From: Promethearchaeota archaeon
GTDB taxonomy: Archaea; Asgardarchaeota; Lokiarchaeia; Sigyniarchaeales; SOKP01
Assembly (NCBI GenBank): GCA_019058445.1
Contig: JAHPZA010000008.1
Coordinates: 10,315 to 74,314 of the forward strand
Direction: 5' to 3'
DNA: 64,000 nucleotides
The notes beneath the pieces were generated by a model. It made no database searches and was not told the DNA's origin. It worked only from the letters and a program-made list of their open reading frames with translations. Below are positions 1 through 64,000 of the stretch, in pieces; within the stretch, counting starts at the first letter, position 1, and each line of letters opens with the position of its first letter. The position numbers and the translations under genes are program-made.

Positions 1-14
1 TTGGAGAACTAAAA

Positions 15-1016
15 ATGACAGAAGACCAGATGAATGCAAATTCAACCGATTATCTACAGAAATTTACTTATCGTTTATATGATGGTAAATTTCAACCTAG
101 ATGGATGCGAGTTTTATATTTAATCCGTTTTGAATTGATATCAACTTGGCGTAAAAGTAAGTTTGCTAAATATTTGATGATTATAATCCTTGTATTTAGT
201 TTTTTTTCAATATTGGGCGCCGCAATGTTAAAAGATATAGAGCCTGACGAGGGAGAAGGAAAAGTATCAGTAAGGGATGCGTTAAACGAATCCATTGCAA
301 GCTATTTCGCATTTAACCTTTCCTTTATTCTCTCTAATTCTGATGGTATTTCGTATGGCTTAGGTAGGGGATTAGCCATGTTGTTGTTTATTGTCATAGG
401 ACTTGCAGGTTCTGGATTTTTTGCCGATGATAAACAAGGGAAAGTAATTGAAATCTATTTATCTAGATTAGAAAAAAGAGAATACCTCACTGGAAAGGTT
501 GGAGCAATTGTGATTTATATTAACATATTTGTCCTTCTCCCATTAATTATAACTGGGGTTCTCTTCGTGCAATCATTGGAAAAAGATCACGAAAAATTTT
601 TAGATTTTTATATGGGTATTATTATATATTCGGTATTGTGTTCTATAATACTTGGTTTATTTATTCTCGTTCTATCGATTTTTGTTGAAAAAAGATCCTA
701 CGCTAGTCTAATATTTTTCTTGGTTTTTCTTTTTGGTACAATCATAGGTCAGGCGATAACTTATGATAACTTGGATAACGAGTTTTTTTTACTAGTCTCT
801 CCAACAAATTTCTTGGTCTTATTAGCCTATGTTTGTTTAGGTGATTATGATTTAGGTGTATGGGATGCGAAAAAAGAAAAATATGTTGAACTCAATCTTG
901 ATAATAGTGTAGGTCTCGAATATTGGCATGTGTTTCTTCAAGCATTCCTGTTAATTATAGTTTTTAGTTTACTTTTAGCCTATAAAATATGGAAAACAAC
1001 AACAGAGGAATTATAA
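15..1016 (+). CDS. ABC-2 type transporter permease
   Basis: About 6 hydrophobic segments; 'FFADDKQGKVIEIYLSRLEKREYLTGK' ABC-2 permease motif; stop abuts the ATPase start. Confidence 0.8.
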   Translation: MTEDQMNANSTDYLQKFTYRLYDGKFQPRWMRVLYLIRFELISTWRKSKFAKYLMIIILVFSFFSILGAAMLKDIEPDEGEGKVSVRDALNESIASYFAFNLSFILSNSDGISYGLGRGLAMLLFIVIGLAGSGFFADDKQGKVIEIYLSRLEKREYLTGKVGAIVIYINIFVLLPLIITGVLFVQSLEKDHEKFLDFYMGIIIYSVLCSIILGLFILVLSIFVEKRSYASLIFFLVFLFGTIIGQAITYDNLDNEFFLLVSPTNFLVLLAYVCLGDYDLGVWDAKKEKYVELNLDNSVGLEYWHVFLQAFLLIIVFSLLLAYKIWKTTTEEL

Positions 1017-1988
1017 ATGAGTAAAGCTTTAAATAATTTCGAAATCATTGCAAAAGTTGACAATGTAACAAAATCATTTGGGGAAGTTGTAGCTGTTAGC
1101 GACGCTTCATTTTCTATTGAAAAGGGAAAAATAACGGGCTTCCTTGGACCAAACGGTGCGGGAAAAACAACTTCAATTAAAATGATATTGGGATTAATCA
1201 GACCACAAAAAGGAAGAATTAGTTTATTTGGTAAAAATCCCTTTTATAATTCTAGAATAAAACAACTTATAGGATATATTCCTGAAGTAGAGGCTTTTCC
1301 CAAATGGATGAAAGCTCGAGATTATTTTTATTGGCTTGGACGTTTTCAGCTTACAAAAAAGGAGGCAATCCAACGGACAGATGAGGTTTTAGAAGAAATT
1401 GGATTGTTAGATGTCTCACATAAACGTATCAGGAAGTTTAGCAAGGGAATGAAGCAACGAATGAAGATTGGTCAATCCTTACTTCATAAACCGGCACTGA
1501 TAATCGGAGATGAGCCTTTTAATGGTTTGGATCCAGTTGTAAGAAAAAAAATGTTTGACTTATTTAAGGACTACGCTCGAAAGTATAATTCCACGTTCTT
1601 TATTTCATCACATATATTATTTGAAATAGAGAAAATTTCTGAGACAGTTATTTTAATGTACAAAGGGAGGACTATTGCTCAAGGTTCGCCAATTCGCATA
1701 AGAGAGATGATTGACGATCAACCGCACTCCATCCAAATTACGGTAAAAGATTCAAAAAAATTATCGACATTACTTATCAATAATGCGAACAAAGAGGTTG
1801 TTTCACAAATCAAATTTCAAAAAGATGTCCGCTCAAATGAAGATCAACTCGTAGTTCTTACAAACGAACCGCGAGAATTTTATAGCTTAGTAACGGATCT
1901 CGTCTGTGATCACGAGATTCCAATACTAGAGATAAAAGCTACCGATGAGGGGCTTCAGAATTTATATAAATCCTTAACAATAGGATAA
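1017..1988 (+). CDS. ABC transporter ATP-binding protein (DrrA/CcmA-like exporter ATPase)
   Basis: Walker A GPNGAGKTT, signature FSKGMKQR, Walker B IIGDEP, H-loop SSH. Confidence 0.95.
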   Translation: MSKALNNFEIIAKVDNVTKSFGEVVAVSDASFSIEKGKITGFLGPNGAGKTTSIKMILGLIRPQKGRISLFGKNPFYNSRIKQLIGYIPEVEAFPKWMKARDYFYWLGRFQLTKKEAIQRTDEVLEEIGLLDVSHKRIRKFSKGMKQRMKIGQSLLHKPALIIGDEPFNGLDPVVRKKMFDLFKDYARKYNSTFFISSHILFEIEKISETVILMYKGRTIAQGSPIRIREMIDDQPHSIQITVKDSKKLSTLLINNANKEVVSQIKFQKDVRSNEDQLVVLTNEPREFYSLVTDLVCDHEIPILEIKATDEGLQNLYKSLTIG

Positions 1989-1999
1989 AAGATGATGTT

Positions 2000-2854
2000 A
2001 TGACTAATAGAGAAGAAAAGATTAACTCAACTCAATATATTGAAGAAATAGTTCGCGCTGTAAGTATAAAAAAAATGATCTATGATCAGCAAGAAAAATT
2101 GATCAATAGTGTTATAATTGGTTTCAAAACCTTCTTAAACAGTAAAAAATGGTTGATTTACCTCCTCTTAGCTTTCATGTGGATTCCCGTCATAATTATC
2201 GTTGAAGATTATGATTTACAAATCGAAAAACCAGATGAGGCATTTGTCGACGCTATGCTTGATGGATTATTTCCCACCATATTTATATTCGGCTGTTTAT
2301 TGCTTAGCTTACCTCTAAGCGCCGATGAAATCTCGGATCATTCGATAGACCTTTACCTCGTAAGACCAATCAAACGTGAGGTCTATTGGCTAAGTAGATG
2401 GATCGTTGTAAATGTGGTAGTTTATTGTGTTAATCTTATAATATATTTTTTCTACTATATCTTTGTTCACGCATTTGCAGAAGATGGGGTGTTTGCAGGT
2501 ATAGAAAAGAATCTACCTGTGTTTGGAAAGGTTGCGATTATTCTACTTTTGGCCACTTTAATCTATTCGGGATGTTTTCTCCTGGTAGGAATGATTGGCA
2601 ATCGAGGCCTGCTTCTAAGCTTCATGTTAGCGATATTTGAGGTATTTCTCATTGATTTCTTTTTCCTGGGCGATAGTCTTTATATCCCTCAAAACAATAT
2701 TTATGAAATTGCAAATGACTTATTACCAGACCATGTTGATTTTGACACGCCAGATGATTTAGAATTACTGAATGCATGGATATATGTTATTATATTCCCA
2801 ATTGTAGTATTCTTTGCAGGTGCTTTTTATCTTAGAATGCGAGAAATTAAATAA
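2000..2854 (+). CDS. ABC-2 type transporter permease
   Basis: 6 TM segments; 'ADEISDHSIDLYLVRPIKR' ABC-2 permease motif; same operon as the ATPase. Confidence 0.8.
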   Translation: MTNREEKINSTQYIEEIVRAVSIKKMIYDQQEKLINSVIIGFKTFLNSKKWLIYLLLAFMWIPVIIIVEDYDLQIEKPDEAFVDAMLDGLFPTIFIFGCLLLSLPLSADEISDHSIDLYLVRPIKREVYWLSRWIVVNVVVYCVNLIIYFFYYIFVHAFAEDGVFAGIEKNLPVFGKVAIILLLATLIYSGCFLLVGMIGNRGLLLSFMLAIFEVFLIDFFFLGDSLYIPQNNIYEIANDLLPDHVDFDTPDDLELLNAWIYVIIFPIVVFFAGAFYLRMREIK

Positions 2855-2950
2855 TTAAATTAATTATTTTAGTATACATTTACCCCTCTACCCTTTATAT
2901 TTTTATATCAATCTTTATTATTTTAATGTTTTTTTTAAAAGTGAGTATAT

Positions 2951-3769
2951 TTGAATAAGAAATATTACGATGCAAACAAAGAACTCTGGGATGAGCTTGC
3001 TAGGTTACATTATAGTATGGAAAATGAGGATTATAGTGTAAAATCATTTTTAGAGGGACTAAGCACTTTAAAATCTTATGAATTGAAAGAAATGGGGAAT
3101 GTGAAAGGTAAATCATTATTGCATTTGCAGTGTCATTTTGGTCTTGATACACTTTCTTGGGCAAGAGAAGGAGCTATAGTAACTGGTATTGATATTTCCA
3201 GTGAAGGAATTCGATTAGCAAAATTACTAGCTAATCAAGCTAAACTTGAAGCTCGTTTTATTAAATCGAATTTTTATAATTTGCCGAAAATTTTATCTGA
3301 GGAATTTGACATTGTATATACATCAATTGGAGTTCTCTGTTGGCTGAATGATCTGAATGAATGGGCAAAAATCATTACACATTTTATAAAACCAGACGGA
3401 TTCTTTTATATTGCCGAGATTCATCCATTTTCAATGATATTTGATAATGAAACTAAAGATATCAAAAATCTTCAAGTTTATCGCAATTACTTCCACGATC
3501 CTAAACCAATGGAATTTTATGCCGACGGATCATATGCCTCAGATGAAATCAAATTTGAACCAAAAAAGGAATACGAATGGGCTCACAGCATGTCAGATAT
3601 AATTAATTCACTAATCGAAGCCGGTTTAAGAATTGAATTTCTAAATGAATACCCTTTTACAGTCTGGAAGCAATTCTCGTTTGTAGAACGGGAACCTGAT
3701 GGATTTTTTCGATTAAGAAACCAAAAAGCTGAAATTCCTCTTTTGTTCACATTAAAGGCTGTAAAATAA
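2951..3769 (+). CDS. Class I SAM-dependent methyltransferase
   Basis: 'LLHLQCHFGLDTLS' motif I variant, 'GIDIS', 'FDIVY'; TTG start. Confidence 0.85.
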   Translation: MNKKYYDANKELWDELARLHYSMENEDYSVKSFLEGLSTLKSYELKEMGNVKGKSLLHLQCHFGLDTLSWAREGAIVTGIDISSEGIRLAKLLANQAKLEARFIKSNFYNLPKILSEEFDIVYTSIGVLCWLNDLNEWAKIITHFIKPDGFFYIAEIHPFSMIFDNETKDIKNLQVYRNYFHDPKPMEFYADGSYASDEIKFEPKKEYEWAHSMSDIINSLIEAGLRIEFLNEYPFTVWKQFSFVEREPDGFFRLRNQKAEIPLLFTLKAVK

Positions 3770-3944
3770 TCTCTTGTAGTAGTATAGAACTTTCCGAAAT
3801 AAATACTAGCATGACTTTTAATTTATAAATAAAAAGAAGATATTGGTCCAACTGATAAATATAACATTTAATTAACAAATATTTATAAAATCGTACTCCT
3901 ACTATTGTTTTTGAGACTATTTAAAATAGCAAGAGGTTTTTATT

Positions 3945-4664
3945 TTGGAGCCATTTGAAATATTCAACGGATTTAGTCAAATTATATTTGTTGTAATTGT
4001 TTGGATCGTGGGTATTAAGATTGCATCAAAATATGTTAAATTGGAGGAAAAAAATTTACTCTTCGTTGGGATTGTATGGATTGGATTATCAGAACCTTGG
4101 TTTGCCACTGTAGTAGCCTTCATGCTTGCATTTCTTTTCGGGATACCAACTACAGTTGAAGCATTCCTTTTAATTGGATTCGCATTTACGCCAGTCACCA
4201 TGGTTCTTTGGGGGTACGTAATTACCGATTTTATCTATAAAGAGAAACAAAAAATAATTCTATTAATTGTTGGAATTTACGGACTATTGTTTGAAATATT
4301 ATTTCTATTTTTACTCTTTACCCAACCATCTTTACTTGCCGAAATGATATCTCCCTGGAGAATTGTTTATAAACCTCTCATACAATTATGGATTATTTCG
4401 CTTTTAGTTTTATTTGCAATCACCAGCTCATTGTTTTGTCGAGAATCCTTAAGATCAGACAATCCAAAAATAAAATTAAGAGGAAAATTCTTACTCTTAG
4501 CGTTTATTACTTACATTCTTGGGGGAATCCTCGAAACTTTCTATACTCCCTTTATATATATGATAATTATAAAGCGGGTAGTCACAATTAGTGCTTCAAT
4601 AGAGTTTTATTTTGGATTTATTTTACCTGAACGGGTTGAAAAATTATTCTTAAAAAAAGATTAA
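3945..4664 (+). CDS. Stand-alone 7TM membrane protein (Lokiarchaeia-expanded family)
   Basis: About 7 hydrophobic helices; shares 'SDxPxIKLxGKFLLxAF' and 'FYFGxIxPE' with 48338..49048; TTG start after GAGG. Confidence 0.75.
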   Translation: MEPFEIFNGFSQIIFVVIVWIVGIKIASKYVKLEEKNLLFVGIVWIGLSEPWFATVVAFMLAFLFGIPTTVEAFLLIGFAFTPVTMVLWGYVITDFIYKEKQKIILLIVGIYGLLFEILFLFLLFTQPSLLAEMISPWRIVYKPLIQLWIISLLVLFAITSSLFCRESLRSDNPKIKLRGKFLLLAFITYILGGILETFYTPFIYMIIIKRVVTISASIEFYFGFILPERVEKLFLKKD

Positions 4665-4713
4665 ACCATCTAATTTAAAATAAAAAAATAATATTATCTT
4701 TATTTTTTAGTTA

Positions 4714-6132
4714 TTAATATTTAGGAATCATCTTAAGCGCTACATCCATAGCTTCGATAAACTTGTCATTATCTTCAGGAGTATGTTGCATACATGTGAA
4801 TGCTCGGTTTCCGTACTTCGTAATCACTCCCTCAGACATCATAATAGTTGCTATATTATCAACTAGCTCTTTTCGCTTAATCGCTTTAGGAATGTTGTCC
4901 ATGTCACGAATATCCATACATAACGGCGAGAAAGTCTCATAGTGAATGATTGATTTGTAGTTATAGGCAAAATATGGCCGATTATGGCTTTCAAAGAGAC
5001 TATTTAATTTTTTTACTAGATCATCACCTGCTTTCCCGGCTTTCTCTATTACATTTTGTTCTTCAATAATTTTTATACCCCAATACGTAGCGGCTACTGA
5101 AAGGGGATTTCCTCTTATAGTTCCACTGACAGACGCCTTTTTCCCTGAAACATCAATACCCCCCTCTACAACACCCATTACATCTGCTCTTCCTCCGATG
5201 GCTCCTGCGGATGGGTATCCTTGAGTAATAATCTTGCCAAATATGGTTAAATCTGGTTTAACATTATAATAGTTTTGAGCACCTCCAAGGTCTAACCTAA
5301 AGCCGGTAACCACCTCATCAAAAATATACAAGACATCGTATTGATCACATAATTCTCTCACTGTTTTATGAAATCCTGGTGGAATTGGAAGAGCTCCCGA
5401 TTCTGCTCCTAAAGGTTCTACGATTACAGCCGCTACCCCACTTCTCTTTGCTGACCATTTTTTCAGATTTTCTTCTAATGCTTCAAGATCATTTGGTGGA
5501 AGTGATACTGTATCTTTATAACACCCTCGTGGGATCCCATCTGATTCCATAGCTCCGGAAAAGGGAATGTGTATATCGTAGTTTAGTTGGTCAGACCACC
5601 CATGGTAAGATCCTCCGAATTTAATAATTTTATCCTTACCCGTGAACACTCGAGCTATACGAAGAGCAGCCATATCTGCTTCTGTACCTGATTGAAAATA
5701 CATCATTCGTTCTATTGATGGGACATGTTTCTGAACCATTTTAATCGCTTTATTTTCCCACTCACAATTCCAATATAAATCTGGCGGAAGATCATTAAGC
5801 ACTTTAATAATTTCCTCTCTAAAAAGTGGATAATTGTGCCCTAAAATACATGCTCCAGCACTCATCAAATAATCAATATACTCGTTATTATCCACATCCC
5901 ACATTCTCGTGCCAAGCGCACGTTTCATAGTAACTGCATATGGATCTTTAAGACACATCTGATGCTGAGTGCCTCCTGGGATTAATGAACGTAATTCATC
6001 AGCCAACGGCTTTGATTTCGGTGATTTATCAGCAATTTTTTTACGTATTTTTGCCATATCTTCATCTGAAAAGCCTTTCACGGGATTATCCCTTATAACT
6101 GCTATTCTTTTCTGAATTTCCTCAAATTCCAT
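4714..6132 (-). CDS. Class III PLP aminotransferase (glutamate-1-semialdehyde aminomutase-like)
   Basis: SGTEA, GSYHG, FDEVVTGFR, FGK (PLP lysine). Confidence 0.9.
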   Translation of the reverse strand: MEFEEIQKRIAVIRDNPVKGFSDEDMAKIRKKIADKSPKSKPLADELRSLIPGGTQHQMCLKDPYAVTMKRALGTRMWDVDNNEYIDYLMSAGACILGHNYPLFREEIIKVLNDLPPDLYWNCEWENKAIKMVQKHVPSIERMMYFQSGTEADMAALRIARVFTGKDKIIKFGGSYHGWSDQLNYDIHIPFSGAMESDGIPRGCYKDTVSLPPNDLEALEENLKKWSAKRSGVAAVIVEPLGAESGALPIPPGFHKTVRELCDQYDVLYIFDEVVTGFRLDLGGAQNYYNVKPDLTIFGKIITQGYPSAGAIGGRADVMGVVEGGIDVSGKKASVSGTIRGNPLSVAATYWGIKIIEEQNVIEKAGKAGDDLVKKLNSLFESHNRPYFAYNYKSIIHYETFSPLCMDIRDMDNIPKAIKRKELVDNIATIMMSEGVITKYGNRAFTCMQHTPEDNDKFIEAMDVALKMIPKY

Positions 6133-6314
6133 AATTTTTTCACTACCTAACTATCGTTTTTATTCAATTATGAAATAATAAAATGGTAGGATATTTAAAA
6201 TTTTTAATCTAGATCTAACATTAAAAAATTTAATATAAAATAAAATAATAGGATCAAATATCCTAGAATTAATTAACATAATTTAGAGTAAAATAAATAA
6301 AAGGGAATAATAAA

Positions 6315-8021
6315 ATGCCGAGAGTAATAGATTTGGTCATTGACACGGTAATCGAAGCTGGAATAGATCATGCCTTTGGTTTACCGGGAGGAGTCACCCC
6401 TTTCTTACTACAAGCGTTTTATCAGCGAAAAGACGAGATTCGAACCATTATTGCTCGCCAAGAGGGAATGGCGGCAACAATGGCTGATATGTATGGTAGA
6501 TTAACAGGTAAACCAGGATTACTTATTGGACAAGGTATATGGATAGCAACAAATGGTGCATTTGGAATTGTAGAGTCCTTTTTAGGGGGAGTTCCGATGG
6601 TTATTATTACAGAAATATCTGATTTAGATAATTTAAGTCAACAAGCACCATATCAATGTGGATCAGGAGAATACGGAACAGTGAATATTCAAAATATATT
6701 TCGTTCCATGACTAAATATACAACTTATGCCACAACACCAGCCGAAGTTGTTTATGGTGTCCAATTGGCTATTAAACATGCGATTTCGGGAAGACCTGGT
6801 CCTGCGTGTGTGGTTACCAGATGGAGCTCTTTGGGGGGGAATATTGATGATCCAGCCACCTTATTACCGCCGCTTTATCCTGTAACAGGATACCTGCGTG
6901 TGAGCCCTCCATGTATAAGTGATGTCGATGCTAAAAAAATAGCTAAAATGCTACTTGAAGCCAATAATCCTATTATGATTTGTGGACGTGGTATACATGC
7001 TTCAAAGGCGTATCAAGAGGTTCAAGAATTAGCAGAAATTATTGGAATGCCCGTAACAACAAGTTATATGGGAAAAAGTAGTCTCCCTGATACACATGAT
7101 CTTTCATTGGGAGTTATGGCATCGCGAGGTCAGAAATTAGCTTCAGATTTCATTAAAAGGTCAGACTTAATTTTGGCTGTAGGTACTTGCTTAGCACCAG
7201 ATAACACAAATAGTTGTAGTCCTGATTTGATCAATCCCAATAATCAAAAAATAATCCAAATTGATATCGATCCTCGCAATGCTGGATGGACGTATCCTAT
7301 CACGTTAGGGGTTACTTCTGATGCGAAATTAGCTTTACGAGCCATAATTGAATCAATTAAAATTATTGGTCCTCCCTCTGAAGTACAAAAAACAATAGAC
7401 GAAATTAAGTCAGAAAAACAAAATCCTGAAAATGAATTTTTCATTAGCAAATTTTATTTTTCAGACAAAGAACCAATTGAACCAGAACGTGTTGTAAAAG
7501 AAATTAACGATTTATTTAGAGAAAACGATTTACTTGTGCTAGATGCTGGAAATAATCGAGTTTGGTTCACAAAATTATTTAAATCTAAGAAAGCCGGGCA
7601 AGTGATAGCACCAGGAGGAGCAGCAGGAATGGGATATTCCGCAGGTGCATCAATATCTGCAGCAATGCTCCATAAAGATGGAAAAGTAATACAAATAATA
7701 GGAGATGGTTCCTTATTAATGACTTTAGGAGCGATTGATATGGCTAGAGAATTTAACCTTCCTTTAGTTTATGTTGTACTAAATAACTCAAGTCTGGGAA
7801 ATGTACGTGATTTTCTTTCACGCAAAGGTCGTCCTTTAACACATTACCCCGAAACTAATTTTGCTGATATTGCGAAAGCCATGGGAATTCAAGGAGTCAG
7901 GGTAGAAGGTGTAAGTGAAATCAAACCTGCTTTTGAAAAAGCTTTGAATAGTGAAGGGCCCATCTTATTAGATATAATTGTAAGTAAAGCTTCACATTTA
8001 CGTATTAGAAGTTCCTTATAA
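6315..8021 (+). CDS. Thiamine pyrophosphate-dependent enzyme (acetolactate synthase large subunit-like)
   Basis: FGLPGG, ARQE catalytic Glu, GRPGP, IQIDID, GDG...NN TPP motif. Confidence 0.9.
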   Translation: MPRVIDLVIDTVIEAGIDHAFGLPGGVTPFLLQAFYQRKDEIRTIIARQEGMAATMADMYGRLTGKPGLLIGQGIWIATNGAFGIVESFLGGVPMVIITEISDLDNLSQQAPYQCGSGEYGTVNIQNIFRSMTKYTTYATTPAEVVYGVQLAIKHAISGRPGPACVVTRWSSLGGNIDDPATLLPPLYPVTGYLRVSPPCISDVDAKKIAKMLLEANNPIMICGRGIHASKAYQEVQELAEIIGMPVTTSYMGKSSLPDTHDLSLGVMASRGQKLASDFIKRSDLILAVGTCLAPDNTNSCSPDLINPNNQKIIQIDIDPRNAGWTYPITLGVTSDAKLALRAIIESIKIIGPPSEVQKTIDEIKSEKQNPENEFFISKFYFSDKEPIEPERVVKEINDLFRENDLLVLDAGNNRVWFTKLFKSKKAGQVIAPGGAAGMGYSAGASISAAMLHKDGKVIQIIGDGSLLMTLGAIDMAREFNLPLVYVVLNNSSLGNVRDFLSRKGRPLTHYPETNFADIAKAMGIQGVRVEGVSEIKPAFEKALNSEGPILLDIIVSKASHLRIRSSL

Positions 8022-8041
8022 CCCTACTATTTTTCTGATAT

Positions 8042-8075
8042 AAAGTCCTTTTTTTTTTCCCTTTCTTTTTTTTCT
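8042..8075 (+). terminator. Oligo-T archaeal-type terminator
   Basis: Long T/C tract just downstream of the 8021 stop. Confidence 0.4.
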
Positions 8076-8158
8076 GAATCTATAATTCAAAAACATAGAT
8101 TTTAATAAAAGTTGAAGTAAGTAACTACATATAATTTAATAATAGAAATTAGAAAAAA

Positions 8159-9475
8159 ATGACAGAACAAGAAGAAATTGAATATAAGTCGTCTTATACA
8201 TGGGTTTTTTCTATAAATTATTTTAACCAAGGTTTAGTAACAAGTATTTTGTCCGTGATAATTCCAATATATATCTTAATGATGATTGCAGAGGGGGGAA
8301 CTTCGATTACACCTTCTGATGTTGCCTATATCGCCTCTATTATTACAATCCCATGGGCAGTGAAGCTCTTTTTCGGAATTGTTGCAGATAAATATGGACT
8401 CAAAACATTAGGAAGGCGAAGACCTTGGGTTTTAGGTGCTTTATTGATATCATCGGTAGGCTGGATAATGCTCCCCGTTATGATAACTCCAGTAAATGTG
8501 CTTCTAATGGTTACATTACTAGGATTTGTTATCAATTGCGGGACCGCATTCAGTGATACCGTTTTGGATGGTTTTATTATTGATATTTGTCCAAAAGAGA
8601 GACTAGGTCGCGTTCAAGGATTTGTCTGGGGGTTGCGATCTATAGGGACAATCGCAGGAGGACCTGTACTTGCTCTCTTCATAGTTTTAGGACATCTCTC
8701 GGTAAATGCGATTTTTATCGGTGAGGCCATTTTAACAGTGTTCTTTGCTATTTCGATTCTTGTAGTAAATGAAAAAAAGGATTATCCTAAAGTAATGCTT
8801 AAAGAGCATTTCAAAGGCATGTTTAATACTGGTAGAGATTGGAAAGCCTATATGTTCGCTTTAGCAAATAATGTTATGGGTGATGTTATTGTTCTCTTTT
8901 TAGCCATGTTTATTTTAATAGAGATGGGCATTATAGAAATGAAAGGCAGAAATATAACCCTTGGGGAAAAGACATTGGAAGTGTATCTTTTTCAGGCAAA
9001 TGTAACTTTGCTTATCGCAATAGGGATAGTTATCGGGGCAGTTCTCGGAGGAATCATGGCCGACAAAAAAACGAGAAAATCTGCAATTCATTTGGGGGTT
9101 GTGATAACCACAGCTTCTATTTTACTATTGCTAATCCCTGCAACTTGGGAACTTTTGCTTTTTTTTACAATAATAATCGGTGTTGCACTCGGTTTCCGTC
9201 ATTCCTCCTATTCAGCAGTAGTAGGTCAACTAGCTAAAAAGCATCCCGAAATGGATAGCACATACTTCTCAATCGCAAACTCATTTAGTAATTTCGGTGC
9301 AACCTTAGGACTCATTATCACGGGGCTAATTTTCCAAGTTTTCGGCACTTATGCGTTCTTATTTATTTTTCTCGCAATAATTAGTAATGTGTCATTAATC
9401 CCCTTTTGGGCAATTAACGCTGAAGAATATGAACATAAAACAAAAGGAAGCACAATTGTGTCAGATATCAAATAA
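8159..9475 (+). CDS. MFS transporter, AmpG/acetyl-CoA transporter-like
   Basis: 12 TM; 'PWAVKLFFGIVADKY...GRRRPW' and 'SDTVLDG' motifs typical of the AmpG/PAT family. Confidence 0.8.
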   Translation: MTEQEEIEYKSSYTWVFSINYFNQGLVTSILSVIIPIYILMMIAEGGTSITPSDVAYIASIITIPWAVKLFFGIVADKYGLKTLGRRRPWVLGALLISSVGWIMLPVMITPVNVLLMVTLLGFVINCGTAFSDTVLDGFIIDICPKERLGRVQGFVWGLRSIGTIAGGPVLALFIVLGHLSVNAIFIGEAILTVFFAISILVVNEKKDYPKVMLKEHFKGMFNTGRDWKAYMFALANNVMGDVIVLFLAMFILIEMGIIEMKGRNITLGEKTLEVYLFQANVTLLIAIGIVIGAVLGGIMADKKTRKSAIHLGVVITTASILLLLIPATWELLLFFTIIIGVALGFRHSSYSAVVGQLAKKHPEMDSTYFSIANSFSNFGATLGLIITGLIFQVFGTYAFLFIFLAIISNVSLIPFWAINAEEYEHKTKGSTIVSDIK

Positions 9476-9520
9476 TCTTAATTTTATTTTTTCTTTTTTT
9501 TCTTTTTTCTTTAAACGTTA

Positions 9521-10249
9521 CTATGTTTTCCAAAAACGCTTAAAACGAGCTTCTTGAATTTCTTTTATAGGCAGGATTATATCTAATACTGTATAAATTT
9601 TATCTGTTTGAATAGATTTCTTTGGTTTTTTTCGCTCGCTTCTAAAAGTCTCTAATTCCTTTAGCATTCCTTGATATTTCTCAAAATAAAACTCAAACTC
9701 TTCCTCATCCAATAATTCAACATAATAATTAATGTGTTTTTTGAAATAAAAATCATCCATATTTTTCCTCGTAGGTGATAATTCGAATAGTTTTCTATCA
9801 AGCTCATCGTAATAAGGAGGTAAATCTTCAAATATTTTTTTTATTATCTCTATAGTCTTTGCATCGGATCTGAGATCGTGAGAAAGAATCTCTACAATAT
9901 CTTCTGGAGGTAGTTTTAAAAAATCAAATCCTAACCTTGTATATGCAAGTAAATTAGGAATTACGGAGTAAATTTTTTTATTAAATTGTCCACGTGATTT
10001 TACTTCACGTACTTTCAGCAGTCCTGACTCTTCTAGAACACCAAGATGCTTAGTGACTGTTGGCCAACTTTTTCCTAATTTTTCACATAAATCTTTAGCG
10101 CTTTGCTCTTTATAAATCCAGAGAAGGAGAAGAATTCTAATTCTAGTAATATTATTTATCGCATCTATAACTTCAACTTGGTTTTTTATCCGATCTTTTA
10201 AGTGATCAATTTTTTCCTGACTAAGTTCCTCGTTTTCTATTTTCACCAT
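9521..10249 (-). CDS. ArsR-family winged-helix transcriptional regulator
   Basis: 'TRIRILLLL...SAKDLCEKLGKSWPTVTKHLGVLEESGLL' wHTH; divergent from an MFS gene. Confidence 0.85.
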   Translation of the reverse strand: MVKIENEELSQEKIDHLKDRIKNQVEVIDAINNITRIRILLLLWIYKEQSAKDLCEKLGKSWPTVTKHLGVLEESGLLKVREVKSRGQFNKKIYSVIPNLLAYTRLGFDFLKLPPEDIVEILSHDLRSDAKTIEIIKKIFEDLPPYYDELDRKLFELSPTRKNMDDFYFKKHINYYVELLDEEEFEFYFEKYQGMLKELETFRSERKKPKKSIQTDKIYTVLDIILPIKEIQEARFKRFWKT

Positions 10250-10306
10250 TTTAGTTCAGAATGAAATTTTAATTAGTTAAAATTAATAAAATTTAATAAA
10301 TAAATA

Positions 10307-10357
10307 ATAAAAATTTTATATAAAAAATTTTTATAAAAAAAAATATATAAAAAATTT
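10307..10357. promoter_or_regulatory. Candidate operator repeats between the divergent ArsR and MFS genes
   Basis: Near-palindromic units ATAAAAATTTTAT, ATAAAAAATTTTTAT and ATAAAAAATTT in tandem; pure AT, so weak. Confidence 0.3.
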
Positions 10358-10396
10358 AGAATATAGAATCTTTAAAAAAATTTTGTGAGATTAAAG

Positions 10397-11791
10397 ATGA
10401 GTGAATCAACTAAAGAGGTAAAATACTCAAAAAAGGTACACTGGTCATATGGGATAGGTGGTTTTTTAGACAACTTTATGCTTGCAGCCTTTACAGTGAG
10501 AATTATTGATTTTTATGAAAATGAGCTTTTATTGGCAATTTTTTGGGTTGGACTAGCTTTCGGAATATACGGCTTCTGGAATATGATCAATGATCCCCTA
10601 TTAGGTTTTTTATCTGATAGAAAAACTCGTTTTACAGAAAAATATGGAAGGAGATATCCATTCTACTTGATAGGAGCTCTGACATATGCATGGATTTTTT
10701 TGTTTGTTTTCACGGTACCTTTCACTGATCAAATTGGTATGTTCATCTGGCTTCTAGTTACTATATGCATTTTTGAAGGTCTATTTACACTTTGGCAGAT
10801 CAATTATTTATCGCTGTTCCCTGACAAGTTTCGTTCACCCATGGAAAGAACAAAAGTTGGTGTTACTAATACTGTATGGGGATTGATTGGTATTGTTTTA
10901 GGAGTTGCATTGCCACCAATGTTAATTACTTATGGAGATATCCAAAGTTATATAATTATGGCAATGGCAGTTACGATAATTTGTTTTATTTTAGCAATCT
11001 TTTCAATACCAGGTATGAAGGAGGACCAAGAATTAATTGATCGACAACTAAAAATTTTGGAAGAACAAAAAGATAAAGTATCATTTTGGCAAACTCTAAA
11101 ACATGCTATGAAAAATCGGAACTTTGTGGCATATGTATTGACATATATGGGGCATTTAGTAATGACGACCATGATGTTAGCTTCATTGCCATATTGGAAT
11201 AAATATATAATTGGTTCAGATGATCCTGAATTAGAAACAATCTTAGCAGCGGGATTTTTAGTAGCAGTACTCATATCAGTTCCAATATGGAGTAAAATTG
11301 GACAAAAATATGGGAATAAAAACGCATTTATGATGGGAACTCTTTTAACGACATTTCTCTTTATTCCAATGTTTTTCATCAGTGATTTATTATTGAGCAC
11401 GATCTTTATTGCGTTAATCGGTGTTGGTATAGGGGCTATTTGGGTGTTGATGTATCCTTGTTTCTCAGATGTAATTGACGAGATTGTGATAGAAACTGAA
11501 AAGCGACAAGAGGGGGTTTATACAGGGATTAGAACTTTTTTTGGAAGATTTCCTATTGTGATCCAAGCTATCGCATTTATGGTCGTACATCCACTTACAG
11601 GGTATAGGGCAGGTGCACCTCCAGGACAAAGCTCTCAGACATTATTAGCACAATTTGGAATTCGATTTCTAATGGCAGGACTTCCGATGATCTTCTATTT
11701 TATAGGATTTCTATTAATGTGGAAGGTCTACACGTTAGATAAGGCTTGTGTAGCGGAGAATAAGGAATTACTACAAAGAAAACTTCTTTAA
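10397..11791 (+). CDS. MFS transporter, GPH (glycoside-pentoside-hexuronide:cation symporter) family
   Basis: 'WNMINDPLLGFLSDR...GRRYP', 'DVIDE...KRQEGVY'; ATG at 10397 preferred over GTG at 10385. Confidence 0.9.
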   Translation: MSESTKEVKYSKKVHWSYGIGGFLDNFMLAAFTVRIIDFYENELLLAIFWVGLAFGIYGFWNMINDPLLGFLSDRKTRFTEKYGRRYPFYLIGALTYAWIFLFVFTVPFTDQIGMFIWLLVTICIFEGLFTLWQINYLSLFPDKFRSPMERTKVGVTNTVWGLIGIVLGVALPPMLITYGDIQSYIIMAMAVTIICFILAIFSIPGMKEDQELIDRQLKILEEQKDKVSFWQTLKHAMKNRNFVAYVLTYMGHLVMTTMMLASLPYWNKYIIGSDDPELETILAAGFLVAVLISVPIWSKIGQKYGNKNAFMMGTLLTTFLFIPMFFISDLLLSTIFIALIGVGIGAIWVLMYPCFSDVIDEIVIETEKRQEGVYTGIRTFFGRFPIVIQAIAFMVVHPLTGYRAGAPPGQSSQTLLAQFGIRFLMAGLPMIFYFIGFLLMWKVYTLDKACVAENKELLQRKLL

Positions 11792-11924
11792 CTTATTATA
11801 AAATAAATTTTTTATTTTTTTTTCTTTATGTTTTAGGATAAAAATATTTAGTAATCAGAACAATTTATTAACACTGGGGCTTAAAACGGACTATTAATTA
11901 AATAAAAAAAAATATATTTTAAAA

Positions 11925-12299
11925 TTATTTTACCTGCGCAATAGCTTCGATTTCAACCACCATTCCGGCTGCTGGGAATTGTGAAACCTCAACTGTGGTC
12001 CTTGCAGGAAAATTTTCAGTCACTCCATTGTCTTCGAAAAATTTCTTATAAGTTCTGTTCATTTTTCCGAAGTCCTTCATATCTTTTAAAAATACCGTAG
12101 TTTTCACGATATTTTCGACCTTTAGACCTGCAGCCTCCACGATCGCTTTCACATTTTGAAGCGTCGTTTGGGTTTGGTCTTTAATATTATCTGTCCCCGC
12201 AGCAGGACCTTGACCTGAGACGAAAAGTAAAGTACCAGTCTTAACGCCTGGAGTATAAGGGCCGGCGACAGGGGTACCTGGTCTTATATATTCAGCCAT
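11925..12299 (-). CDS. ridA: RidA/YjgF family enamine/imine deaminase
   Basis: GPY, SGQ, KTTVFL, FPARTTVEV (catalytic Arg), VEIEAIA. Confidence 0.9.
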   Translation of the reverse strand: MAEYIRPGTPVAGPYTPGVKTGTLLFVSGQGPAAGTDNIKDQTQTTLQNVKAIVEAAGLKVENIVKTTVFLKDMKDFGKMNRTYKKFFEDNGVTENFPARTTVEVSQFPAAGMVVEIEAIAQVK

Positions 12300-12322
12300 A
12301 TTTTAATTTACACCTTTTTATT

Positions 12323-13402
12323 TTAATAACTTTTTCCTCGAGCAGATATTTCCCATCTTCCCACATATTCATTATCTTTTACAATATGTATATAGTCGTA
12401 TAGATTTATTGAAGTGCATATATGGGCGGGAAAAAATTCAATTTTATGTCCTATTTCTAAACCCTCTGCTCCTATTGCTTTAAATTGTGTATGCTCTTCA
12501 TTCATAACCCTAATTTTGGATTTAGGAAACTCTTTAAAAACTGGTTTACCATCTCCGGTTGCAATTGCTTTAGCTCCTGCGTCGGTCGTAAATTCTTTTT
12601 TTCCAGTTTGATTTTGTATTGTACCTAATATGGTAACTGCCAATTCAAAATCTGATTCTACCATATGAAGATGCTCATCTGAAAATACGTAAGTTCCTGG
12701 TCGTATTTCAGTAATTCCGTCGTATTTTGCAGCATACTTATATGTTCCGGAGCCTGCTGTTGAAATATGATTTATGCCAAATCCGTTTTTATTTAATAAA
12801 TCTCTTGTATCAACAATTTTCTTATAACATTCATTCGCCATTTTTTCTTTTTGTTCCAAGTTCATCATTGGAGTCAAATGACCTTCATACCCATGTAATC
12901 CTATAAGCTTTAAATTGTCCGTTTTTTTAATAAAATTCGCCATCTCAAGTGCAGGTTCACCAGGTTGCACTCCAGATCTTCCTAATCCAAGGTCTATATC
13001 CAGAAGAACTTCCAATTCAGTATTATTTTTTACGGCAATCTTACTTAGATCCATTATATTTTTTTGTGAATCAACAGCACAACTAATCTTAATATATTTG
13101 CTTAATTTTGCCAATCTGTCTATATGTGAGGGATTAATAACTTGATTAGCAATATAAATATCATCTATGCCGCTCTGGGCAAAAACCTCAGCTTCTCCTA
13201 CTTTTGCAACGGTAATCCCTTTACATCCTGCCTTAAGCTGCATATGTGCAATAATCGGACATTTGTGGGTTTTTACATGTGGTCTATGATTCACATTGTT
13301 ATCTCGCGCAAATTTTGCCATTGTTTCAATATTCTTCTGCATGATGTTATAATTCAGCACCAGAGCAGGGGTAGGGATCTCATCTTTCCAACTGTCATCC
13401 AT
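12323..13402 (-). CDS. DSD1-family fold-type III PLP enzyme (D-serine dehydratase / D-threonine aldolase-like)
   Basis: RPHVKTHK PLP lysine, GYEGH, EIRPGTYVF, DAGAK, EEH, PAHIC metal site. Confidence 0.9.
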   Translation of the reverse strand: MDDSWKDEIPTPALVLNYNIMQKNIETMAKFARDNNVNHRPHVKTHKCPIIAHMQLKAGCKGITVAKVGEAEVFAQSGIDDIYIANQVINPSHIDRLAKLSKYIKISCAVDSQKNIMDLSKIAVKNNTELEVLLDIDLGLGRSGVQPGEPALEMANFIKKTDNLKLIGLHGYEGHLTPMMNLEQKEKMANECYKKIVDTRDLLNKNGFGINHISTAGSGTYKYAAKYDGITEIRPGTYVFSDEHLHMVESDFELAVTILGTIQNQTGKKEFTTDAGAKAIATGDGKPVFKEFPKSKIRVMNEEHTQFKAIGAEGLEIGHKIEFFPAHICTSINLYDYIHIVKDNEYVGRWEISARGKSY

Positions 13403-13657
13403 GAATTTTAACTCCTTTTAGAAATTCGATTTTAATAATTGTAAAAAAGCAAAATAATAATTAAATATTTATTAATGCAAAACCGAATAATCTATTTAAT
13501 AATTCTAAGAAAATGATGAACTAAATGGATAAATCTGAAGGCAGTTCTAATAATATAAATCTTTCAAGTAAGACAAACAAACCAAAATCTGCTTAGAGAA
13601 CGGGGTCTTTAGTAATAGAAATAATAAAAAGTAAAAAAATAAAGAGAAATCGAAGTT

Positions 13658-14371
13658 TTATTTTTCAATTTGCTTTCCTACACCGTAATATAGTAAGAAC
13701 GCTGTAGCGTAAAGGGTTAAACCTAATATCGATGTCATTAATCTAAATGACGGATCGTTCAAATAATTCGAAACAGAAGATATATATAGAATAGCAAAAT
13801 AGCCTAGAATTGCCAAAATATAAAAGAGCCATTTCTTTTTTATGATTTCATCTTCAAATTTTTTATAGACTTCTACCGAATAGTAGATTGTTGGTATTAT
13901 ACAAAAACTAATGACTATAAGAGCATATATCAAAAATGTTAAGGACCATACAGGTTTCCAATTCGTAGAAGCATCAATAGTTATTCCGCCGTACCATCCA
14001 ATTGGCGCTAAAACAAGTAATGCACCTCCGTAGATTATTGCTATAAGGTTGTGTTTCTTAACGGTAAAAACCTTCTCTGACTTTAAGACAATTAGAGTAA
14101 ATATCAATAAATATACCATGGCGAAACAGAATAAGTAGTATGTTATAAAATGTAATATTTTTACCAATGGATTTACATTCAGCGAAACATACACGACATT
14201 AACAATCGTTGCAGAGGCAGATAAAAGATAAAATGTACTAAAAAGTTGGTTTAACCTTTTTGTATCTCTTCTCAGAATCATTAGACCGAAGATAATATAA
14301 ATAATTCCCATACCCAGCTGAACAATATAAATCTGGATAAACCTGGCTGTATCTACTTGAAAAAGTACCAT
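13658..14371 (-). CDS. Stand-alone 7TM membrane protein (HisKA_7TM-like sensor domain, no output domain)
   Basis: About 7 hydrophobic helices; 'RRDTKRLNQLF' after TM1 resembles 7TM histidine-kinase N-termini. Confidence 0.7.
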   Translation of the reverse strand: MVLFQVDTARFIQIYIVQLGMGIIYIIFGLMILRRDTKRLNQLFSTFYLLSASATIVNVVYVSLNVNPLVKILHFITYYLFCFAMVYLLIFTLIVLKSEKVFTVKKHNLIAIIYGGALLVLAPIGWYGGITIDASTNWKPVWSLTFLIYALIVISFCIIPTIYYSVEVYKKFEDEIIKKKWLFYILAILGYFAILYISSVSNYLNDPSFRLMTSILGLTLYATAFLLYYGVGKQIEK

Positions 14372-14822
14372 AATATCAATCCTTTTTTATTTGTTATATC
14401 TTTTAATATTGATTATAGTTGTTTAGTTATAGAAGTATAAATACATTGTTAAATAAAAATCCTAAATAATTTCATTAAAAATTTTTAAGGTTTACTTTAC
14501 AACAAAATTATAAAAGCTATTAGATAACTTTATTTCGATTTCCAACTAGATATATCAATGATCAAATTTCTATAACAAAATATTTGAAAGCTGAATATAT
14601 TTTTCAGAGTTTCATTACAAAAATCACTAGAGATTAGAGTTTTTTGTCATTCGAATTTATTAAAACATTTTTTCTCAAATTCAAATCTAATATTGAAACA
14701 TCAGTAAAAAAAAGATAAATTTAAATTCGAGATTGGTTTTATTTATTCTTAAAATCGTATACATTTAAAACTCTCATAATTTAACAATTTAAATTATATA
14801 TCCTCTATATAAAGCAGATCGG

Positions 14823-15773
14823 ATGTCAAGCGTAGAAGAGATATTTAATGATATGGCGCAGGAATATGACGATTTATCCGATTTGTGGTATTCATGGTTT
14901 TTTTCGCGGCTTCATTATTTTATAGCTAATAAAATTATTCATAAAAATAATAAGAAGAAAGTTTTAGATATCGGATGTGGAACGGGATTTCAATCTTATC
15001 TATATTCAGCTGCGGGTTATAATGTAATTGGGATAGATATTGCGAATAATCTTCTTGATATTGCCAAACAAAAAAACCAAATTTTTAATCCTGATAGGGT
15101 TGAATTATTCCCAGAATATTACGATTATGTTACACGATATAATCAAAAAATAAGAAAAATCCTCAAAAAAAAAATTGGTAACATTAAATATTTACCTCCT
15201 AAATTTCATTTCGGTGATGCCCAGAATATAATTTATAATGATAGTGATTTTGATCACATAAATTGTTGCGGTAGTACTCTAAGTTTTGTCCCGAAACATA
15301 AAAAAGCAATATCAGAAATGGCAAGAGTCTTAAAACCTGGTGGAACTTTTCTTATAGATGTAGAACATAAATGGAATTTTAATTTTTTATGGTATATTTT
15401 AGATCCCTTAGTTCGAGGAAAACTCCAAATAAATAATAGTATTAGACAAGGATTAAAATTTTTAGCTAAAAAGTTTACTCGTAATATTTGGATTAATTTT
15501 CCTTTTGGTGAATTCAATAATCCCGTAAACATGATTTTAAAACTATTTACGACTTATTCCTTAAAAAGAGACTTAATGAAATATGGATTAAAAGTAGAAA
15601 AAAAATTTTCAATTCATTCCCTCACTAATTTAATTCCTTGTACCTTTCTTGATAGCCTTAAACCTTCTAAAAAACTAGTATCCCTTTTTAAATTTTTAGC
15701 AAAATTAGAAGAAAAACTTCCATGCTATTTACCTGGATCTATTCTAGTATTATATGGTAAAAAAGTAAAATAA
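14823..15773 (+). CDS. Class I SAM-dependent methyltransferase (UbiE-like, with insertion)
   Basis: VLDIGCGTG, GIDI, GDAQ, FD, RVLKPGG. Confidence 0.85.
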   Translation: MSSVEEIFNDMAQEYDDLSDLWYSWFFSRLHYFIANKIIHKNNKKKVLDIGCGTGFQSYLYSAAGYNVIGIDIANNLLDIAKQKNQIFNPDRVELFPEYYDYVTRYNQKIRKILKKKIGNIKYLPPKFHFGDAQNIIYNDSDFDHINCCGSTLSFVPKHKKAISEMARVLKPGGTFLIDVEHKWNFNFLWYILDPLVRGKLQINNSIRQGLKFLAKKFTRNIWINFPFGEFNNPVNMILKLFTTYSLKRDLMKYGLKVEKKFSIHSLTNLIPCTFLDSLKPSKKLVSLFKFLAKLEEKLPCYLPGSILVLYGKKVK

Positions 15774-15836
15774 ACAAATTTAATAAAGCTTAAGTCTAAT
15801 CTATAAGGTATGATACTATTTTAAAATTAATGCATT

Positions 15837-16826
15837 TTAAATTAGCTTCAATCTCTGGAGTAAACCAGTAACTAAAATAGGGAGAGCAATAGTGGCATCA
15901 CACCAAACACTAACATAATTTGAATCTAAAGAATATTTTCCCCATGATTTAGATTCAGATATAGTACAACCAGAAAGGCCCCCGTCATATTCAGTAGCAG
16001 TATGGATCCTGACGGAATAATTATACCCCATTGTTTCGATATTATCGATCTGGTCAAGTAAGGGAAAGATTTGTTGAGCCCAGTTCCTTGGAACACCACC
16101 CCCAATCACTATAGTCCCATACTTTTTAGAAGTTTTTATTAAATCTCCGAAATTTAAAACATCCTTTAAAATATCAAATTGAAAGTTATAATCATCTCTT
16201 TTTGAATATTTTATAAGATTTAGGGCTAATTCAGAGTCCGAAAAAGCGGGTACATAAATAGGGATGGCATTTTCAGAGGCAACAGATATAATACTCCTCT
16301 TTTGTATTTTATCTCCGAGAAGTTTTAGAAATTCTGAGGGTGTTAAGCGTATATCCTTAGATTTAAATGTGTCTTGAATTATTTTAAATAATGCTTCTTC
16401 AGCTGATTGGTAATTCTCTTCAGGAAGAAATACATCATAAATTCGATTTATACGATATTCAAATAATTCATTATCATCAACAAATGGACTCCCTATATAG
16501 TGACCTTGATGTGCAAAAATATCAACAATATCATGTATAATATTTGCTCCAGTCGTAACTAAAACATCTATTAATTTATATTCCATTAATACGCATATAA
16601 GCTCCCCCATCCCTGCTGGAACCATAGCTCCACTCAATGTTAAAACAGTGAGACATTCTTGGTTTGTGACCATTTTTTCCAAAATATCAAGGGCTTGTCC
16701 TAAATTGCGACCCTGAAATCCACAATATCTAAGAGCTGATAAAAGATCATCTATGTTAGAGACTCTTTTCACATCAAGGGGTTGAATTTTTTTTAATAAG
16801 TAGTCTTCCTTCTTATGATATTCCAT
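15837..16826 (-). CDS. dys: Deoxyhypusine synthase family protein
   Basis: GFQGRNLG, SGAMVPAG, TTGAN, RIYDV, GGGVP, DGGLSG, SWGK active-site lysine, DATI. Confidence 0.9.
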   Translation of the reverse strand: MEYHKKEDYLLKKIQPLDVKRVSNIDDLLSALRYCGFQGRNLGQALDILEKMVTNQECLTVLTLSGAMVPAGMGELICVLMEYKLIDVLVTTGANIIHDIVDIFAHQGHYIGSPFVDDNELFEYRINRIYDVFLPEENYQSAEEALFKIIQDTFKSKDIRLTPSEFLKLLGDKIQKRSIISVASENAIPIYVPAFSDSELALNLIKYSKRDDYNFQFDILKDVLNFGDLIKTSKKYGTIVIGGGVPRNWAQQIFPLLDQIDNIETMGYNYSVRIHTATEYDGGLSGCTISESKSWGKYSLDSNYVSVWCDATIALPILVTGLLQRLKLI

Positions 16827-16901
16827 ATATAGTAAAATACTTTAAATATTAATAATTTTATTTATATTAATAATATTAAATAACTAATAAATTACCGAAT
16901 T

Positions 16902-17450
16902 ATGTCTCTAGTTCCAAATACTGTATTTTTTACGAAGGGTAAAGGATACCATAAATCAGAATTAGGCTCTTTCGAACAAGCCTTACGTGATGCTAGTATT
17001 GAAAAGTATAATATAGTATCTGTATCATCTATTCTTCCTCCGTATTGTATTGAGATTCCAAAAAAAGATGGGTTAGCTCAACTCCGTTCTGGACAAATTG
17101 TATATTCAGTCATGAGCCGTGTTTCGAGCAATGAGTACAATCGCTTGATTTGTGCTTCTATTGGTGTAGCGAAACCTGCGGACCAGAGAACCTATGGCTA
17201 TTTGAGTGAACATCATGCTTTTGGCACAAAACCTGAAAATGCGGGAGATTTTGCTGAAGATTTAGCTGCGGAAATGTTAGCTACAACATTGGGCGTAGCT
17301 TTTGATCCCGAAGCGAATTATGATGAAAAGAAAGAAATTTATAAAATGGACGGGAAAATTGTAGAGACTAAAAATATCACAGAATCAGCCACAGTTAGGG
17401 AAGAGGGGGAGTGGCTCACAGTATTAGCCGCTGCCGTCTTTATAATATAA
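16902..17450 (+). CDS. pdaD: Pyruvoyl-dependent arginine decarboxylase
   Basis: SFEQALRDA, NIVSVSSILPP (Ser-Ser autocleavage site), GYLSE, terminal AAAVF. Confidence 0.92.
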   Translation: MSLVPNTVFFTKGKGYHKSELGSFEQALRDASIEKYNIVSVSSILPPYCIEIPKKDGLAQLRSGQIVYSVMSRVSSNEYNRLICASIGVAKPADQRTYGYLSEHHAFGTKPENAGDFAEDLAAEMLATTLGVAFDPEANYDEKKEIYKMDGKIVETKNITESATVREEGEWLTVLAAAVFII

Positions 17451-17530
17451 TTAGAATTTTATACTTTTATTTTCTTTCCTATTTAATTAAGAATAATTTT
17501 AATTATTCGAATATTATATAATCTTAGACC

Positions 17531-18658
17531 ATGCATACGATTGTTGGCGAAGCAGTTTTTATCAGATTATATGATGTTGGCAGATCTATTGATTTAAACA
17601 GAGTTTTATCTGTTTTGCCAGGAATTCGTGACCGGAAATTTATAAGAACAAAAGATACTCCACCATATATTTTTATTCCAGAAACAATATCTCTAACAAT
17701 ACACCATGATTTTGAGAAAAATCCAACATCAATTAGTAAGTTAGAACTTGAAATTAAGTTATATGAATATGGGGTTATTTCTTTCATCGCAAAACTGAAC
17801 GTTAAGGAATTTCCATTAGAACAAATGCATAAAATTAGAAAAATGGAATTTAGGATTTCAGAAAGCCTTTTAACAATTGATAAATATCTGGATAGCTATT
17901 ATCATAAAATTTATAGCCAAATCGAAGTATTTATTGATAAAACGATATATGGGTTTAACCCTCCAGAAGAAGAAAATTATGCTTGCTTCTGTATTACTAA
18001 TGATGTGGGTGATCCATATGAATTTATTAAAAAACATAAAGAATATCTCGCAGCATTTTTAATGGGAGAGTCACCTGAATTAAATCTTCACTATAGTCAG
18101 GTTAAAAGCACATTAAACTATCCATTTTCCTTTTTAAAGAATGACCTTGTTATATTTGATCTTGATCGTTGTTTAATAATTGATCCTAACCAAGATTATG
18201 ACGATATTCTATTAATCGTAGAACTTGCGAATTATCAATTACTCGAATTACGAACACTCGATCATTTCCTAGATGAAAGCTTAGATATTGCAGAAAATGA
18301 TATTCGTTCAATATTTTTTGACAGATTTAAATTATGGAAAAAGCTAAATAAAAGATTAGGTCAGCTCTTTCGATTGAGAATCGATATGGAATTCATTTTA
18401 GATAATATCGAGAATGTTTCAAAAATCATAGGAGATTATTTTTTAGCTCAAATATTAACCTTTCTGAGCGATTTATTTCAATTGGACAAGTGGACTACTA
18501 GTATTCGCAATCGTTTGAATCTTTTAGATAATTTATATAGCACAGCAAAAACCAGTGCTAATGAAAGAATTTTATTAATAGTAGAAATACTTTTAGGTGT
18601 AGTTTTTACTTTAGAATTCATTTTATTTTTAATAGAATTCTTATATTTATTTATCTAA
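17531..18658 (+). CDS. Hypothetical protein, RMD1/DUF155- or CorA-like architecture with a C-terminal TM helix
   Basis: Long ORF; 'ELANYQLLELRTLD' helical region and terminal 'LIVEILLGVVFTLE' helix. Confidence 0.55.
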   Translation: MHTIVGEAVFIRLYDVGRSIDLNRVLSVLPGIRDRKFIRTKDTPPYIFIPETISLTIHHDFEKNPTSISKLELEIKLYEYGVISFIAKLNVKEFPLEQMHKIRKMEFRISESLLTIDKYLDSYYHKIYSQIEVFIDKTIYGFNPPEEENYACFCITNDVGDPYEFIKKHKEYLAAFLMGESPELNLHYSQVKSTLNYPFSFLKNDLVIFDLDRCLIIDPNQDYDDILLIVELANYQLLELRTLDHFLDESLDIAENDIRSIFFDRFKLWKKLNKRLGQLFRLRIDMEFILDNIENVSKIIGDYFLAQILTFLSDLFQLDKWTTSIRNRLNLLDNLYSTAKTSANERILLIVEILLGVVFTLEFILFLIEFLYLFI

Positions 18659-18831
18659 AGATAAGAATTAATTCGGATAATATAAAATATTACTTACTTA
18701 TTTTAAAAAGAAGATCATAGAATTTGCTACAAATAATAGAAATGTTTAAATAAAATATTTGTTATATAATAAAATTGATATAACCTATTATTTAAGAACA
18801 TAATTAAATCTCAGAATAAGGTGGTAGAAAA

Positions 18832-19047
18832 ATGATGATTGATGAGGTTACCGGTCCTAAAAAGGGAAAGAAATCTAACGATGACTACGATGATGATGAC
18901 GATGAGTGGGATGATGACGAGGATTGGGAAGATTATGATGAAGAAGATTGGGACAACGATGGTGATTACGAAGATGAGTGGGATGAGAATGCCGTGGGTG
19001 ATATAGATGGATATGGGTCTCCCGATTATTATGATGACCGCTTCTAA
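18832..19047 (+). CDS. Small, extremely acidic protein with repeated D/E-W motifs
   Basis: SD-like AAGGTGG upstream; GAT/GAC/GAA codon periodicity and higher GC than the flanks. Confidence 0.7.
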   Translation: MMIDEVTGPKKGKKSNDDYDDDDDEWDDDEDWEDYDEEDWDNDGDYEDEWDENAVGDIDGYGSPDYYDDRF

Positions 19048-19216
19048 AGACACCCTTGAAAGACAGGCTAGAATAGATCTCATGTAACTAATTCAATAAA
19101 TAAAAAATTTTTTTGATAACTGCTTTTATCTTTTAAAATTAACATTATAAATATTATACCAACTCATTTTATATACATTCAAATTTTAAACATGAAAATA
19201 TAGTGATTCAAACAAG

Positions 19217-19348
19217 GTGAATGAAAGCTCAAAGAAGCTTGAAGAAGATAAGGTGAAATATACCTCTCTAACTCTTTGGTCACATGGTCTTGGAGGATTT
19301 TTCACAAATTTCATAAATGTTGTTAAGGGTATTTTTTCCTTTTTTTAA
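19217..19348 (+). pseudogene. 5' stub of a GPH-family MFS transporter
   Basis: Translates MNESSKKLEEDKVKYTSLTLWSHGLGGFFTNF..., matching MSESTKEVKYSKKVHWSYGIGGFLDNF of 10397..11791, then stops after 43 aa. Confidence 0.7.
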
Positions 19349-19439
19349 TCTAACGTTCTAAAATAAAAGAACTTTAATCAAAACTTAAATTTTAATTCAT
19401 AAATCTTAATTAAATTGAATTTAAAATTAAGAAAATAAG

Positions 19440-21062
19440 ATGCCTATATTAATAAAGAATGGTTTAATAGTTGATGGAACAGGGTCTCCCGGTTATAAAG
19501 CGGATATTCTGATTACCGATGATAAGATTAGTAAGATAGGAGAAAATCTGGATGCAAATGGATGTAAAATAATTGAAGCATCAAATAGAGTGGTAGTACC
19601 GGGATTTATTGATCCACATAATCATAGTGATCTCAGTCTCTTTCAATCCTATAAAATAGAACCTTTTATAATGCAAGGAGTTACAACCCTTGCTATTGGG
19701 ATGTGTGGACTTGGGATTGCACCAGCTAATGAAAAAGTAGTAGAAAACTATTTTGATTTTCTTAATAAAGCATTTATTTCGACTGGGGGAATTTACAGAA
19801 GTCTTCAAGATTATTTTGATGACATAGAAAGTAAAGGCGGAGTTTCGGCGAATTTGGCATTTTTTATACCACAAGGGAACGTACGAGCATGTGTATTGGG
19901 AGCTGAAGAACGTCCTGCTACAGAAGAGGAAATTAATGCCATGAAAGAGATCGTAAGAGAAAATATGGAAGCTGGAGCCTTCGGGTTATCAACAGGCTTA
20001 GTATATCCTCCAGGTTCAGTCACTCCAACAGAAGAATTAATAGAATTATCGAAAGTAGTTAGTGAATATGATGGGATTTATGATTCCCATATGAGAAATG
20101 AAGGAACATTTGTAATAGATGTTGGAATGAGTGAATTGGTGAGAATAGCGCGAGAAGCAAATGTAAAGGCTCATATTTCTCACTGGAGTGTAATTGCAAG
20201 AAAAGACCTCAAAAAACAGACAGCTAACGTTATTGAATATATGAAAAAAGCGCAAAACGAGGGACTTAAAATTTCTGCTGATGTTACGGTTTATCCTGAT
20301 GGAGCTACAAGTCTATCGTTTATATTGCTCCCTACTTGGGTTTTTGAGAATTTTAAGGAAAACCTTACAAATGAGGATACGAGAAAGAGAATCGCAGATG
20401 AAGTTTTTCAAAAAGTACATTCATTCTTTTTACCAGGAGAACCTGATGAAAGTAAGAGAAGTGCACTTTACGAAGGGTTAAGTAAATCTACTGAAATCAT
20501 TAGTGCAACCCATTCTACTCAAATTGAAGGGCTTTCAATTTATGATACCTTGAATAAACTTTATCCTAATAAAAATATTGAAGATGCGCTATTAGATTTC
20601 ATCAGAGATGAAGATGGAGGGATTATGATCCGAGTTCAAACTAAAGACGAGAAAAAGAGTGTAATTCCTATTTTTAAACAGGAATATGTATGCCCAAGCT
20701 CAGATGGATTCTTGGAAATGGAAAAAAATACTCATCCCCGTTCATATGGTGCCTTTGCACGGATTTTACAGAGATGGGTTAGGGAAATGAATATTGTATC
20801 TTTAGAAGAGGCAATAAGAAAGATGACATCCTTACCTGCTTCAATACTTTCATTGACGGATAGAGGACTTATTAAAGAAGGTTATAAAGCAGACATCGTT
20901 ATCTTTAATATTAACACTATTGAGGAAAAAGGTACAATTGCAAATGGGCGTCAACATCCAGTAGGAATTGATTACGTTATCGTAAATGGAGCTATCACTG
21001 CTGAAAAAGGCAAGCATACGGGAGCATTAAATGGTCGAATATTAAAGCATAAAAAAAAGTAA
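19440..21062 (+). CDS. N-acyl-D-amino-acid deacylase (D-aminoacylase) family amidohydrolase
   Basis: PGFIDPHNHSD, GMCG, GLSTGLVYPPG, SHMR, HISH, SDG, HPRSYG. Confidence 0.92.
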   Translation: MPILIKNGLIVDGTGSPGYKADILITDDKISKIGENLDANGCKIIEASNRVVVPGFIDPHNHSDLSLFQSYKIEPFIMQGVTTLAIGMCGLGIAPANEKVVENYFDFLNKAFISTGGIYRSLQDYFDDIESKGGVSANLAFFIPQGNVRACVLGAEERPATEEEINAMKEIVRENMEAGAFGLSTGLVYPPGSVTPTEELIELSKVVSEYDGIYDSHMRNEGTFVIDVGMSELVRIAREANVKAHISHWSVIARKDLKKQTANVIEYMKKAQNEGLKISADVTVYPDGATSLSFILLPTWVFENFKENLTNEDTRKRIADEVFQKVHSFFLPGEPDESKRSALYEGLSKSTEIISATHSTQIEGLSIYDTLNKLYPNKNIEDALLDFIRDEDGGIMIRVQTKDEKKSVIPIFKQEYVCPSSDGFLEMEKNTHPRSYGAFARILQRWVREMNIVSLEEAIRKMTSLPASILSLTDRGLIKEGYKADIVIFNINTIEEKGTIANGRQHPVGIDYVIVNGAITAEKGKHTGALNGRILKHKKK

Positions 21063-21162
21063 ACCCTTCCATTTTTTTCAATAGAAGTTATGAAACTTAA
21101 AAGTAAAAATTTAAAATATTCAAAGTTTCATTAATAATTAAATTTCAGATGAGAGTAGAACA

Positions 21163-22023
21163 ATGGTCATAGATAAGAAATGGTTTTTAGATAAAATAAA
21201 AGGCTTTTTATCTGAAGATGAAAGTAATAAGATAAAAGTTGATGGATCATTTATATTTGATCCCGATGTTTTGGTCGGATTTTGCGACGGTCACGATTCA
21301 ATTTTCGAAGAATATAAGGAAATAATTGGAGATTTTCATCTAACTCCCGTTGAGGCATATACGAAATATTGTGAAAAATATAAGAGTCCATGTTCCACTG
21401 AGAACCTTTCAGTCGTAGCATATATTCTTCCCATCAGCCAGAATACCAAAAAAGAAAACCTTGAATATTCCAAAGAGATGCCAAGTGAAAGATGGGCACA
21501 TACTAGATTATTTGGAGAGCAAGCAAATCAAAAACTACAAAAATATTTAGTTGCTGAGTTAAAAAAGCAAGAAATAGATGCAGTTGCTCCAATGACACAA
21601 GGTTATATGTTTAGGATTCATCGCAAGCATAAAAAAGGTGTCTGGGCATCCACGTGGAGTCATAGGCATATGGCTTTTGCTGCTGGGCTTGGTTCATTTG
21701 GGTTAAGTGATGGATTTATAAATGAAAAAGGGATTGCTATGCGATGTGGTAGTCTTATCGTCAATTATGCTCTTCCCTCTGATGCTGACAAACGACCCAC
21801 TGATCCATATTATTATTGCACAAACTGCGGATCTTGTATTAAGAGGTGTCCTAAAGGAGCAATCACCTATGAGGGCCGTCATGATAAGCAGAGTTGCTCG
21901 GAACATGTCATGTCAACGATTCCTTACATTAAAAATAATTATCAGATTAATATTTATTCATGTGGATTGTGTCAAGTGGGTGTGCCCTGCTCAGATGGAA
22001 TCCCTTCAGCAGAAGATAAGTAA
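21163..22023 (+). CDS. QueG/reductive dehalogenase-like 4Fe-4S (cobamide-binding) protein
   Basis: WSHRHMAFAAGLGSFG, CTNCGSCIKRCP, C...CGLCQVGVPC. Confidence 0.75.
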   Translation: MVIDKKWFLDKIKGFLSEDESNKIKVDGSFIFDPDVLVGFCDGHDSIFEEYKEIIGDFHLTPVEAYTKYCEKYKSPCSTENLSVVAYILPISQNTKKENLEYSKEMPSERWAHTRLFGEQANQKLQKYLVAELKKQEIDAVAPMTQGYMFRIHRKHKKGVWASTWSHRHMAFAAGLGSFGLSDGFINEKGIAMRCGSLIVNYALPSDADKRPTDPYYYCTNCGSCIKRCPKGAITYEGRHDKQSCSEHVMSTIPYIKNNYQINIYSCGLCQVGVPCSDGIPSAEDK

Positions 22024-22073
22024 TTTTAAACGAAAATTAAATTTTAATAAAATACAATTAGATGTGAAAAATT

Positions 22074-23306
22074 ATGGGTAAAAATATTAAAATTCCATGG
22101 GCTGCTTGGAGAGAGCCTGAAAATTTGGAGTTGAACTTTCCTGATTCTTGGGATATTACTGTTTGTAATATGAATGGAACTCCAGAAGTAAGTGATGAGG
22201 ATATAAAAAATTCAATATTAAATCCAATAGGAACTCCAACTATATCAGTATTGGCAAAGGGAAAGGAAAAAGTAGTCATAGTCACGGATGATATGACAAG
22301 AACCACTCCTGTCTATAAGATTATGCCATATATTCTCAATGAATTGGAAGGAGTGGGTATAAACAAAGATCAGATTACAATTCTTCTAGGAATTGGTGCA
22401 CATAGACCAATGGATCGTCATGATTGTATCTTGAAGTTGGGAAAGGAAATTGTCGACACGATGAGAATTGAAAATCATCATCCTTACGAGAATTTAATCG
22501 ACCTTGGAGTTTCTGGGATAGGGACACCAATAGATGTCAATAAAACATATTATAATGCTGATTTGAAAATCGCAGTGGGAGGTGTAATCCCCCACCCTCT
22601 CGCAGGTTTTGGGGGTGGTGCTAAAATTGTGTTACCAGGGGTTTGTGGTATTAGAACTCTTGAGGGAAATCACAAAGCAGGTATGGAAGGGAAAGGTGCT
22701 GGGATTGGAAGAATGACAGGAATCAGAGAAGATATCGAAGAAATTGCAGGAAAAGTAGGATTAGATTTTTCTGTGAATGTAGTTTTCACTGAAGAGGGAC
22801 AAATTGGAGGAATCTTCTCAGGACATTTCAAAGATGCTCATAAAAAGGCAATGGACTTAGCAAAACAGGTATATAGCACAAAGGTTACATTAGATAATCA
22901 AATCTGTTTTTTTAATTCATGGCCCGAAGATTCAGAGCTCAACCAAGCTCAATATAAAGCCTTAAATTTTTTAATGACTGCGCCGAATAAATTGATTAAT
23001 CGGGATGGAGCTATGGTGTTAATGTCATCTTCCTATGAGGGACGAGGATATCATAGTTTAGTGTCTGAAACTGGTTCAAAACTCTATCATAACGCCGGAG
23101 ATGGGATAGCATGGAAAGCCTTTGTAAAGAAGAGAAAAGTATACTTTTATTCTCCCAATGTAAATAAATATGACATTTATCATTTTTATCCAAAGAGCGT
23201 AAAATTGTTCAATGAGTGGGATCCACTTATCGAAGAATTAGAGAGTATATATGGTAATTCTCCTAAAACAGCAATATTGCCAACTTCTATGCAATTGGCA
23301 GAATAA
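22074..23306 (+). CDS. larA: LarA-family nickel-pincer racemase/epimerase
   Basis: DDMTR, GAHR, PHPLAGFGGGAK (cofactor-tethering Lys), NH Ni ligand; substrate unknown. Confidence 0.85.
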   Translation: MGKNIKIPWAAWREPENLELNFPDSWDITVCNMNGTPEVSDEDIKNSILNPIGTPTISVLAKGKEKVVIVTDDMTRTTPVYKIMPYILNELEGVGINKDQITILLGIGAHRPMDRHDCILKLGKEIVDTMRIENHHPYENLIDLGVSGIGTPIDVNKTYYNADLKIAVGGVIPHPLAGFGGGAKIVLPGVCGIRTLEGNHKAGMEGKGAGIGRMTGIREDIEEIAGKVGLDFSVNVVFTEEGQIGGIFSGHFKDAHKKAMDLAKQVYSTKVTLDNQICFFNSWPEDSELNQAQYKALNFLMTAPNKLINRDGAMVLMSSSYEGRGYHSLVSETGSKLYHNAGDGIAWKAFVKKRKVYFYSPNVNKYDIYHFYPKSVKLFNEWDPLIEELESIYGNSPKTAILPTSMQLAE

Positions 23307-23369
23307 TATTTTTATTTCTTCTTTTATTTCCTTTTTTATTTGGGAGATTAGCACAAAATTACCAGCTAA

Positions 23370-24731
23370 TTACATTTCTTCTCGTAATTTGAGAATTTTC
23401 TTTCGTAGTTTTTTAACTCCAGAATCATCCCCACTATAAATTAAAAATCCTTCATGTAATTTCAAAGCTTTTTGATAATAATATATCGCATTGATAGAAT
23501 CTTTATTTTTTTCTGCATTTTCTGCAGCTTCTAAAGCAAAGTCTAATTCCACTTGTTTAGCTTTTTTCTCGGTTTCAAAAAGCAGGCTCGAGATCTTGTT
23601 GATTTCATCCTTTAATTTGAATTTTTTTGCTACAATAAGCGCTTTATTATACTCCTTTTGAGTGATATCAAATGTTGAGGACTTTTCAGCTGTTTTACCC
23701 CTTTTAATAAGATTTTTAATTAACTTTTTTGCTCCTACTTCATTTAAGTCCTCCATCTGCTTTTCTAGCTTAGTTATATCATCATCGCTTATAATGATTG
23801 AAGAAATAGGCTTAATCTTCATCGCTCGTTTTTGATTAGCTTCCTGGCGAACTTCTAGGTTAGAGATCACGGTTTCCAATTGCATTGGAACGATTATATC
23901 CTTATTTAAAAGCTTGTAAATTCCCTGGAGGATTACTTTAGCTTGAATATTTGCAATTTTTTTGACTTTGTCAATCAGAGTATTTATATAGAAAAATGAT
24001 TTTGAACTTAGAGTATCTCTTGCAAGATTAATAATTGCATTTTGAACAGGATCGTTATTAATCTCTTCCAAATACTCAGGTGGGATCGCATACGCTAAGG
24101 TCATAGGAAATACAAGATTAATGTTGAATGATCTAATGATAAACTCTGCCATAGATTTGGAACTAAAAGCTCCAGAGTTCTTATAAATCGCAAGTTGTTC
24201 TTTAAATTGAATTTCAAATTCTTGCAAAAAATGTGAGACAAGATTTTTCATATGTCCTGAGGATTTATGGTCAAGGATTAATACTATTCTGATATAATCT
24301 CCGTTCTTTAGCAACATATTGAATTTTTTATATTGTAGTTCATAAAATGGGTGTTCTAAAGCTGAAACTGAATCTTCACTTAACCCTTTGCTTGATTCAG
24401 AAAAAGTTATGTTTGCCTGAATGAATCCACTTAATAATTCAACTTCTATATCAACAGCAGAAACAGGATAATTTAGAAGAGCTATACCGGACTCTATATC
24501 CATTAGAATTATATGCTTAATATTTAAAACATCTAAGAAAATCTGCCATATTTTATCTCGTTCTACTTGAAGTCGTTTTTCATCCACACTTGTAATCTGC
24601 ATCTCTGGACTGATTTCAAATCCCATTTTTTCTAGTTTATTTATTATGCATTCTTTACAGAGTTTCGGGGCTTTAGAACAATTTGATAAACCACAATCGA
24701 ATTTTAAACCATTTATGATAAACGTTGCCAT
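23370..24731 (-). CDS. Asgard-type multidomain protein: N-terminal Cys cluster, longin-like domain, winged helix, TPR-like helices
   Basis: CGLSNC...CKEC; 'IKHIILMDIESGIALL...ELLSGFIQA...IRIVLIL' longin-like pattern; 'AIYYYQKAL' TPR-like. Confidence 0.6.
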   Translation of the reverse strand: MATFIINGLKFDCGLSNCSKAPKLCKECIINKLEKMGFEISPEMQITSVDEKRLQVERDKIWQIFLDVLNIKHIILMDIESGIALLNYPVSAVDIEVELLSGFIQANITFSESSKGLSEDSVSALEHPFYELQYKKFNMLLKNGDYIRIVLILDHKSSGHMKNLVSHFLQEFEIQFKEQLAIYKNSGAFSSKSMAEFIIRSFNINLVFPMTLAYAIPPEYLEEINNDPVQNAIINLARDTLSSKSFFYINTLIDKVKKIANIQAKVILQGIYKLLNKDIIVPMQLETVISNLEVRQEANQKRAMKIKPISSIIISDDDITKLEKQMEDLNEVGAKKLIKNLIKRGKTAEKSSTFDITQKEYNKALIVAKKFKLKDEINKISSLLFETEKKAKQVELDFALEAAENAEKNKDSINAIYYYQKALKLHEGFLIYSGDDSGVKKLRKKILKLREEM

Positions 24732-25080
24732 TTCATTTATTCACTTGAATTTTAAAATAAAAAATAAAAAATATTCTCAAAAATACCCAAATTAACGCAA
24801 TAATTTAGAGCATCATTTAAATTGTAATAAATTATGAAAATTTAAGTTTTGAGTTCTAAAAAATTAGAACATTGATAGACTTTAGAGTTCCATCGTAACC
24901 GATAGTTGAAATGGAAAAAATTAATTTCCGCTAGTAGCTGGTTAAAATTATTCATAATTCAAATTAGTAATGAAACTAAAATGAGGAAAAAAGAAGAAGT
25001 TATGAATAAGCGAACTAAATAGGTGATTAAAGTGATTAAAAATATATTAAATGATAAAAAAGAAAAAAATTTATACTCAT

Positions 25081-26359
25081 TTATTTTATATCGCTTAAAT
25101 CTACACCTTTTGTTTCTGCACCATAAAGAAAATTTAAAGGTATTAGCAAAAATAATAAGAGTGCGTAGATTATAAAAGTAGTTCCTAACCCATAAAATAA
25201 GATTAAAGCACTGGCGATTAAGAGTCCAAACGTGATACCAAGAGCATTTAATAAACTTCTAAATCCTAAAGCTGTGCCTCTTTTCTCCGTGGGTACCAAC
25301 TCCAATGTAGTCACTCGAAAAATCCCTAATAATCCCCAATAACATACATGAGTTAATGCATATCCTATTTGAACAAGGATATATGCATAGGGAGTGAGAG
25401 CTCCCCATACCCACATCATAACTGAAATCGGCATTAATGCGGCCCATATATATAATAAAGGTTTTCTTCCGATTCTATCTGCTAAAACACCATTTATGGT
25501 ATAAGCAACTAAAACTGCCAAGATCGTCCATAAAAAAATCAGAGTAATTTGAGATTGACTAAGACTACCCACATCCGAAATATATTTTTCGAATAGACCT
25601 AAATAGATGGTGCTAGCCCCGTAAATTGCACTCATTATTAAAATAGCGGTGTATGGTTCGATTTTCGGTCTTGAAAATAGATTTTACCTCATTTAGAAAC
25701 GATTCTTCTTTTATTGGTTTCTTAATCCCCTCTTTCTTCATCATTTCATATTTCTCTGTCTCCTTAATCGTTAAAAGTATAATTATGCAGAGAGGAATAC
25801 CTAAGAGAATCGGAAAAACCATCATCATTCGCCAATTTGATGTAGTATCTGTAATATATATACTGCGTAAAATTACCATGATAACAGCACCCACTAATCC
25901 TCCAACTAAAAGAATACTAGTAAAGAACATTCGTTTTTCTTTTTTTGATTCTTCATTTATATAGAGAAACCATATATCGGAAAGTTGAAAAAAATTCAAC
26001 AGAAAAACAAAGATTACATATTGGACGTAATTCTGCGAAATAATGATCAATAAGCTAGCAATTGCCATACCAGCCACGGTAATCGCTAACATAATTTTTC
26101 TCCCGATTCTATCCGCCGCATATTGATTAAAAAAGATTAAATAAGCACCTACAGACGCAATACTCCCCCCCAAAGCCATAATGGCATTTTGCTCATTTAC
26201 AGAATAATCACTTAAAAATTCTTCAGCAATTTTAGAAGGAAAAGCCCCCACAACTACAGTTGCATAACTATCAAGAATTTCAACTAGAATTAATATTATT
26301 ATCAAATAAATAAAATACGCTTTGGTTCTAGATTTTAAATTAGAATTTGTTGGATCCAT
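25081..26359 (-). pseudogene. Frameshifted MFS transporter (ORFs 25613..26359 and 25081..25635 are two halves)
   Basis: Each half has an ADRIGRK motif; minus strand reads ...GAA AAT CGA A CCA TAC ACC GCT ATT TTA ATA ATG..., frameshift near 25657. Confidence 0.8.
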
Positions 26360-26548
26360 ATTAAATCATTTCACTTTTATCTTTAAAAATCTTCGCTATA
26401 ATCGAAAATATGTAATGTTGGTCCTATTTTGTTTTGTCATAAAGGGTTTAGATATAATGAGAAAACTAAACAATATTTCTTAAATAAATTAAAATTAACT
26501 CAATTATAAACATAATATGTTATTATTATAATCTAGGTAGAATCAAAA

Positions 26549-28222
26549 ATGAGCGATAAAGAAATTGATTTGAAAAAAAGGAGTAAGGAGATATTTGAAG
26601 TTATAAAAAATACGACATTCTATTATGCTCCAAGAGGGATTATAATGGGTGTAGGCCTTGAGGAAAAAGAGATTCATAGTAAACCTTTTATTGGAATTGT
26701 AAATACTTGGAACGAGATTAATCCTGGTCATATGCATTTAAGGCAATTGGCTGAAGCAGTTAAGCTAGGCATTGCTGAAGGGGGCGGAATTCCTCTTGAG
26801 TTTAATACTGTAGCACCTTGTGATGGGTGGGCAAATGCAAATATAGGAATGCGTTTTATCCTCCCTCAAAGAGATATAATTGCTGATTCAATTGAAGCTA
26901 TGGTTGAAGCTCATCGACTTGATGCTATAGTCACACTCTCTTCCTGTGATAAAATTAATCCCGGAGTTTTAATGGCCGCAATTCGACTGGATATTCCCAC
27001 AGTATGCGTACCAGGAGGACCTAATCTGTTTGAAGTAGCTTTTACTCCTGGCTATAAAGGAGTAGATGTGAAGAATTATGATGACTTTCAAAGCAAAACA
27101 ATGTGTATATCTTGTGCGACTGCTGGAGCTTGTGAATTTATGGGGACCGCCAATACTACCCAATGTCTCATGGAAGCGTTTGGGATGACATTGCCCAATG
27201 CAGCAACGACACCTGCATTTACTAGAATGAAATATGTAATTGCTAAAAATTCAGGAAGAAGAGTAATGGAATTATTAAAGAAGGGAATAACAGCCTCGCA
27301 GATAATGACCGAAAAATCTTTAGAAAATGTTATGACGATCGATGCGGCGATTGGTGGTTCGACGAATGCCGCTCTTCATATACCAGCAATAGCCTATGAA
27401 ATGGAAATAGATTTTGACATCGAACTTTTTAATGAATATAGCAAGAAAGTGCCTATGATTGTAAATACTTCCCCTTCAGGAGAATATGGAGTTGTTGATT
27501 TATATAATGCCGGGGGCATTCCAGCAGTAATGAATAGAATAAAGGATCATTTAAATTTAGATTGTATGACTGTATCAGAAAAGCCTATAGGGAAGCTCAT
27601 AAGAAGAGTAAAAATCATGGATGATAGGGTGATTAGACCTTTAGATAATCCCGTCTTTCCTGAAGGAGGGACTGTTATCTTAATAGGTAATTTAGCTCCT
27701 GAATGTGCTGTTGTAAAACAATCTGCAGTAGGAAGAAAGGATTTACTAAAATTCGAGGGTCCTGCAAAAGTATTTAATTCTGAAAAAGACGCCCTTATTG
27801 CATTATCAAAACATGAAATCAAAAATGGAGATGTAGTTGTAGCTCGATATGAGGGACCCAAAGGAGGTCCTGGGATGCCTGAACTAGTTGCTCTCACCTC
27901 TAATCTTATGATTAGACAGGACATGACCGATTATGTATTAATCACCGATGGTAGGTTTTCAGGAGCATCTCAAGGGCCTTGTATAGGCCATGTCAGTCCT
28001 GAAGCATATGTAGGTGGTCCAATTGCTATAGTTCAAGAGGGTGATATTATAAAAATAGATATTCCAAATAAAAGTCTAAATATAGATCTTTCCGAGGAAG
28101 AAATAAAGAGAAGATTTGAGAATTGGAAACCATATGAAAGAGACATTAAGAGTAAAACCTTGCTAAAATATAGAGCATTAGTGACTTCAGCGGCAAAAGG
28201 TGCCATTTTAAAATTTGATTAA
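26549..28222 (+). CDS. ilvD: Dihydroxy-acid dehydratase (IlvD/Edd family)
   Basis: PCDG, CDK, GACEFMGTANT, GGSTN, YEGPKGGPGMPE, TDGRFSG, GHVSPEA. Confidence 0.93.
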   Translation: MSDKEIDLKKRSKEIFEVIKNTTFYYAPRGIIMGVGLEEKEIHSKPFIGIVNTWNEINPGHMHLRQLAEAVKLGIAEGGGIPLEFNTVAPCDGWANANIGMRFILPQRDIIADSIEAMVEAHRLDAIVTLSSCDKINPGVLMAAIRLDIPTVCVPGGPNLFEVAFTPGYKGVDVKNYDDFQSKTMCISCATAGACEFMGTANTTQCLMEAFGMTLPNAATTPAFTRMKYVIAKNSGRRVMELLKKGITASQIMTEKSLENVMTIDAAIGGSTNAALHIPAIAYEMEIDFDIELFNEYSKKVPMIVNTSPSGEYGVVDLYNAGGIPAVMNRIKDHLNLDCMTVSEKPIGKLIRRVKIMDDRVIRPLDNPVFPEGGTVILIGNLAPECAVVKQSAVGRKDLLKFEGPAKVFNSEKDALIALSKHEIKNGDVVVARYEGPKGGPGMPELVALTSNLMIRQDMTDYVLITDGRFSGASQGPCIGHVSPEAYVGGPIAIVQEGDIIKIDIPNKSLNIDLSEEEIKRRFENWKPYERDIKSKTLLKYRALVTSAAKGAILKFD

Positions 28223-28406
28223 TAAAAGAAACAAAAATAATTTCCTATCTATATATGAAGCAATATTTAATATATTGAATTTTTTTAAATTTTGATAAAA
28301 AATAAAAATCTTTTTTTATAAAATTGATTAGCTAAGACTTAAATAAAGCTAATTTCATGTTAAGTTTAGCAATCATGGATTTTAAAGTACGAGAATATCA
28401 AGGTCT

Positions 28407-29540
28407 ATGCTAATTAACCTTAGGGAAATCTATCTAATAGGGGTATTTTATTCAATTGTTATCGGATATCAATTATCTGCTTATTTTTTTTTACAATATT
28501 ATAGATATAAAAAAGTAAACCTAAGTTACAATAAAACTCTTCGAATTTATGGTTTAACTACATGTATACTTCTAATGGCATATGTATTTCAGACAATACG
28601 AGAATTTTATATTACAAAACTCTATTTAAATGAGTTATTCCTAAGAATTAGTATTACCATAATGTTAATTGGAATTGCTCATTTTCTATTTTCAATATCA
28701 TCAAAACCCTTTACAGAGATTATGAATTTCATTCCTATTAGAATTACACTCATCTATGTCATTATAGTGATACTGATTCTGCCTTTTATTAATATATTTT
28801 CAGTGATGTTTCTAGTTTTTATTTACACCGGTATGTTGAGTGGTTTTTACGTAATATATTTCCAAGTGAAACTTATTAAGCTTACTACTGGGAAGGTAAA
28901 AAAAAGTCTTATCTTATTTACAGTAGGATTATTCTTTGCTCTTAGTGGGGTAATGATTTATAATCCTATAATATATGAACGATCTGAAATGCTTTTTAGT
29001 CTAATTTCAATTTTTATGATTCTTACTGGAATAACAATTGATTTCATAGGAATTTACAATTTTCCTGCATTTCTTGAATTCCATTGGCAAGATAATTTAC
29101 TTAAGCTATATATCTTTGAAAAGAAAAAATTTAGAGTTCTTTATTCGTTAGACTTTATAACTTTTGATATGAATGGCACTCTTACTAATGAAGTCAATTC
29201 TCCTATCACAAAGAGTATAGAACAACTGTTTTCAAGAGGTATTACAGGAATCGAACAAGTAACAACTCATTTTTTAAATTCAAAGGAAGAAAAGATTTTA
29301 AAAATAAAACAAGGCGATTCTTATATCCTTTTAGAATATGGAGACCCTCCTTTATCTAATATAACTTATGGATTATTAGTTAGGAAAGATATGCACAGTT
29401 TAATGTACTTTTTAGAAAAAATTAAGAATCAATTCCAAGATAAATACAAGTATCTTTTATCCAATTTAGAACTAATTGAGGGAAATGAAGAGAAATTTTT
29501 TTTGAATTTTATAAATAATATAAAAACAGCTTTAAAATGA
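28407..29540 (+). CDS. 7TM membrane protein with a C-terminal longin-like cytoplasmic domain
   Basis: About 7 TM to residue ~220, then 'EFHWQDNLLKLYIF...LFSRGITGIEQV...IKQGDSYILLEYG...YGLLV' beta-beta-alpha-beta-beta-beta-alpha pattern. Confidence 0.65.
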   Translation: MLINLREIYLIGVFYSIVIGYQLSAYFFLQYYRYKKVNLSYNKTLRIYGLTTCILLMAYVFQTIREFYITKLYLNELFLRISITIMLIGIAHFLFSISSKPFTEIMNFIPIRITLIYVIIVILILPFINIFSVMFLVFIYTGMLSGFYVIYFQVKLIKLTTGKVKKSLILFTVGLFFALSGVMIYNPIIYERSEMLFSLISIFMILTGITIDFIGIYNFPAFLEFHWQDNLLKLYIFEKKKFRVLYSLDFITFDMNGTLTNEVNSPITKSIEQLFSRGITGIEQVTTHFLNSKEEKILKIKQGDSYILLEYGDPPLSNITYGLLVRKDMHSLMYFLEKIKNQFQDKYKYLLSNLELIEGNEEKFFLNFINNIKTALK

Positions 29541-29556
29541 AAATTATCAAGCAACA

Positions 29557-30654
29557 ATGATATTTGAAAATATACAATTTCCAATACAAGGTCCATTAAG
29601 AGAATTATTATTAATCTTGGAGTGGCTAATTATTTTATTATTTTTCGAAATAGCTATTGTATTTTATGTAAGAGTTAAAAAGCAAAAAATCAAAAAACAG
29701 CCTAATCAGCAAGAAAAAGGCTATGTAATGATGTTTTTAGGATATTCAATTATGTGGATCTTTTGTATTCTGGGTGATTATGCTGCAGAGAGTAATACTC
29801 TCAGAACCTTTTTTTTAAGTATTGGATTTTTCACAATGATGCTCTGCGGGTTAGTATTTTTATACAGAATGGAAAAATCTGAGATATTTTTTAAGAGGTT
29901 TCTTTTCTCAAAGATATTTGGTATTGTAATAATATTCATCTTCATTAGTGTGATAATAGGTATTGAATCTCCTCGAATTATAGCTTTTTTATTATTTTAC
30001 TCTATTTTCTATCTTTTTATGATAATATATCTCATAAAATTTGCTTCAAATCCCTATATAAAAAGCATCCAAAAAAATTTAACTATAATGACTTTAACTC
30101 TTTTAGTTGGCTTTACGTGTTTAGGGATAGGATTCTTCTTCACAACCGAATATATATTAAACTATTTTGGTTTGGTTTTCAGAGTTATTGGTGATATTAT
30201 TCAATTAATAGGATTTGTGCTTATTAGTGTTTTTTTCTTTAGTGTACCTTCATTAGAGGAGCATGAATGGAGAAAAAGGATTGATAAACTTTTTATAATG
30301 CTTAAATCGGGAATCTGTATTTATCATAAAGGATTTAAAGAAAAACTTAGCGAAATTGATGAACATTCTACTACGGGAGTTATTAAGAGTATTAATGATA
30401 TTCTTAAAGAGCTAACTGATAAAAAAGGTATTTCTATCATTGAAAAGACACATAAGATATTTATAATTCAACCAGGTAAATTTATTACTGGTTTGTTAAT
30501 ATGCGATCAAGAGTTAAATTCGCTTAAAGTTCTATTAAACAGGCTAATTGTAAATATTGAAGAAATTTACGCTAAAATTATTGAAGGTTGGAATTTTGAA
30601 ATAAAAATATTTGAACCAATTGAAGAAATGGCAAAAGAAATCTTTCTATTTTAA
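29557..30654 (+). CDS. 7TM membrane protein with a C-terminal longin-like cytoplasmic domain (paralog of the upstream gene)
   Basis: About 7 TM, then 'EHEWRKRIDKLFIMLKSGICIY...TGVIKSINDILKE...IFIIQPGKFITGLLIC' longin-like pattern. Confidence 0.68.
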   Translation: MIFENIQFPIQGPLRELLLILEWLIILLFFEIAIVFYVRVKKQKIKKQPNQQEKGYVMMFLGYSIMWIFCILGDYAAESNTLRTFFLSIGFFTMMLCGLVFLYRMEKSEIFFKRFLFSKIFGIVIIFIFISVIIGIESPRIIAFLLFYSIFYLFMIIYLIKFASNPYIKSIQKNLTIMTLTLLVGFTCLGIGFFFTTEYILNYFGLVFRVIGDIIQLIGFVLISVFFFSVPSLEEHEWRKRIDKLFIMLKSGICIYHKGFKEKLSEIDEHSTTGVIKSINDILKELTDKKGISIIEKTHKIFIIQPGKFITGLLICDQELNSLKVLLNRLIVNIEEIYAKIIEGWNFEIKIFEPIEEMAKEIFLF

Positions 30655-30683
30655 AAAATAAATTATATAAAAATAAAAATTAT

Positions 30684-32501
30684 TTATTTTGAATAAGATC
30701 CAAATTGTGGGAATTTCTTTATTTGTTCTGATGTGAAAATTGGTCCATCTTTACAAACACATACATCATTATTTTCTCCAATACAGCATGATCCACATAA
30801 TCCAACTCCACATTTCATCTTTCTCTCGAGTGAAGCTTGCACTTCTATGTTTTTTGTTTCAGCAATATCTAAAATGCGTTTCATCATAACTTCTGGGCCA
30901 CATGTCAGAATGAGATCGATATTCTCGTTATTAAGGATATCTTCCACGGCATCTGTTACGAAGCATTTTTTACCTCTAGAGCCATCATCAGTTGTACACA
31001 TGGTATTAGGGATCCAATCAATAAGACGATCGGCAAAGATTAGTGAAGCTTCGTCCTTAGCTCCGATTGCGACAAATACATTTTTCTTATTTTTCTTTAA
31101 AGGTTCGATCAAAGTTGTCACAGCTGCAATCCCCACACCACCACCGGTTACCAGAATATTTGTAGCGTCTTCATAATTCCATGCATTTCCAAATGGACCT
31201 CTTATCCCTATAATATCTCCTGCGTTCTTATTAAACAATTCAGCAGTTCCCTCACCGATTTTTTGCACGGTAATTTCAAGTAAATTCCCCTCAACATTAG
31301 AGATCGACATTGGTAAAAAGTCAACATCGGGTAACCATAGAACTACAAAATTTCCAGGTCTATAGGCTTTTGCAATTCGAGGATTTCTAATATAAAAACT
31401 TTTTAATTCAGGGGAATGATCTACGATTGAATCAATAACTGATATATCAGTTTTACTTCTGGTGATGTCTAATACTAATTCTTCATTATCTTTATCAAGT
31501 GATTTTTCTTCAAGAATTCCTTTTTCAATTGCTAAATCGAAAATTTGTTTTCCTCTCTGTGTTCTGATAATTGCGGTTTTCCAACCATTGTCACTGCCGA
31601 CCTCTCCTATGGCGATATCTGCAAAAGAAGCGGTGTAATCAGAACACGAAAAACACGCATTTCTAATAGATTTATCATAAAGCTGATTAAGTGGAATTTC
31701 TTTCACACTTGAATTGATAACTACTTTTAATTTAAAATTATTTCTGTCATGTTCGATGTTCTTAATTTCATTTGGGTTTATATAATACTCCTTAAAGATC
31801 TCATCTAATACTTTATTATGGAAAGTACCGAAGCAAAAGGTGCCAATCGCTAAGGAAACTAAGTCGAACGCTTCGAAATCGAAGCGAGGATGGTTCTGTA
31901 ATTTTCTAAGCCCTTGAATTTGACAAGGTGTACCTACCACGGCAATATCTACGAATCCCTTATTAATCGCATCTCCTATAAGTGATAAGGTAGGACTCTG
32001 ACTTGGTTTATATCCGATGCTCTTAAATAGTTCCTGTTGGTTTTCGGCAATCATAGGATATGGTTTGAAGTCCTCGTCCTTTCCCGTAACAATTGATGCA
32101 TCTATTATCCCCTGTTCCAGTGCGGTCCATAATAATGCGGTAATTGGTCCCGCATCCATCGCCAGTTTTTCCCGTGCTGAATCCGAAATCTTAACTGATA
32201 CAATTTTGATAAAGTGACCAAGAATTCTATCATGTTCTTTACCAAATACCCATTTATCCAATAGCGCTGAGGAAATTTTTTCGATTTCTGTTTTTGGACA
32301 AATATTATAACACAATCCAAATCCATCACGACAAGTATTAACATCTTTGCATGAGCCATCTTCAATCGGTACTTCTTTTTCAGAATCAAATTTAATATTT
32401 GCACAAAAAGCTCCACAAGCCCCGCAATATACACACTTTCCGGTTTTTATGATTTCAGAATCTAATTCTTGCCAACCTTTTTGAATTTTATCTATGTAAA
32501 T
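30684..32501 (-). CDS. Fusion of a ferredoxin/FrhB (F420-binding beta subunit) domain and a PyrK-type FAD/NAD(P)/[2Fe-2S] electron-transfer domain
   Basis: Frame is open beyond the track start (32315) through CVYCGACGAFC and C..GLCYNICP; FrhB motifs VGTPCQ, GTFC, CFSCSD, ADIAIG; PyrK motifs GPFGN, GGGVG, CGP, ERKMKCGVGLCGSC...CKDGP; likely ATT start at 32501. Confidence 0.85.
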   Translation of the reverse strand: MYIDKIQKGWQELDSEIIKTGKCVYCGACGAFCANIKFDSEKEVPIEDGSCKDVNTCRDGFGLCYNICPKTEIEKISSALLDKWVFGKEHDRILGHFIKIVSVKISDSAREKLAMDAGPITALLWTALEQGIIDASIVTGKDEDFKPYPMIAENQQELFKSIGYKPSQSPTLSLIGDAINKGFVDIAVVGTPCQIQGLRKLQNHPRFDFEAFDLVSLAIGTFCFGTFHNKVLDEIFKEYYINPNEIKNIEHDRNNFKLKVVINSSVKEIPLNQLYDKSIRNACFSCSDYTASFADIAIGEVGSDNGWKTAIIRTQRGKQIFDLAIEKGILEEKSLDKDNEELVLDITRSKTDISVIDSIVDHSPELKSFYIRNPRIAKAYRPGNFVVLWLPDVDFLPMSISNVEGNLLEITVQKIGEGTAELFNKNAGDIIGIRGPFGNAWNYEDATNILVTGGGVGIAAVTTLIEPLKKNKKNVFVAIGAKDEASLIFADRLIDWIPNTMCTTDDGSRGKKCFVTDAVEDILNNENIDLILTCGPEVMMKRILDIAETKNIEVQASLERKMKCGVGLCGSCCIGENNDVCVCKDGPIFTSEQIKKFPQFGSYSK

Positions 32502-32502
32502 T

Positions 32503-33102
32503 TTAATTCCCCCCCTCTTCTTTTAATTTTTTAAGAAAATCTTGTGCTTCTAGCTTTCCAAGTTCAAATGCTTCAATATTTTTATCTAAAGTTGCGCTCG
32601 GAACGAATTCTTGAATAGTTTTAAGTGCCGATTCCTCTGAAAAAATTCCCGAAAGCGCTGTAAAAGCACCGAAAAGAATAGTATTACCATATACGGTATT
32701 TCCAAATTTCTCTAAAGCTAATTTTTGAACCGGAATTGATAATGCTTTAGAGATTCTTTTAGCTGCTCTGAATTTTTGGATGGTTGAGGGATCCCAGATT
32801 AAGAATCCTGAATCTCCTTTTTTCAAACTACTCGGCTTTACATCCTTCGCGGACTCTTCTGAAAGAATTATCAAAAAGTCATATGGTTCTAAGGCTTTTG
32901 GATAATCAATTAATTTCATCTCTTTATCTAAATCAACTACTACTTCAGCCCAACATCGTCCTCCTCTCGCCGCAGCAGAATAAGCTTCGGTTTGAGTAGC
33001 GGCTAAATTTTCATAGAGCGCACTAGCCATTACAATCATCTTACTTAGGGTTATAACTCCTTGACCCCCAAAACCCGCAACTCTAATTTCATATCGAGCC
33101 AT
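32503..33102 (-). CDS. korC: 2-oxoacid:ferredoxin oxidoreductase gamma subunit
   Basis: AGFGGQG, YSAAARGG, NTILFGA. Confidence 0.9.
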   Translation of the reverse strand: MARYEIRVAGFGGQGVITLSKMIVMASALYENLAATQTEAYSAAARGGRCWAEVVVDLDKEMKLIDYPKALEPYDFLIILSEESAKDVKPSSLKKGDSGFLIWDPSTIQKFRAAKRISKALSIPVQKLALEKFGNTVYGNTILFGAFTALSGIFSEESALKTIQEFVPSATLDKNIEAFELGKLEAQDFLKKLKEEGGN

Positions 33103-34019
33103 TATTTATCCCCCATGGCTATTTTTTGAATTCTAGCATATTCTTCAGAATATTCTGGTTTATCTGACTCATATCTGAATTCCCCGATAATATATTTATT
33201 AAATAACTCCTCCTCAGTCATGAATTTGGCTTGATTTATTCTTACGCTGTTTCTTTTTATCCAATCTACCATTTTTCCACCAGTATCCATCTTTTTTCCC
33301 TCTAATCCTAAATATTCTGCACCTAAGCTATCTACATTTTTTCTTCCAAAGTAAGTAACACAGGGAGTAACGATTTCAATAACTGAAGTTCCTTTATGCT
33401 TTAAGGCTTTTTTAAAATATTTCATAAAGGTACGGGGATGTGCGACCGTTGTTCTTGCCACGTGAGTAGCTCCTGCAGCTAAAGCAAGTTTAATACCATC
33501 ACTTCGATTTTCAAACATAGTATAAGGTGTAGTGCTGCTTTTAGCTCCAAAAAGAGTTGTAGGTGCTCCTTGACCTCCCGTCATTCCATAAATACTATTA
33601 TTGAAGATAAATATGACACAATCTAGATTTCTTCGGCATAGATGGATGAAATGATTACCCCCAATGCCTAAACAATCTCCATCACCTGAAAAGACTATGG
33701 GTTTCATATTGGGATTAGCCATTTTCATTCCGGTAGCTACAGCTGGAGCTCTCCCATGAAGTGCTAAAACTTTTTGAGCGTCAGCATGAACTAATAGCAA
33801 AATCTGAGAATAACAGCCGATTCCAATTACTAACGGATGTAAATTCGGATCTAACTTTAAATCCTCAAAAACACGAGTGTAAATTTGTCCAATTATCCCA
33901 TATCCACAACCAGCACAAAATCTCGAAGAATAAGTGTTTAATATGCGACCGGCATATGAATCCAAAACATAAGGATGTTCTGGCTTCTCACTCGGATACA
34001 TTGGAAGTTCTCCCGACAT
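33102..34019 (-). CDS. korB: 2-oxoacid:ferredoxin oxidoreductase beta subunit (TPP-binding)
   Basis: FCAGCG, GIGC, LHGR, GDGD, NNSIYGMTGGQ, PCVT. Confidence 0.92.
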   Translation of the reverse strand: MSGELPMYPSEKPEHPYVLDSYAGRILNTYSSRFCAGCGYGIIGQIYTRVFEDLKLDPNLHPLVIGIGCYSQILLLVHADAQKVLALHGRAPAVATGMKMANPNMKPIVFSGDGDCLGIGGNHFIHLCRRNLDCVIFIFNNSIYGMTGGQGAPTTLFGAKSSTTPYTMFENRSDGIKLALAAGATHVARTTVAHPRTFMKYFKKALKHKGTSVIEIVTPCVTYFGRKNVDSLGAEYLGLEGKKMDTGGKMVDWIKRNSVRINQAKFMTEEELFNKYIIGEFRYESDKPEYSEEYARIQKIAMGDK

Positions 34020-35197
34020 TATTGTGCCACCTCCCTTATTGCTTTTAAAATATCATCTGGATGATGAAACACCGCTACTTGAGGAACTTTAATGATAGGA
34101 GTTCCAAGTGGAGTAACTCGTTCAACTTGCTCCGCAATAATTCCAGTGTAATTTAATTCGGGAACAATAACGGCTTTAGCATTTTTTACTACTTCTTTTA
34201 CTTGTTCATCTGGAAAGGGCCAGACAGTAATTAATCTAAAAGCTCCCACTTTAATTCCCTCTTCACGTGCTATTTCAATTGCTCTATAGCTTACTCTTAC
34301 AGGTAGACCATAAGCAATTATAACGATTTCAGCATCATCTAACTTATAATTTTCGGTAAGACAAATCTTATCCTTGTTTGTTTTAATTTTATCAACCATA
34401 GTCTGTACAAATCGAAAAGGATCAGGTGATAATATTCCTTCGGGACCGTGGGGAGTATGTAAAAACATACCTGGTACATATTCTGTTCCCATGATAGGTG
34501 GTTTAGGAATTACATATTCATTTTTGACTTTGTCTAAGTAGGAAAATACACGAGGACTAATCTCTTCAGATGGAGGGACCTCTCGTTTTATTACCTTATT
34601 TAATATCTCTTCTTTTGGCGGGATATCAACGACTTCATGTAAATGTCCTAAATACGCATCAGATAGGATAAATACAGGGCAACGATATGTCTCAGCATAA
34701 TTAAATGCAGTGATTGTTAAATCAAAGAGTTCCTGGCAATTCATAGGAGCTAATGCTATTACTTCAAACTCACCATTTCCAGAAAAACGTACAAGTCCTA
34801 GATCGTTATGATGAGGATCTGTTACGCTTCCAGTACCAGGACCACAGCGTTGTACATCGCAAAAAACAAAAGGAATTTCAAGATTTGCTGCCATTGAGAT
34901 AGTTTCTACCATTAATGACAGTCCTGGTCCAGAAGTTGCAGTCATAGCTTTTGCACCGACCAATGATGCGCCCATTACCGAATTAATAGATGCTAATTCA
35001 TCTTCCATTTGCATGCAGACACCCCCGACTTGAGGCAATCTTTTTGCAAGATGTTCAATTACCTCAGTACTTGGAGTTATGGGATACCCTCCAAAAAACC
35101 TTAAACCAGCGGATATCGCTCCCTCGGCCATAGCTTCATTGCCCATCATTAAATGTCTTCCTGGTTTTAGAAATCTTTTACCATTTTGATTATTCAT
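34019..35197 (-). CDS. korA: 2-oxoacid:ferredoxin oxidoreductase alpha subunit
   Basis: GNEA, GYPITPSTE, QMEDE, TATSGPG, QRCGPGTG; true start is ATG 35197 after GAGGTGA, not the track's 35344. Confidence 0.92.
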   Translation of the reverse strand: MNNQNGKRFLKPGRHLMMGNEAMAEGAISAGLRFFGGYPITPSTEVIEHLAKRLPQVGGVCMQMEDELASINSVMGASLVGAKAMTATSGPGLSLMVETISMAANLEIPFVFCDVQRCGPGTGSVTDPHHNDLGLVRFSGNGEFEVIALAPMNCQELFDLTITAFNYAETYRCPVFILSDAYLGHLHEVVDIPPKEEILNKVIKREVPPSEEISPRVFSYLDKVKNEYVIPKPPIMGTEYVPGMFLHTPHGPEGILSPDPFRFVQTMVDKIKTNKDKICLTENYKLDDAEIVIIAYGLPVRVSYRAIEIAREEGIKVGAFRLITVWPFPDEQVKEVVKNAKAVIVPELNYTGIIAEQVERVTPLGTPIIKVPQVAVFHHPDDILKAIREVAQ

Positions 35198-35210
35198 ATG
35201 ATTCACCTCT

Positions 35211-35495
35211 TTATGTTTTGGCTTTTCCAGCCGAATTTTCTGTACCCTCTTCAATGATATAGATTGCCCAGTCCGGACAACCAAATTCACACCGCCTACA
35301 CATCGTACAATACTTTTCTTTGCCTTCCTTGACTCTTGGAACATAAGCTATTCGCATATTTAATTCATCTCCGATTTCTAATATACCCGTAGGACACACT
35401 GCAACACATATTTCACAGCCACCACATCGATCTTTATTAAAAAATAAGGAAAAATTTTTTTCTTTGTTTTCAATTAATTTTGGAATTTTAATCAA
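35211..35495 (-). CDS. korD: 2-oxoacid:ferredoxin oxidoreductase delta subunit (2x[4Fe-4S] ferredoxin)
   Basis: CGGCEICVAVCP and CTMCRRCEFGCP; start is TTG 35495 or ATT 35486. Confidence 0.9.
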   Translation of the reverse strand: MIKIPKLIENKEKNFSLFFNKDRCGGCEICVAVCPTGILEIGDELNMRIAYVPRVKEGKEKYCTMCRRCEFGCPDWAIYIIEEGTENSAGKAKT

Positions 35496-35528
35496 CTCCG
35501 TTAATTATTGAGTAATTAAATATGTTAA

Positions 35529-35542
35529 CAGTTATAAATTTC
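35529..35542 (-). promoter_or_regulatory. BRE/TATA-like element GAAATTTATAACTG upstream of korD
   Basis: Identical 14-mer also at 39222..39235 upstream of the dehydrogenase. Confidence 0.5.
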
Positions 35543-35623
35543 AATTTATTAAATTTTAAGTTTTTTCAAAATAAATCTTAATTGAAAGAATGCCATTATT
35601 TTTTTTTAAAAAAGTAGATAGTA

Positions 35624-35698
35624 TTATAAGTTATTGTATTCTTCTAGTCTTTTTTCAGCAATATCATCAATACTGCCATAATCTAAATAATTTAACAT
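35624..35698 (-). pseudogene. 3' stub of an isocitrate/isopropylmalate dehydrogenase-family gene
   Basis: Reads YGSIDDIAEKRLEEYNNL* vs YSNTDDVAKKILEEYKKL* at the end of 37952..39130; 45/57 nt identical by manual alignment. Confidence 0.75.
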
Positions 35699-35804
35699 AG
35701 AGAATTTATTTTAATAAAGAAATTATATTAAGTAACACTTACTTGCATTTGAAGTCTTTTAAAGAAACATTAGTGCAAGCAATTTATATTTAAAAGAAAT
35801 AGTT

Positions 35805-36215
35805 ATGAAACGAAAAATTCGTGTCCTCATAGCTAAACCAGGTCTAGACGGCCATGCTCGAGGGGCAAAGGTAGTCTCAATGGCATTAAGAGACGCTGGG
35901 ATGGAAGTAATTTATACAGGACTTCAACAAACACCTGAACAAATAGTCAATGCTGCTTTACAGGAGGATGTTGATTGTATTGGAATATCCATTCTAAGTG
36001 GTGCTCATATGACATTAATACCTCGCATCTTAGAATTGATTAAAAAACAAGGATTATCAGATAAATTAATAATCGCAGGAGGCACTATTGTTTTAGAAAA
36101 AGATATAGAAGCTCTCAAGGAATTGGGAGTTAATGAAATATTCGGTCCAGGAACTCCAACAAAAGAAATTATTGATCATATTAATCACTATTTTGGAATA
36201 ATCAATAAACTTTAA
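35805..36215 (+). CDS. Acyl-CoA mutase cobalamin-binding small subunit
   Basis: [10 protein letters not shown] (DxHxxG), SILSGAH, GG, FGPGT. Confidence 0.95.
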
Positions 36216-36247
36216 AATTCAATAAACAACCAAAGAGGCAATAAGAA

Positions 36248-37909
36248 ATGTATGATAAAGAGAAATTAAAAGAAATAAAAAATAATGAGGTGTTTTGGAA
36301 AAATATAATTGTTCAAAAATGGATTGAAAGATTTCCTGAAATAAAAAATGAATTCAAAACATCTTCAGGTATAATACTTAAAAATGTCTATACTCCCATA
36401 GATATCGTGAATTTGGATTATTCAAATGACCTTTCATTTCCCGCTATTTATCCTTTTACACGTGGAATTTACCCAAATATGTATAGAGGTCGAATATGGA
36501 CTATACGTCAAGTAACAGGGTTTGGTAAGGCCGAAGAAACCAGTGAAAGACTTTCTTTTTTAGATAAAGCAGGACAGACAGGTCTAAATATTGTTTTTGA
36601 CATGCCTACTCACCATGGGTTGGATTCGGATGATCCTATCGCAGAAGGAGAGGTAGGTAGAGAGGGCGTTGCGATTGATACAATCAAAGATATGGAAGAT
36701 CTATTTGATGGAATTCCTCTTGATCAGGTAAGCACTTCACTCATAACGATCGGTGCAGCCCCGATATTACTGGCTATGTATATTGCAATAGCTGAAAAAA
36801 GAGGGATGAAATCTGAAAATTTAGCAGGTACTATTCAGAATGATTCTATTACTGCTTTTGCAGTAACTGGTGCTGAAGGTTCTGGTATCAGGCTTGATCC
36901 GCTTATAAGACTTGCCGTAGATACTGCTGACTATTGTATCAGATATATGCCAAAGTGGTATCCATTAAGTATTGTAGGATATCATATACGTGAAGCTGGA
37001 GCTAATGCAGTTCAAGAATTAGCATTTACCTTAGCTAGTGGTATTGCATATGTTAAGGAACTTTTAAAAAAAGGATTGGATATTGATGAGATAGGACCAA
37101 AGATAACATTCTTCTTTGGTGCGCATAATAATTTTTTCGAAGAAATTGCTAAATTCAGAGCTGCCCGAAGGATGTGGGCTCGAATTATGAAGAAATGGTT
37201 CCATGCTAAAGATATAAGATCAATGGTTTTAAAATATCACGTTCAAACCTGTGGATGTACCTTAATCGCTCCACAACCAGAAACAAATATCATAAGAACC
37301 ACGATTCAAGCTCTAGCAGCTATTTTAGGTGGAACAAATTCTTTGCATACCAATTCTATGGATGAAGCATTTGCTTTACCCTCAGAAAAAGCATCGAGAA
37401 TTGCTGTAAGGACTCAGCAAATTATAGCTCATGAATCAGGAGTAGCTGAAGTATGCGACCCTCTTGGTGGTTCTTATTTCATAGAGGCACTCACTAATGA
37501 AGTCGAAAAAGAGGCTTATAAGTATATCGAAAGAATTGAAGATATGGGTGGGATGATTGAAGCTGTGAAAAAAGAATATATTCAAAATGAGGTTGCAAAG
37601 TCAGCTTATAAATATCAAAAGGATATAGAAAGCGAAAAAAGTATTGTGGTGGGTTTAAATAAATACCAGATTGATGAGAAATTAGAACTTAACCTCTTTA
37701 AAATAGGACGCAATTATGAAATACGGCAAATTGAAAATTTACAAAAGATTAGAAAAACAAGAGATAATCTTAAAGTTAAAGAAGTTTTATCTGAAATTAG
37801 TGATGGATTGCATAAAGGTGAAAATCTTATGCCGCTGCTAATTAAAGCAGTCAAAACCTATGCAACAATAGGAGAACTTATGGGAATATTAAAGAAGGAT
37901 TTAATTTAA
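36248..37909 (+). CDS. Acyl-CoA mutase large subunit (methylmalonyl-CoA mutase family, atypical specificity residues)
   Basis: PFTRG, WTIRQ, GLDSD, GTIQND, YHIREAG, EIAKFRAARR, SLHTNSMDEA, DPLGGSY. Confidence 0.93.
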   Translation: MYDKEKLKEIKNNEVFWKNIIVQKWIERFPEIKNEFKTSSGIILKNVYTPIDIVNLDYSNDLSFPAIYPFTRGIYPNMYRGRIWTIRQVTGFGKAEETSERLSFLDKAGQTGLNIVFDMPTHHGLDSDDPIAEGEVGREGVAIDTIKDMEDLFDGIPLDQVSTSLITIGAAPILLAMYIAIAEKRGMKSENLAGTIQNDSITAFAVTGAEGSGIRLDPLIRLAVDTADYCIRYMPKWYPLSIVGYHIREAGANAVQELAFTLASGIAYVKELLKKGLDIDEIGPKITFFFGAHNNFFEEIAKFRAARRMWARIMKKWFHAKDIRSMVLKYHVQTCGCTLIAPQPETNIIRTTIQALAAILGGTNSLHTNSMDEAFALPSEKASRIAVRTQQIIAHESGVAEVCDPLGGSYFIEALTNEVEKEAYKYIERIEDMGGMIEAVKKEYIQNEVAKSAYKYQKDIESEKSIVVGLNKYQIDEKLELNLFKIGRNYEIRQIENLQKIRKTRDNLKVKEVLSEISDGLHKGENLMPLLIKAVKTYATIGELMGILKKDLI

Positions 37910-37951
37910 GTTTCATAAGAAATTATAAAAATTTTAAAAATAAATCATCTT

Positions 37952-39130
37952 TTACAATTTCTTATATTCTTCTAGTATTTTTTTAGCAACATCATCAGTG
38001 TTGCTGTATTTTCCCTCTTTTCTAAAATTTAGAGGTACGGCATCTGCTGGTAAAAACATCCAATTCTTTTCAACATCAAGTCCATGAGCTAATGTATTTT
38101 CTAAGGCATGCATGAGTTTTTTAGATTCTGTTTCAAATCCTAAGTAATCAAGCATCAAGGTAGCTGAAACTATCGCTGCTGCAGGGTTTGCGATTTTTTG
38201 ACCTGCTATATCAGGAGCAGAACCATGAGTAGGTTCGAAATATGGGATTTTTGGACCATAAACACCAGAGCCAGCAACACCCAAACCTCCCACAATTTGA
38301 GCCGCTTCATCGCTCAAAATATCCCCCATCATATTGGGAATTACTATAGTATCGTGATAGTCAGGAAATCTTATTAACCGGGCCGCAAAATCATCCACAA
38401 TATAAGTCTCTACTTTTAAATCGGGAAATTCGGTCTCGGCTATTTTTTTTATTCTTTTAATGAACATACCGTCTTGCTGGCGAAAAATATTAGGTTTGCA
38501 GACGATTTCAAGCAATCCTTTTCCAACACCCTCATTTTTGCGTTTCATACACAGCTCGCAAGCTGCTCGACCTACTCTGTCAGTCGCGTGGGGGGATACC
38601 ACCCTTAGGCCATAAATTGCCTTTTCAGTCCATCTTTCAATCTCTGGTTTATAGATTAATCCTTTTTTAATTAATTTTGTAATTTTTCCTTCTTTCCCTA
38701 CTGCTGCATATGCGCCTTGCGTACATTCTCTTACAAACACATAATCAATGTTTTCTACCAATTCTGGTTTGAGATTGGTATCCATTCCTTTAAAATATTT
38801 GATAGGCCTTATATTAGCATAATTTCCAAGCCCCCAACGCAAATATGCAATGACTTGTGTTGCTGTTTCGTGCGTTGCTCCAAATAAAACTGCATCGCTA
38901 TTATTTACTGCTTCTTTTGATTCAGGAGGAAAAGCGTTACCATGTGTTTGTATAGCACTCTCTCCACAAGGCATACTTTTGATTTCTAAACCATTAATTT
39001 TCATTCCCTCCAAAATAAAAACAGTCGCGTTGACAACCGTTGGTCCGATACCGTCTCCCCCCAGAGCTGTGACAACTTTTTTTGATTTATCAATATTTGG
39101 GCATTTAAGCACGCTTCTGTATCGTTCCAT
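37952..39130 (-). CDS. Isocitrate/isopropylmalate/homoisocitrate dehydrogenase family (beta-decarboxylating dehydrogenase)
   Basis: GDGIGP, YANIRP, KPN, NMMGDILSD, FEPTHGSAPDIAG, ANP. Confidence 0.92.
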   Translation of the reverse strand: MERYRSVLKCPNIDKSKKVVTALGGDGIGPTVVNATVFILEGMKINGLEIKSMPCGESAIQTHGNAFPPESKEAVNNSDAVLFGATHETATQVIAYLRWGLGNYANIRPIKYFKGMDTNLKPELVENIDYVFVRECTQGAYAAVGKEGKITKLIKKGLIYKPEIERWTEKAIYGLRVVSPHATDRVGRAACELCMKRKNEGVGKGLLEIVCKPNIFRQQDGMFIKRIKKIAETEFPDLKVETYIVDDFAARLIRFPDYHDTIVIPNMMGDILSDEAAQIVGGLGVAGSGVYGPKIPYFEPTHGSAPDIAGQKIANPAAAIVSATLMLDYLGFETESKKLMHALENTLAHGLDVEKNWMFLPADAVPLNFRKEGKYSNTDDVAKKILEEYKKL

Positions 39131-39221
39131 TATTTTTTTTCCACTTCTTTATAATAATTATTTAATTTTAATTGAAAAATTAAGAGAGTTTTATTAATAA
39201 TAATTTAAATTAATCTTATTG

Positions 39222-39235
39222 CAGTTATAAATTTC
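39222..39235 (-). promoter_or_regulatory. BRE/TATA-like element GAAATTTATAACTG upstream of the dehydrogenase
   Basis: Identical to 35529..35542. Confidence 0.45.
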
Positions 39236-39440
39236 GATATATTACAATAAAAGTCTTTTAAGATAAATTATGTTCCTAAATAAATCAATTATTCATACAA
39301 ATATGTATTTTTTAGAAGCAAACTTTACTTTTTACACCAATATTTCTTTCTAGGTTTTTTTATATTAATTGTCTCATATAAATCACATACTAATTGATAT
39401 GAGAAATTGTATTTTTTACCAAGACGCCAAGCGCAAGAGT

Positions 39441-40109
39441 TTAGATTTTCTTAATAAGATTTTCTTTTAATTTTAAGAAATTTTTAAATTCTTCTGTAAG
39501 ATTTGTAGTTTGGTTGTTTATATTAATATTAGGTGGTAATTTCTCAATATCTCTTCTTTCATATCTTCTTTGAAATACAAATAATAAAAAAATAATAGAA
39601 CATATGAACAATGATATTATAAAAGCAGTAGTTCTAGAACTTTTTAGAAATTCGGAATTTTCAAATAACCCATGTAAGAGAAATATCGATGATATAAATA
39701 TTAGGATAAATGAGAAGAAAATTAAAAATTTGTCCAAAAGTTTAGCATAATAATTGGCTTCTATTTCTCTAATCGGGTTATGTATCTTGTTTCCTTTAAT
39801 CGTACAAGACTTAGCCTCAAATAACACAATTTTGTAGATTGAATTATTTATAATTGAAAGATAATAACTTTTATCTACCCAAATTTCAAAAATCCTGCTA
39901 TTTTCAATAGAAATATTTTGAGAATTTTTCAAATTAATTCGTTCAATAGTAATATTTCTTAGAATTATATTATAATCGATTTTTTCAAACCACAAGAGTT
40001 CATAAGGATCTTTAATAGAGTCAATAATGATAGGATCGCTTCTTGTACCAATACCTTTCCAATAATGCTTTTTTTGATATTCTTTTATATTATAGTTATT
40101 AATTATCAT
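39441..40109 (-). CDS. Parallel beta-helix repeat protein with two TM helices
   Basis: 'WKGIGTRSDPIII' cap motif followed by NI(S/T)I repeats; two hydrophobic helices near the C-terminus. Confidence 0.6.
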   Translation of the reverse strand: MIINNYNIKEYQKKHYWKGIGTRSDPIIIDSIKDPYELLWFEKIDYNIILRNITIERINLKNSQNISIENSRIFEIWVDKSYYLSIINNSIYKIVLFEAKSCTIKGNKIHNPIREIEANYYAKLLDKFLIFFSFILIFISSIFLLHGLFENSEFLKSSRTTAFIISLFICSIIFLLFVFQRRYERRDIEKLPPNININNQTTNLTEEFKNFLKLKENLIKKI

Positions 40110-40177
40110 TATCTATTCACAGATTTTTAGATATTTCAAGATATTTCTTCGATTATATCTCTGCAATCTTTCCTTTA

Positions 40178-40285
40178 TCATTTTTTATTTATCATTCTGT
40201 GTCCTCCAATATTCACTCCACCTAATGCGATAATAGTTTTTTTCGTTTTATCTAAATTTGGAATTTTTAATATCCTATTTGCCAT
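40178..40285 (-). pseudogene. 5' stub of an isocitrate/isopropylmalate dehydrogenase-family gene
   Basis: MANRILKIPNLDKTKKTIIALGG... vs LKCPNIDKSKKVVTALGG in 37952..39130 (12/18 aa identical), stops after 35 aa. Confidence 0.7.
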
Positions 40286-40428
40286 ACTTTTCACTTGTTC
40301 TTTTATTTAATAGATAAAATAATAATTTAAATATCAGTTTTTTCCCCTTTTTGAATCAATACTATAAAATAATTGTTTTCATTTGATTTGATTATAAAAC
40401 TAAAATAAATATATGCAATTGATAAAAA

Positions 40429-41274
40429 ATGAATTATGAGACAATAAAATTTGAATTGCAAGAAAATGGTATAGGATTTTTAACATTTACCAGAGCAGAT
40501 AAAGCAAATGCTATGTCGTTTCAAATGGTTGAAGAACTTCATTCGATATTTGACGATTTAATGATTAATCTGGATTGTAGAGTGCTAATTGTTAAAGCAG
40601 AGGGGAAAGTATTTAATGCCGGTCAAGATTTGAATGATGGAACGATTTTAAAGCAGAAAAAAAAGCCTGAACGCTATAAAAATTTTTATTATTTAGATAT
40701 CCCTGAAGTGCTTAAAAATTTTATGTATTATCAAACTCGGATCTCACATCTTATTATAAAAATGAGAAAAATTTCCCAACCAATTATTGCGATGGTTCAA
40801 GGTGCTGCAATGGGAGCAGGGTTCTCTTTTACTTTAGCAACTGATATCCGGATTGCCAGTAAGGAAGCAAAGTTCAATGCTGCTTATATTAACCTTGGAT
40901 TAACAGGTTCAGATATGGGTAGCAGTTACTTCCTACCTCGTCTAGTAGGTATGTCAAGAGCTGCTGAACTTTTATATACTGGACGCTTTTTTGATGCTGA
41001 GGAGGCTCTGAAAATGGGGTTTATCTTAAAAATTGTGGAGAGAGATAAATTACTTGATTCTGCTTTAGAACTTGCCGAAGAATTACTTACTAAAAGTCCT
41101 TTAGGATTAAGGATGACAAAACAAGCCATAAATTTAACTCTTGATTCTCCCAGCTTAGAAACAATGATTCAATTTGAAAATCGTGGTCAAGTATTAAGTG
41201 GTAGTTCTGAGGACATTTGGGAAGCATTTTATGCCTATATGGAAAAGCGAAAAGCCAAATTTCCTTTACGTTAA
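40429..41274 (+). CDS. Enoyl-CoA hydratase/isomerase (crotonase) family protein
   Basis: ANAM, FNAGQDL, PIIAMVQGAAMGAG, DIRIAS, LPRLVG, TGR. Confidence 0.92.
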   Translation: MNYETIKFELQENGIGFLTFTRADKANAMSFQMVEELHSIFDDLMINLDCRVLIVKAEGKVFNAGQDLNDGTILKQKKKPERYKNFYYLDIPEVLKNFMYYQTRISHLIIKMRKISQPIIAMVQGAAMGAGFSFTLATDIRIASKEAKFNAAYINLGLTGSDMGSSYFLPRLVGMSRAAELLYTGRFFDAEEALKMGFILKIVERDKLLDSALELAEELLTKSPLGLRMTKQAINLTLDSPSLETMIQFENRGQVLSGSSEDIWEAFYAYMEKRKAKFPLR

Positions 41275-41302
41275 AATAATACTATTTCAATCTTGAAAGA
41301 GA

Positions 41303-42688
41303 GTGAAAACTATCTTGAAAAATAATAAAAAACAGTGGTGGGAAAAACCCGGCTTTTCAATCATGTATCAGATAGAAGCGAGACCGGGTTGGTTTTGGAA
41401 TAGAAACTATGATAAATTTAACGCATCTATGATGGATGAGGAAGGAAAATTAAAATTTAACGGTCCTTTCTGTAAAATGAAAAAATGGGTTGAATTTTCG
41501 AAAAGAATTGGCGTAGATTACCATATTTTTGAAGTCAAATGGCATGACGGAATCTGTTATTGGGATACCAAATTAACCGAATGGAAAACGCCTGAAGATT
41601 ATGTTAAGATTTTTTCTGAAGAGAGTAAAAGAGCAGGTATTCCATATTTATACTATTATTCCAGTATTTTTGATCATAATCCCGATTTTGATGATATTCA
41701 ACCCCTTCGTGGTGTAACGCCATCCTTTATAGCAAAACATGATGAAACTAAAGAAAATATCGCGAAATATTCTAAAGGTTTCGCAGAACGTCTTAGAGAC
41801 ATGTTTATTGACCAAGTACAAGAAAGGGATATCCCCTATACAACTAAATTTTTTGATGATGTTGAATTTCATGATTTTACTTATAATCCTAAAAAATACG
41901 AGGATTACGTCTTGAATCAAATAAAGGAACTAATTGATAACTACCACCCCAATGGCATGTGGATGGATTGGTATTGGGGTACTGAAGAGGCATCTACTTT
42001 TTTAGTTATGAATTTCATGGAGAAAAATTATCCTGATACCATTCTAACCTATAATGTTAGTATAGACAGACACCCGAGATATATCCACTATTTATCTGGC
42101 GAAGCTCATGATGTTAAAACAGCCTGGCAGAGTGGTAAAAAATACAGGAGAAAAAAGAGACCTTGGGAATTATGTGGTCCAGCGGCTTACGGTTGGGATG
42201 TTCCACAGGCAAGACCAGATCCCTATGAAATATTTAGGATAGCTGTGATAATTATGGCTAGTGGTGGAAAATATTCTTTTGGTCTGCCTTCACAAATGGA
42301 TGGAGATTTATATCCCGAACCAGCGAAAAATGTGGAATTATTTGGTGAATGGTATAAATTAAGAAGAGAATTATTTACAGAGGCAATACCAATGAAATAT
42401 CGAGGAGAAAATGTTCCGGGAATCAAAATTAGTGAAGAAAATTTTGGAATTATTGGAACCTTCTATGAAAATGATAATTTAATCCATATTATTAATTTAA
42501 AAGGATTAAAAAAGGAGCTACTGCTTGAATTATTTGGAGATCAATGGCATAACATTACTAAAGTTATTCTTGAACCTCAGAAAAAAGAGCTTGAATTTTC
42601 TACGAAAAATAATATAACAATAATAAAATTAAACAAGAATGATATTGATCCTGCTGATACAATACTCCGAATTATTTCTAATAAATAA
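41303..42688 (+). CDS. GH29 (alpha-L-fucosidase-like) glycoside hydrolase, divergent
   Basis: KWHDG (cf. KHHDG), YYS, QIKEL, WMD nucleophile, PWE. Confidence 0.75.
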   Translation: MKTILKNNKKQWWEKPGFSIMYQIEARPGWFWNRNYDKFNASMMDEEGKLKFNGPFCKMKKWVEFSKRIGVDYHIFEVKWHDGICYWDTKLTEWKTPEDYVKIFSEESKRAGIPYLYYYSSIFDHNPDFDDIQPLRGVTPSFIAKHDETKENIAKYSKGFAERLRDMFIDQVQERDIPYTTKFFDDVEFHDFTYNPKKYEDYVLNQIKELIDNYHPNGMWMDWYWGTEEASTFLVMNFMEKNYPDTILTYNVSIDRHPRYIHYLSGEAHDVKTAWQSGKKYRRKKRPWELCGPAAYGWDVPQARPDPYEIFRIAVIIMASGGKYSFGLPSQMDGDLYPEPAKNVELFGEWYKLRRELFTEAIPMKYRGENVPGIKISEENFGIIGTFYENDNLIHIINLKGLKKELLLELFGDQWHNITKVILEPQKKELEFSTKNNITIIKLNKNDIDPADTILRIISNK

Positions 42689-42741
42689 TTTTTTATAGAA
42701 GAGATATATGCGAAAATCATATAATTAATGAGATTCAGACT

Positions 42742-44124
42742 ATGAATATTCAAAAAAATACTCCTCAAAAGAAAGAATGGTGGGAAAAACCTGGATTCTC
42801 TATTCAATATCAAATCGAGGCAAGACCTGGATGGCTTTGGAATAGAAATTATGATAAATTTAATGCGTTCATGATGGATGAAAATGGTAGTCTTAATTTC
42901 AATGGTCCTTTCTGTAAAATAAAAAAATGGGTGGAGTTTTCAAAGAAAGTTGGAGTAGATTATCATATGTTTGAAACCAAATGGCATGATGGAATATGTT
43001 ATTGGGATACAAAATATACTAAATGGAAGACTCCAGTTGATTACGTTAAGATTTTTTCTGAAGAAAGTAAAAAAGCAGGAATTCCAATCCTATTCTATTA
43101 TTCCAGTATTTTTGACCATAATCCCGATTTCGATGATATACAACCATTAAGAGAGATAACTCCTTCATTTATAGCTTTGCATAATGAAAAAAAAGATTTT
43201 ATTCCAGAATATTCAATGAATTATTTAAAAACAATTTGGGATATAACTAAAACTGAGATAGATGAGAGAAAAATACCTTATAAGGATGAATTCTTTTATG
43301 ATGTTAAATTTCACGATTTTAAGTATAATCCAGAAAAATATGAAGATTACTTACTCAAACAAATTAAAGAATTGATTGAGAAATATGAGCCAGATGGTAT
43401 GTGGATGGATTGGTACTGGAAGGATGCATCTACTCCCATAGTTATGGATTTTATGCAGAAAAATTATCCCTACATTCTTCTAATCTTTAATGTGAGTATT
43501 GATAAACGTCCAAAGTATGCAACATATTTATCCGGTGAAGCCCACGATGTTAAGACAGCATGGATAAGTGGTCAAAAATATAGATATAAAAAAAAACCTT
43601 GGGAACTCGTTGGACCTGCAGCTTATGCATGGGATGTTCCCCAAGCTAGACCCGATCCCTATGAAATTTTTCGAATAGCAGCTATTATAATGGCCAGTGG
43701 AGGTAAGTATTGTTTTGGTTTACCCTCTCAAATGGATGGGGAACTATATCCTGAACCAGCAAAAAATGTGGAAATGTTCGGAGACTGGTTTAAACTTAGA
43801 CGTAATTTATTTATTGAGGCTATTCCTATGAAATATAAAGGAGATAATGTTCCCGGAATTGAATTAAGCGAAGGTAATTATGGTACAATAGCTTCGATTT
43901 ATGGAGATCATAATTTAATTCATCTTATTAATTTTAAGGGATTACAAAAAGATATCATTTTAACATTCTCTCAAGAACTATGGAGTTGTATTAAGAAAAT
44001 AACTCTTGAGCCCTCCAAAAAGGAACTCAAATTTGTAGAAAAAGATGGTGTTATTACATTACTCTTGGCTAAGGTGGATATTGATTTAGCTGATACAATA
44101 ATTAGGGTTAGTAAGAAGCTATAA
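42742..44124 (+). CDS. GH29 (alpha-L-fucosidase-like) glycoside hydrolase, tandem paralog
   Basis: Colinear and highly similar to 41303..42688, same motifs. Confidence 0.75.
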   Translation: MNIQKNTPQKKEWWEKPGFSIQYQIEARPGWLWNRNYDKFNAFMMDENGSLNFNGPFCKIKKWVEFSKKVGVDYHMFETKWHDGICYWDTKYTKWKTPVDYVKIFSEESKKAGIPILFYYSSIFDHNPDFDDIQPLREITPSFIALHNEKKDFIPEYSMNYLKTIWDITKTEIDERKIPYKDEFFYDVKFHDFKYNPEKYEDYLLKQIKELIEKYEPDGMWMDWYWKDASTPIVMDFMQKNYPYILLIFNVSIDKRPKYATYLSGEAHDVKTAWISGQKYRYKKKPWELVGPAAYAWDVPQARPDPYEIFRIAAIIMASGGKYCFGLPSQMDGELYPEPAKNVEMFGDWFKLRRNLFIEAIPMKYKGDNVPGIELSEGNYGTIASIYGDHNLIHLINFKGLQKDIILTFSQELWSCIKKITLEPSKKELKFVEKDGVITLLLAKVDIDLADTIIRVSKKL

Positions 44125-44886
44125 CCGCACTTTCATAAATTCATTTATCATATTGCTTGCCGTCTTTTTCGCCTCCTTTTTATCAGAATCACTAGCTTCT
44201 AGAGGAAATCTAGGATTCTCTTTATAATATTGATAATCTGCTTCAAAGTACTCTTTATTTAACTTGGATATTGATTTAAAAATGTTAAACCTTACTAGAT
44301 CGCCCATTGTTGGTGTGTTTTTCTGCTTATTTTTTATGCTAGTAATAAAATTGTTAAATTCTTTCATAGTCTTTTCATGAACGTATTTCTTTTCCTTTTC
44401 TGAATTTAATGCTATTTCAAGTTCAAGAGATGAGACAACATTAAAACCAAATGTGCCAAAAATTCCTTTCATGAATTCATTCGTTTCTTTTGCTCCAAAC
44501 ATAGCGCAAACTGCCATTACCATTGCATATTTATCATAATAACGAGGTCTGTGGGCTTCATACCCAAATCTTTCCATGAAATTTTTCATTAATGAGGTAA
44601 CTTGATTAACATATACTGGAGATGCAAAAATTACCCCATCAGCTTCTAAAATTTCGTTGATAATCATATCTCGATCATCCTTTAGGGGACAATATTGTTC
44701 ACTTTTTGATATGCAAGTATAACATCCTTTACATTGCTTAAGATTTATCTCATTAAGCATCAATATCTTAAAATCAATATTAGGATAATTTTCTTTAATC
44801 ATATTAAGTACTGAATATGTATTACCTCTTTTTGGACTGCCACAAATTGCGAGAATTTTCATTTCTTTCATTATTTTTACATACAT
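44119..44886 (-). CDS. Flavodoxin / iron-sulfur flavoprotein (NADPH-dependent FMN reductase family)
   Basis: GSPKRGNT, CKGCYTC...C, ASPVY; true start probably a downstream ATG (MKILAI). Confidence 0.85.
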   Translation of the reverse strand: MYVKIMKEMKILAICGSPKRGNTYSVLNMIKENYPNIDFKILMLNEINLKQCKGCYTCISKSEQYCPLKDDRDMIINEILEADGVIFASPVYVNQVTSLMKNFMERFGYEAHRPRYYDKYAMVMAVCAMFGAKETNEFMKGIFGTFGFNVVSSLELEIALNSEKEKKYVHEKTMKEFNNFITSIKNKQKNTPTMGDLVRFNIFKSISKLNKEYFEADYQYYKENPRFPLEASDSDKKEAKKTASNMINEFMKVRL

Positions 44887-44927
44887 AGAATTTTAAAAAA
44901 AATATTATTTAAAAAATATAAATATTA

Positions 44928-45458
44928 TTATTTCTGCTTTAATTCAGCAAGGAGTTGCTTTTCAAGTCCTCCATTCTTAAGGAGGTTTAATAATATCGGA
45001 TGGATTTTTTTACCAACCAATTTTTTACCAGTTCTTAAATTAGTAACTTCTGCGTTTGGAATATTTATTTCAATCACATCTCCCGTTTCAAATTCATTAG
45101 AAATGCGTTCTACTTCTATAACAGGAAGTGCTCGCGCAATAGAGGAACGATAGAATATACGAGCAAATGATTTGGCTATAACGGCAGCAATTCCTTTTTC
45201 TTGTAATATCATAGGGGCGGTTTCCCGACTCGAGCCACATCCAAAATTTCGTCCTGCAACAATAATATCCCCTTCTTTAACTTGACCTGGGAATTCCTTT
45301 ATAATTGTGTCACATGTGTGTTTTAATGTTGCTTCCAAGTCATCTAAATATTGACCTGGTGAGATAGCGTCTGTATCAACATTATCTGGAAATACCCATA
45401 CTTTTCCTTTTAATACATCTTGATATTCTTTAATTTCTTTTTTACTTGATATTGCCAT
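44928..45458 (-). CDS. leuD: LeuD/HacB-type aconitase-family small subunit
   Basis: DNVDTD, NFGCGSSRE, SFARIFYR; substrate loop 'PGQYLDD' is atypical, so substrate is uncertain. Confidence 0.85.
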   Translation of the reverse strand: MAISSKKEIKEYQDVLKGKVWVFPDNVDTDAISPGQYLDDLEATLKHTCDTIIKEFPGQVKEGDIIVAGRNFGCGSSRETAPMILQEKGIAAVIAKSFARIFYRSSIARALPVIEVERISNEFETGDVIEINIPNAEVTNLRTGKKLVGKKIHPILLNLLKNGGLEKQLLAELKQK

Positions 45459-45470
45459 TTAGAACACCTC

Positions 45471-46739
45471 CTAAAATCCTCTCGGATCTGTAATTTCTCC
45501 TTTTAAAGCAGAAGCCGCTACAGTAGCAGGAGATCCTAAATAAACTTCTGATGCGGCACTCCCCATACGACCTTTAAAATTTCTATTCGCACTTGAAATA
45601 CATTTTTCACTTGGACCCAAAAGACCTCCTAGTGCCCCAAAACATGCACCGCACCCTGGATTAGTAATAATTGCTCCTGCATTCATTAAGATTTCAGATA
45701 TTCCTGATTTCGCAGCCTTTAACCAGATTTCCTTACTGGCAGGGGTCACTATCATGCGAACATCTTTGTGAATTGTTTTTCCCTCTAAAATTTTGGCAGC
45801 TATTTCTAAATCCTCATATCTTCCATTTGTACAAGAACCCAAAAATGCTTGATTAATTTTTGTGCCCGCAACCTCAGAAATAGGTTTTACATTATCAACC
45901 GTATGAGGACAAGAAATTTGAGGTTCCAAATCACTCACATCCATCTTATAAATTTCAGAATATACTGCATCAGGATCGGACTTGACTAATTCAAACGGTT
46001 CAGTGGTTCTGTTTTTTACCCAATCCACAACCTTTTGATCGGGAACGCCAAATGCAAATTTCGCTCCCAATTCTAAAGCAAAATTAGACATTGTCATTCT
46101 AGATGCAATGCTTAAATTTTCCATGGTATCTCCCGTGAATTCGATTGATTTATATGTCGCAACTTCCGCAGTATAATCTCCTGCGATTTTTATTATGATG
46201 TCTTTGCTCATAAGATTATAAGGTAATTTTCCAGTAATATTGAATTTAATAGTTTCAGGTACCCTAAACCATAATTCTCCTTTTACATATCCATAAAAAA
46301 GATCTGTATTACCAACTCCACAGCTACCTGCATTGAATGCTCCATATGTGGGTGTATGGCTATCTCCTCCAATTATAAGCATCCCAGGTCTTGCATGACC
46401 TTTTTCGGGAATAACTTGATGGCAGATCCCTTCCCTAATATCATAAAAATTCGTGATTCCTTGTTTTTTTACAAACTTCCGAATAAGATCATGAACTGCT
46501 GCCCATCGTTCGGAGGGTGCTGGCACATAATGATCGAATAATACTACAATCTTACTTGGATCAAAGATTTTTCGATTTTTAGAAGGTCTTATTTTATTAA
46601 AATCTAATACTACTTTTCCGGTTCCAATATGACTCATTATTAAATCTAATTTTGCATTAATAATATCATCTGGTTTAAAATCAGTTCCAGAAAGAGAATG
46701 AGATGCCAGAATTTTTTCCGCTATGGTTTTCCCACTCAT
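45471..46739 (-). CDS. leuC: LeuC/HacA-type aconitase-family large subunit
   Basis: TIAEKIL, FDH, GICHQ, DSHT, GSCTNGR, PGCGAC, NRNFKGRMG; isopropylmalate vs homoaconitate/other substrate not resolvable. Confidence 0.88.
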   Translation of the reverse strand: MSGKTIAEKILASHSLSGTDFKPDDIINAKLDLIMSHIGTGKVVLDFNKIRPSKNRKIFDPSKIVVLFDHYVPAPSERWAAVHDLIRKFVKKQGITNFYDIREGICHQVIPEKGHARPGMLIIGGDSHTPTYGAFNAGSCGVGNTDLFYGYVKGELWFRVPETIKFNITGKLPYNLMSKDIIIKIAGDYTAEVATYKSIEFTGDTMENLSIASRMTMSNFALELGAKFAFGVPDQKVVDWVKNRTTEPFELVKSDPDAVYSEIYKMDVSDLEPQISCPHTVDNVKPISEVAGTKINQAFLGSCTNGRYEDLEIAAKILEGKTIHKDVRMIVTPASKEIWLKAAKSGISEILMNAGAIITNPGCGACFGALGGLLGPSEKCISSANRNFKGRMGSAASEVYLGSPATVAASALKGEITDPRGF

Positions 46740-46797
46740 TTTATTACCTCATAAATTTAAATTAAGTAGAATAATAAATTATTATTTAAATTTCAAA

Positions 46798-48183
46798 TCA
46801 AAGTCCTAATTCCTTTAGTTTATCCTTATTTGAAGCAACTTTTTCTGGAGTAAGGTCATAAAGGATTAAGAAAGCAATCAAACCGATAATCATTATAAGC
46901 ATAGGGGCTATTGAGAATTGTATCCGGAGCCCTAATAAGGCTAAATCTGACTGTTTCTCCAATGAGGGATCGAAACCCGTCATAATATGTATGATCCAGA
47001 ATGTAAACGCTTGTATAATAATAGATAATCTCACCATAAATGTTCTGATTCCTAAAAATATACCTTCCTGACGTTTACCAGCATCAATCACTATTTCGTC
47101 AATACAATCAGAGAAAACTAATTGATTACCGTAATATATGGAAGCTACTCCAAAGCCCACAATACCGACCAAAAATACAGCAGACCATAAATCTACAAAG
47201 AAAAATAATAGACCTAAAGTTATAACAGCCCATATCAGGCCTAATAAAAAGAGTCCTCGATGACCGAGTTTATTGGTCAATTTCACCCAAAAAATTATTC
47301 CCACTAGCTGGCCGATGAGAAGTGCGACACCAAAATATATTTCGGCACCCGCAGGTAATCCCAATATGTATGGAACTATATAAGGTACAGAAGCCATCAT
47401 AATTGTAATTAGGGAGTGGAATGCAAGATACGCGATTAGATACGCAATAAAATTTTTATGTTTTCCGGCAATTTTCAACGCCTTAAGAAATGAATCCTGT
47501 TTTTTCTGTTTTTCAATAAAAATAGCAGCATTTTCTCTCATTTCTTGATCTTCACGGCATCCCGGGATAGTGATAAGGAAAGCTATAACTGAAATTATTG
47601 CCATTACTATCATTGCTAATATGTATGACTGTCTATCTCCATAAGTAATGAATAATGGAGGAAGTAATGTACCTAATGCAGTAGCAAATAACCCTATAGG
47701 GGCTCCAATCCCGGCAATCTTTCTGCGTTCCCTATCAGAGCGAAATTTATCGGGGAAAAGAGCATATGTGTTAGTCATCCAGGCTGAATAAAAAGCATCG
47801 TACAAACATATAGAAGCCAAAAACCATGCAAAAAGAAACATTGAGTGGGCAGAAGCATCATCAGCAGGAGGAGTAAATACAAAAACGATAAAGAAGCAAT
47901 ATGGAATTCCCGATGCGACTATCCAGGGAAATCTTCTACCGTATTTATTCCAAAATCGATTTGGTTTATCCGAAAAAAACCCTAAGAGAGGATCATTTAC
48001 CATGTTCCATAAACCATATATAATATAACCGATTAAGATAAGCGTCACATCAAGCCGTACTTCGTTTTCATAAAAAGCAAAAACTCTTGCAAGAAATACA
48101 GTGAATAGAAATGAGCGTACAAAGTAAGTGAATGCAAAACTTTTATAGATTTTGGGGGGATATTTTAATTCTGAATTTTCCAA
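46798..48183 (-). CDS. MFS transporter, GPH family
   Basis: WNMVNDPLLGFFSD, GRRFPW, DCIDE...KRQEG; TTG start after GAGGAG; paralog of 10397..11791. Confidence 0.9.
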   Translation of the reverse strand: MENSELKYPPKIYKSFAFTYFVRSFLFTVFLARVFAFYENEVRLDVTLILIGYIIYGLWNMVNDPLLGFFSDKPNRFWNKYGRRFPWIVASGIPYCFFIVFVFTPPADDASAHSMFLFAWFLASICLYDAFYSAWMTNTYALFPDKFRSDRERRKIAGIGAPIGLFATALGTLLPPLFITYGDRQSYILAMIVMAIISVIAFLITIPGCREDQEMRENAAIFIEKQKKQDSFLKALKIAGKHKNFIAYLIAYLAFHSLITIMMASVPYIVPYILGLPAGAEIYFGVALLIGQLVGIIFWVKLTNKLGHRGLFLLGLIWAVITLGLLFFFVDLWSAVFLVGIVGFGVASIYYGNQLVFSDCIDEIVIDAGKRQEGIFLGIRTFMVRLSIIIQAFTFWIIHIMTGFDPSLEKQSDLALLGLRIQFSIAPMLIMIIGLIAFLILYDLTPEKVASNKDKLKELGL

Positions 48184-48337
48184 TTCTTGTTCTCCTCGAT
48201 ATTTTATTATTTCTTATAGATGTTTAATTTAATTTATATTATTTATCTTGATAATTATGTTTTGTTATTAAAATTTATATATCTTAATGCTATTTTGGTA
48301 TTTTAACAAAAATATAAAGAAAGGATAGAGTTAATAT

Positions 48338-49048
48338 TTAGTTTTTCCTTAAAAGTCGTTTTTTCATCTTTTCCGGCATAATCCATCCAAAATAAAATGC
48401 AATTGAGCTAATCATTAAAATTATTCGCGTAATTGGGACGTCTAAAATTAAATCTATAATCTCACCGATTGTAAATAAAATAAATGCAATTAACAAAAAT
48501 TTACCTTTTAATTTAATTTCAGGACTGTCCGATTTCAGCGGTTCAAATGATAAGAGAAACCCGGTTATAATTATAGTAAGAATTAATGGTATAAAATATA
48601 GGATTACAATAATAGACCAGTTTGTATCAACAGGTCCTTCTTTGACACCAATAATAGTCAAATCTGTAAAAAGTGCATAGAGAATAATGATTTCAAATAT
48701 TCCCCCAAAAATGGCATAAATAATCAAAATGATTTTTTGTCTATTCCTGTATAAAAGTTCTGTAAATCCTGCCATCCATAGTAATAAAAATATAGGAATA
48801 AATCCTACAACAATCAGAAAATAAAGAAAATCATTGATAGGTTCACCGGTAATTAGTACAGACAGGAATGAGAGAGAAACCGCATAATAGGGTGTCGCAA
48901 ATCCTATCCAGCCTAATCCAATATATAACATTGTTATTTGTTTGTACTTGAAATATTTTGACGCAATTCTTAAACCTACACATATTACTATTACAGCATA
49001 TATAAGTCCAGTAAGTCCATTTAAAAATTCATTTGGTGTTAGAGCCAA
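48338..49048 (-). CDS. Stand-alone 7TM membrane protein (paralog of 3945..4664)
   Basis: About 7 TM; shared NG, LKSDSPEIKLKGKFLL and FYFGWIMPE motifs. Confidence 0.75.
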   Translation of the reverse strand: MALTPNEFLNGLTGLIYAVIVICVGLRIASKYFKYKQITMLYIGLGWIGFATPYYAVSLSFLSVLITGEPINDFLYFLIVVGFIPIFLLLWMAGFTELLYRNRQKIILIIYAIFGGIFEIIILYALFTDLTIIGVKEGPVDTNWSIIVILYFIPLILTIIITGFLLSFEPLKSDSPEIKLKGKFLLIAFILFTIGEIIDLILDVPITRIILMISSIAFYFGWIMPEKMKKRLLRKN

Positions 49049-49144
49049 TTTTATCCTCTTATTGATATTTTAAATTAGATATTGTTCAGTTCTTAATATA
49101 TCATACACTCGATTTTTTATTAAAATTTATGTTATTCTTACTGA

Positions 49145-50014
49145 TTACTTCTCACTGGAGTCAAATTTTTTTTCTAATTCGTTATAGTAAGGTACTCCTA
49201 AAAATTCATTGAGTTCGGTAAATGATTGAAGTACATCTTTAAAATCTCTTTGACGTCCTGTTTCTTTCAGAAGTCTAACATCTTCTCGGCATGCTAATAT
49301 CGCCGCAGCTAAGCATATACCTGGAAAAATTGCTATAGTGTAACCCATTTCTTTCAATTCTTCGACAGGTAAATTTGGTGTTCTCGGGCTCATATTTATG
49401 AGTAAGGGCTTTTTATTGAAGAGTTTTGGGATTTTTCTCATTTGGTTTTTAGTTTTTGGGGCTTCAATAAATATAATATCTGCTCCTGCTTCAGCGTAGA
49501 GATGTGCCCGCTCAATAGCATGATCAAATCCATGGGTTGCAATTGCATCTGTTCTTGCAATTATTAAGAAATCGGGATTTTTTCTGGCTTCTACTGCTGC
49601 TTTCAATTTACTGACCATTTCATTCTCATCGATTACTTCTTTACCCAACATATGCCCACATCTTTTCGGCCACACTTGATCCTCAATATGAATTGCGGCT
49701 ACTCCCGCTTTTTCGTATTCTTTTACAGTTCGATCCGCATTAATAATAGTCCCATAACCCGTATCAGCATCTGCGATAAGGGGGATGTTAATAGCATTAA
49801 CAATTCTACTGGCGTTTTGAACCATTTCAGTCATGGTTAATAATCCTCTGTCAGGCAAACCGAAATGAAAAGCAGAAGTTCCAAAACCTGTCATATACAC
49901 TGCGTTGAATCCTTCCGATTCTATTATTCTAGCAGTTAAAGCATCATAAGCCCCCGGAGCTATGACAAATTCCCCATTTTTGATCATTTCATTTAATGTC
50001 TTTGATTGTTCCAT
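49145..50014 (-). CDS. Isocitrate lyase/PEP mutase family lyase (2-methylisocitrate or 2,3-dimethylmalate lyase-like)
   Basis: PGAYD, DADTGYG, IEDQ, KRCGH, ARTD, FIEA. Confidence 0.9.
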   Translation of the reverse strand: MEQSKTLNEMIKNGEFVIAPGAYDALTARIIESEGFNAVYMTGFGTSAFHFGLPDRGLLTMTEMVQNASRIVNAINIPLIADADTGYGTIINADRTVKEYEKAGVAAIHIEDQVWPKRCGHMLGKEVIDENEMVSKLKAAVEARKNPDFLIIARTDAIATHGFDHAIERAHLYAEAGADIIFIEAPKTKNQMRKIPKLFNKKPLLINMSPRTPNLPVEELKEMGYTIAIFPGICLAAAILACREDVRLLKETGRQRDFKDVLQSFTELNEFLGVPYYNELEKKFDSSEK

Positions 50015-50177
50015 AATTACACTCTTTTTAAATAATTTTATTCAAATTCTTTTTAAAAAATTTAAGTAATAATCAAAATAATAACTATATAAAACTTTAG
50101 AATTAAGTTATAATTATTAATTAGAGTAATAATCTTAATATAAAAATAACAATAAAACAAAAGAATGGATTGATAAT

Positions 50178-51140
50178 ATGGTCGATTATGCGATAATTTT
50201 TAATCCCATCGCTGGTGGTGCCGAAAAAGCTAAGAAAGATATCGAATTTGCACGAAAATGTTTAGATGATTTAAATATTTCTTACAAGATCTTCGCAACT
50301 GAATATGCACAACATGCAATTGAATTGGCAGGTCAGTGTGCAAAGGATGGATATAGGGTACTAGCCGCAGGAGGAGATGGGACTCATAATGAGGTTCTCC
50401 ACGGCGTTATAACATCTAAATCTGGAGCGTTATGCGGTTTTATCCCCCTCGGATCCGGAAATGATATCCCAGGAGCAATTGGTATAAGACCTGACGTTAA
50501 AAGAGCTTGTGAAATTATTGCTGAGGGAAAATCCAGCAAGGCTGATATAGGTTTAGCCAAAACAGACGCAGGTGTTGAAAGATATTTCTTAGGGATAGGA
50601 AGCCAAGGTTTTGATGCGGAAGTCGCAAGGAGAGCTAATTTACCAGGGGCATCTAAAAATTACAGTGCTATAGTTATGAAAGCAGTTTTTAGCTGGAAAA
50701 GTAAAGATATAAAAGTCACTATGGATGATGAGGTTTATGAGGGAAAGGCAAACCTAACAGCAGTAGGTAATGGGCCTACTTACGGAGGATGGATGTATGT
50801 ATGCCAAAATGCCCGTGTAGATGACGGAGTTTTCCATATTAGTATTGTCGATATTGGTAAGCTAAAATTGCTAATGCAGTTCAAAAGAATGTATAAAGCT
50901 AAACTTTTACCTCATCCAAATGTGTATGTACATACAAGTAAAAAAGTGAGAATAGAAATGAAAGATCCAGAAGAACTTGAACCTTACCATTGTCAAGTTG
51001 ACGGAGAAGTCATAGGGAATGTGCCAGTGAACTATGAATGCATAAAAGACGGGTATGAATTTATACGACCGGAAATTGATGAAGTAGCTGAAGCGTTCAA
51101 AGAAAAGTATGGACGCTATTTTTATGAATGTGAGGAATAA
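50178..51140 (+). CDS. Diacylglycerol/lipid kinase family protein (YegS/DgkB-like)
   Basis: NPIAG, GGDGT, PLGSGND, GFDA, GNG..YGG, VDGE. Confidence 0.9.
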   Translation: MVDYAIIFNPIAGGAEKAKKDIEFARKCLDDLNISYKIFATEYAQHAIELAGQCAKDGYRVLAAGGDGTHNEVLHGVITSKSGALCGFIPLGSGNDIPGAIGIRPDVKRACEIIAEGKSSKADIGLAKTDAGVERYFLGIGSQGFDAEVARRANLPGASKNYSAIVMKAVFSWKSKDIKVTMDDEVYEGKANLTAVGNGPTYGGWMYVCQNARVDDGVFHISIVDIGKLKLLMQFKRMYKAKLLPHPNVYVHTSKKVRIEMKDPEELEPYHCQVDGEVIGNVPVNYECIKDGYEFIRPEIDEVAEAFKEKYGRYFYECEE

Positions 51141-51223
51141 TTTCTTTTTTTCTTCTTTTTTATAAGGTTATTCAAAATAAAATAAATAGTAGAGAAATAA
51201 AATTTTACAAATCTAATTTGTAT

Positions 51224-52090
51224 TTACTCCGAAATCTCAACTACTTGTTCTTGAGAAACTTCAAGAAAATTAATTATTATGTTGTTCACTTCTGGAGCCC
51301 TTGATCTAGGCGAGCTATGACCTGCTTTATCAATCACTTCTAAAGTGCTATTTGGTATTATCTCATTCATTTCAGCCATAACTGATTTTGGGCATACTCT
51401 ATCATGGGATGAAGCAATTAATAGAGTTTCACTTTTAATTTCTCCCAGTCTTTCATAAGTACGATGCGTAATTAAAGCATTTGCTTGAGCTTCAATATCT
51501 TCTGGAGATGAGGGATTAATACTCTCTTCCCTAATTAAATCCTCCACTGACCATAGATCATAAAATTTTTTCTTAGGATCCATTTCCATTTGTTTTCGAA
51601 AATTTCGATGATAACTTACTCTAGTACCATCCCAGAATGCTTTTACCGGATCTTTTTTTAATTGTTCAAGTTTATCAAGCCTCATTTGTTTATATGCGAT
51701 AGGGCCTTGTTCGTCAGGAGTACCGTAATTTGTGTTTATTAATACCACTTTATTTACATAATTAGGATATTTTAGTACGAAATTTTGAACAATCATTCCA
51801 CCTAATGACCAGCCAATTATATGTGCTTTTTTAATTTTTAAATAATCCATTAATCCTTTGATATCAGCAGCAAAAACTTCCATCGTGTAGATAGTTTTAG
51901 GACGATCACTTTTACCCGCTCCTCTATTATCAAATCTTATAATTTTGAATCTTTCACTTAGAGGTCCAAATTGTGCAATCCAATCCTCCTTTTTACCACC
52001 AAATCCATGGACTAATAATACCGGATATCCTGAGCCCTTAGTCTCGTAGCAGATTTTAATCCCATTTACAGTTGCAAATGATTCAGTCAT
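51224..52090 (-). CDS. Alpha/beta hydrolase
   Basis: HGFG, DNRGAG, GWSLGG nucleophile elbow, catalytic D and H (AGH). Confidence 0.92.
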   Translation of the reverse strand: MTESFATVNGIKICYETKGSGYPVLLVHGFGGKKEDWIAQFGPLSERFKIIRFDNRGAGKSDRPKTIYTMEVFAADIKGLMDYLKIKKAHIIGWSLGGMIVQNFVLKYPNYVNKVVLINTNYGTPDEQGPIAYKQMRLDKLEQLKKDPVKAFWDGTRVSYHRNFRKQMEMDPKKKFYDLWSVEDLIREESINPSSPEDIEAQANALITHRTYERLGEIKSETLLIASSHDRVCPKSVMAEMNEIIPNSTLEVIDKAGHSSPRSRAPEVNNIIINFLEVSQEQVVEISE

Positions 52091-52298
52091 AATAGTAATT
52101 AAGGACTTTTAATTTAAATATTCTTAGTCCAATCATCAGAAAATGTAATTTAACCGCTTTTCTACATTATCATTTGTGCGTGATTAATCGAAATATGGGA
52201 TTGTTAATCATTTTCCTTGTTAAATATTAAAGAAATATTTTTAATAGGCTAAAATTTATTCTTTTCATAGTTAAAAATTCTTTTATAGATGGAATAAA

Positions 52299-53729
52299 AT
52301 GAGTTCGATAAAGAAAGAAAGAGTTCCCTCAACAGAACAAATGATGGATTGGACTGCCGAAATTTTTAATCAAGGTATTCGCCTCCCGGGATATCCAGCG
52401 GACTATTGGGCTGAAAATTGGATTAAAGAGCAATTTGAGTCTTTAGGTCTCCAGAACATTAAATTTGATCCGATCAATGTAAAAAAATGGGAAGCATCTA
52501 ATGCTAAACTTGAAATTTGGCTGAATAATAATCCGACCGAGAGATTTGACATACCTTGTTTTCCTATTCCTTATACTTCACCAACTAATGGTGTTGAAGC
52601 TGAACTTAGCATGATTTCTGATAACCATGATCTATCAGGAAAGATTGCAGTTTATGAGTTGAATTTAACAACACTTCCTGTCAAATTGATGGCGGCTCTT
52701 AGAGGATCAGATCGATATTATGATCCTAAGAATGAATTTGAAACTTTGGAGCAAACTGTTCCATTCGATATGAACTTTGAAAATAAAATAGAACCTTTAT
52801 ATGAAAAAAACGCGTTGGGACTCATTGGAATACTTTCTGGGTATCCTTGTGAAACAGATAAATATTATGTTCCTTATGATGCCGTGGAGAGAAAAATTCC
52901 GGGCATTTGGGTTTCTGGAAAAAATGGGAAGAAAATTACGGATTTAATGAAAAAAGGTAAAGTAAAAGCTAATATCTCTTACAGTGGAAAGATTTCAGAG
53001 GTAATATCTCATAACATTACAGGCACTTTACCAGGAGGAATGTCTAATGAATGGATAGTGATAGGGACTCACCATGATGGCCCCTGGAATTCGGCAGTAG
53101 AAGATGCATCTGGAATGGCATTAGTATTGGCTCAAGCAAAATATTGGTCGCAGATCCCTAAAGGACAACGGCCGTTCAATATAATGTTTTTAATGAACGG
53201 AGCTCATATGGCGGGAGGATTAGGTCAAACAGAATTCGTTAAAAGAAATGAGGAATTTTTAAAGAACGTAGTAGCAGCCATTCATTTAGAACATGTCGCC
53301 CGGGATGTGAAACGTGAAAATGGAAGAATGATTCCTTTAGATGATCCTACTGTTCGGTGGTGGTTTGTAAGTCGGATATTATCACTTGAAGAAATAACAG
53401 AAGAAGCAATTATCAAAGAGGATTTACGACGCTCGCTTTTCCTTCCTCCTGATGATTTTATTCCAGGTGCGGATGGCCCTCCCACTGATGGGCATAGCTA
53501 TCAACCTGCAGGAATACCTTTTATCTCATTCTTAACAGCTCCTCCTTATCTATTTGATTCTGAAGATACGATGGATAAAATCCATGAAGAAAGTTATGTA
53601 CCCCTCACACGAGCAGTGATACGTATTATTAATTCATTAAAAGGTCATACAGCAAAAGAATTACGGGATCAGATTCTTACAAAGAGGGAAAGAAAAAAAA
53701 TAAGAAAAAAACAGATAAAAGAAAAGTGA
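52299..53729 (+). CDS. M28 peptidase-like protein with PA-type insertion
   Basis: HNITG, THHDG, AVEDASG, HLEH, EDT; canonical EE and final His are absent. Confidence 0.75.
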   Translation: MSSIKKERVPSTEQMMDWTAEIFNQGIRLPGYPADYWAENWIKEQFESLGLQNIKFDPINVKKWEASNAKLEIWLNNNPTERFDIPCFPIPYTSPTNGVEAELSMISDNHDLSGKIAVYELNLTTLPVKLMAALRGSDRYYDPKNEFETLEQTVPFDMNFENKIEPLYEKNALGLIGILSGYPCETDKYYVPYDAVERKIPGIWVSGKNGKKITDLMKKGKVKANISYSGKISEVISHNITGTLPGGMSNEWIVIGTHHDGPWNSAVEDASGMALVLAQAKYWSQIPKGQRPFNIMFLMNGAHMAGGLGQTEFVKRNEEFLKNVVAAIHLEHVARDVKRENGRMIPLDDPTVRWWFVSRILSLEEITEEAIIKEDLRRSLFLPPDDFIPGADGPPTDGHSYQPAGIPFISFLTAPPYLFDSEDTMDKIHEESYVPLTRAVIRIINSLKGHTAKELRDQILTKRERKKIRKKQIKEK

Positions 53730-53750
53730 AAGTACTTTTCTCCTGCCAAG

Positions 53751-53802
53751 TACTCCAAAAAGTTTGAACTGAAAAAATTTGGAGTAATTTCCTATTTTTT
53801 TT
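53751..53802 (+). terminator. Stem-loop followed by a T tract between the two M28-like genes
   Basis: TACTCCAAA (53751-59) / TTTGGAGTA (53778-86) perfect 9-bp inverted repeat, then oligo-T. Confidence 0.45.
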
Positions 53803-53870
53803 GCTCTAATACTTATATTTAAATACTCTAAAAATCAATTAAAAACTATAATAATCAAGAGGATAATATT

Positions 53871-55427
53871 ATGGATCAATCTGAAAGTAATTCTGAACCT
53901 ACCACAGAATTCACATTTGATAGAAAGAAAATTATAGCTAATTTAATAGATTTAATACCAAAAATGAAAGACCTTAGAGAGAAATCTAAAGAGATAATAT
54001 CAACTCTTCAAGAACCGAAGCTGCAAGTATTGGCACCTGATTCAAAAGTAATAGAAAATGATTTAAAAAAGATTTGCAGCGTACCCCATAGAAGAATTGG
54101 AACAGAAGAAGCTCATGAGATAGAAAATTATCTTGAAAAAACAGTTAAAGAATTAGGGCTTGAAAATGTTCACAAAGAAACATTCGAAGTCATAAATTGG
54201 GTGGGAACTGATTGGAAATTATCAATAAAAGCAAACAATAAAGTAATTGAAATACCGTGTTTTTATGTGTTAAATACTGAATTTACGGATAAAAAAGGGA
54301 TTACTGCTCCCTTAATTTATGTTGGAACTGGCTCGAAGAAGGATTTCAAAAAAAGAGATGTAAATGGCAAAATTGTTGTTGCAGATATTGAATTTCCAAC
54401 CTTTCCAGTAGGAAAAATAATCAAAATGGCCGAACCATATTACGTGTCGGATCCTCAAAAATCTTTCGATGAAAGCACCGAAATGATTCTCACTTTTGTA
54501 CTTTCAAACTTTTTACCTCAAACATTAGGAGAAAAACCTAGAGAAGATACAGTATACTGGCGAGCAGTACGTGGAGGGGCATTAGGATTAATTCTTATCT
54601 TACGTGATGCTCCAACCAACATAAATTCTCATTGGGGGCCTTATGATGGCTCTATGAAACCTGTGCCTGCGTTATATGTAGGTAAATATGATGGTATGAA
54701 AGTGAGAGAACTCGCTCAAGTTGAAAATAGTCAAGGCACTCTCATTCTTAATGGATACAAAGAAATTAGTAACGCAAATAATATATGGGGGATATTACCA
54801 GGGCAATCCGAAGAAATGTATATGATTTCAACACATACTGATTCAGCATTCGAGGGAGCATCTGAAGATGGTATTGGTGTTGCCATGGTTCTTGCTCAGT
54901 TGAGAGCATGGTCAAAAATTCCAAAAGAGCAGAGACCAAAATCTTTACTTTTTGTTTTGACAGCAGGGCATCTTTATGGAGGTAAAGGCGCAGAAATATT
55001 TGCTAAAAAATACAGAGATACACTATTAAAGAAAGTAATAGTTGACGTAAATCTTGAGCATATGTGCGCTAAAGAGGTTGAGGAAGACCCAGAAACTCAT
55101 AATTACAGATTTACAAATAACCTAGCGATAGGAGCAGTGTTTTTAACTCATGATGAAACCTTAGTTGCTCTTACTACAAAAGCATTTAAAGACCATAACA
55201 TAGAGCGTATGCTTTTAATACCAGAAAACTTCTTTAATACTCCTCCAATTGGAGAAGCAGGGCATTTCACTACTCATAGCGATTTAAAAGTTATCCATTG
55301 GATACGAAACCCTTATTATCTTCTGACAGCAGAGGATACATTAGATAAAATTGCCATGGATAAGCTAAACCAGACTGCTCAGTGTGTAACTGACTTAATA
55401 AATTCATTAATGCATCTCTCGAATTAA
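53871..55427 (+). CDS. M28 peptidase-like protein with PA domain (paralog)
   Basis: HRRIGT, PLIYVG...GKIVV, STHTDS, SEDGIG, NLEH, EDT. Confidence 0.75.
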   Translation: MDQSESNSEPTTEFTFDRKKIIANLIDLIPKMKDLREKSKEIISTLQEPKLQVLAPDSKVIENDLKKICSVPHRRIGTEEAHEIENYLEKTVKELGLENVHKETFEVINWVGTDWKLSIKANNKVIEIPCFYVLNTEFTDKKGITAPLIYVGTGSKKDFKKRDVNGKIVVADIEFPTFPVGKIIKMAEPYYVSDPQKSFDESTEMILTFVLSNFLPQTLGEKPREDTVYWRAVRGGALGLILILRDAPTNINSHWGPYDGSMKPVPALYVGKYDGMKVRELAQVENSQGTLILNGYKEISNANNIWGILPGQSEEMYMISTHTDSAFEGASEDGIGVAMVLAQLRAWSKIPKEQRPKSLLFVLTAGHLYGGKGAEIFAKKYRDTLLKKVIVDVNLEHMCAKEVEEDPETHNYRFTNNLAIGAVFLTHDETLVALTTKAFKDHNIERMLLIPENFFNTPPIGEAGHFTTHSDLKVIHWIRNPYYLLTAEDTLDKIAMDKLNQTAQCVTDLINSLMHLSN

Positions 55428-55531
55428 GAGTAATTTTTTTTTTAATCATTAACCTAATGATTAAATAGTTTTAAATTAGAAATTCATATATTCAAATATA
55501 TTAAGTATAACTTTATTGAGATGAGAAAATA

Positions 55532-56515
55532 ATTAAAGCTGCCGTATTTGAAGATATTAAAAAAATCGTAGTTAAAGATGATTATCCTAAACCTACTCCC
55601 AGTCCCGACGATATTATTGTTAAGGTGCATTACTGCGGGATTTGTGGATCAGATATTTCGAACTTTAAATATAAAATGTATCAAGTTCCTCTCGTAATGG
55701 GCCATGAATTTTCTGGAGAGATTATGGAACTTGGGGGCAATATTAATGATTTTAAAGTTGGAGATAAGGTTTGTGGTATTAATGTAGCTCTTGATGTCGG
55801 TGGAGGTGGCCAATTAGATGGATTAGGAATTTTCCGGGATGGAGGATTTGCTGAGTATGTGAAAGTCCCTAAGAAATATTTGTTCAAAATACCAAACAAT
55901 GTTTCCACTAAAGAAGCAGCACTAATCGAATCTTTTGCTAATGCTACCCGTGCGGATAAATTATCAAATATAGGGGATAATCAAAATATTATGATAATTG
56001 GTGGAGGCAATATCGGTCTTTGTTTTATGAATTACTTATTAGCTGAGAAAAAACCGAACTACATGGTAGTCATCGAACCCCATAAGTTTTTAAGAGAAAA
56101 AGCAAAAGAAATGGGTGCAACTGATGCTTTTCCTCCAAGTAAAGTAAAAATCAAGAAATTTATAAAAGAGCATGGAGAACCTACTTTCATTTTTGACTGT
56201 GCTGGTCTTGAGAGCACAATTAATATGGCTATTGATCTCATCAAGAAAAGAGGTACGATAATATTAGTTGGAGTACATAAAGGAACCATATCATTTCCTA
56301 TGTTTTTATTAAATTCAAAAGAAGCATGGCTCAGAGGGATACTCGGACATGATAGAGAAGATATATTAGCATCTCTAAAATTTTTTGCAAAAGGTTTAAT
56401 AAATGTAAATAAATTGATATCAGAGATAATTCCCCTAGATGAAATTCAAAAGGGTTTTGAAAAGTATCTTGAACCAGGAGAAAGAGAATTTATTAAAATT
56501 TTAGTCAAACTCTAA
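55532..56515 (+). CDS. Zinc-binding medium-chain dehydrogenase (polyol/threonine dehydrogenase-like)
   Basis: Frame extends upstream of the track start to ATT-AAA-GCT-GCC (MKAAVF); CGICGSD, GHE, GGGNIG. Confidence 0.88.
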   Translation: MKAAVFEDIKKIVVKDDYPKPTPSPDDIIVKVHYCGICGSDISNFKYKMYQVPLVMGHEFSGEIMELGGNINDFKVGDKVCGINVALDVGGGGQLDGLGIFRDGGFAEYVKVPKKYLFKIPNNVSTKEAALIESFANATRADKLSNIGDNQNIMIIGGGNIGLCFMNYLLAEKKPNYMVVIEPHKFLREKAKEMGATDAFPPSKVKIKKFIKEHGEPTFIFDCAGLESTINMAIDLIKKRGTIILVGVHKGTISFPMFLLNSKEAWLRGILGHDREDILASLKFFAKGLINVNKLISEIIPLDEIQKGFEKYLEPGEREFIKILVKL

Positions 56516-56543
56516 GAAGTTAGTTAGTAAATTATTAAGGAAT

Positions 56544-57059
56544 TTATCCCCCTGCTAATGGTGGAAAAATGGAAAGAGTATCGTCATTATTGAGTACATA
56601 ATTTTTATCATAGCGTGGTAATCTGTTAACTAACATTATAATTTTTTTTTCCTTGGGAATTCTATATTTTTTTAATATTGTATTTATTGTACTTCCTTCT
56701 GGGACATCTAATAGAGCTTTCGCTGGACCGTATTCTTGTAAGTCGGCAAATAATTTAACGGTAATACTAATGGTATTATTATTGCTAATTTCTACAAACA
56801 TCAAGGCCATTTTTTTAGGGAAAATTCCCACTTGATCTCCGTCCTTGACGATTTTTCCAATCCCACAATATTTGGTATTGACGAATATATGGCTAGTTTC
56901 ATTTTCTTCGATAGAAAGTTTACTCAGAATATCAGATACGGTATTAATATCATTATCATCTATATTTAAAATACTGGGGGCTCCATTATGATGATCTTGA
57001 TTAGATACTTTATTCCTTAACTCACCGTATAATTTTACTTTGATTGACATTCTTTCCAA
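56544..57059 (-). CDS. Tandem MoaD/ThiS (ubiquitin-like beta-grasp) domain protein
   Basis: Two repeats (IKVKLYGELR...GDQVGIFP; ITVKLFADLQ...DDTLSIFPPLAGG); C-terminal GG. Confidence 0.85.
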   Translation of the reverse strand: MERMSIKVKLYGELRNKVSNQDHHNGAPSILNIDDNDINTVSDILSKLSIEENETSHIFVNTKYCGIGKIVKDGDQVGIFPKKMALMFVEISNNNTISITVKLFADLQEYGPAKALLDVPEGSTINTILKKYRIPKEKKIIMLVNRLPRYDKNYVLNNDDTLSIFPPLAGG

Positions 57060-57191
57060 GTATGTTGAATTTTAATTAATTCTATGATTTCATGAGTGTA
57101 ATTAAGATATAAATTTATCTTTTATGTAATAAAAATTAGTTGGAGAATATTTCTTAATTTAATATTGAATAAATCTAGCTAAATAAATAAT

Positions 57192-58340
57192 TTATAATTG
57201 AAGAGGGTATTCTCCATATTTCTGAGTGGCTTCAATCATCCACTTAATGCGTTCTAAAGACATTGCGGGATGAGAATTTGATGGTGAAAGCATATAACCT
57301 CCACCAGGTCCTAATTTTTTAATAGCATATTTTACTGCATCTTCTACTTCTTTTTTTGTTCCATCTACAAGGATATGTGATGTATCAATATTTCCTAGTA
57401 AACACAATTTATCTCCTACTTTTTTTTTTACTAAGTCTAAGTCGACATAAGGAGGCTCAAGACAATGAAGTCCATCAAATCCCGCTTCAACTATAAAATC
57501 AAGCAGCGAAGTAATATCACCATCAGAATGAAAAATTATTTTACAATCCCAATCGTGAATCGCTTCAGTTAATTTTTGCATGTAGGGTAATACATATTGA
57601 TTAATATATTTGGGATTAATTAAAGGACCACCCTTAAAAGCTATATCTGCTCCTTCAAAAAATATTTTGGCACCGCATTCCTTGTATTCTTTATATAGTC
57701 CCAAGACAATTTCTGTGGTGTATTCAAAGCGCTCTTCTATTAACTTTGGATCATTTTTTAATGCTCTAGCAAAATTACTCATTCCCATTCCCTGCCAGAC
57801 GGGAGGAAAAACCGAAGTAAAATCATCTGTAGCCATGATACATATTTGAAGTTTTTTGGTTTTTCTTTGAACTGCTTTATAGAATTTACGAGCTTTCCTA
57901 AAGATATCTTTAAATTCTGGTTTAGGAAAAATTTCCCAGTCGTTTCTATCTTTAATTACTCCTTTATAATAATCTGGAAAGATATTACCATCAAGGTTTA
58001 TAATTTTATATCTTCTACCAAAGATATCGCTGAACTCTTCTTTACTTTCGAATATTAGAGGAATAAATCCTGCGCCACAAGTATCATAACCAATAACTGA
58101 GGCTGCTTCAATCATTTTTGAAAATACATTAACTTCTATTTCAGTAATAATACTATTAACCCTCTCAATCCAATCTTCTGGATATTGATTCTCCAAATCA
58201 TCTATGGCATCAAAAGCACTTCTTGGCGGCTTTCCCAGCACTTCATCACACAAGGGTCCATCTACGGCTAGTGTATGGAGGGGAATTCTATCAACAGGCT
58301 CGTGATTTAACGCAGCCCAAACTCTTTCTTTACTATTCAT
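57192..58340 (-). CDS. Uroporphyrinogen decarboxylase / MtaA-CmuA superfamily protein
   Basis: MNSKERV...HEPVDRIP, DIAFKGGPLI, HSDG, GNID, GGGYML. Confidence 0.85.
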   Translation of the reverse strand: MNSKERVWAALNHEPVDRIPLHTLAVDGPLCDEVLGKPPRSAFDAIDDLENQYPEDWIERVNSIITEIEVNVFSKMIEAASVIGYDTCGAGFIPLIFESKEEFSDIFGRRYKIINLDGNIFPDYYKGVIKDRNDWEIFPKPEFKDIFRKARKFYKAVQRKTKKLQICIMATDDFTSVFPPVWQGMGMSNFARALKNDPKLIEERFEYTTEIVLGLYKEYKECGAKIFFEGADIAFKGGPLINPKYINQYVLPYMQKLTEAIHDWDCKIIFHSDGDITSLLDFIVEAGFDGLHCLEPPYVDLDLVKKKVGDKLCLLGNIDTSHILVDGTKKEVEDAVKYAIKKLGPGGGYMLSPSNSHPAMSLERIKWMIEATQKYGEYPLQL

Positions 58341-58459
58341 ATTTATTCAAAATAGAAAAATTAAGGTAATTAATAAAAATTTGTTTTAATGATTTTTAGA
58401 AGTTATCAGCTAAAAGAGAGGTGTTTGACATATAGTAAAATACTAAAAATCAAAAATAA

Positions 58460-59152
58460 CTAATTTAATAGAATCCCATCTTCCATATGGATGATTCTAT
58501 CGGCACAAAACTTAAGTCTATCATCATGCGTAGCAATAAGTATTGTAGTACCTCTTTCATCCGCTATTTTTCTAAAGTATTCACCAATATTTTTACCATT
58601 CTCAGAATCTAGATTCCTTGTTGGTTCATCTGCAAAAATTAATTTCGGTTCATTAATCAAAGCACGAGCGATTGCTACCCGCTGGCGCTCTCCTCCACTA
58701 AGATTCTTAGGCTCGTGGTTTAATCTATGTCCCATATTGAGCATTTTTAACATATCTTCACAGCGTTTTTTATAGCCGTTTTTATTCAATTTTCCAATCT
58801 TACACATAAGTTCGACATTTTGTAATACTGTCAAGGATTTAACTAAATTAAAAGACTGAAATATAAAACCAATTGAATCCCGTCGCGTTTCTGTTAAAAA
58901 TTCTGGTTTTGTTTTACTATCATAGATATTATCCTCAAAATAAATTTTGCCCTCGGTTGGATGGAGAAGCAATCCCATTACAGATAAAAGCGTAGTTTTT
59001 CCAGCCCCACTCGGCCCCATAAGAATTAAAACTTCCCCCTCGTTTAATTCAAAATTAACCTCTTTAAGGGCTTTAACTACAGAACCATTTAAACCATAAT
59101 ATTTAGACACATTTTCTAAAACCATTATCGGTGTTTTACTCATTTTTAGCAT
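58460..59152 (-). CDS. ABC transporter ATP-binding protein (LolD/MacB-type), orphan
   Basis: GPSGAGKTT, GFIFQSFNL, LSGGERQRVAIARAL, ADEPT, ATHD. Confidence 0.92.
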   Translation of the reverse strand: MLKMSKTPIMVLENVSKYYGLNGSVVKALKEVNFELNEGEVLILMGPSGAGKTTLLSVMGLLLHPTEGKIYFEDNIYDSKTKPEFLTETRRDSIGFIFQSFNLVKSLTVLQNVELMCKIGKLNKNGYKKRCEDMLKMLNMGHRLNHEPKNLSGGERQRVAIARALINEPKLIFADEPTRNLDSENGKNIGEYFRKIADERGTTILIATHDDRLKFCADRIIHMEDGILLN

Positions 59153-59246
59153 CTCTGATTAATTTGTTCAATTAAAAATTGGATGGGTAAGTATTAAATT
59201 ATTCAGAGACCAATTTTTGTCTAATTTATAATTAAAAAGCAATCTA

Positions 59247-59426
59247 TTATATTAGGTTTAAGAGGAAAATAATATAATCATAAAGCCATAAAAGAAATCG
59301 TTTTCTCCTATAATCATCACATTCATCAATTTTGAGTTTGTCCTCATCATGAAGTTTGCAATATCTATAATCTGAGGATAAACCTTTTGATTTCATTGAA
59401 AATCTGCAGTTTTTACAACATTTCAT
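59247..59426 (-). CDS. Unannotated 59-aa Cys/His-rich small protein with a hydrophobic tail
   Basis: MKCCKNCRFS...YCKLH...ECDDYRRKRFLLWLYDYIIFLLNLI*; AAGGA upstream; below the ORF-track cutoff. Confidence 0.55.
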   Translation of the reverse strand: MKCCKNCRFSMKSKGLSSDYRYCKLHDEDKLKIDECDDYRRKRFLLWLYDYIIFLLNLI

Positions 59427-59540
59427 AGATATTTCCTTATAAGAATTAATTGAATTCGCTGTAGCTTAGTAATATAATCATAAAAATTAGAGATTTTAAA
59501 TGTAAGTAAAAAAAAATTTTAGCAATTTTTAAGCTAAAAC

Positions 59541-62183
59541 TCATTTTTGCTTTTTTCTTATCTCATAAATTATAGAAATTATAGATAATACTGTTAGCAC
59601 ATAAATTAATATCACTTTATATCCCAGAATAGTTAAGGTTTTTTCAGAACTATCGTCATCATCACCGCCACCGCCGCCACCGCCGCTAATCACGTCTATT
59701 GAAAGATAAATTTCAAAATAATTATCTCTAAAGGGGCTGATAATGATAGTTTCTGTTTGTCCATAGGTTCCAATGGTAATAGTTAGATTTAAGAAACCTC
59801 TATAGGCCTGAAAGGAGGTGACGCCTATATTATTCGTTGATTCTATTCCACTTCTGCTAATATTTCTCTGGTTAAAGAACTCTGGATAGGCATCAACAGC
59901 AATTTTCGAATCTCCTGTTTTATTAAACCAAGCAAAAGTTTCCCAAATAGTAGCATCGACCCAATCAGTCCCATTCCAAATCTGAGCCCATGTATAATAT
60001 TCGGGGCTCCAATAATTCATCCCAACGATATTTGGATGTTGATAAATCCATTCTAATTGATGTAATACCCATGTTTTTTGTCCATCTTGTGTTTGCGGAA
60101 ACTCAGTGATATTATGTGTCCAAGTAGGAAAAACATAAGTCCCTGTGTTATTACTTCCATATGAAGTTTCTGGAACTAATATTTTATCTGACCCAGGTAA
60201 CCCGCTTGATGCTAAAACCCGAATTGTCTCAAGAAATCCATTTTCTGCTGTATCACCGCCCCAAGTAGGGTGATATGATAATCCTATAATGTCATAAGGT
60301 ATCCCATAATCTCTCATTGCTGTATAAAACGCAACTGCAAAGGAAGGATCTGATATAGCAATATGAAGCATAAACTGCGCTTCAGGATCTGCTTCAAGCA
60401 CACCTTCAATAGCAGCTTTTATTATTCTGGATTCGTTATACCATGTATTCGCTCGTAACCATGTTAGGTTATGTTTTGGCTGATCGGCCGTAGCAAATGT
60501 TCCGCAAATTCCATAATCGATTTCATTACCAATTTCATAAAATTCCATATTAATCCCTTCCTCGATAAAATGTTGAGTTACATTCTTGCTATATTCCTTG
60601 ACTGTGATCAATAAATCATCAAAGGATAATCCTTCAAAACGTTCGGGTAATGGTGCCTTATTAACATCAGCCCAATCATCGCTTAGGAATATTACTAAAT
60701 ATGGAATACTTCCATTATTTTGAGCCCAACGTGCCATTTGGGTTGCATTTTCTAAAGAATTTTTTCCTCCTTCATTTGTCCAAAGACGAGTTCTAAAACT
60801 ATTTGCGCGTATGTTTCCAAAAAATTCAAATGGTAGCACTTCAATGCCATTATGATACCAACTACGACCCTCTCTTATCATTTCTTCTACATAATTAGCG
60901 TCAATGCCCATTAATTTCGGGTATACCCTTTGGTCGTAGAGAATTTTTGCGTTTGGAACCACATCGCCATGCTTATCTAAAATTTTGATATTAGTATTAA
61001 TCAAGGAAAGCAAGGTTCGATTAATTGTTACGTTACCGATAGCCGACCATTCTCCAGGTCCGCTTTCATTATGGGCTCTCACTTTCCAATAATAAGTCCC
61101 ATCTTCCTCAAACATGTGAATGTATTCGCTCTCCTTGAGATTCCAAAGAGGATATCGATGAAAGGGAACTCCAATAAAATATGAAACATTAACATTTTCA
61201 CTTTCAGGTTTCCATAAAGGATATCTTTCGATTGATGATATTCTAACTTCATCAAATGTAGCATTTATCCAATTCCCAATCCCCAATATAGAGCCTAAGT
61301 AAAAATTACTGTCAAAATCTCCAAAACCTATGGGAAAATAAGGTGTAGCAGCTTCCTCTATTCCATCAAGATATAATCTTGCCATTTCATCCCCCCATGT
61401 TAGGCAAATGTGATGCCAATCTCCCGCTTTCCAATCCTGTTCTCTAGAGGGCATAACTATATAATAAGTATCATTAATTACGGAGGTTGCATAAACTTTA
61501 TGAGAGTTTGGGTCTACAAGGATACTAAATCGAGTCACATTAGGAACTACAGTCATAACATGATCAAAGAAAAAACAATAATCAGTGGCATCAACCAAAT
61601 CTTCCTCTAATTTTACCCAAAACTCAATCGTACCTTTTTCTAGATCTAAATTATTCGTAATATTATATCCTAGAGCTGCGTTATCACTTCCGTTAACTAA
61701 GACGCCTTTCCCAAATTTCCCCTGTAAATAGGATAATCCACTTGAAACTAATGGATCTTCATTATCCTCCGTTTTTAAAGTATCGTTGAAATGAGCAAGA
61801 AAAATCGTATATTGATCTTCAGCTAAAGTGGAATTCGACCAGTCATTAATAGCAAAGCGAGCAGCTTCGGGAGAATTAAAATCTGTATCGTTATCCATTA
61901 CAAACTCGTAAAAAATTTTATCAGATGGGAGTCCTACATCCGCCCAATCGAATTTTACAATATTAGATGTGTTAGTTGATTGGTTTGCAGGAGCCAACAA
62001 TAAGGGTATCCCAGAAGGATTATCTGCAATTTTTAAATCAAGATCTTCTATATTTATTATATGATTATTATCATTAGAATCAGTAGAATTCAGCTGATTT
62101 TTATAGTTATTCGCGATTGTCCCATTTAAAATTGAGCAAATTAAAAGAGTTAACAAGAATGATTGAATCTTTAATTTGACCAT
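59541..62183 (-). CDS. Secreted, membrane-anchored GH53 endo-beta-1,4-galactanase-like protein with FN3-like and LamG domains
   Basis: Signal peptide; LamG (GTIEFW, WHHICLTW, LYLDG, FDEVRIS); GH53 motifs SDDWAD, GNE, IGLSYHP, ETSY, YWSPE; G7-D4 linker plus ILGY-TM-RKK anchor. Confidence 0.85.
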   Translation of the reverse strand: MVKLKIQSFLLTLLICSILNGTIANNYKNQLNSTDSNDNNHIINIEDLDLKIADNPSGIPLLLAPANQSTNTSNIVKFDWADVGLPSDKIFYEFVMDNDTDFNSPEAARFAINDWSNSTLAEDQYTIFLAHFNDTLKTEDNEDPLVSSGLSYLQGKFGKGVLVNGSDNAALGYNITNNLDLEKGTIEFWVKLEEDLVDATDYCFFFDHVMTVVPNVTRFSILVDPNSHKVYATSVINDTYYIVMPSREQDWKAGDWHHICLTWGDEMARLYLDGIEEAATPYFPIGFGDFDSNFYLGSILGIGNWINATFDEVRISSIERYPLWKPESENVNVSYFIGVPFHRYPLWNLKESEYIHMFEEDGTYYWKVRAHNESGPGEWSAIGNVTINRTLLSLINTNIKILDKHGDVVPNAKILYDQRVYPKLMGIDANYVEEMIREGRSWYHNGIEVLPFEFFGNIRANSFRTRLWTNEGGKNSLENATQMARWAQNNGSIPYLVIFLSDDWADVNKAPLPERFEGLSFDDLLITVKEYSKNVTQHFIEEGINMEFYEIGNEIDYGICGTFATADQPKHNLTWLRANTWYNESRIIKAAIEGVLEADPEAQFMLHIAISDPSFAVAFYTAMRDYGIPYDIIGLSYHPTWGGDTAENGFLETIRVLASSGLPGSDKILVPETSYGSNNTGTYVFPTWTHNITEFPQTQDGQKTWVLHQLEWIYQHPNIVGMNYWSPEYYTWAQIWNGTDWVDATIWETFAWFNKTGDSKIAVDAYPEFFNQRNISRSGIESTNNIGVTSFQAYRGFLNLTITIGTYGQTETIIISPFRDNYFEIYLSIDVISGGGGGGGDDDDSSEKTLTILGYKVILIYVLTVLSIISIIYEIRKKQK

Positions 62184-62336
62184 ATTTTTTTACTTTTATT
62201 ATTGATTTATTATAAAAATTTCAGTTTAGTTAATATAAAAATTCAATGTTCATTTCACATTTGATTTTGATGATTAAAAAATTAAAAAAAACTAAATCAT
62301 TATAAGATGTAATAAAAAAATCAAGGTTAATAAAGT

Positions 62337-62927
62337 ATGGGAGATTTAAAGGTAGAAGTTACGTATTTCGAAAAGACAGGACCAGAAAATACTGATAAAG
62401 CCCTAGAAATTGCTAAAAAATATGCAGATCAACTTAATATAAAAGATATTGTGCTTGCGAGCACTACTGGGACTGTTGCTGAAAAAGCAGTTGAGGTATT
62501 TAATCCGAATGAATATAATGTAGTTATCATAACACACTCATATTATTTTGTTAATAGTTCTGTACGACAAGAATTCCCTGAAGATAAAATGGAAGCGTTA
62601 AAACAAAAAGGCCTAAAATTCCACGTTGGTACGCATGCTATGAGTGGCATTGAAAGAGGTATAAGGCTTAAGGAAGAAGCATGGATTTTTGTTGATCTCT
62701 TAGCAAAAATGTTAGGCTTTCAATTTTGTCAAGGTGTAAAGGTATGTATTGAAATTGCAAGCACTCTTTGTGATGCGGGACTAATTCCTGACCTCGAACG
62801 GAATATTATTAGCGTTGGAGGTACAGGAAGGGGGGCTGATACTGTATGTCTAATAAAACCTGCGCCAACGAGTGAGTTTAAAAATCTTAAAGTAAAGGCG
62901 CTATTGGCAAAACCATTTAATTTTTAA
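62337..62927 (+). CDS. Pyruvate kinase C-terminal-like alpha/beta protein (AF0103/MTH1675 family)
   Basis: YFEKTGPENT, VLASTTG, THAMSGIER, GVKVCIEI, DAG, GGTGRGADT. Confidence 0.85.
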   Translation: MGDLKVEVTYFEKTGPENTDKALEIAKKYADQLNIKDIVLASTTGTVAEKAVEVFNPNEYNVVIITHSYYFVNSSVRQEFPEDKMEALKQKGLKFHVGTHAMSGIERGIRLKEEAWIFVDLLAKMLGFQFCQGVKVCIEIASTLCDAGLIPDLERNIISVGGTGRGADTVCLIKPAPTSEFKNLKVKALLAKPFNF

Positions 62928-62951
62928 ATTAAACAACTAATTCTTTTTATG

Positions 62952-62987
62952 TTATTAGAACCAGTATAACTTATAAAGTTCTATTAA
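62952..62987 (-). repeat. Subterminal hairpin at the probable right end of the IS200/IS605 element
   Basis: TTATTAGAAC (62952-61) / GTTCTATTAA (62978-87) inverted repeat with one mismatch, just downstream of the tnpB stop. Confidence 0.5.
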
Positions 62988-63011
62988 GAATTGGATAAAA
63001 TTCTAGGAATC

Positions 63012-64000
63012 TCAACAAATTTTAACAATTCGAGGCGATAACACCATCGCCGCTATTCCCTTACCAGTGAAGGCTGTGGGAACTACTTTTCTTAAAATAT
63101 TCATTGCGGCATTCACATCCGCATTGATTTTAATCCCTTTACTCGATTGAAATAAACCTCGCTTGACTCGTTTACCCATATATGTATCATGCTTACCTAT
63201 TGATTCGTTATCCAAAGCAGAACATTTACTCGTATAGGCCTCATCTATGAGAACTACTTCTATTCCCGCAAGCTGTGCTTTGTATTGAATCATCCGGATT
63301 AATAGCAGGTGAGGGATAGAAACAAAAGTTTGGTTATTTCTTGCCCCCATATGAGAGTCTTGCTTCCATTCTTTATTATATCCAATAATAATTGTCCCTA
63401 TATTATTAATCTTTGAATAGATTATAAGTATGTGCGAGGTTTTGTGAAAGTAATCTTTAATTTTATTATTCCGCTTTTTTGTCTGAATATTCATTTTCAT
63501 TGTTTCAGGATGAGAGGGATCGACAAAAGATCGGTTGATACCTCTTACCTTATTGTACCATTGATTGATAGATTTAACGACACTTCCTTTAATTATGAGG
63601 GGTCTCTGCCCAATATTGTTTGCGGTAGTAAGAAGGTTATTTATCCCTATATCAATGGAAAGTATGCGTTTTTTATCCAAAACGAGTTCTTTTTCTTTAT
63701 AATTATAAATTATCTCCATAATATAATAGCTTCCTTTCGGAAGAATTCGTATCTGCTGATGCTTTTTTATTCGAGTTTTAATAAGAGGAAGATTCACAGA
63801 TTTCGGGAATTGGATATGTCCATTTTTTATCCAAGAATTTTGGTTGGTAAAAATGGCTATGGATTCCCCATTCTTTCTTTTATAATTAGGCATTTTGGGG
63901 CGACCAAGAAATTTACTTTTATCTTTTGCATATTCTTTTACTGCGTTCCAATAAGACTTCCAGTTTTTCATAACCAATCGCAAGATCTGCTGAGAGGTTT
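63012..64000 (-). CDS. tnpB: RNA-guided endonuclease TnpB (5' end outside the window)
   Basis: TSQQILR..KNWKSY, SIDIGINN (RuvC-I), IGYNKEWKQ, DEAYTSK, NADVNAAMNI (RuvC-III); frame is open to the window edge. Confidence 0.92.
   Translation of the reverse strand, partial: TSQQILRLVMKNWKSYWNAVKEYAKDKSKFLGRPKMPNYKRKNGESIAIFTNQNSWIKNGHIQFPKSVNLPLIKTRIKKHQQIRILPKGSYYIMEIIYNYKEKELVLDKKRILSIDIGINNLLTTANNIGQRPLIIKGSVVKSINQWYNKVRGINRSFVDPSHPETMKMNIQTKKRNNKIKDYFHKTSHILIIYSKINNIGTIIIGYNKEWKQDSHMGARNNQTFVSIPHLLLIRMIQYKAQLAGIEVVLIDEAYTSKCSALDNESIGKHDTYMGKRVKRGLFQSSKGIKINADVNAAMNILRKVVPTAFTGKGIAAMVLSPRIVKIC

Follow-up and report, generated by a model that had tools for sequence, protein, structure and literature searches.

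An FrhB-PyrK fusion at the end of a korDABC operon in an Asgard archaeon as a candidate electron-output subunit

The closest described systems are two F420-reducing enzymes of Ca. Ethanoperedens thermophilum, the CODH/ACDS with its zeta subunit (8riu_B) and the formylmethanofuran dehydrogenase with its subunit FwdI (8rja_E; Lemaire, Wegener and Wagner, 2024; PMC11493965). In both subunits an N-terminal two-cluster ferredoxin domain docks on the CO dehydrogenase or the formylmethanofuran dehydrogenase, where it replaces ferredoxin (PMC11493965); behind it come a [4Fe-4S]/flavin domain of the FrhB type and a short C-terminal dimerisation tail. In ANME-1 archaea, paralogues named FrhB6 are clustered with pyruvate:ferredoxin oxidoreductase (Chadwick et al., 2022; PMC9012536), and oxidative decarboxylation leading to F420 reduction has been proposed for them on genomic grounds; these are lone FrhB proteins beside the PFOR in Halobacteriota, which we liken to the present case by their description.

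The protein described here is encoded in a stretch of 64,000 nucleotides from a Promethearchaeota archaeon (GCA_019058445.1 JAHPZA010000008.1:10315-74314), referred to below as the window. With zeta and FwdI it shares the two-cluster ferredoxin domain, the FrhB-type domain behind it and a gene located within the operon that encodes a CO2-releasing enzyme of the ferredoxin type. Unlike them, it belongs to a TPP-dependent 2-oxoacid oxidoreductase, carries a whole PyrK-type FAD/NAD/[2Fe-2S] domain in place of the short tail and has remodelled flavin-site motifs, its F420 reduction being putative. As with the ANME-1 paralogues, an FrhB-family gene accompanies a 2-oxoacid oxidoreductase, but this FrhB is fused to PyrK, its neighbour is of the Kor type and its host is an Asgard archaeon.

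The C-terminal half connects the protein to further systems. In NfnAB, too, a PyrK-type FAD/[2Fe-2S] small subunit is joined to a second flavin module, whose [4Fe-4S] clusters form the path to ferredoxin. The large-subunit role, which in NfnAB is held by a GltD/NfnB-type protein, falls here to the FrhB-type domain, and no GltD/NfnB-type large subunit gene is present in the kor-fusion operon; moreover, the fusion is a single chain tied to an oxidoreductase, and bifurcation by it is hypothetical. The NADH-dependent phenylglyoxylate dehydrogenase PadEFGHI combines a four-subunit archaeal-type oxidoreductase core with an extra flavoprotein for direct NAD+ reduction. This extra subunit belongs to another flavoprotein family than the fusion, which unlike it carries an FrhB module, and the Pad NCBIfam models (NF0457xx) score weakly on the operon. 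Like PyrK of dihydroorotate dehydrogenase B (1EP3, 5KSW), the C-terminal half passes the equivalog model NF000796, and its nearest lone relatives adjoin pyrD; unlike PyrK, it lacks a PyrD partner, is fused to a preceding FrhB module and is encoded with kor genes.

The kor operon and the start of its final gene

All five genes are encoded on the minus strand, in the order korD-korA-korB-korC-fusion. The first, korD (35211..35495, TTG start), encodes a delta subunit of 94 amino acids with two [4Fe-4S] motifs, which matches Fer4 families and the OorD-type model NF007205 (61.7 bits). The alpha subunit gene korA (34019..35197; POR_N 196 bits, PFOR_II 72 bits) was called as an ORF reaching 35344 and thereby overlapping korD; several relatives align from residue 50 onward only, and the start is most likely Met50, the ATG at 35197. 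Against NF006412 the protein scores 395.8 bits, slightly below the cut-off of 411, in an alignment beginning at residue 63. The genes for the TPP-binding beta subunit, korB (33102..34019; TPP_enzyme_C 110 bits, PorB_KorB TIGR02177 196 bits), and the gamma subunit, korC (32503..33102; POR family, 89 bits), follow. With alpha (POR_N and PFOR_II), beta (TPP_enzyme_C), gamma (POR) and delta (two Fer4) in one operon the Kor complement is complete, and by these family matches the host enzyme classes as a four-subunit 2-oxoacid:ferredoxin oxidoreductase of the KorDABC type. The best solved relatives of KorA are 1yd7_A and the 2-oxoglutarate synthase 8ys5_A, and KorB matches the beta chain of 2-oxoglutarate oxidoreductase, 8ys5_C, with 163 bits; the nearest solved Kor chains include the 2-oxoglutarate enzymes 8ys5 and 6n2n, and the substrate is perhaps 2-oxoglutarate. 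Of the genome's seven oxidoreductase alpha paralogues, a single one is accompanied by the fusion. In the window, an IDH-like gene and an acyl-CoA mutase gene adjoin the operon, whose flanking genes vary among relatives.

The fusion gene (30684..32501) has a frame of 605 codons, running from 32501 to 30684, which begins one base past the korC stop. Its start codon is ATT (32499..32501), at the position where 27 relatives have ATG or GTG, and homologues begin with MYIDKIQKGW exactly at this codon. The ATT is also found in a sister species (locus L019, genome G174), while a further genome of the same genus (G170) has ATG. The automatic ORF call gave a truncated protein of 543 amino acids, because no ATG, GTG or TTG precedes the TTG at 32315, which lies within the Cys region. 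A Shine-Dalgarno-like GAGGGGGGG at 32517-32509, in the last codons of korC, serves the fusion gene; in relatives, about 0-9 bases separate the korC stop from the fusion start and a GGAGG-like motif lies inside the end of korC. This layout shows, at the level of the sequence, that the fusion gene is translationally coupled to korC. The first-pass annotation had described a korDABC operon with an ORF of about 605 codons directly behind the korC stop and neither pyrD nor a hydrogenase gene nearby; gene order and frame were confirmed, and neither gene occurs within about 10 kb. The loss of one G from a run of seven (G7) would bring korC into frame with the fusion. A KorC-fusion protein made by slippage on this run was rejected, given that the sister species that shares the ATT lacks a G run there (GAGGGGGAGAAT) and that the 27 relatives have ordinary starts.

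Domains and cofactor sites of the fusion protein

The ferredoxin-like domain (residues 1-85, 32247..32501 on the minus strand, as are all features below) contains the motifs CxxCxxCxxxC and Cx5Cx6Cx3CP, ligands for two [4Fe-4S] clusters, with cysteines 23, 26, 29, 33, 51, 57, 64 and 68. The FrhB-type domain (residues 93-340, 31482..32225; PF04422 and PF04432) comprises FrhB_N at 107-177 (49.4 bits, cut-off 22) and FrhB_C at 188-339 (129.6 bits, cut-off 23.3), and its [4Fe-4S] ligands C193, C223, C283 and C286 align with Cys104, 134, 192 and 195 of FrhB (PMC3591093). The PyrK-type domain (residues 352-605, 30687..31448), with matches to NAD_binding_1 (455-544) and DHODB_Fe-S_bind (561-596), carries a PMSIS flavin motif, a GGGxGxA nucleotide motif and the [2Fe-2S] ligands C564, C569, C572 and C583; NF000796, the NCBIfam PyrK equivalog (cut-off 224), is passed with 250 bits by the protein and with 252.8 bits by residues 351-605. 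Across 121 fusion sequences, conservation of all these Fe-S ligands, and of the flavin and nucleotide motifs of the PyrK part, is 98% or higher. Pfam, NF000796 and the Cys motifs thus bear out the ferredoxin-like Cys region, FrhB domain and complete PyrK-type FAD/NAD/[2Fe-2S] domain reported in the first reading. For residues 12-365, the best match in sequence and fold is 8riu_B (186 bits, Foldseek TM 0.82), followed by 8rja_E (154 bits, TM 0.82), and in 8riu_B the aligned counterpart of the ferredoxin-like domain is residues 1-83, the ferredoxin domain used for docking (PMC11493965). The C-terminal half matches 4ylf_A (126 bits) and, with Foldseek TM of 0.82-0.85, the NfnI small subunit 5jca_S (0.82) and PyrK 5ksw_B. 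An AlphaFold2 model reached a pLDDT of 93.1 and a pTM of 0.91, the latter predicting that the two halves form one rigid body.

The FrhB half departs from its family at the flavin site. AGPIT (residues 117-121, 32139..32153) stands where the FrhB family has GG[IV]VT, at the N-terminal end of the FAD-pyrophosphate helix, as had correctly been read before. It is conserved across the fusion clade: of 121 sequences, 107 have the A, 121 the G, 116 the P and 119 the T. Clade-wide, QDGGxVT has become xAGP[IL]T, G[TS]KYT has become GYKPSQSP and VGS[VI]GS has become VG[N/E][IV]GS; the pocket signatures, a QDGG[IV]VT helix cap and the loops G[TS]KY and VGS[VI]GS, are therefore absent from the fusion clade in canonical form, while G118, T121 and K165 are kept. 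The three remodelled sites lie near the flavin/F420 pocket, and a fusion clade of 43% identity diverges further at these motifs. The canonical forms, QDGGxVT among them, are retained in 24 lone FrhB relatives and in the two other FrhB paralogues of the genome. Scores remain below the equivalog cut-offs for FrhB (TIGR03289, 170 vs 331.5 bits) and FpoF (NF040616, 103 vs 475). Because three signature motifs are remodelled throughout the clade, the use of F420 by the fusion is uncertain, and the change may extend to its reactivity with F420 or even to the flavin. The F420 pathway as such is shown by its genes to be present in the host genome, with cofH (463 bits), a cofG-like gene, cofD (306 bits) and two cofE. 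Within the family, the fusion is not associated with cofH, which occurs in 66 of 80 genomes with and 50 of 55 without it, so that genome comparison is neutral on the F420 claim. At the curated cut-off, no canonical Fno (npdG) was found in this genome or in any of 135 family genomes. Elsewhere in the genome, an HdrA-MvhD cluster is closed by a PyrK-like and an FrhB gene.

Distribution, kor linkage and the pyrimidine label

Of 400 genomes from the phylum, 84 carry the fusion, and these belong to a single order (Asgard, Loki-type); the architecture recurs in more than 120 protein clusters. Its occurrence in the family is patchy even among complete genomes (79 of 134), and it is therefore accessory. 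Among 1.84 billion cluster representatives, full-length fusions make up two clusters only, all remaining matches being lone FrhB-like or lone PyrK-like proteins. The FrhB-PyrK fusion at the end of a Kor operon is an uncharacterised protein limited to one Asgard order, and in the literature no paper on this architecture was found. In trees of either half the fusions form a single group (SH-aLRT 100 for the FrhB half, 87 for the PyrK half), on a long stem in the former and on their own beside lone PyrKs in the latter.

In all 33 related loci, korC lies immediately 5' of the fusion on the same strand. Where 3 kb or more of upstream sequence is available (26 loci), the full korDABC set precedes it in 25, the 42%-identical clade (L051) among them, and korD is kept upstream of korA in 25 of the 26 with enough DNA. 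Locus L028 holds only a damaged korC and the fusion, behind a large unrelated ORF. Among the neighbour genes of relatives, those of catabolic type include aconitase-like, IDH-like and LutAB-like genes. The linkage of the FrhB-PyrK architecture to kor genes is thereby conserved, and a misassembly, to which the first-pass annotation had pointed as a possible objection, is ruled out by the 84 genomes that share it and the invariant korC.

Homologues are named 'dihydroorotate dehydrogenase electron transfer subunit' by NCBI and JGI. The genome has its own pyrD together with a separate pyrK (NF000796, 270 bits) on contig C1, a different contig from that of the fusion, and the PyrK half is 40% identical to this PyrK. 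No pyrD is found in the fusion loci, versus 28 of 43 lone C-half relatives that adjoin one. The separate pyrD-pyrK pair and the lack of pyrD at the fusion loci rule out a partnership with PyrD, the other objection raised earlier; judged from gene content, the database label as a subunit of pyrimidine synthesis is a mislabel.

Proposed electron path and alternative readings

We consider it moderately probable, from the comparisons above, that the fusion is a dedicated fifth subunit of the four-subunit Kor-type 2-oxoacid:ferredoxin oxidoreductase and acts as its electron-output adaptor. That electrons of the oxidoreductase pass to F420 and/or NAD(P) had been proposed before, and comparative evidence has added to it: this is the best reading because the fusion is conserved and always kor-linked, because a PyrD partnership is excluded and the F420 pathway is present, and because the N-terminal half resembles proven F420-reductase adaptors. 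The remodelled F420-site motifs of the FrhB half weigh against it, as do the patchy occurrence of the fusion, locus L028 and the retention of KorD.

The fusion might instead be a free-standing enzyme, merely co-transcribed and unbound to Kor, which would re-oxidise the ferredoxin produced by Kor as a ferredoxin:NAD(P)+/F420 oxidoreductase, or act as an F420H2:NAD(P)+ transhydrogenase. This would agree with the retention of KorD, the usual ferredoxin-facing subunit, in the operon, with locus L028, where the fusion stands without korDAB, and with the lack, at the curated cut-off, of canonical Fno in this and 135 family genomes, which leaves the F420/NADP link otherwise missing. We nevertheless regard it as unlikely, since korC linkage and translational coupling are invariant over 33 loci despite changing flanks, the solved proteins nearest to it are adaptor subunits in the bound state rather than free enzymes, and in 48 of 54 genomes of one genus the fusion is accompanied by a weak Fno-like gene. 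An artefact, whether by misassembly or by slippage on the G7 run, or a role as electron-transfer partner of PyrD has next to no probability. Database names and a C-terminal half above the PyrK cut-off would fit the latter, and the single-G difference between the frames the former, but they are opposed by an architecture common to so many genomes and clusters, by the pyrD-pyrK pair elsewhere in the genome together with fusion loci devoid of pyrD, and by the ordinary starts of relatives and the ATT-bearing sister species without a G run.

Distinctly unlikely in our view is an Nfn-like three-way enzyme, in which the FrhB flavin would be a bifurcating or confurcating centre between the [4Fe-4S] chain and the [2Fe-2S]/FAD of PyrK. 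The low-potential arm would be the [4Fe-4S] clusters wired to the oxidoreductase and the high-potential arm the PyrK side with NAD, such that electrons from the 2-oxoacid and from NAD(P)H would jointly reduce two F420, or the reverse. Its cofactor set parallels that of NfnAB, its C-terminal half is near the NfnA/NfnI small subunits, the second flavin domain lies beside Fe-S clusters in a rigid model (pTM 0.91), the remodelled motifs of the long-stem FrhB clade fit an altered flavin role, and a PyrK-like and FrhB pair also ends the HdrA-MvhD cluster. Yet simple downhill transfer accounts for the same anatomy, no FrhB flavin so far known is bifurcating, and F420 and NAD(P) differ little in standard potential, so that any gain would hang on cellular ratios. 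Very improbable, finally, is electron input, with NAD(P)H or F420H2 supplying Kor for the reductive carboxylation of acyl-CoA to a 2-oxoacid. Although Kor-type enzymes are reversible and the 2-oxoglutarate synthase 8ys5 is among the solved enzymes closest in the alpha and beta chains, carriers near -320 to -340 mV are too weak for a couple of about -500 mV without bifurcation, FrhB-linked CODH and PFOR have been argued to run oxidatively only (PMC11493965; PMC9012536), and the neighbour genes of relatives are catabolic in type.

For the preferred electron-output adaptor, we infer the docking, the order of cofactors, the acceptors and the substrate as follows. The 2-oxoacid would be oxidatively decarboxylated at the TPP in KorAB, and its electrons would pass the [4Fe-4S] clusters of KorB and KorD to the two [4Fe-4S] clusters of the ferredoxin-like domain, docked in the place of free ferredoxin. 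The next stations would be the FrhB-like domain, with its [4Fe-4S] cluster and flavin, and then the PyrK-like domain, where the [2Fe-2S] cluster and FAD would pass them to NAD(P)+; F420 might be reduced at the FrhB flavin, either in addition or as the alternative acceptor. Overall, the reaction would be 2-oxoacid + CoA + NAD(P)+ and/or F420 -> acyl-CoA + CO2 + NAD(P)H and/or F420H2. If this is true, Kor electrons probably go to soluble hydride carriers without free ferredoxin, which would make the step strongly exergonic and one-directional. Through the operon's own KorD, Kor could still serve free ferredoxin as well.

The kor operon and its fifth gene

The first-pass annotation had described a korDABC operon that closes with a frame of about 605 residues, combining FrhB and PyrK domains and starting right after the korC stop, and this description was borne out. 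The operon consists of five tightly packed genes on the minus strand, namely korD (35495-35211; delta subunit), korA (35197-34019; alpha subunit), korB (34019-33102; beta subunit), korC (33102-32503; gamma subunit) and, one base past the korC stop, the fusion gene (32501-30684; 605 codons). The next gene lies on the opposite strand, so that the fusion frame forms the end of the operon. By their Pfam and NCBIfam matches, the products of korD-A-B-C are the subunits of a four-subunit 2-oxoacid:ferredoxin oxidoreductase. The longest korA frame, listed from 35344, overlaps korD by 134 bases through its first stretch (35197-35344), but the most likely start is the ATG of Met50 (35197), 11 bases past the korD stop, since the Pfam and NCBIfam alignments begin past residue 60 and several relatives match from residue 50 only. 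2-Oxoglutarate is a plausible substrate, as 2-oxoglutarate enzymes are among the nearest solved relatives of KorAB and an IDH-like gene and an acyl-CoA mutase adjoin the operon in this window.

The fusion gene begins with an ATT codon (32499-32501, minus strand), located behind a GAGGGGGGG motif. The first residues of its homologues, MYIDKIQKGW, align exactly with this ATT, and 27 related loci carry ATG or GTG at the same position. The earliest ATG, GTG or TTG of the frame itself is a TTG within the cysteine region, so that mechanical ORF calling yields a protein of 543 aa, the length to which automatic gene callers shorten the fusion in both genomes with ATT (proteins P0002 and P0030). The same ATT is found in the sister species G174 (locus L019, 87% identity); G170, also of this genus, has ATG instead. 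As the ATT is common to two species-level genomes, it appears to be inherited, and a sequencing or read error is unlikely. The run of seven G before the ATT could suggest that slippage joins KorC to the fusion; however, this run is part of a Shine-Dalgarno-like motif present in all relatives, it is interrupted in the sister species that also uses ATT, and the 27 relatives start with ATG or GTG, for which reasons this explanation was rejected.

Within the protein, an N-terminal region with eight cysteines (residues 1-85; CxxCxxCxxxC and Cx5Cx6Cx3CP) is followed by FrhB_N and FrhB_C domains (residues 107-339; Pfam/NCBIfam) and a PyrK-type domain (residues 352-605), which scores 253 bits on the NCBI PyrK equivalog model against a cut-off of 224. 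All Fe-S ligands, the PyrK flavin motif PMSIS and the nucleotide motif GGGxGxA are at least 98% conserved among 121 homologues. An AlphaFold2 model built from 113 sequences reached a mean pLDDT of 93.1 and a pTM of 0.91, the latter predicting that the FrhB and PyrK halves form one rigid body.

Distribution and linkage of the fusion

A word-based search retrieved over 120 clusters of proteins, 599-626 residues long and 69-87% identical to the fusion, and every named cluster among them comes from Asgard MAGs. In an exhaustive HMMER search of 1.84 billion representatives, full-length fusions were confined to two 50% clusters (68% and 43% identity), and the remaining matches were lone PyrK-like or lone FrhB-like proteins. 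Of the 400 phylum genomes surveyed, 84 carry the fusion. Every one belongs to the window's own order, including 79 of the 134 genomes of its family and four more in two sister families, and the fusion is absent from 30 other families. The architecture search proposed in the first-pass annotation therefore reveals an FrhB-PyrK fusion that recurs in one Asgard order, and a misassembly, which the annotation had considered, is rejected. In trees calculated separately for each half, all fusions form one group (SH-aLRT support of 100 with a long stem of 0.7 for the FrhB half, and 87 for the PyrK half), which fits a single fusion event. Our literature search found no paper describing such a fusion of FrhB with PyrK, nor one on an Asgard oxidoreductase linked to F420 or NAD. 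One partial protein with the NCBI label Bathyarchaeota (P0124, 441 aa) shows 36% identity over fusion residues 6-442 and ends at a contig edge; it may be a fusion encoded beyond the Asgard order or have been binned wrongly.

The linkage to kor genes, also raised in the first-pass annotation, is equally consistent. All 33 related loci with any upstream DNA carry korC immediately upstream of the fusion on the same strand, and where the upstream DNA reaches 3 kb or more (26 loci), korD-A-B-C is complete in 25, including the clade of approximately 42-43% identity. The sole exception, locus L028 of one MAG (1-3811), lacks korD, korA and korB and retains only the fusion and a damaged korC, whose first 14 codons lie in another frame and which follows an unrelated ORF longer than 1,036 residues; this could reflect rearrangement, decay or a chimeric contig. 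The flanks of the operon are not conserved and differ between lineages, involving aconitase-type pairs, IDH-like genes, a corrinoid/MttB methyltransferase set or LutAB-like genes in the relatives, and flanking genes were therefore given up as a clue to the substrate. The maintenance of the korDABC linkage while the flanks vary indicates that the five genes move as one unit. Seven oxidoreductase alpha paralogues are encoded in the genome, and the fusion accompanies only one of them.

Two further observations concern the surroundings of the operon in the window. At 35805-39130, korD is separated from a minus-strand IDH/IPMDH-like gene by plus-strand genes for a B12-binding protein and the large subunit of an acyl-CoA mutase. 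Two relatives (loci L034 and L035) have the IDH-like gene immediately upstream of korD in the same orientation, so that the mutase pair in the window may have arisen by insertion. On the minus strand at 25081-26359, ORFs of 184 and 248 aa overlap, and each has a match to the MFS transporter family; they look like a single transporter gene, split by a frameshift or sequencing error.

Candidate electron acceptors

The best match to fusion residues 12-365, by both sequence and fold, is 8RIU chain B (186 bits, TM 0.82), followed by 8RJA chain E, which are the CO dehydrogenase zeta subunit and the formylmethanofuran dehydrogenase subunit FwdI of Ca. Ethanoperedens (PMC11493965). Lemaire et al. showed that both are bound F420 reductases, in which an N-terminal two-cluster ferredoxin domain docks onto the enzyme and replaces ferredoxin, so that CO2-releasing steps reduce F420 (PMC11493965). 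The same F420-coupling logic was proposed by Chadwick et al. for oxidative decarboxylation in ANME-1, where FrhB paralogues cluster with pyruvate:ferredoxin oxidoreductase (PMC9012536). In the most probable reading, the fusion serves the Kor oxidoreductase as a fifth subunit for electron output, for which we infer the docking, the cofactor order and the acceptors. Electrons would pass from TPP via the clusters of KorB and KorD to the ferredoxin-like domain of the fusion, and cross the cluster and flavin of its FrhB-type domain before reaching the [2Fe-2S] cluster and FAD of the PyrK half. NAD(P)+ would be the terminal acceptor, and F420 may serve in addition or in its place.

For the PyrK half, which resembles NfnA, NfnI small subunits and PyrK, binding of NAD(P) is rather probable. 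In other archaea, the lone relatives closest to this half adjoin pyrD in 28 of 43 loci, whereas pyrD occurs in none of the fusion loci examined. The search for a separate pyrD, listed as a check in the first-pass annotation, located it on contig C1 of the window's genome adjoining its own pyrK; this PyrK reaches 270 bits with the NCBI equivalog model and shares 40% identity with the C-terminal half of the fusion. A partnership with PyrD in pyrimidine synthesis was therefore rejected, and a domain of the PyrK lineage has been recruited to a new partner. 'Dihydroorotate dehydrogenase electron transfer subunit', the name which NCBI and JGI give to the fusion homologues, is accordingly wrong on hundreds of database entries.

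Whether the FrhB half reacts with F420 is about evenly balanced. In favor of F420 use, the genome encodes several luciferase-like Mer-family proteins, and the cof genes named in the first-pass annotation were recovered (cofH, 463 bits, with a cofG-like neighbor; cofD, 306 bits; two cofE). Moreover, a basic patch (K165, K/R253, K257, K259) is conserved in the fusion at the site that holds the F420 tail in FrhB (PMC3591093). Three signature motifs count against it. They are near-invariant both in 24 lone relatives and in the two remaining FrhB paralogues of the genome, but are changed clade-wide in the fusions: QDGGxVT, which caps the FAD-pyrophosphate helix, to xAGP[IL]T; G[TS]KYT, a loop beside the bent FAD, to GYKPSQSP; and VGS[VI]GS, a loop under the F420 ring, to VG[N/E][IV]GS (functions of the sites in FrhB: PMC3591093). 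In the 43% clade, these motifs diverge further still. Genome comparison is uninformative on this point, as cofH is nearly universal with or without the fusion (116 of 135 family genomes; 66/80 with and 50/55 without), and the five nearly complete fusion genomes in which cofH was undetected all have cofD and two cofE. Nor was a complementary distribution of the fusion and F420H2:NADP+ oxidoreductase (Fno, npdG) seen: npdG was not found in the window's genome (92.6% complete), Fno reached the cut-off in none of the 135 family genomes, and one genus of the family has, alongside the fusion, a full-length Fno-like gene that scores weakly (60-113 bits against a cut-off of 150; e.g., G227:C12:157054-157641) and that in about a dozen genomes shares a contig with the kor-fusion operon, at a distance of 13-22 kb.

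The cofactor layout is also compatible with an Nfn-like confurcating enzyme. Kor-FrhB-PyrK would then be the F420-dependent counterpart of Nfn: a flavin-based confurcating or bifurcating machine mounted directly on a 2-oxoacid oxidoreductase, where NAD(P)H and the low-potential electrons from oxidative decarboxylation jointly reduce F420, or the reverse. We consider this improbable; if true, Loki-type Asgard archaea could dispose of the NADH of amino-acid fermentation without free ferredoxin or hydrogenase.

Models of Asgard physiology, and of the syntrophy from which eukaryotes are proposed to have arisen, take the product of 2-oxoacid oxidation to be reduced ferredoxin, subsequently vented as H2 or formate. 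If, as an electron-output subunit, the fusion routes these electrons to NAD(P) and/or F420, the predicted Asgard redox balance would shift, as would the thermodynamic pull exerted by degrading amino acids and organic acids and the reliance on partner organisms. Bolt-on F420-reductase subunits, recently discovered on CO2-releasing enzymes of the ferredoxin type, would extend to TPP-dependent oxidoreductases, and FrhB plus PyrK would be added as a domain combination whose cofactors are laid out as in a bifurcating enzyme.

A second pairing of the two domain types occurs in an eight-gene Hdr cluster on contig C3 of the same genome (G000:C3:497970-507972; locus L010, 970-10975). This cluster encodes an HdrA-like protein (562 aa), MvhD (268 aa), a double HdrA (1005 aa), a further MvhD (175 aa), two Fe-S proteins, one of them of the Fer4_22/HydB-AsrA type, and lastly a PyrK-like protein of the HydG/AsrB type (279 aa) and an FrhB (418 aa) whose motifs are canonical. 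A PyrK-like and an FrhB protein are hence also paired there, but from two separate genes, which are arranged inversely to the fusion and close a putative bifurcating Hdr complex.

Follow-up and report, generated by a model that had tools for sequence, protein, structure and literature searches.

A two-gene B12-type acyl-CoA mutase with a rebuilt substrate pocket in an Asgard archaeon

To our knowledge, only about half a dozen substrate pairs have been described for the B12-dependent acyl-CoA mutases, and each newly described pair has given access to a pathway or to a route for biotechnology, as was the case for ethylmalonyl-CoA, 2-hydroxyisobutyrate and pivalate. The described enzymes are told apart by a few residues in the substrate pocket: methylmalonyl-CoA mutase (MCM) binds the carboxylate of its substrate through Tyr89 and Arg207, isobutyryl-CoA mutase (ICM) carries Phe and Gln, and 2-hydroxyisobutyryl-CoA mutase (HCM) has Ile90, Asp117 (the hydroxyl ligand) and Gln208. 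HCM (HcmAB of Aquincola tertiaricarbonis, 4R3U, and of M. petroleiphilum PM1 and X. autotrophicus Py2) consists of split large and small subunits, and so does the mutase described herein, which is encoded in a 64,000-nt stretch of an Asgard archaeal genome (hereafter the window; the assembly spans 4.6 Mb in 10 contigs and is 92.6% complete) by the following genes:

35805..36215, plus strand: small B12-binding subunit, 136 aa (PF02310, E 2e-25; TIGR00640, E 1e-49)
36248..37909, plus strand: large (substrate-binding, TIM-barrel) mutase subunit, 553 aa (PF01642, TIGR00641, alignments, AF2 fold)

The large-subunit gene translates without stops into 553 residues, which in profile searches matched PF01642 (E 4e-198, profile positions 1-509 of 512) as well as TIGR00641. 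Its closest solved relative is HCM 4r3u (E 2e-145, 44% identity), which is also the best Foldseek match (TM 0.91) of its AF2 model (pTM 0.85, although confidence is low at 62-91, 337-342, 370-378 and 397-402, which are active-site segments). All four motifs quoted in a first-pass annotation made from the letters alone were found in the translation, namely WTIRQVTGF (residues 84-92), GLNIVFDMPTHH (112-123), QNDSITAFAVTGAEG (197-211) and YHVQTCGC (330-337). That annotation had also held the radical machinery to be intact, and GYH, HxQT, NSxDE and DxHxxG are all kept; however, the YHVQTCGC it quoted is the intact HxQT motif (His331/Gln333, MCM His328/Gln330), whereas the Tyr-His pair lies in GYHIREAG at residues 244-251 (Tyr245-His246, nt 36980-36985), the counterpart of MCM Tyr243-His244. 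The small-subunit ORF sits 32 nt upstream, is 84% identical to its orthologue in a sister genome (G005), and carries the base-off/His-on motif DxHxxG as DGHARG (residues 15-20, nt 35847-35864), together with an SxL-type and a GG motif. The PF01642 barrel, the fold, the B12 motif of the PF02310 domain and the catalytic residues of the superfamily are thus all present, and family, fold and motifs support reading 35805-36215 and 36248-37909 as an intact two-subunit acyl-CoA mutase of the AdoCbl type, presumably active and presumably dependent on that cofactor.

Pocket positions were taken from HMMER alignments to HCM 4r3u and human MCM, and from MAFFT alignments with E. coli ScpA, M. petroleiphilum HcmA and archaeal MCM- and ICM-type paralogues. 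Both approaches bear out the earlier observation that Val stands at the specificity position after RQ, that the Arg/Gln segment is replaced and that the Asp position is Val. Val89 (nt 36512-36514) occupies the Tyr/Phe/Ile position, Val116 (nt 36593-36595) the column that holds Asp117 in HCM and Ala in MCM and ICM, and Thr207 the Arg/Gln position, with QNDSITA standing where QNDILKE is usual (QNDSITAFAVT, residues 197-207, nt 36836-36868). This signature, which we refer to as V-type, is invariant in 19 distinct sequences from three sub-lineages, as are the catalytic GYHIREAG, QND, YHVQT and LHTNSMDEA; in the tree, these sequences form a clade that has 100% support, is set apart from the MCM, ICM-like and HCM groups, and has a stem measuring 0.5-0.7 substitutions per site. 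V-type sequences retain 121 of the 160 columns that are near-invariant in 37 MCM/ICM-type sequences, while another 20 have switched to a single residue fixed in the four V-type sequences of that alignment; the switched columns cluster at 86, 114-116, 165-168, 201-203, 243, 282-285 and 364. After residue 207, loop length and sequence differ between the V-type sub-lineages. As judged from these alignments, the most fitting reading of V-type is an uncharacterised specificity class for a non-carboxylated acyl-CoA, its pocket matching neither MCM, ICM and HCM (real sequences aligned) nor Xaut_5043, discussed below. A literature search on RcmA, pivalyl-CoA mutase and Hodarchaeales MCM yielded nothing usable, and the supplements of PMC11599936 contain no mutase sequences.

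Relatives of the large subunit are named ‘methylmalonyl-CoA mutase’ in public records, and the gene lies beside a 2-oxoacid:ferredoxin oxidoreductase (OFOR) operon, a possible source of succinyl-CoA. Fold and radical machinery are those of MCM (P. shermanii 1REQ, human MMUT 2XIJ, E. coli ScpA), and V-type numbering coincides with that of the P. shermanii enzyme up to residue 207, but the carboxylate ligands Tyr89 and Arg207 are both lost, the match to the MCM equivalog NF006944 (539 bits) falls below the 876-bit cut-off, and the adjacency to the OFOR operon arose by insertion (see below). The host genome speaks against this activity as well. The first-pass annotation had noted that neither an epimerase nor MeaB is adjacent, and this holds across the entire 4.6-Mb assembly: TIGR03081 (epimerase) reaches no more than 46 bits where the cut-off is 115, PF03308 (MeaB) at most 20.5 bits with no tblastn match to the MeaB of relatives, and PF01039 (carboxyltransferase) has no match; the genome likewise yielded no G-protein chaperone and no NrdJ, and its only PF01642 gene is the V-type gene. 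Since another mutase, MeaB, epimerase, carboxyltransferase and a recognisable adenosyltransferase are all missing from the assembly, the methylmalonyl pathway is excluded. We give an MCM activity next to no chance, and the public label is almost certainly wrong for V-type. The proposal of a non-carboxylate substrate is well founded, because neither of the residues that would bind a carboxylate is retained and the partners of a methylmalonyl pathway are missing from the genome; that the acyl group may also be bulkier, as had been suggested, is a tentative inference from the smaller side chains. ECM acts on a dicarboxylate and would be expected to need the very ligands that V-type lacks.

With respect to the cofactor, neither the CobA-type (PF02572) nor the PduO-type (PF01923) corrinoid adenosyltransferase family had a match in the genome, and the CobA proteins of relatives gave none as tblastn queries, whereas CobA was found in six of nine congeners, often adjoining their mutases. 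As no adenosyltransferase was found in an assembly that is 92.6% complete, the supply of AdoCbl to the mutase is left unexplained. The genome encodes 31 B12-binding domains, which points to a heavy corrinoid user that could import AdoCbl. An Rfam scan of 35200-40500 detected no riboswitch and no other credible RNA.

HCM, the best solved match by both sequence and fold, shares with V-type FDMPT, GYH, HxQT and DxHxxG as well as the aliphatic nature of the residue in the Tyr89 column (Val89 being close to the HCM Ile), and an enoyl-CoA hydratase gene adjoins the module in the sister genome and lies 2.5 kb off in the window. V-type could in principle act on hydroxyacyl-CoAs as HCM and RCM do, converting 2-hydroxyisobutyryl-CoA into 3-hydroxybutyryl-CoA and back, with Ser200 and Thr207 replacing Asp117 as hydroxyl ligand. 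However, when aligned with 4r3u_A, M. petroleiphilum HcmA, Xaut_5021 and the ELW1 enzyme, Ile90, Asp117 and Gln208 of HCM correspond to Val, Val and Thr, HCM has QADILKE instead of QNDSITA, and the tree places the two in separate clades. The genes for 2-HIBA-CoA ligase, MeaH and GntR found at three HCM loci (L052, L054 and L055) are absent around the V-type genes of the window and the sister genome, and the V-type locus, unlike that of HCM, has no CoA ligase, MeaH or adenosyltransferase. The hydratase adjacency is accidental, given that orthologues occur in mutase-free genomes and that the two hydratases share only 26% identity. We therefore regard a hydroxyacyl-CoA mutase of this kind as improbable.

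The nearest sequences outside the V-type clade are uncharacterised archaeal split mutases of ICM type (Phe/Gln) from Bathyarchaeia/Baldrarchaeia and Hodarchaeales (52-57% identity), whose signature is that of IcmAB/IcmF and which share GYHIREAG and the architecture with V-type, the Bathyarchaeia sequences also having HVQT.GC. This raises the question of whether V-type does a known hydrophobic job, acting on isobutyryl/n-butyryl-CoA like ICM or on isovaleryl/pivalyl-CoA like pivalyl-CoA mutase (PCM), with an apolar cavity built otherwise through Val, Val and Thr. That the closest outside sequences (57% identity) have the ICM Phe/Gln speaks in favour, as does the lack of an ICM-type gene in the host, where V-type is the sole mutase. 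Shrinking the IcmF Phe reportedly favours pivalyl-CoA, and Xaut_5043 (with Xaut_5044, on pXAUT01), which we take to be the native PCM of Xanthobacter autotrophicus Py2, has Leu at the Tyr89 position and no Arg207, and has in common with V-type Ile-Ser/Thr at 201-202 (Ile-Ser in Xaut_5043, replacing Leu-Lys) and Val before G-Y/Q-H. On the other hand, the step from ICM-type to V-type involves Phe to Val, Gln to Thr, Ala116 to Val, LKE to ITA and MTIN to LITI, and the last two changes occur in no ICM-type sequence examined; at 278 bits, the match to the IcmF equivalog NF045497 stays below the 1500-bit cut-off. The ICM-type genes of relatives adjoin MeaB and often CobA, which the V-type gene does not, and the sister genome retains an ICM-type gene beside its V-type gene. 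Xaut_5043, a putative PCM, is only 36% identical and sits on a very distant branch, with LLPCCS for the FDMPT segment, GQH for GYH, and MeaB adjacent. Taken together, we consider a known ICM or PCM activity rather unlikely, although it is the alternative that we would take most seriously.

The module is part of a block that has split a resident gene, as outlined by the following features:

35627..35680, minus strand: last 18 codons of the resident Iso_dh-family dehydrogenase interrupted by the block, left as a C-terminal remnant (tblastn)
37952..39130, minus strand: intact Iso_dh-family dehydrogenase, 392 aa, inside the block; diverged copy with 78% DNA identity to the resident gene of genome G003
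39441..40109, minus strand: 222-aa ORF with a hydrophobic C-terminal half, no family match, inside the block
40205..40286, minus strand: N-terminal remnant, about 27 codons from the ATG, of the same interrupted dehydrogenase (tblastn, 14/23 identities, E 0.001)

In the C-terminal remnant, a 53-nt repeat (D2) has 81% identity with the 3′ terminus of the intact dehydrogenase copy. The remnant is collinear with the dehydrogenase gene of G003, which is intact and lies immediately upstream of the OFOR operon. The dehydrogenase within the block scores below every NCBIfam equivalog cut-off, its best match being homoisocitrate/isopropylmalate dehydrogenase, and beyond the dehydrogenase-gene homology the ends of the block showed no terminal repeats, inverted or direct, of the transposon type. 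In each of the two genomes concerned, the two-gene mutase module is inserted, which is why the neighbouring genes say little about its function or substrate. The OFOR operon, the Iso_dh gene, the enoyl-CoA hydratase and a GH29-like gene were accordingly rejected as pathway partners, since synteny across G003, G005 and G008 shows their adjacency to be secondary. A 209-aa membrane ORF at the empty G000 junction proved unrelated to the 222-aa ORF of the block, and in-frame TAG codons in the OFOR alpha subunit of relatives were a false alarm, as they fall in roughly 40 N-terminal codons by which the window ORF is over-extended.

Arrival in a block without cofactor genes, which interrupts a resident gene in a host with no adenosyltransferase, MeaB or other AdoCbl enzyme found in its assembly, could mean that the mutase gene is an inactive passenger or no longer an AdoCbl mutase, and many metagenomic members of the family have lost the catalytic His. 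Clades lacking this His that, like V-type, have Val89 and Val116 also exist. Against this, both ORFs are intact with all catalytic and B12-binding motifs kept, and only two private changes occur in the window copy at sites invariant in the other 18 clade sequences. Between the host (G000) and the sister genome, the large subunit has a dN/dS of 0.14 and the small subunit one of 0.15 (0.05-0.10 for paralogues); this is purifying selection, and the gene is therefore not decaying, so that the relaxed selection named by the first-pass annotation as a refuting sign is not seen. The flanking dehydrogenase remnants have already diverged, which implies that the insertion is not recent and that the mutase has stayed intact since, and a host with 31 B12-binding domains might import AdoCbl. 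We hold an inactive passenger to be very unlikely.

V-type genes were detected in only two of the 161 genomes of the class, and a JGI metagenome scan returned no V-type member. One metagenomic member, P0274, is encoded on a 139-kb contig, and the G005 contig was the sole match to it in a GTDB scan. The sister genome holds V-type, MCM-type, ICM-type and a third paralogue side by side, which argues for a non-redundant function of V-type. The earlier view that the mutase differs from known families stands, but the singularity that it implied does not: in a survey of 150 family representatives, non-canonical mutase clades were numerous, the family being a large radiation of clades with non-canonical pockets, and the novelty of V-type is tempered as a result.

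Returning to V-type as a specificity class of its own, we think it probable, if some way from assured, that the two genes encode a functional AdoCbl-dependent acyl-CoA mutase of narrow specificity, which does not use the MCM substrates and rearranges a short or branched acyl-CoA bearing no charge. Judging from homologous enzymes, catalysis would begin with homolysis of the Co-C bond of AdoCbl; the 5′-deoxyadenosyl radical would take a hydrogen from the substrate, the thioester group would migrate 1,2 with the aid of the conserved Tyr245, His246, Gln197 and Gln333, and the hydrogen would be given back after rearrangement. The acyl-selecting residues appear rebuilt (Val89, Asn114, Val116, LITI at 165-168, Ser200, Thr202, Ala203, Thr207 and Val243) into a pocket predicted to have neither a positive charge nor an aromatic cap, which would for that reason not handle methylmalonyl- or succinyl-CoA. 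The most likely substrate would be an uncharged short or branched acyl-CoA, possibly hydroxylated, and would differ from that of the ICM-type paralogue coexisting in the sister genome. More tentatively, and leaning slightly against it ourselves, we propose that V-type rearranges an acyl-CoA handled by no characterised mutase (MCM, ICM, HCM/RCM, ECM, PCM or the benzylmalonyl-CoA type), and that its host provides neither a MeaB-type chaperone nor a recognisable adenosyltransferase for this; if true, this would imply import of AdoCbl or an unknown route of cofactor loading.

With its full catalytic machinery, its rebuilt and fixed pocket and its purifying selection, the V-type clade offers a well-defined candidate for a new specificity, as one of many unassigned mutase clades and no singular oddity. 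It is also amenable to study, with two small genes that are easy to express and a sister genome in which MCM-type, ICM-type and V-type occur side by side. The analysis further corrects a systematic mis-annotation as ‘methylmalonyl-CoA mutase’, a label that would wrongly assign a propionate/succinate pathway to the Asgard host.

The window mutase is encoded by two genes:

35805-36215, + strand: small subunit, a B12-binding domain of 136 aa that carries DGHARG along with the remaining canonical cobalamin motifs
36248-37909, + strand: large subunit, an acyl-CoA mutase of 553 residues with a stop-free translation and a full-length Pfam MM_CoA_mutase match

Thirty-two bases separate them, and in this split alpha/beta layout the pair resembles the usual archaeal mutases, for which it is the common form. 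The four motifs quoted in the first-pass annotation (WTIRQVTGF, YHVQTCGC and two others) were all found in the large-subunit translation, which covers the Pfam model end to end (E 4e-198) and also matches the generic NCBIfam 'acid_CoA_mut_N'. The large subunit fell well short of the NCBIfam equivalog cut-offs for methylmalonyl-CoA mutase (MCM; 539 bits vs 876) and IcmF (278 bits vs 1500). Its closest solved structure was the large subunit of 2-hydroxyisobutyryl-CoA mutase (HCM; 4r3u, E 2e-145); human and bacterial MCM came next. The AlphaFold model (pLDDT 77.8, pTM 0.85) superposed on 4r3u with a TM of 0.91, and its low-confidence stretches (62-91, 337-342, 370-378, 397-402) are active-site segments, perhaps owing to the missing substrate and small subunit.

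The large subunit was aligned to HCM, human MCM, E. coli ScpA, M. petroleiphilum HcmA, the Xaut_5021 HCM cluster and the Mycobacterium ELW1 enzyme, with the reference genes (ScpA, HcmA, Xaut_5021, ELW1) taken from annotated records. The alignments gave the following pocket positions:

Val89: Tyr89 in MCM, Ile90 in HCM, Phe in the isobutyryl-CoA mutase (ICM) type
Val116: Ala in MCM and ICM, Asp117 in HCM
Thr207: Arg207 in MCM, Gln in ICM and HCM
QNDSITA: replaces the otherwise universal QNDILKE

As had been proposed, these specificity residues are unlike those of the aligned MCM, ICM-type and HCM sequences. A hydroxyacyl-CoA mutase resembling HCM or its (R)-specific counterpart (RCM) has the structural match on its side and the exchange of both Asp117 and the Gln at the Thr207 position against it, and we consider it improbable. 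The radical machinery, previously described as intact, does retain GYH (244-246, the aligned counterpart of the MCM catalytic pair Tyr243-His244), HxQT and DGHARG; the YHVQTCGC quoted in its support is the HxQT motif and not the catalytic Tyr-His. LHTNSMDEA is likewise intact.

Column conservation was compared between four sequences of the V-type (the clade of the window mutase, with its Val89/Val116 pocket) and 37 MCM- and ICM-type sequences in the same alignment. The V-type retained 121 of the 160 columns near-invariant in the latter; in a further 20 all four sequences share one and the same altered residue, and the remaining columns vary. These shared alterations are concentrated at 86, 114-116, 165-168 (MTIN to LITI), 201-203 (LKE to ITA), 243 (Ser to Val), 282-285 and 364, a pattern that points to functional shift, not decay. 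Between the window genome (G000) and G005, dN/dS (NG86) was 0.14 for the large and 0.15 for the small subunit, with dS near saturation; other mutase paralogues gave 0.05-0.10 in comparable genome pairs. Where the other 18 clade members are invariant, the window copy carries two private substitutions only (P488R and F517I). By these measures the gene is not decaying, and relaxed selection, which the first-pass annotation named as grounds for refutation, is not indicated.

The G000 assembly (4.61 Mb in 10 contigs, C1-C10, 92.6% complete) contains a single PF01642 gene. Neither a carboxyltransferase, the G-protein chaperone MeaB, PduO- and CobA-type adenosyltransferases nor NrdJ was found in this assembly, and no methylmalonyl-CoA epimerase matched above cut-off; tblastn searches using MeaB, CobA and the three mutase paralogue types of the relatives confirmed the absences. 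The lack of an adjacent epimerase or MeaB, noted at first pass, therefore holds assembly-wide. A methylmalonyl pathway is thus excluded in G000, and a true MCM has next to no likelihood. MeaB was present in 5/5 relatives tested and CobA in 6/9 congeners, often adjoining a mutase. G000 encodes 31 B12-binding domains, and the organism plainly makes use of corrinoids. That the mutase is no more than an inactive passenger here, to be weighed between the missing partners and the conserved sequence, seems very unlikely.

The pair sits in a 4.5-kb block (about 35681-40204), together with a diverged intact Iso_dh copy (a dehydrogenase family) and a 222-aa membrane ORF, and tblastn found the remnants of an Iso_dh-family gene on either side:

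35627-35680, - strand: its last 18 codons
40205-40286, - strand: its first ~27 codons

This gene is intact at the same place in G003 (locus L067), the genome closest to G000, directly upstream of the 2-oxoacid:ferredoxin oxidoreductase (OFOR) operon (alpha subunit 96% identical to that of the window), with no mutase nearby. G005 carries the pair between FAD oxidoreductase and enoyl-CoA hydratase genes that have nothing between them in G003 and G008; in G000 this junction (C6:175975-176885) is occupied by a multi-pass membrane ORF of 209 aa, unrelated to the pair, and insertions seem to have recurred at this site. Given these intact or empty sites, the module of two genes was inserted in both carriers, and the neighbours (OFOR, Iso_dh, hydratases) are therefore no guide to its pathway. 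Separately, the first ~45 codons of the OFOR alpha ORF (34019-35344, - strand) are probably not coding; the G005 and G001 equivalents of this stretch contain stop codons, and family matches start near residue 58-63.

The Val type occurs in 2/161 genomes of the class (G000 and G005), and none was found in the JGI contig collection. With the metagenomic members added by cluster look-ups, the clade comprises 19 distinct sequences, which fall into three sub-lineages (76-93% identical). None of the 19 departs from the signature residues; only the loop after residue 207 differs in length and sequence. The trees give the clade 100% support and a stem 0.5-0.7 substitutions per site long, and a site-heterogeneous model placed it outside the canonical MCM, ICM and HCM group, within an unresolved radiation made up of non-canonical clades. 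Val at 89 and 116 recurs in several of these, but they have lost the catalytic His; the V-type is distinct in retaining the entire catalytic set. One example of the His-less kind, a mutase-like large subunit of Candidatus Abyssobacteria bacterium SURF_17 (L124:9806-13477), has RQV and GLNVVFDMPTHF in common with the V-type and GYN in place of GYH; downstream of it come genes for a B12-binding subunit and for an inosine-uridine nucleoside hydrolase.

Relatives of G000 carry up to three further paralogue types: an MCM-type (RQY ... ARGTY), an ICM-type (RQF ... AQKSW), usually adjoining MeaB, and a third type in Hodarchaeales (~40% identical; loci L025, L028, L031-L033, L037, L039 and L041, e.g. 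G005:C22:3624-5258). The third type (WTMRLFSGH, QNDILTMTVGY, GYNYREGG) has Asn for the catalytic His244, yet its conservation is strong (dN/dS 0.06-0.08), and it adjoins a MeaB gene. In G005 the V-type stands alongside MCM- and ICM-type paralogues, which argues for a distinct substrate. The window mutase agrees at a few positions with Xaut_5043, which we take to be the native pivalyl-CoA mutase: residue 89 is small and aliphatic, 201-202 read Ile-Ser/Thr, and 243 is Val. Identity is only 36%, but these features hint that the V-type may act on a branched hydrophobic substrate. Between this likeness and the paralogue argument, isofunctionality with ICM or isovaleryl/pivalyl-CoA mutase (PCM) is unlikely, if less so than the other alternatives. 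We favour, as the probable reading, a working AdoCbl-dependent acyl-CoA mutase whose specificity class is uncharacterised and whose substrate is an uncharged acyl-CoA.

Across the PF01642 family, 150 representatives of 50% clusters (P0124-P0273) revealed that uncharacterised clades with non-canonical residues at 89, 116 and 207 form a very large radiation, many of them without the histidine of GYH or without HxQT. Mutase clades that have a rebuilt pocket and no assigned function are common; the V-type finding is real and useful, but not singular.
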